Assembly: GCA_034439715.1 (NCBI GenBank)
Contig: JAWXAY010000084.1
Span: forward strand, 1-11,971
Direction: 5' to 3'
Source: Pseudomonadota bacterium
Lineage (GTDB): Bacteria; Bdellovibrionota; Bdellovibrionia; Bdellovibrionales; SG-bin7
DNA length: 11,971 nt
The notes under the pieces were generated by a model. That model was not told the origin of the DNA. It worked only from the letters and a program-made list of their open reading frames with translations, and made no database searches. Below are positions 1 through 11,971 of this stretch, in pieces (position 1 is the first letter of the stretch; every line of letters begins with the position of its first letter). The translations under genes and the position numbers were made by a program.

Positions 1-151
1 TAGTAAATTGCACGCTGGCGGATTCAAGTGGGAGGCTCGCGGGATCTAAAATGCGTCCCTGCAAACTCACTACCTGTGGTGAAGTTTGTGCCTGAGCACC
101 GCAGAGTCCGGCCAATGTTAAAAAAATAATAAATATACGTACCGCGCGCAT
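1..151 (-). CDS. Partial CDS (5' end; runs off the left edge): secreted Bdellovibrio-type MAT / tail-fibre adhesin-like protein
   Basis: Manual translation from ATG at 151 is open to the window edge: MRAVRIFIIFLTLAGLCGAQA-QTSPQVVSLQGRILDPASLPLESASVQFT. It has a Sec signal peptide (AQA cleavage) followed by P..xxxQGRIL.P...PLE...V.F, which resembles the conserved N-terminal segment of Bdellovibrio mosaic adhesive trimer/tail-fibre proteins. Not in the ORF track. Confidence 0.75.
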   Translation of the reverse strand, partial: MRAVRIFIIFLTLAGLCGAQAQTSPQVVSLQGRILDPASLPLESASVQFT

Positions 152-158
152 ACCTAAC

Positions 159-185
159 TCATCGGACTTTTGTCTAAATACTTGA
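159..185 (-). promoter_or_regulatory. Sigma28 (FliA)-type promoter for the fibre-like gene
   Basis: Minus strand reads TCAAG-N14-TCCGATGA (TCAAGTAT-N11-TCCGATGA), close to the FliA consensus TAAAGTTT-N11-GCCGATAA with exact spacing. It ends 7 nt upstream of the ATG at 151. Confidence 0.65.
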
Positions 186-240
186 AACTAAAGTCGCGGT
201 TTTTCTCAAAGTGAGATGCTATTTATCTCGTAATGGAACA

Positions 241-2097
241 TCAGCGTCCCGAATTAATTTTAATCGGAGATCGAAAAGGCCCAGCATCAAGTGGGAGTTC
301 GATTGTAAAAGTGGCCCCTTTGCCAATCTCACTTTGGACGGAAATTGTTCCGCCATGTGCTTTTATAAGCCCGCGTACAATAGTGAGGCCTAAACCCCAA
401 CCTTGTTGCCTACCATTTTCCGCCGAAGTTTCTCTACGATAGGGTTCAAAGATTCCAGCCTGAGCAGTGGGCGTGATTCCCACGCCCTCATTTTGCACAG
501 TAAGGCGCACCCACTTATCAATTTGTTTCAGCGTAATAGTAATGGGCGTGTTTTTCGATCCATACTTCACGGCATTGTTAGCCAAGTTATCGATAATTCT
601 TTGAAGGGCAGTGCGGGACCACTGTCCCACAATGTTTTGGTCACCATTCAGAATAAAACGATCGCCATGGACCACCGAAAGTTCTTCGATTGCTGCAACA
701 ATCAATGAGTGCAATTCACAAGTGCCTATTCGAATTGGCACTTCTTGTCCTGCCGAAATTCGATTGGCATCCAAGAGATTATGAATCATGTGGTCTGCAC
801 GCTCGATGCTCTCAACGATTCTCTTTAAAAGAGATACTGACGAATCAGTAAAGCCTTTATTTATTAGGTGTTGGATTCCCATTTTTGCAACACTAAGGGG
901 GTTTCTGAGGTCATGAGTGAGAGCAGCGACAAAGCGTTCTCGGATTTCGCGCTCCTCTTTTAAATTATCTAAATCAATACGTGAAAGCGCCATTAAGTGT
1001 GCCACTGACTGTGTAGCGAGCTTAATTTCAGTGACGTCTCTGGTAAAACAGCGAGTATGGATAAATTTTCCATTTTCCCAGTACACATTTGAATCGATAA
1101 GTACATGCTTTGTCATGTTGTTTTTACATTTAAGTCGGGCCGGAAAACTCTGAATGTTTTCTTGATTAGTGAGGCGCTTTAGGAGTTCATTAATGACGTC
1201 AGTGTCGGTGTGAAATTCAGTTATGTTGTGGCCTACATATTCTTCTTGCGAGTAGCCTAATAAATTTAACTCAGCTTGATTTGCTCGCAGAATCGTTCCG
1301 TCGGGACCTATCCAATGAAGGCCAACAGTTGCGTTGTCAAAAAAATCGTTGAGATCAGCTTGATTCCTTCGTAGCTCAGTTTCAATGCGTTTTCGTTCAG
1401 CAGCTTCTTTTTTTAGGATTTCTTCAACTCTTTTACGTTCGCTAATTTCACTATGGAGAGCTTTTTCTCGCTGCTGTAATTCAGCGATCACTCTATAGTG
1501 ACTTTCTCTATAACCTTCTTTACCAATTTGATTAAAATAACGGGAGTGGCTAGCTTCTGGAAATTGATGTGATCCGTAACCACAAAGAAGCGTAAACGAC
1601 TTTTCTTTAGCAAGTTCATTCCAGTATTGCTCTAATAGAATTGTTCCTTCTATATTGCCAGTGTCCCACAAAATTCCCACCATTTCGCCATAAGCTTTAA
1701 TATTAGGATAGAGCTTTTCCATACTGTCGAGAATGGTACCGATAAATTCACGAAACTTATTGGGGTCGGGAAGGCCATCGACAATTATTTTTGACAAAGT
1801 TTCAGCCGCGTCGAGAATCACTAGCCGGCCCTGTTTTTTTAATTTAGCTACGTTAAGACCAGTCTCGTTTAACGAATTTTCAAAAATTTCTCGATGGGAT
1901 GGTGTCGCAATAATAAGTGAACCTTCATTATTATTAAGGCCAGCTGTCATAAATGAAACTACAGAGCCAGCAAGCTCACTTTCATTGTTATAAAACTGAA
2001 CGATATGGCCCTGATGACTAGCTTGGCCGTCTGCATTTTCAGACTTTAGAGCACAATTCGTTTTAGCGCTGTTTTGTTTCATATGCTCTGGTTCCAC
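241..2097 (-). CDS. Cytoplasmic sensor histidine kinase, MEDS (DcmR-like sensory) - coiled coil - PAS - HisKA - HATPase_c
   Basis: MEDS motifs HIVQFY, LIIATPSHR, AYGEMVGILW, LEQYWNEL, LLCGY. PAS: DFFDNATVGLHWIGPDGTILRANQAELNLLGYSQEEYVG...RDVTE. H-box THDLRNPL, N-box NLANNAVKY, G1 QNEGVGI (N in place of the usual D), F-box IFEPY, G2 GWGLGL. No transmembrane segment seen. Alternative start is ATG at 2082. Confidence 0.93.
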   Translation of the reverse strand: MEPEHMKQNSAKTNCALKSENADGQASHQGHIVQFYNNESELAGSVVSFMTAGLNNNEGSLIIATPSHREIFENSLNETGLNVAKLKKQGRLVILDAAETLSKIIVDGLPDPNKFREFIGTILDSMEKLYPNIKAYGEMVGILWDTGNIEGTILLEQYWNELAKEKSFTLLCGYGSHQFPEASHSRYFNQIGKEGYRESHYRVIAELQQREKALHSEISERKRVEEILKKEAAERKRIETELRRNQADLNDFFDNATVGLHWIGPDGTILRANQAELNLLGYSQEEYVGHNITEFHTDTDVINELLKRLTNQENIQSFPARLKCKNNMTKHVLIDSNVYWENGKFIHTRCFTRDVTEIKLATQSVAHLMALSRIDLDNLKEEREIRERFVAALTHDLRNPLSVAKMGIQHLINKGFTDSSVSLLKRIVESIERADHMIHNLLDANRISAGQEVPIRIGTCELHSLIVAAIEELSVVHGDRFILNGDQNIVGQWSRTALQRIIDNLANNAVKYGSKNTPITITLKQIDKWVRLTVQNEGVGITPTAQAGIFEPYRRETSAENGRQQGWGLGLTIVRGLIKAHGGTISVQSEIGKGATFTIELPLDAGPFRSPIKINSGR

Positions 2098-2318
2098 TTC
2101 ATTGGTCGGTAAAGACTATTTAACAGAAACTAACGCTCCCATCAATATTTCTAATGGAACCTATAAAAAATCCACTACCAAAAATTTTAGTGTGGAATTT
2201 AATTTCAGCGGGCTTTTTCGCCAAATTAGACATGAACACCACCCTGGTGCTACTGGAAGGGTAGATTGGGAGTTCGAAGCCGCCAAACCAATAAATCCCC
2301 CTGGAGTGTGCAATTTAA

Positions 2319-2347
2319 TTGATAAAACGCTGCAAATACCATATTAT
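2319..2347 (+). promoter_or_regulatory. Sigma70-type promoter of the ATP-grasp gene
   Basis: TTGATA (2319-2324), 17 nt spacer, TATTAT (2342-2347). An AGGGAG Shine-Dalgarno precedes the GTG at 2388. Confidence 0.55.
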
Positions 2348-2387
2348 GATGCAGCAAGTCATTTAGGTTATATTTAGGGAGTGCGCG

Positions 2388-4124
2388 GTGACCAGAACAG
2401 CAGTCTACTTATTTACGGTATTATGGATAAGTTCGTCAGGTGCTCAACTTAATGGGTATGACGAAATCTTTGATGAGAAGGGCGAGGTTCGTCCCCATTA
2501 CGCCGCCATTTACCAAGCTTGGGAAAGTATTCCTGAAAAGAAGCGAAACGAATTATTTGAGAACTCAAAAAAAGCATTTGAGGGAGATAACTATTTAGAA
2601 ATTCTCCCGCGTATACTCACCAGCGCCGAGTTTTATGGGGTTGTTAAACCAGGTATTGAACAGCGCGCACAAGCCATTCGCGCTTTTCTGATGGATCACT
2701 ATTCGGGAAGTAAAAATTATGCCAGAGATCACATCGTGCCTGAATCTGTAGTTACCCGGGCAATGTCAAAAACCACCGAGCTGGGACATTTCGGAAAGCT
2801 GGATCCCAGTCGTATTGCTTTCATGTATGGCCCTGACCTTATACGTGACGAAAATGGCAATTGGCGGGTCATTGAAGATAACCCCGGTTACCTTGGGGGT
2901 TTGGGTGATTTGGATTTAGCTTACAAATATCTTGCAAAATCCTATCCTGAGCTCAAAAAAATTAAACACAAAAATCCTGAAGAATTTTATAAAGGTTTAA
3001 CAGATGTCTTTAAAAATCGCGCTGATTTGCATGATGGCCGGGTTGTTATGTACATGTCGAGGCATAGCTCTGACAATGAAGATCCGCGCTTGCGCGATAT
3101 TTTCGTAAAACATGGAGTGATGTTCGTAACTCCAAAATCTCAAACTCAGCTAAAAATTTCAAAAGACGCCGTCTATGTTTTTGATACAAAAAAGGGTTTT
3201 GAGGCCAGTAAAGAAAAAGTTGGCTTTATTTTTATCAATGGTGAGCACGACGGGATTGACCCCTCTTACTTTGAGGTTCAAAAAAAACTTATTCGCGAAG
3301 AAGCTCTGAGCCAGCTAGAGGAGATGGAGGATGACCGCGAAGGCTATGAAGAGCTTATCGAAAAAATCAAAAAGGTTTTGTTCTCTCCTAATAAAAAAAC
3401 TGGAGAAATTGATTATAAAAAACTTCTACGCCTTATTGCCCAATCTGATATCGAAGCGGATTTCGAGAGTGAATTGCGCGCTTCCCGTGGCGCGCGCGGC
3501 CTCATAAAAGCAATTCTAGAGGGAAAAGTAGAAAGTAGTTATAGCCCGGGTGTGGATTTTATTGGAGATAAAGAGTTTTATATTTATGTTCCTGAACTCA
3601 TAAGGTACTACCTCCAAGAAGAAGTGATTCTTCAAAATATACCAACCCAGAGTTTTGCCGATCCAAAGACAGGCAAATTGCGCAAAAAGGAATTCGCGGA
3701 GGTTTTTCGTGATTTAAAGGGTCATGTGATTAAACCCACCGACGGCCGCGGTGGCGATGGTATTTTCATTGGACCCTATATGACGAAAGAGGATGCTAAA
3801 CGCAGCCAAAAGCTAGTGAAGTCCGATCCTGAGGGTTTTATTCACCAATCGCTAATGACAATGTCTCATTTACGAAATTTAATCGTAGATTTGCGCGGCT
3901 ACGCTTTTGTTGACGGGCTTGGCGTTTGGGTTGGTGACCATATGTTTAGTCGGGGACTGCCGATGGATAGAGATAAAAAAGGAAAACTTAAAGGTAATGG
4001 CAAAGTAAACCTAAGCGACCAAGGGCGTGAGTTGTTGGTGCTGGTTAGCGAGGGCGGTGTCAAATTTTCCTGTTCTAGCTTATTTAAGTTTAAGCCAACT
4101 AATAGAAAAATGGCTCATCCATAA
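2388..4124 (+). CDS. Circularly permuted type 2 ATP-grasp protein (DUF404/DUF407-like peptide ligase) with an N-terminal signal peptide
   Basis: Family motifs YDEIFDEKGEVRPHY, PRIL...GIEQR...AFLMDHY, DLIRDENGNWRVIEDN, DKEFYIYVPELIRYYLQEEVILQNIPT, VIKPTDGRGGDGIFIGP, VDLR, VN.S. GTG start with good SD. N-terminus MTRTAVYLFTVLWISSSGA is signal-peptide-like. Confidence 0.88.
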   Translation: MTRTAVYLFTVLWISSSGAQLNGYDEIFDEKGEVRPHYAAIYQAWESIPEKKRNELFENSKKAFEGDNYLEILPRILTSAEFYGVVKPGIEQRAQAIRAFLMDHYSGSKNYARDHIVPESVVTRAMSKTTELGHFGKLDPSRIAFMYGPDLIRDENGNWRVIEDNPGYLGGLGDLDLAYKYLAKSYPELKKIKHKNPEEFYKGLTDVFKNRADLHDGRVVMYMSRHSSDNEDPRLRDIFVKHGVMFVTPKSQTQLKISKDAVYVFDTKKGFEASKEKVGFIFINGEHDGIDPSYFEVQKKLIREEALSQLEEMEDDREGYEELIEKIKKVLFSPNKKTGEIDYKKLLRLIAQSDIEADFESELRASRGARGLIKAILEGKVESSYSPGVDFIGDKEFYIYVPELIRYYLQEEVILQNIPTQSFADPKTGKLRKKEFAEVFRDLKGHVIKPTDGRGGDGIFIGPYMTKEDAKRSQKLVKSDPEGFIHQSLMTMSHLRNLIVDLRGYAFVDGLGVWVGDHMFSRGLPMDRDKKGKLKGNGKVNLSDQGRELLVLVSEGGVKFSCSSLFKFKPTNRKMAHP

Positions 4125-4962
4125 AAGTTTTAACTAGTAAGGGCCTACCACCATTTTCGATGTTGGGCTTGGGAAAGAGATTTAAAAATTTTTGAATAGA
4201 AATTTCTAACTCAAATTTTCTGGGTTCATATTCTTTAATTATTTTTGCACCTAATTTTTGATAGTAGCGAGCGCCAACATTATCAGTCTTAATCAGAATC
4301 TTGCCCTCTGTGAGTCCTTTTGCAATTAAATGTTCAGAAATAAAAGGCATAATCTCGAGCACGGAAATGTTGTTAAGACCTCGTTTTGCCAGGCGGCCGA
4401 TTTCAAGCCGGCTGGGACCTGAACCTTTGCTATGATCATATAATGCCCAAACAGCCATCCCTTTATCATTAGATAGGCCCCAGATGGCGACAGCTTTTTC
4501 GTCTCTGAGCGCATCTTCCTGGCGCAGCTCTGCAATAAATCTACTATCAAAAACGTCTCGGGATTTGGTCACATTTGAGTAAACTGAATAAACAAACTCC
4601 AACAGGCCGCGAGCCTTTACTTTCGTGCTTTCGGCTTTCTCATGATTTTTGAGTGTTTCGGGATTAACTACGGCGTAAATTCCTCTCGGTCCGAATGCTA
4701 GGTCCATTTGGATAAAGTTGGGCTTAAAATTCCAAAGAAACTGGCCCTCCCTATATTCCAATTTCGAATCTACCCAAATGTTTCGCCCACCAACATTGAG
4801 ATAGGCATAGCGCGTGAGCTGGTAATTTCTCAGTTTGTGCAGTTTGTGCAGTTTGTCCGTGAACTGAGAGCCGCATGACTGCGCCCCTAATTTGTCACAG
4901 ATTACCGAAATTAGGGAAATAGTGACCATGTAGGTACCGAATCTAGATAATATAAACGCCAT
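4099..4962 (-). CDS. Putative secreted GNAT-superfamily acyltransferase-like protein (LuxI/FeeM-like motif)
   Basis: LEIGRLA strand motif plus downstream ILIKTDNVGARYYQKLGAK, typical of the C-terminal part of GNAT-fold proteins. Hydrophobic N-terminus ending LGA-QS. Starts 20 nt after the TetR stop on the same strand and overlaps the ATP-grasp 3' end by 26 nt. Confidence 0.6.
   Translation of the reverse strand: MAFILSRFGTYMVTISLISVICDKLGAQSCGSQFTDKLHKLHKLRNYQLTRYAYLNVGGRNIWVDSKLEYREGQFLWNFKPNFIQMDLAFGPRGIYAVVNPETLKNHEKAESTKVKARGLLEFVYSVYSNVTKSRDVFDSRFIAELRQEDALRDEKAVAIWGLSNDKGMAVWALYDHSKGSGPSRLEIGRLAKRGLNNISVLEIMPFISEHLIAKGLTEGKILIKTDNVGARYYQKLGAKIIKEYEPRKFELEISIQKFLNLFPKPNIENGGRPLLVKTFMDEPFFY
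4831..4856. repeat. In-frame 9-bp tandem repeat (CAGTTTGTG x ~2.9), encoding KLHKLHKL
   Basis: cagtttgtg cagtttgtg cagtttgt read directly. Confidence 0.85.
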
Positions 4963-4982
4963 GCGGACTTATAGTTCAAACC

Positions 4983-5570
4983 TTATGCCAGCGCGTGGAG
5001 TATGGCGCGTACATTAAACTCCTTAGTATGTTTCATGATGCCCTTTTGGCCTTGTCCAACTATATAAAGGCTGGAGCCAAAAATTAGACAATGAATGCTC
5101 GTTGCGAGGCCTTTTCGTTCAAACTCTGGTAGATTTTTTATTCGGGGAATTTGCTTCAAGAGCGTATCTATACGTAGCCTTCCCCCTTCAAACACTTGGA
5201 ACAGAAATTTTTGCACCTCTTTGACTTCAATTGCGGCCTGAAAAAGCACAGTAGAAAAACTCGCCATCTTTGGATACTTAACCATCCAGTCAAATGTAGC
5301 GTCCTGAAGGGCTACAATAATGTCACGAGGCGGATGCCCCAGTAACTTTTGCAGGTAAAGATCCGTAGTGGACTTTCCCGACTGCGCCCACTCATTCATT
5401 AATTCAAAAAGCAGTACTTCAGTATTCTTATAATGGTAAAGAACCAGTGGTTTTGAAGTCTTGGTTTTACGAGCTATAAGGGCAATGGTTGTACCACGAA
5501 ATCCATATGTTAAAAAACACTCGAGAGCGGCATCCTTTATTTTTTGTCGCGTACCCTTTGACTTCGCCAT
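4983..5570 (-). CDS. TetR/AcrR family transcriptional regulator
   Basis: N-terminal HTH TRQKIKDAALECFLTYGFRGTTIALIARKTKTSKPLVLYHYKNTEVL. The ATG at 5570 has GGAGG 13 nt upstream and is preferred over the track start at 5597. Confidence 0.92.
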   Translation of the reverse strand: MAKSKGTRQKIKDAALECFLTYGFRGTTIALIARKTKTSKPLVLYHYKNTEVLLFELMNEWAQSGKSTTDLYLQKLLGHPPRDIIVALQDATFDWMVKYPKMASFSTVLFQAAIEVKEVQKFLFQVFEGGRLRIDTLLKQIPRIKNLPEFERKGLATSIHCLIFGSSLYIVGQGQKGIMKHTKEFNVRAILHALA

Positions 5571-5620
5571 AGCCGAATCTGGACCTCCAAATGACATTTT
5601 TACAATAGTTAAAGTATATT

Positions 5621-5642
5621 TGTACTATAATTAAATAGTACA
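5621..5642. promoter_or_regulatory. Palindromic operator, probably bound by the adjacent TetR
   Basis: TGTACTAT-aattaa-ATAGTACA, perfect 8-bp arms, in the divergent tetR/5701 intergenic region. It overlaps a TATAAT hexamer (5626-5631). Confidence 0.7.
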
Positions 5643-5700
5643 CTATATTTGCGTTGATTGTACCTAATAGCGCGGAACATCAATTAACGGAGAGGTCTTT

Positions 5701-6255
5701 ATGAGTTTTAGGAATTTGTTTTTAGGTTTATTTTTGGTCACTACCCAAGCAGCCACGGCCCAGCACGCTCCAGGCGCTAACATTCATGAGAAAAACGTGA
5801 TTTGCAGTGTAGGGGCAGTCACCAAAGGTCATAATATAATGGGTGATTTTCATCAACAAGACACGGTTACGTTACAATTTGATTCGAGCGAAACCGTTGA
5901 GTATCCGGTTGTTGGTGGTGGCACGGAGAAAATTAGCTTTGGTTCAGGAGTAGCTCAAATAACACGAACTGTGCGCATGTGGGACAACGAAAAAAAAGAA
6001 ATTCTAAAACCATTAATAGTAAAAGTTGAAATTAGTCGCCTGGGAGCGAATCAGAAAGTGGGAAAGTTTTCCGTTATAATGTTCAATCCCTTCACAGCTC
6101 AGCTGGTAACCACCGAGCGTGATATGAGCCCTCGCCATGCCACAAATGGCTTTATATATGACCACGAAATTCTCTCTAGTCCTACAATTGATAAGGCTCA
6201 GGTGGGGGACCTTATACAAAGTTATGTTTTCTGCAATTTTGAAAGTGGTACTTAG
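5701..6255 (+). CDS. Secreted hypothetical protein (184 aa), beta-rich, two Cys near the ends
   Basis: GGAGAGG SD, signal peptide MSFRNLFLGLFLVTTQAATA-, Cys35 and Cys178 only. Divergent from tetR. Confidence 0.85.
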   Translation: MSFRNLFLGLFLVTTQAATAQHAPGANIHEKNVICSVGAVTKGHNIMGDFHQQDTVTLQFDSSETVEYPVVGGGTEKISFGSGVAQITRTVRMWDNEKKEILKPLIVKVEISRLGANQKVGKFSVIMFNPFTAQLVTTERDMSPRHATNGFIYDHEILSSPTIDKAQVGDLIQSYVFCNFESGT

Positions 6256-6394
6256 TTTCTTCACAATTTTGAAAGAACCAGTTGGCGTACTCAATTGTCT
6301 CACAGAGATGGTTGAAAACATCCCGGACGAATGCTAATGTAAGAGAAAAGTGGAGGCACTTATAAAGGGCATCACTACGAATTGCTAGGGGATT

Positions 6395-7474
6395 GTGGAA
6401 GAAATCATAGTTATAGGCTTATGTATTTGTGTTAACGCACTATTAGCCGCTGTAGAGATGGCTTTTGTATCGGTAGGAAAGCCTCATCTTAGAGAGTTGG
6501 CGAGGTCTGGAAATTCCGATGCTAAAAATATTCTGTCTCTTCGCGAGAAGCCTGAGCGCACACTTTCAATCATTCAGATTGGTATTACTCTTGTCGGTGT
6601 ACTGGGGGCAGCTGTCGGAGGAGCTGGCGCTGAGGAATGGCTTAGTCCAATTTTTCAGAATAAATTTGAAGTCAGTGAAAATACGGCAGAAGCAATTGCA
6701 ATTTTGCTGATCGTTTTACCCATTGCTTATTTGAGCGTGGTCATAGGAGAGTTAGTTCCCAAGACTCTTGCGCTCAGAAATCCAATTGCAATTGTACTAA
6801 GAGCTGCGAAGTGGCTAGTTTTGTTTGATCGTATTTTATCACCTATCGTCTTTACTCTAGAGTGGTCGACAAGAAAATTCTTAAATATCTTTCGCAGGTC
6901 TCGATTGGCGTCTACAAAGGAGCCACCAACTCCCACGACAGATATGGCTGAAAAGTTTGACGAGCTTTCGGCTCAGAATAAGCAGTATGTTTTTAATCTA
7001 GTGAATCTCGAAAAAAAGAGAATTAAAGATGTAATGTTGCCTTGGGAAAGAGTGAATAAAATTAATTTGTCTCTAGCTGCCTCTGAAGTAGAGGCTATCG
7101 TTTTGGCTTCAGGACATACTAGACTTCCCGTTGTGAAAGACGAAACGGTCTCTGGAATTGGTGGACTACTTCATACCAAGGAGTTCACCTCATTTCGAAA
7201 GTCTGGCAAAGAAGACTGGCATTCGATTGTCCGTCCTGTTTTAAGGGTCCTAGAAGGTGAATTTATTTTAAAGACATTAAGGAAAATGCAGGAAAAACGA
7301 AGTCACCTTGCCCTGGTATACACTCAGAATCAATTGGTTGGCATCGTCACATTGGAAGGCATTGTCGAAGAAATTATTGGCGATATTTATGATGAAGATG
7401 ATGATGGCGCGTTAAGAAAAGTTTTAAGTACAGGGGCCTCATTCAGAAGCTTGGGTATTGGACAAGCGGAGTGA
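6395..7474 (+). CDS. CNNM (DUF21) + CBS-pair membrane protein ('hemolysin family', putative Mg2+/divalent cation transporter), lacking the C-terminal CorC_HlyC domain
   Basis: NALLAAVEMAFVS, LSIIQIGITLVG, VVIGELVPKTLA, SGHTRLPVV, MQEKRSHLALV, GIVTLEGIVEEIIGDIYDEDD. The protein ends about 25 aa later. Confidence 0.92.
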   Translation: MEEIIVIGLCICVNALLAAVEMAFVSVGKPHLRELARSGNSDAKNILSLREKPERTLSIIQIGITLVGVLGAAVGGAGAEEWLSPIFQNKFEVSENTAEAIAILLIVLPIAYLSVVIGELVPKTLALRNPIAIVLRAAKWLVLFDRILSPIVFTLEWSTRKFLNIFRRSRLASTKEPPTPTTDMAEKFDELSAQNKQYVFNLVNLEKKRIKDVMLPWERVNKINLSLAASEVEAIVLASGHTRLPVVKDETVSGIGGLLHTKEFTSFRKSGKEDWHSIVRPVLRVLEGEFILKTLRKMQEKRSHLALVYTQNQLVGIVTLEGIVEEIIGDIYDEDDDGALRKVLSTGASFRSLGIGQAE

Positions 7475-7500
7475 TCGCAACGGATTGAACCACTAAAAAC

Positions 7501-7908
7501 TTATTCTGAAACGACCGCACGACAAAGGTAATCAGGAAACATATAACCATAAGACGTACATTCCATCGAAAGCACCGCCGAAACGCAAGTGTTGCCTTGA
7601 CAAACTGGCGCTTGAAACTCCACAAGGGATTTAAAAAGCGAGCGTGCCGGATTTCCTAAAACGGAATAAACTTGATTCACGTCGTTTTTGCTGGCCACAT
7701 TGCAGACAAATTCATTGGTTTCACCTAAATTATTTGAACAGCTGACTTGACCTGCCATAACTAAACACCGGCTGTCTGCGCAAACCGCTCCTAAGACTTT
7801 ATCAAGTCCCTTATACATGACTTTAGCTTCTGTACCTTCTTTGACAACTTCTGAAGCGCTCGCAGTACAAGCCAAACCCAGTGCCATTAACATTACTAAT
7901 TTTTTCAT
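7501..7908 (-). CDS. Secreted Cys-rich protein built from two tandem 60-aa four-Cys repeats
   Basis: AGGAGA SD, signal peptide ending ASA-, mature Cys at 43/48/57/69 and 103/108/117/129. Confidence 0.88.
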   Translation of the reverse strand: MKKLVMLMALGLACTASASEVVKEGTEAKVMYKGLDKVLGAVCADSRCLVMAGQVSCSNNLGETNEFVCNVASKNDVNQVYSVLGNPARSLFKSLVEFQAPVCQGNTCVSAVLSMECTSYGYMFPDYLCRAVVSE

Positions 7909-8076
7909 AAAATTTCTCCTAATTAGGGCTCAGGAGTATCCCTCTTTTATTACTCAGTCAATATTTTGGCGTCCTGTAAAAATTGCTAAACAACTCTTTC
8001 AATTGAACCTTTGTCTATTCCATGGAAGTAATCCTCCCACAGCAACTTTAATAATTTAATAACAGGGAGATCATTT

Positions 8077-8436
8077 ATGAAATTGAAAGTTTTAGGCCTA
8101 TTACTTCTGTCTACAGTGTCTTTGGCTGCTGAAGTTAAGAGCGCCAGTGTGATTGGTAAAAATATTCAGGTCGAAGTTGTTTATGGAGGGGGTTGCGGGG
8201 AGCACACATTTGATCTCAAGTTAAATCCTGCGTGTCTTGAGTCATTTCCAGTACAATGTTCTGCCCAGTTATATCATGATTCAAACGGCGATGTCTGTGA
8301 GGGTTTGGTTCATAAAAGTTTGATTTTTAGCATGAAAAAGATGGGTTTAGTAGATTCCTACTTTAGTCGCGCAAGTCTTACTATTACTGGTGATAATAAT
8401 AGCCGTGCAACGGTTACTTTGCCGGATTTTAATTAA
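8077..8436 (+). CDS. Secreted hypothetical protein with YGGGC..H.F.L / ES.P.Q / D.CE motifs
   Basis: AGGGAG SD, signal peptide MKLKVLGLLLLSTVSLA-, four Cys. The motif pattern recalls an uncharacterised exported beta-domain family also seen in Bacteroidota (from memory, unverified). Confidence 0.88.
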   Translation: MKLKVLGLLLLSTVSLAAEVKSASVIGKNIQVEVVYGGGCGEHTFDLKLNPACLESFPVQCSAQLYHDSNGDVCEGLVHKSLIFSMKKMGLVDSYFSRASLTITGDNNSRATVTLPDFN

Positions 8437-8453
8437 TATTTTTAGGAGTTATC

Positions 8454-8813
8454 ATGAAGCTAATCTCAATAATTTTTAGCGTCTTCATACTGTCAATCAT
8501 ATCAAGAGTCTCATCAGCAGATAATGTCCTTTACAATTGTCAGGGATACAGCAGCGAAGGGCTTGAGAACCCCGATATTACATTGTCAATTTCTGAGCAC
8601 GATAAACAGTTTTCTCTGAATCTAAAATTTGGAGAAAGCAATACATCCAGCATACGGATATTTAGAAAAAAACTGGGTGTAGGAGAGATTAGTTTCTACG
8701 ATACTTTTATTAATAAAAAAGAAACTATTAAGGTAAATGTGTTTATGGATGACATGGGATCAACTTCATCTTTGCTTTATAAAGGTAGTTCGTTTGACCT
8801 CACTTGTGGGTAA
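8454..8813 (+). CDS. Secreted hypothetical protein (119 aa), terminal Cys pair
   Basis: AGGAG SD, 17 nt after the previous stop, signal peptide ending SSA-, Cys29 (LYNC) and Cys118 (LTCG-stop). Confidence 0.85.
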   Translation: MKLISIIFSVFILSIISRVSSADNVLYNCQGYSSEGLENPDITLSISEHDKQFSLNLKFGESNTSSIRIFRKKLGVGEISFYDTFINKKETIKVNVFMDDMGSTSSLLYKGSSFDLTCG

Positions 8814-8833
8814 GAAGAAGAAAATCTTATTAG

Positions 8834-8866
8834 TGAACAGCAACAAAAAAGCTGTTCAGTTTTATA
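8834..8866 (+). terminator. Probable intrinsic terminator of the 8077-8813 operon
   Basis: Stem TGAACAGC / GCTGTTCA (8834-8841, 8851-8858), 9-nt loop, followed by GTTTTATA, 20 nt after the stop. Confidence 0.55.
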
Positions 8867-8904
8867 CTGTCGAAGGTACGATGTAGTTCCCACTACAAAC
8901 GACG

Positions 8905-8952
8905 TAAAAAAACGTAAAAAAAACGGGCACGCGCGTTTTAAGTGGCGTGCCC
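8905..8952 (-). terminator. Intrinsic terminator of the 8976..9317 gene
   Basis: GC-rich stem GGGCACGC / GCGTGCCC (8925-8932, 8945-8952) with plus-strand A-tracts on its left, i.e. U-tracts after the hairpin on the minus strand. Confidence 0.75.
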
Positions 8953-8975
8953 CTCCAAAAAAATCAGTGAGTATT

Positions 8976-9317
8976 CTAGAGCGTTTCTTTTTGAATTTCA
9001 CATTCAACGCGAAATCCTGGGGCATCAGAGGGTGGATTATTAATTCTAATTCGCGAAACGTGAAGAGTAGTTACGTATTCTGAAGTCGTGAAACCACTTT
9101 GGCGAAAAAACTTATAGCTAAATCGTGAACCAGCACGGTCACTGAAAAACTTGCCGCTACCAATCCACTCACCCTTTTGGGTAACTTGGGCGACTTCCTT
9201 GGGACACTGAAGTAGCCAATTCAACGTGGTCACCTCATCGTTCGATAAATCTCTCATCGAAGAGGCATAGGAAACTGAAGAAAAAACTAGGCTTGCTAAA
9301 ATCAGGGACATTTTCAT
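8976..9317 (-). CDS. Secreted hypothetical protein (113 aa), one Cys pair
   Basis: AAAGGAAG SD, signal peptide MKMSLILASLVFSSVSYA-, Cys38 and Cys106. Confidence 0.85.
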   Translation of the reverse strand: MKMSLILASLVFSSVSYASSMRDLSNDEVTTLNWLLQCPKEVAQVTQKGEWIGSGKFFSDRAGSRFSYKFFRQSGFTTSEYVTTLHVSRIRINNPPSDAPGFRVECEIQKETL

Positions 9318-9394
9318 AAATACTTCCTTTCAAATTATTGGTTAACTAACGCGCCATTTATAGCATGTTAGTTATTGATTCCAAAAGTATTTAT
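9316..9394. promoter_or_regulatory. Nested inverted repeats upstream of the 9317 gene (operator or RBS-sequestering leader)
   Basis: Outer arms ATAAATACTT (9316-9325) / AAGTATTTAT (9385-9394). Inner arms TAACTAAC (9343-9350) / GTTAGTTA (9367-9374). Confidence 0.5.
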
Positions 9395-9422
9395 TGTGAT
9401 GAGACTCAATCATTTCAAATAC

Positions 9423-10502
9423 TCAACCAAGCTTGATAAGCCCTGCTTTGACCTGTAACGCATTTGGCGGCAGTTTTTTTCTAAGTTTAGAGAGCAGGGC
9501 GCGCAGATGCATATCGTGGCGCTCTTTATCATATTTGAGATCGTAGACATCGGTAAAAAGATCTTCGAGGGTTTTCTCACCTCTTAAAAGACAGATTAGC
9601 ACCTTACTTAAAGTTGGCGAGTTCTCAAAACGGCTGATCGATTTTGGGTTTGTAATTAATAGTACACCCAGGCCTTCAAGAAAGTTGATATTTTTTGATT
9701 TCAATTCGACTTCGCCAAGATCTTTTAAATCTCTGCGACACCTTTCTGTCATTTCCAAATCACCTAACCAGAGTGCTATGGCCAAGGTCTCGTGCAAAAG
9801 ACTGCGCAGCTCCTGCACCTTTCCCTGTCTTTTTAGATAATGACAATAACCCCTGGCTACCAACAAGTTTCGGGCGAGCCAGATTTCATCCTGCTTAATT
9901 CCGCGAAGTTTTTGTTTCAGATAATCCAGAATTTCTTTAGCTTCAGAAAATTTGTTTTGTTCTGACTTAATTTTTACTAGGTGGGCTCCGGCAACATACG
10001 AAGAAATCACAAAGGGCATGTAGTCCAAATAATTCAAAGATTTTTTTAAGTTTGAAACAGCACGGTCGGTATGCCCCAAATGATAGTAAGACTGCCCCAG
10101 AAGTTCATAGCTCGTGATCTTTGTTGTTAGTAACACGTCCCTATCCACGATAAGGTGCTGTAGGATTTCCTTTGAAATGCCGTATTCTAGTGTATAAAAG
10201 TAATATCTGGCTCTCTCTAGCGAGAGTTCAGACCGCTCTTCTATACTTTCGGTCACACACGAATCTATCATCTCTTTTGCCTTTTTATAGTCTTCGTTGG
10301 CGATATGTGTGCGAATAGCCTCTAGCTGCTCCGTAAATGACTCGTAACCAGATTTTCTTTGCACTTCACTAGCCAAATCCACACGGCCACGCACGTCGCG
10401 TAGGTAATAGGATACAAGTTCAGCTGAGCCTTGATCTGCCAAAGAAATAGCGGCATCACCGGTTTTTGCGATATTCATTTCAAATTTCATTTGTTTGTTC
10501 AT
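9423..10502 (-). CDS. TPR-like repeat protein with C-terminal winged-helix DNA-binding domain (putative transcription regulator)
   Basis: Helical repeats (LERARYYFYTLEYGISKEIL; ELLGQSYYHLGHTDRAVSNLKKSL; QNKFSEAKEIL). The C-terminus KVLICLL...TLEDLFTDVYD...HLRALLSKLRKKLPP..LQVKAG resembles OmpR/PhoB-type wHTH. No receiver domain evident. Confidence 0.78.
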   Translation of the reverse strand: MNKQMKFEMNIAKTGDAAISLADQGSAELVSYYLRDVRGRVDLASEVQRKSGYESFTEQLEAIRTHIANEDYKKAKEMIDSCVTESIEERSELSLERARYYFYTLEYGISKEILQHLIVDRDVLLTTKITSYELLGQSYYHLGHTDRAVSNLKKSLNYLDYMPFVISSYVAGAHLVKIKSEQNKFSEAKEILDYLKQKLRGIKQDEIWLARNLLVARGYCHYLKRQGKVQELRSLLHETLAIALWLGDLEMTERCRRDLKDLGEVELKSKNINFLEGLGVLLITNPKSISRFENSPTLSKVLICLLRGEKTLEDLFTDVYDLKYDKERHDMHLRALLSKLRKKLPPNALQVKAGLIKLG

Positions 10503-10505
10503 ATT

Positions 10506-11750
10506 CTACTCTGGATAGACCAAAAGTTGGGGTTGAATGTATGGTCCGATTTTTAGTCCAGGTCCGCCGCCGCCTTTTGTTCCACCGTGAAATAGACTCG
10601 TATTTTCGTTTTGTATAAAAATATTTGTGATAGCCGCGCGATCTTTAAAAAACGATGACTCACCATATGTACTGCAATCAAGGTCTTCTTTTGGAAGTGT
10701 CAGCCAATTGATAAAGGGTGATCCATTCTGCACGACTTCAAAGGTGTGTCTGCAACCTTTTAGAAATCTCGATGTTCTTTCTCCAAAAGTACTATAAAAC
10801 TTATTATGAAGGTCGCGATAAATCTTTTGATCGCCATTATCATCCTGATAGAGAAAATCAAGGTCACCAAAATAACCTATTTCAATTGCGCGAGCAAACT
10901 TTTGGAGAAATCTTAAATCCACCTGAATTGCGGGGTTAAAATTATGGTACTTTTTTAGTATGGGAAGTTCATGAAATTCTGTATCTCGCTGCCTAAGTGT
11001 TTTATCCTGAGACCAATCGTCGATTTTGGGCAGGAGGTATTCGAAAGCATGCCTCAAGTTCATAAAAAGAGTCATCGTAGTCATATGAAAGACTATTTTT
11101 AGGCCCTGTTCGGTCACCTTGCCCGCTTTGTTTTGTTTAACATCCAACCATTCGGCATTTTGCTCCAGCCGCAAAATATACCAATTAGCTTGGGCTTCAT
11201 AAAAAAAACGTAGGTAATCTACTAATTGATCTTGTCTAATTTTAATGCCGTCGGGAGAGCCCTCTTGAGCATACCTGTAGAGAATTTCGATATCTAAGGG
11301 AAACCGATAAATATATTGGACCGCATGAATTAATTCATGGAAAAACCAAATGGCATTTTCTTTATTTACCGATTCAACATCGACTAATAGGTAATGGGAC
11401 AGAGGTAAATATACAGCAACTAGCTCACTACAGCGATTTCCAGTTGTACAGTGCATGCGTGGAATAGCGAGCTTTTCTCGTAAATCAGGAGTCAGTTTTC
11501 GCACTCTTTTTTCGGCCAATAGCCTTTGCCAGGTAGCAACCAGGAGTAACCGAAGCCCACGTTCTTGCTTATTAAGAAATACATTGTGTTCAATAAAATA
11601 AAGCTCTTCTTCAGTGAAATTTGGGAGTTCGGACGAGAGTAGGACTTCGACTTCAAATTTACCTCTGTCCAGCATGCCACCTAGGTCACTGTCTGCACGA
11701 GCGAGCGAACCAAAGAGGCCTAAAATAAGAAGTGTGGAAATGGCTTTCAT
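10506..11750 (-). CDS. Secreted putative zinc metallopeptidase (HEXXH...E, gluzincin-like)
   Basis: ATG at 11750 gives signal peptide MKAISTLLILGLFGSLARA- (track start is TTG at 11771). FFHELIHAVQY at 11325-11339, preceded by AVY...LLVD strands, and YEAQAN 43 aa after the second His. The stop lies 3 nt before the TPR-wHTH start. Confidence 0.7.
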   Translation of the reverse strand: MKAISTLLILGLFGSLARADSDLGGMLDRGKFEVEVLLSSELPNFTEEELYFIEHNVFLNKQERGLRLLLVATWQRLLAEKRVRKLTPDLREKLAIPRMHCTTGNRCSELVAVYLPLSHYLLVDVESVNKENAIWFFHELIHAVQYIYRFPLDIEILYRYAQEGSPDGIKIRQDQLVDYLRFFYEAQANWYILRLEQNAEWLDVKQNKAGKVTEQGLKIVFHMTTMTLFMNLRHAFEYLLPKIDDWSQDKTLRQRDTEFHELPILKKYHNFNPAIQVDLRFLQKFARAIEIGYFGDLDFLYQDDNGDQKIYRDLHNKFYSTFGERTSRFLKGCRHTFEVVQNGSPFINWLTLPKEDLDCSTYGESSFFKDRAAITNIFIQNENTSLFHGGTKGGGGPGLKIGPYIQPQLLVYPE

Positions 11751-11816
11751 ACTATCTAGCTTAAATAGCAATTTCTCTACCCACTCTTCTCAGCCACAGC
11801 TCAACTAATGGCCCTA

Positions 11817-11839
11817 AACCGTCGAGATTATTGACGGTT
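11817..11839. promoter_or_regulatory. Inverted repeat upstream of the peptidase/regulator operon
   Basis: AACCGTC-gagattatt-GACGGTT, perfect 7-bp arms, about 70 nt upstream of the ATG at 11750. Confidence 0.35.
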
Positions 11840-11971
11840 GGCTGCTTTTTGTCTCGTCGTAGTTTTTCTTGAGGTTAAATAAATTGGGGACATCGGCGGG
11901 TATTTTTGAGTATCTCGCTGTACTGACTTGGATTTTAGTACTGGTATGGGCTTCGCAGTGGAGAAAAGAGA

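Follow-up and report, generated by a model that had tools for sequence, protein, structure and literature searches.

Organization of the locus

The window, i.e. the whole analyzed stretch of 11,971 nucleotides, represents contig C84 of a 3.26-Mb genome that is 95.7% complete. It contains two convergent genes, gene A (2388..4124, + strand, 578 aa) and gene B (4099..4962, − strand, 287 aa), and the overlap of 26 nt given in the preliminary description was confirmed. Gene A encodes a circularly permuted type 2 ATP-grasp ligase with a predicted Sec signal and a short Cys-containing tag at the C-terminus, and gene B encodes a FeeM/LuxI-like acyltransferase with a predicted GNAT fold and Sec signal, in which the tag is located at the N-terminus. 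A TetR-type regulator is encoded 20 nt upstream of gene B on the same strand (4983..5597, − strand), followed by a divergently oriented gene for a small secreted protein with two Cys residues (5701..6255, + strand). The five small secreted proteins of the window have 2, 8, 4, 2, and 2 Cys residues in their mature chains, in agreement with the even counts reported earlier.

The closest named relative of gene A is found in SG_bin7 (68%), and Bdellovibrionota-type names are attached to 49 of the 56 loci related to gene A. DNA of the window is present in microbial-mat metagenome runs, and no RNA run was found among the listed runs carrying it. The 3,156 ORFs of the genome were called by in-house rules, and signal peptides were predicted by an in-house hydrophobicity rule together with the N-terminal extension relative to untagged relatives. 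By this rule, the signal-peptide-like starts proposed for both proteins are recovered, with that of B being less canonical.

Gene A, an ATP-grasp ligase with a C-terminal tag

The assignment of A as an ATP-grasp enzyme is supported by a match to PF14403 (CP_ATPgrasp_2; E 3.5e-38) above the Pfam cut-off. The predicted model (pLDDT 90) matches 3n6x (E 2.7e-25) as well as glutathione synthetases, and residues D150, E163-D-N165, D394-K395, K449, D501, and R503 do not vary across any of the 40 aligned rows. All features defining circularly permuted type 2 ATP-grasp proteins, namely a PF14403 match over the cut-off, the fold, the E-x-N motif, and the ATP-binding residues, are found in A. Proteins of this type have been described as parts of a peptide-ligase system comprising ATP-grasp, alpha-E, transglutaminase, and Anbu proteins, with alpha-E as the usual partner (Iyer 2009, as cited in PMC5666114). 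No match to alpha-E was obtained in the present genome at its completeness of 95.7%, while three control genomes with PF14403 do match. Alpha-E is not a recurrent neighbor across A loci either, and none of the other genes adjoining A recurs across the 56 loci. Gene A stands alone.

The predicted signal peptide of A comprises residues 1-19 (2388..2444, + strand). A search for related proteins yielded 71 homologs, from which three distant partial matches were set aside, leaving 68 to be counted. The hydrophobicity rule is passed by 58 of these 68, and a median of 28 residues precedes the position of Tyr24 in tagged homologs compared with 0-18 residues in untagged relatives.

The only Cys residue of A, Cys562, lies within SCSSLF (4068-4085) as previously noted, and the tag C-S-S-L-F itself spans 4071..4085 (+ strand). 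In the predicted model, the tag appears as a separate short helix (residues 562-566) beyond the catalytic domain. Its conservation is high: a Cys within the last 25 residues is present in 66/68 homologs, exactly one Cys after residue 40 in 65/68, and a hydrophobic residue at +3 combined with F, L, or Y at +4 in 57 (F in 37, L in 12, Y in 8). The number of residues following the tag Cys ranges from 4 to 20 across the 66 homologs. Among the 45 complete ORFs from named genomes, 40 have both the signal and the terminal Cys, and three distant relatives of A have neither signal nor tag. Both elements are also missing from a Myxococcota member nested inside the tagged clade; this single event of apparent joint loss is suggestive of a signal and a tag that go together. 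A search of the ESM Atlas with the tail of A returned no match of 0.9 or higher.

Gene B, a GNAT-fold family in which the tag changes ends

Gene B has no match in Pfam, and two of its homologs match the Pfam family FeeM at E values of 2e-4 and 4e-4, below the cut-off of that family. The predicted model of B (pLDDT 85) aligns with 1xeb (Z 11.3), FeeM 2g0b (Z 11.1), and LasI and RpaI (Z 9.8 for both), with generic GNATs scoring the same as FeeM (Z within 1). Thus, the model bears out the GNAT-like character that had been suggested for B. Across 24 aligned rows, conservation within the family is highest at E187-x-x-R190 (4393..4404, − strand), with E187 being invariant and R190 conserved in at least 90% of the rows; this element resembles the beta-4 motif of LuxI and FeeM. 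The combination of a GNAT fold and a conserved E-x-x-R motif that characterizes FeeM/LuxI proteins is found in B.

The signal peptide predicted for B (residues 1-27; 4882..4962, − strand) is less canonical than those of its homologs, with Asp and Lys near the cleavage site and a database call that begins at Met12. It contains Cys22, so that the predicted mature chain retains the single Cys attributed to it earlier, Cys30 in SCGSQF (4861-4878). The tag C-G-S-Q-F (4861..4875, − strand) starts two residues past the predicted cleavage site.

Within the order, 36 of 301 genomes encode members of the B family, and tagged members also occur among the named records of cultured Bdellovibrio. A profile of the family gave no match in 61 genomes of the phylum Myxococcota. 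The distribution of both A and B is patchy. In 39 of 51 distinct family members the tag follows the signal peptide, in six it is located at the C-terminus, and in none is it found at both ends. Among the six members without an assigned tag, three have an N-terminal tag recognizable by eye that was missed by the rule and three apparently start past the tag. The use of both ends within one family is in line with the position-flexible element envisaged in the preliminary description, and with 45/51 tagged members in the B family and 66/68 in the A family, the tag proved to be conserved in orthologs. Since a move of the tag to the C-terminus is required just once or twice in the family tree, the mutual exclusivity of the two positions rests on few events. 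As judged from its members, the B family shows the tag to be portable and apparently needed once per protein. The E. coli protein YjfZ (DUF2686) was found as a look-alike of B in the ESM Atlas (0.93) and its gene adjoins the TetR pseudogene ytfA; a search for sequence homology between YjfZ and B was negative, and the look-alike stays a lead only.

The TetR module adjacent to gene B

The regulator upstream of B belongs to PF00440, and in 16 of 30 loci a TetR gene of this type adjoins a member of the B family (locus L163 and 15 of 29 new loci, with the one described here among the latter). In 15 loci with both genes, 11 pairs are oriented tail-to-tail, four are co-directional, and none is divergent. 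The TetR of the window is the top match in the genome to a profile of the TetR clade that was built without it. In total, three TetRs of the clade are encoded in this genome: one beside B, one near a tagged B paralog, and one beside an aldo-keto reductase with a signal peptide and a two-Cys variant of the tag. The link is one-sided, as a B-family neighbor within 1.5 kb is present in only 5 of 30 TetR-clade loci.

A putative operator, an inverted repeat with 8-nt arms and a 6-nt gap (5621..5642), is located between the TetR gene and the divergent gene. It overlaps a −10-like site, with promoter matches overall being at chance level. Further intergenic palindromes include a perfect 19-nt pair near the B paralog. 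The small secreted protein encoded by the divergent gene has no Pfam match. Of the 12 loci in which the gene upstream of TetR is visible, 11 have at this place a divergently oriented gene for a small signal-peptide protein whose Cys count is even. From this arrangement, the gene at 5701..6255 is the probable regulated output of the TetR.

The gene arrangements indicate that B belongs not with A but with the neighboring TetR and the divergent small secreted gene, neither of which figured in the preliminary description of the pair. The two tagged enzymes had originally been regarded as a pair or system; this view is not tenable, because none of the 56 A loci contains a B-family gene and the B loci of this genome are the only ones in which A is found. 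A partnership or a disulfide between A and B was accordingly rejected for lack of shared synteny.

The tag motif and its occurrence in the genome

The tag had been introduced as a common S-C-x-S-x-F element. The tag itself is upheld, and the Ser at +2 is partly a coincidence: among the 33 tags counted in this genome, 7 have it, and 22 have S or T at −1. S-C-x-S-x-F was therefore rejected as a consensus, and the actual motif is, according to the compared tags, [S/T]-C-x-x-[L/V/I/Q]-F. It is covered by no Pfam or NCBIfam model in scans of the tagged proteins. No description of the tag was found in the open-access literature at the listing level, and it is apparently undescribed.

Several known types of Cys-containing signals were compared with the tag. 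A lipobox of the form [LVI][ASTVI][GAS]C ending the h-region is found in 0 of 23 N-terminal tags, which excludes lipidation in its canonical form as one of the roles considered for the tag at the outset. The Cys is also not residue +1 of a mature lipoprotein, as an A-x-A-like site precedes it by 1-7 residues in 22/23 cases and C-terminal forms exist. A CaaX prenylation box requires Cys in the fourth position from the C-terminus and does not agree with the 4 to 20 residues trailing the Cys in A homologs.

A strict tag rule, which was tuned on this genome, is satisfied by 35 of 901 signal-peptide proteins compared with a mean of 4.0 and a maximum of 12 in 200 shuffles; the proteome-wide enrichment predicted from the two genes was thus observed. 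Among signal-peptide proteins with their last Cys at position 20-40, F is found at +4 in 21/65 (background 4.4%, p 3e-13); the corresponding value for proteins without a signal is 2/19, and the offset-specific peak is absent there. A later Cys is missing after 21/36 CxxxF motifs versus 44/314 other Cys residues (p 1.5e-8). The signal for the C-terminal tag is weaker (11/41 vs 3/32; p 0.04 in the lone-Cys test). Tagged genes are clustered, with 16 of 35 lying within 4 kb of each other (random mean 2.8), a number reached by none of 2,000 random sets. Most of them are singletons that are unrelated to each other and lack a conserved partner, and together they encode about 30 unrelated proteins predicted to be exported. 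On the basis of these comparisons, the tag is shown to be real, modular, and terminal, and usually to hold the sole Cys of the predicted mature protein.

In a Pfam scan of 33 tagged proteins, 17 had no match. The cargo includes types with cytoplasmic substrates, namely the ATP-grasp protein, a DUF2252/APH kinase, a UbiB-like kinase (weak match), an ADP-ribosyltransferase, and a GlgB-like enzyme, and extracellular types, namely trehalases (two glycoside hydrolases), S41 and S8 proteases, a nucleoside hydrolase, and two FAD oxidases.

Tagged proteins in other Bdellovibrionota

In random samples from ten other Bdellovibrionota genomes, the strict rule is satisfied by 5 of 498 proteins, which is close to the shuffle rate, and by 13 of 498 if F or L is allowed at +4. 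This genome is unusually tag-rich, and genome-wide enrichment is demonstrated for this genome only. In outgroup controls (the phylum Myxococcota and E. coli), none of 46 signal proteins is tagged, a number too small to establish lineage specificity (p 0.41). A search of 13 genomes with a nucleotide pattern of the C-terminal tag gave, for most of them, no excess over the reversed pattern, and one of eight matches followed up was a real tagged gene. Tagged proteins from other genomes contain IucA/IucC, deamidase, NIF phosphatase, RamC kinase-like, PI3/4-kinase-like, amidoligase, and ABC1 kinase domains. A secreted PHB-depolymerase-family protein of the genus g9 has no tag, indicating that the tag is not attached to every enzyme likely to act on prey.

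At least two tagged proteins, Q6MP29 and CAE80164, are encoded in Bdellovibrio bacteriovorus HD100. Q6MP29 ends with CGPVFN and belongs to a family without a Pfam domain, in which the tag is present in 90/90 members. Members of this family are encoded by 36 of the 44 genomes of its genus, and a tagged homolog is encoded in the genome studied here. With A, B, and Q6MP29, the tag Cys is invariant in three unrelated families. CAE80164 is an ABC1 kinase with a predicted signal peptide and its sole Cys within a terminal CEMVFN; relatives are present in 16/17 genomes of the genus (scored by presence). Neither protein was found in the 2,195-protein predation proteome tables in the searchable supplementary files of PMC12546842, where the kinase was sought by name and neighbors.

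Proposed function of the tag and alternative explanations

ATP, NAD, and acyl donors occur, to our knowledge, only inside cells, and the tagged ATP-grasp, kinase, ADP-ribosyltransferase, and acyltransferase proteins carry predicted export signals. We propose that Bdellovibrionota use the C-x-x-hydrophobic-F helix as a portable cargo label, required once per protein at either free end and probably serving as a reducible disulfide tether; the chances that this proposal is correct appear about even. It is supported by the conservation of the tag in three families, its single use at one end or the other, the enrichment and clustering of tagged genes in this genome, the scarcity of further Cys residues, the joint occurrence of tag and signal, and the cargo types with cytoplasmic substrates. 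In such a route, the cargo would be transported across the inner membrane by Sec and folded in the oxidizing periplasm. A partner would then bind the Phe-bearing helix and form a mixed disulfide with the lone Cys, a step that would account for the purge of other Cys residues. The loaded partner would leave the cell via type II secretion, a Tad or type IV pilus, or a vesicle and reach the prey cytoplasm. There, reduction would free the enzyme in the presence of ATP, NAD, or acyl donors, so that A would use prey substrates for peptide ligation and B would form amides by acyl transfer. The product of B could plausibly be read by the linked TetR controlling the divergent secreted gene. The genome encodes three DsbA-type proteins, DsbB, and four secretins. 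Genes around the secretin matches were read as type II, type IVa, and Tad clusters. A screen of lone-Cys candidates yielded no clear carrier, and no carrier, reader, or translocon for the tag was identified.

More tentatively, these elements may together represent an undescribed prey-delivery route of Bdellovibrionota, in which the lone-Cys helix at either end is combined with a FeeM-like/TetR reporter circuit. B would form its acyl-amide only once in the prey cytoplasm, and the predator TetR, having bound this compound, would switch on further secreted proteins. The Q6MP29 family, being near-core and lacking Pfam domains, could belong to the delivery apparatus and not to its cargo. Several observations count against the cargo-label proposal. 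Neither a carrier nor a reader or translocon emerged, much of the tagged cargo would work outside cells, and 17 of the 33 scanned proteins have no Pfam match. The apparent tag of C75:8445 probably corresponds to an intramolecular disulfide, the PHB-depolymerase-family protein is untagged, and the enrichment is demonstrated only in the genome on which the rule was tuned. In addition, one A homolog (L074) has the signal without the tag, another (L079) has the terminal Cys without the signal, and a B-family neighbor is found in just 5 of 30 TetR-clade loci.

Tethering without translocation is a somewhat unlikely but serious alternative. Enzymes would be cross-linked via the tag, either with each other or with vesicles or a scaffold on the surface, and would act on leaked prey cytosol in the bdelloplast or at the contact zone. 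This would explain the lone Cys, the flexible position, and the extracellular-type hydrolases equally well, and the lipoprotein-type signals that coexist with a C-terminal tag in some A homologs point in the same direction. Uniform 25-nm vesicles in bdelloplasts, as described in 10.1101/2022.06.13.496000, are also consistent with it. However, locking of neighboring gene products into pairs fails for A, because tagged genes are mostly singletons without a conserved partner, and the kinases, the ADP-ribosyltransferase, and the glycogen enzyme would fit targets in an intact cytoplasm better.

The Cys could also be a site of lipidation, with S-acylation or another modification anchoring the protein to a membrane or vesicle. 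S-acylation sites are similar to the tag in that a lone Cys lies in a short amphipathic terminal helix, as predicted by the model for A. This explanation is nevertheless unlikely, given the missing lipoboxes and the distance of the N-terminal Cys from the A-x-A-like site, the tails behind the Cys of A homologs that differ from a CaaX box, and a C-terminal form that cannot be processed by Lgt/LspA.

The probability of periplasmic housekeeping within the predator, with catalytic folds being reused or fed by a nucleotide or acyl supply and the Cys serving folding or redox control, is lower again. The near-core distribution of the Q6MP29 family, which is unlike that of fast-turnover effectors, would agree with such a role. 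So would Bd0967, which has an N-terminal Cys33 engaged in an intramolecular C33-C100 disulfide and localizes inside the predator according to 10.64898/2026.06.08.730854. The S41 protease with an apparent tag in this genome (C75:8445; Cys34 and Cys108) probably corresponds to Bd0967 and is a likely false positive of the tag rule. Housekeeping is at odds with the invariant ATP-grasp catalytic residues, with the patchy distribution of A and B, and with most tagged proteins, which have no second Cys available for pairing. Finally, chance or an artefact of start-codon calling, which the in-house rules for ORFs and signals might have introduced, is highly improbable in view of the Cys invariant in three unrelated families, the offset-specific F peak missing from proteins without a signal, and the census of 35/901 against shuffles.

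If the tag is a cargo label, candidate effectors can be listed from sequence alone. Q6MP29 and CAE80164 make the tag accessible to the change of a single codon in a strain amenable to genetics. The tag bears on the question of how predator enzymes reach the prey cytoplasm, and the TetR module is a concrete candidate for the sensing of prey-derived cues.

Comparison with known systems

In the typhoid toxin pair CdtB-PltA and in the A1-A2 parts of AB5 toxins, a Sec-exported enzyme is connected via a terminal Cys and one reducible disulfide to a delivery part. The enzyme is freed in a reducing compartment, and the partners are fixed pairs within one toxin. The A homologs resemble these toxins in having a single terminal Cys on an enzyme that is Sec-exported according to the signal-peptide heuristic (65/68). 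In contrast to AB toxins, about 30 unrelated proteins share one short motif, located at either terminus, and neither a B subunit nor a clear carrier was found in the 56 A loci or among the lone-Cys candidates. The lipoprotein signal processed by Lgt, LspA, and Lnt has a conserved Cys near the signal peptide in common with the tag, which differs by lacking a lipobox (23/23), by a Cys located after an SPase I-like site, by the conserved F at +4, and by its C-terminal form. RxLR, CHxC, Y/F/WxC, and PEXEL are post-signal effector motifs of eukaryotic parasites that occur at the N-terminus only. Like these motifs, the tag is a short post-signal motif common to unrelated proteins; unlike them, it is bacterial and changes ends within one family. 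We know of no bacterial sorting signal that functions at both termini.

With regard to the enzymes, A shares the fold and catalytic residues of the circularly permuted ATP-grasp/alpha-E system and differs from it by its predicted signal peptide, its tag, and a genome in which alpha-E was not found. Many luxI/luxR pairs lie tail-to-tail. B is similar to FeeM and LuxI/LuxR systems in its predicted GNAT fold near FeeM, LasI, and RpaI and in the tail-to-tail regulator in 11/15 loci. Unlike LuxI, B is predicted to be exported, its regulator is a TetR and not a LuxR protein, and generic GNATs score equally well against its model.

Variation of the tag

In the source genome, position +4 of the tag is nearly always occupied by F (18 F, 2 L), whereas the tags of genomes G029 and G488 carry L at this position (loci L133, L135, L139, L248, and L251), and it is possible that these forms represent lineage dialects of the tag. 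In several homologues of the ATP-grasp protein A (loci L050, L062, and L065; proteins P0057 and P0062), the C-terminal tag occurs together with a lipoprotein-type signal and, directly after that signal, an R-x-x-A stretch; these homologues are mostly labelled Bacteriovoracaceae or Bdellovibrio. Weak PF14403 matches were found in open frames of 1,100-1,300 aa in genomes G008, G025, G034, G042, and G049 (families f13, f14, and f18), which may mean that the phylum also has an ATP-grasp variant of greater length.

Further tagged proteins

A tagged family without a Pfam match, represented by Q6MP29 (P0101) in B. bacteriovorus HD100, is near-core in the HD100-containing genus g9 and has a member in the source genome (L020:2676-3722; contig C100:54676-55722). 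C389 is invariant and a Gly-rich strand region is conserved in this family, which could be apparatus instead of cargo. A tagged ADP-ribosyltransferase-like ORF of the source genome (L003:7312-7929; contig C25:12309-12929) is continued in frame upstream by a hydrophobic signal-like stretch, ahead of which an ATG, GTG, or TTG start is absent.

Neighboring genes and look-alikes

Within the window, a MEDS-PAS-histidine kinase gene (241-2097) is divergent from gene A, an arrangement not kept at other A loci, as far as checked. At 9423-11771, a TPR protein gene (9423-10502) is followed on the same strand by a second gene, whose product of 421 aa has a signal peptide, contains four Cys and an H-E-x-x-H stretch, and gives no Pfam match. 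In the source genome, the third TetR of the clade that travels with the family of acyltransferase B (L237:2564-4530; contig C80) adjoins an aldo-keto reductase with a signal peptide and a C-x5-C-K-K-F variant of the tag, and divergent small secreted genes are also present there. In E. coli K-12 (L257:36628-38095), the Atlas look-alike of B, yjfZ (DUF2686), is divergent from the TetR pseudogene ytfA; sequence searches detected no homology between this pair and either B or the TetR beside B.
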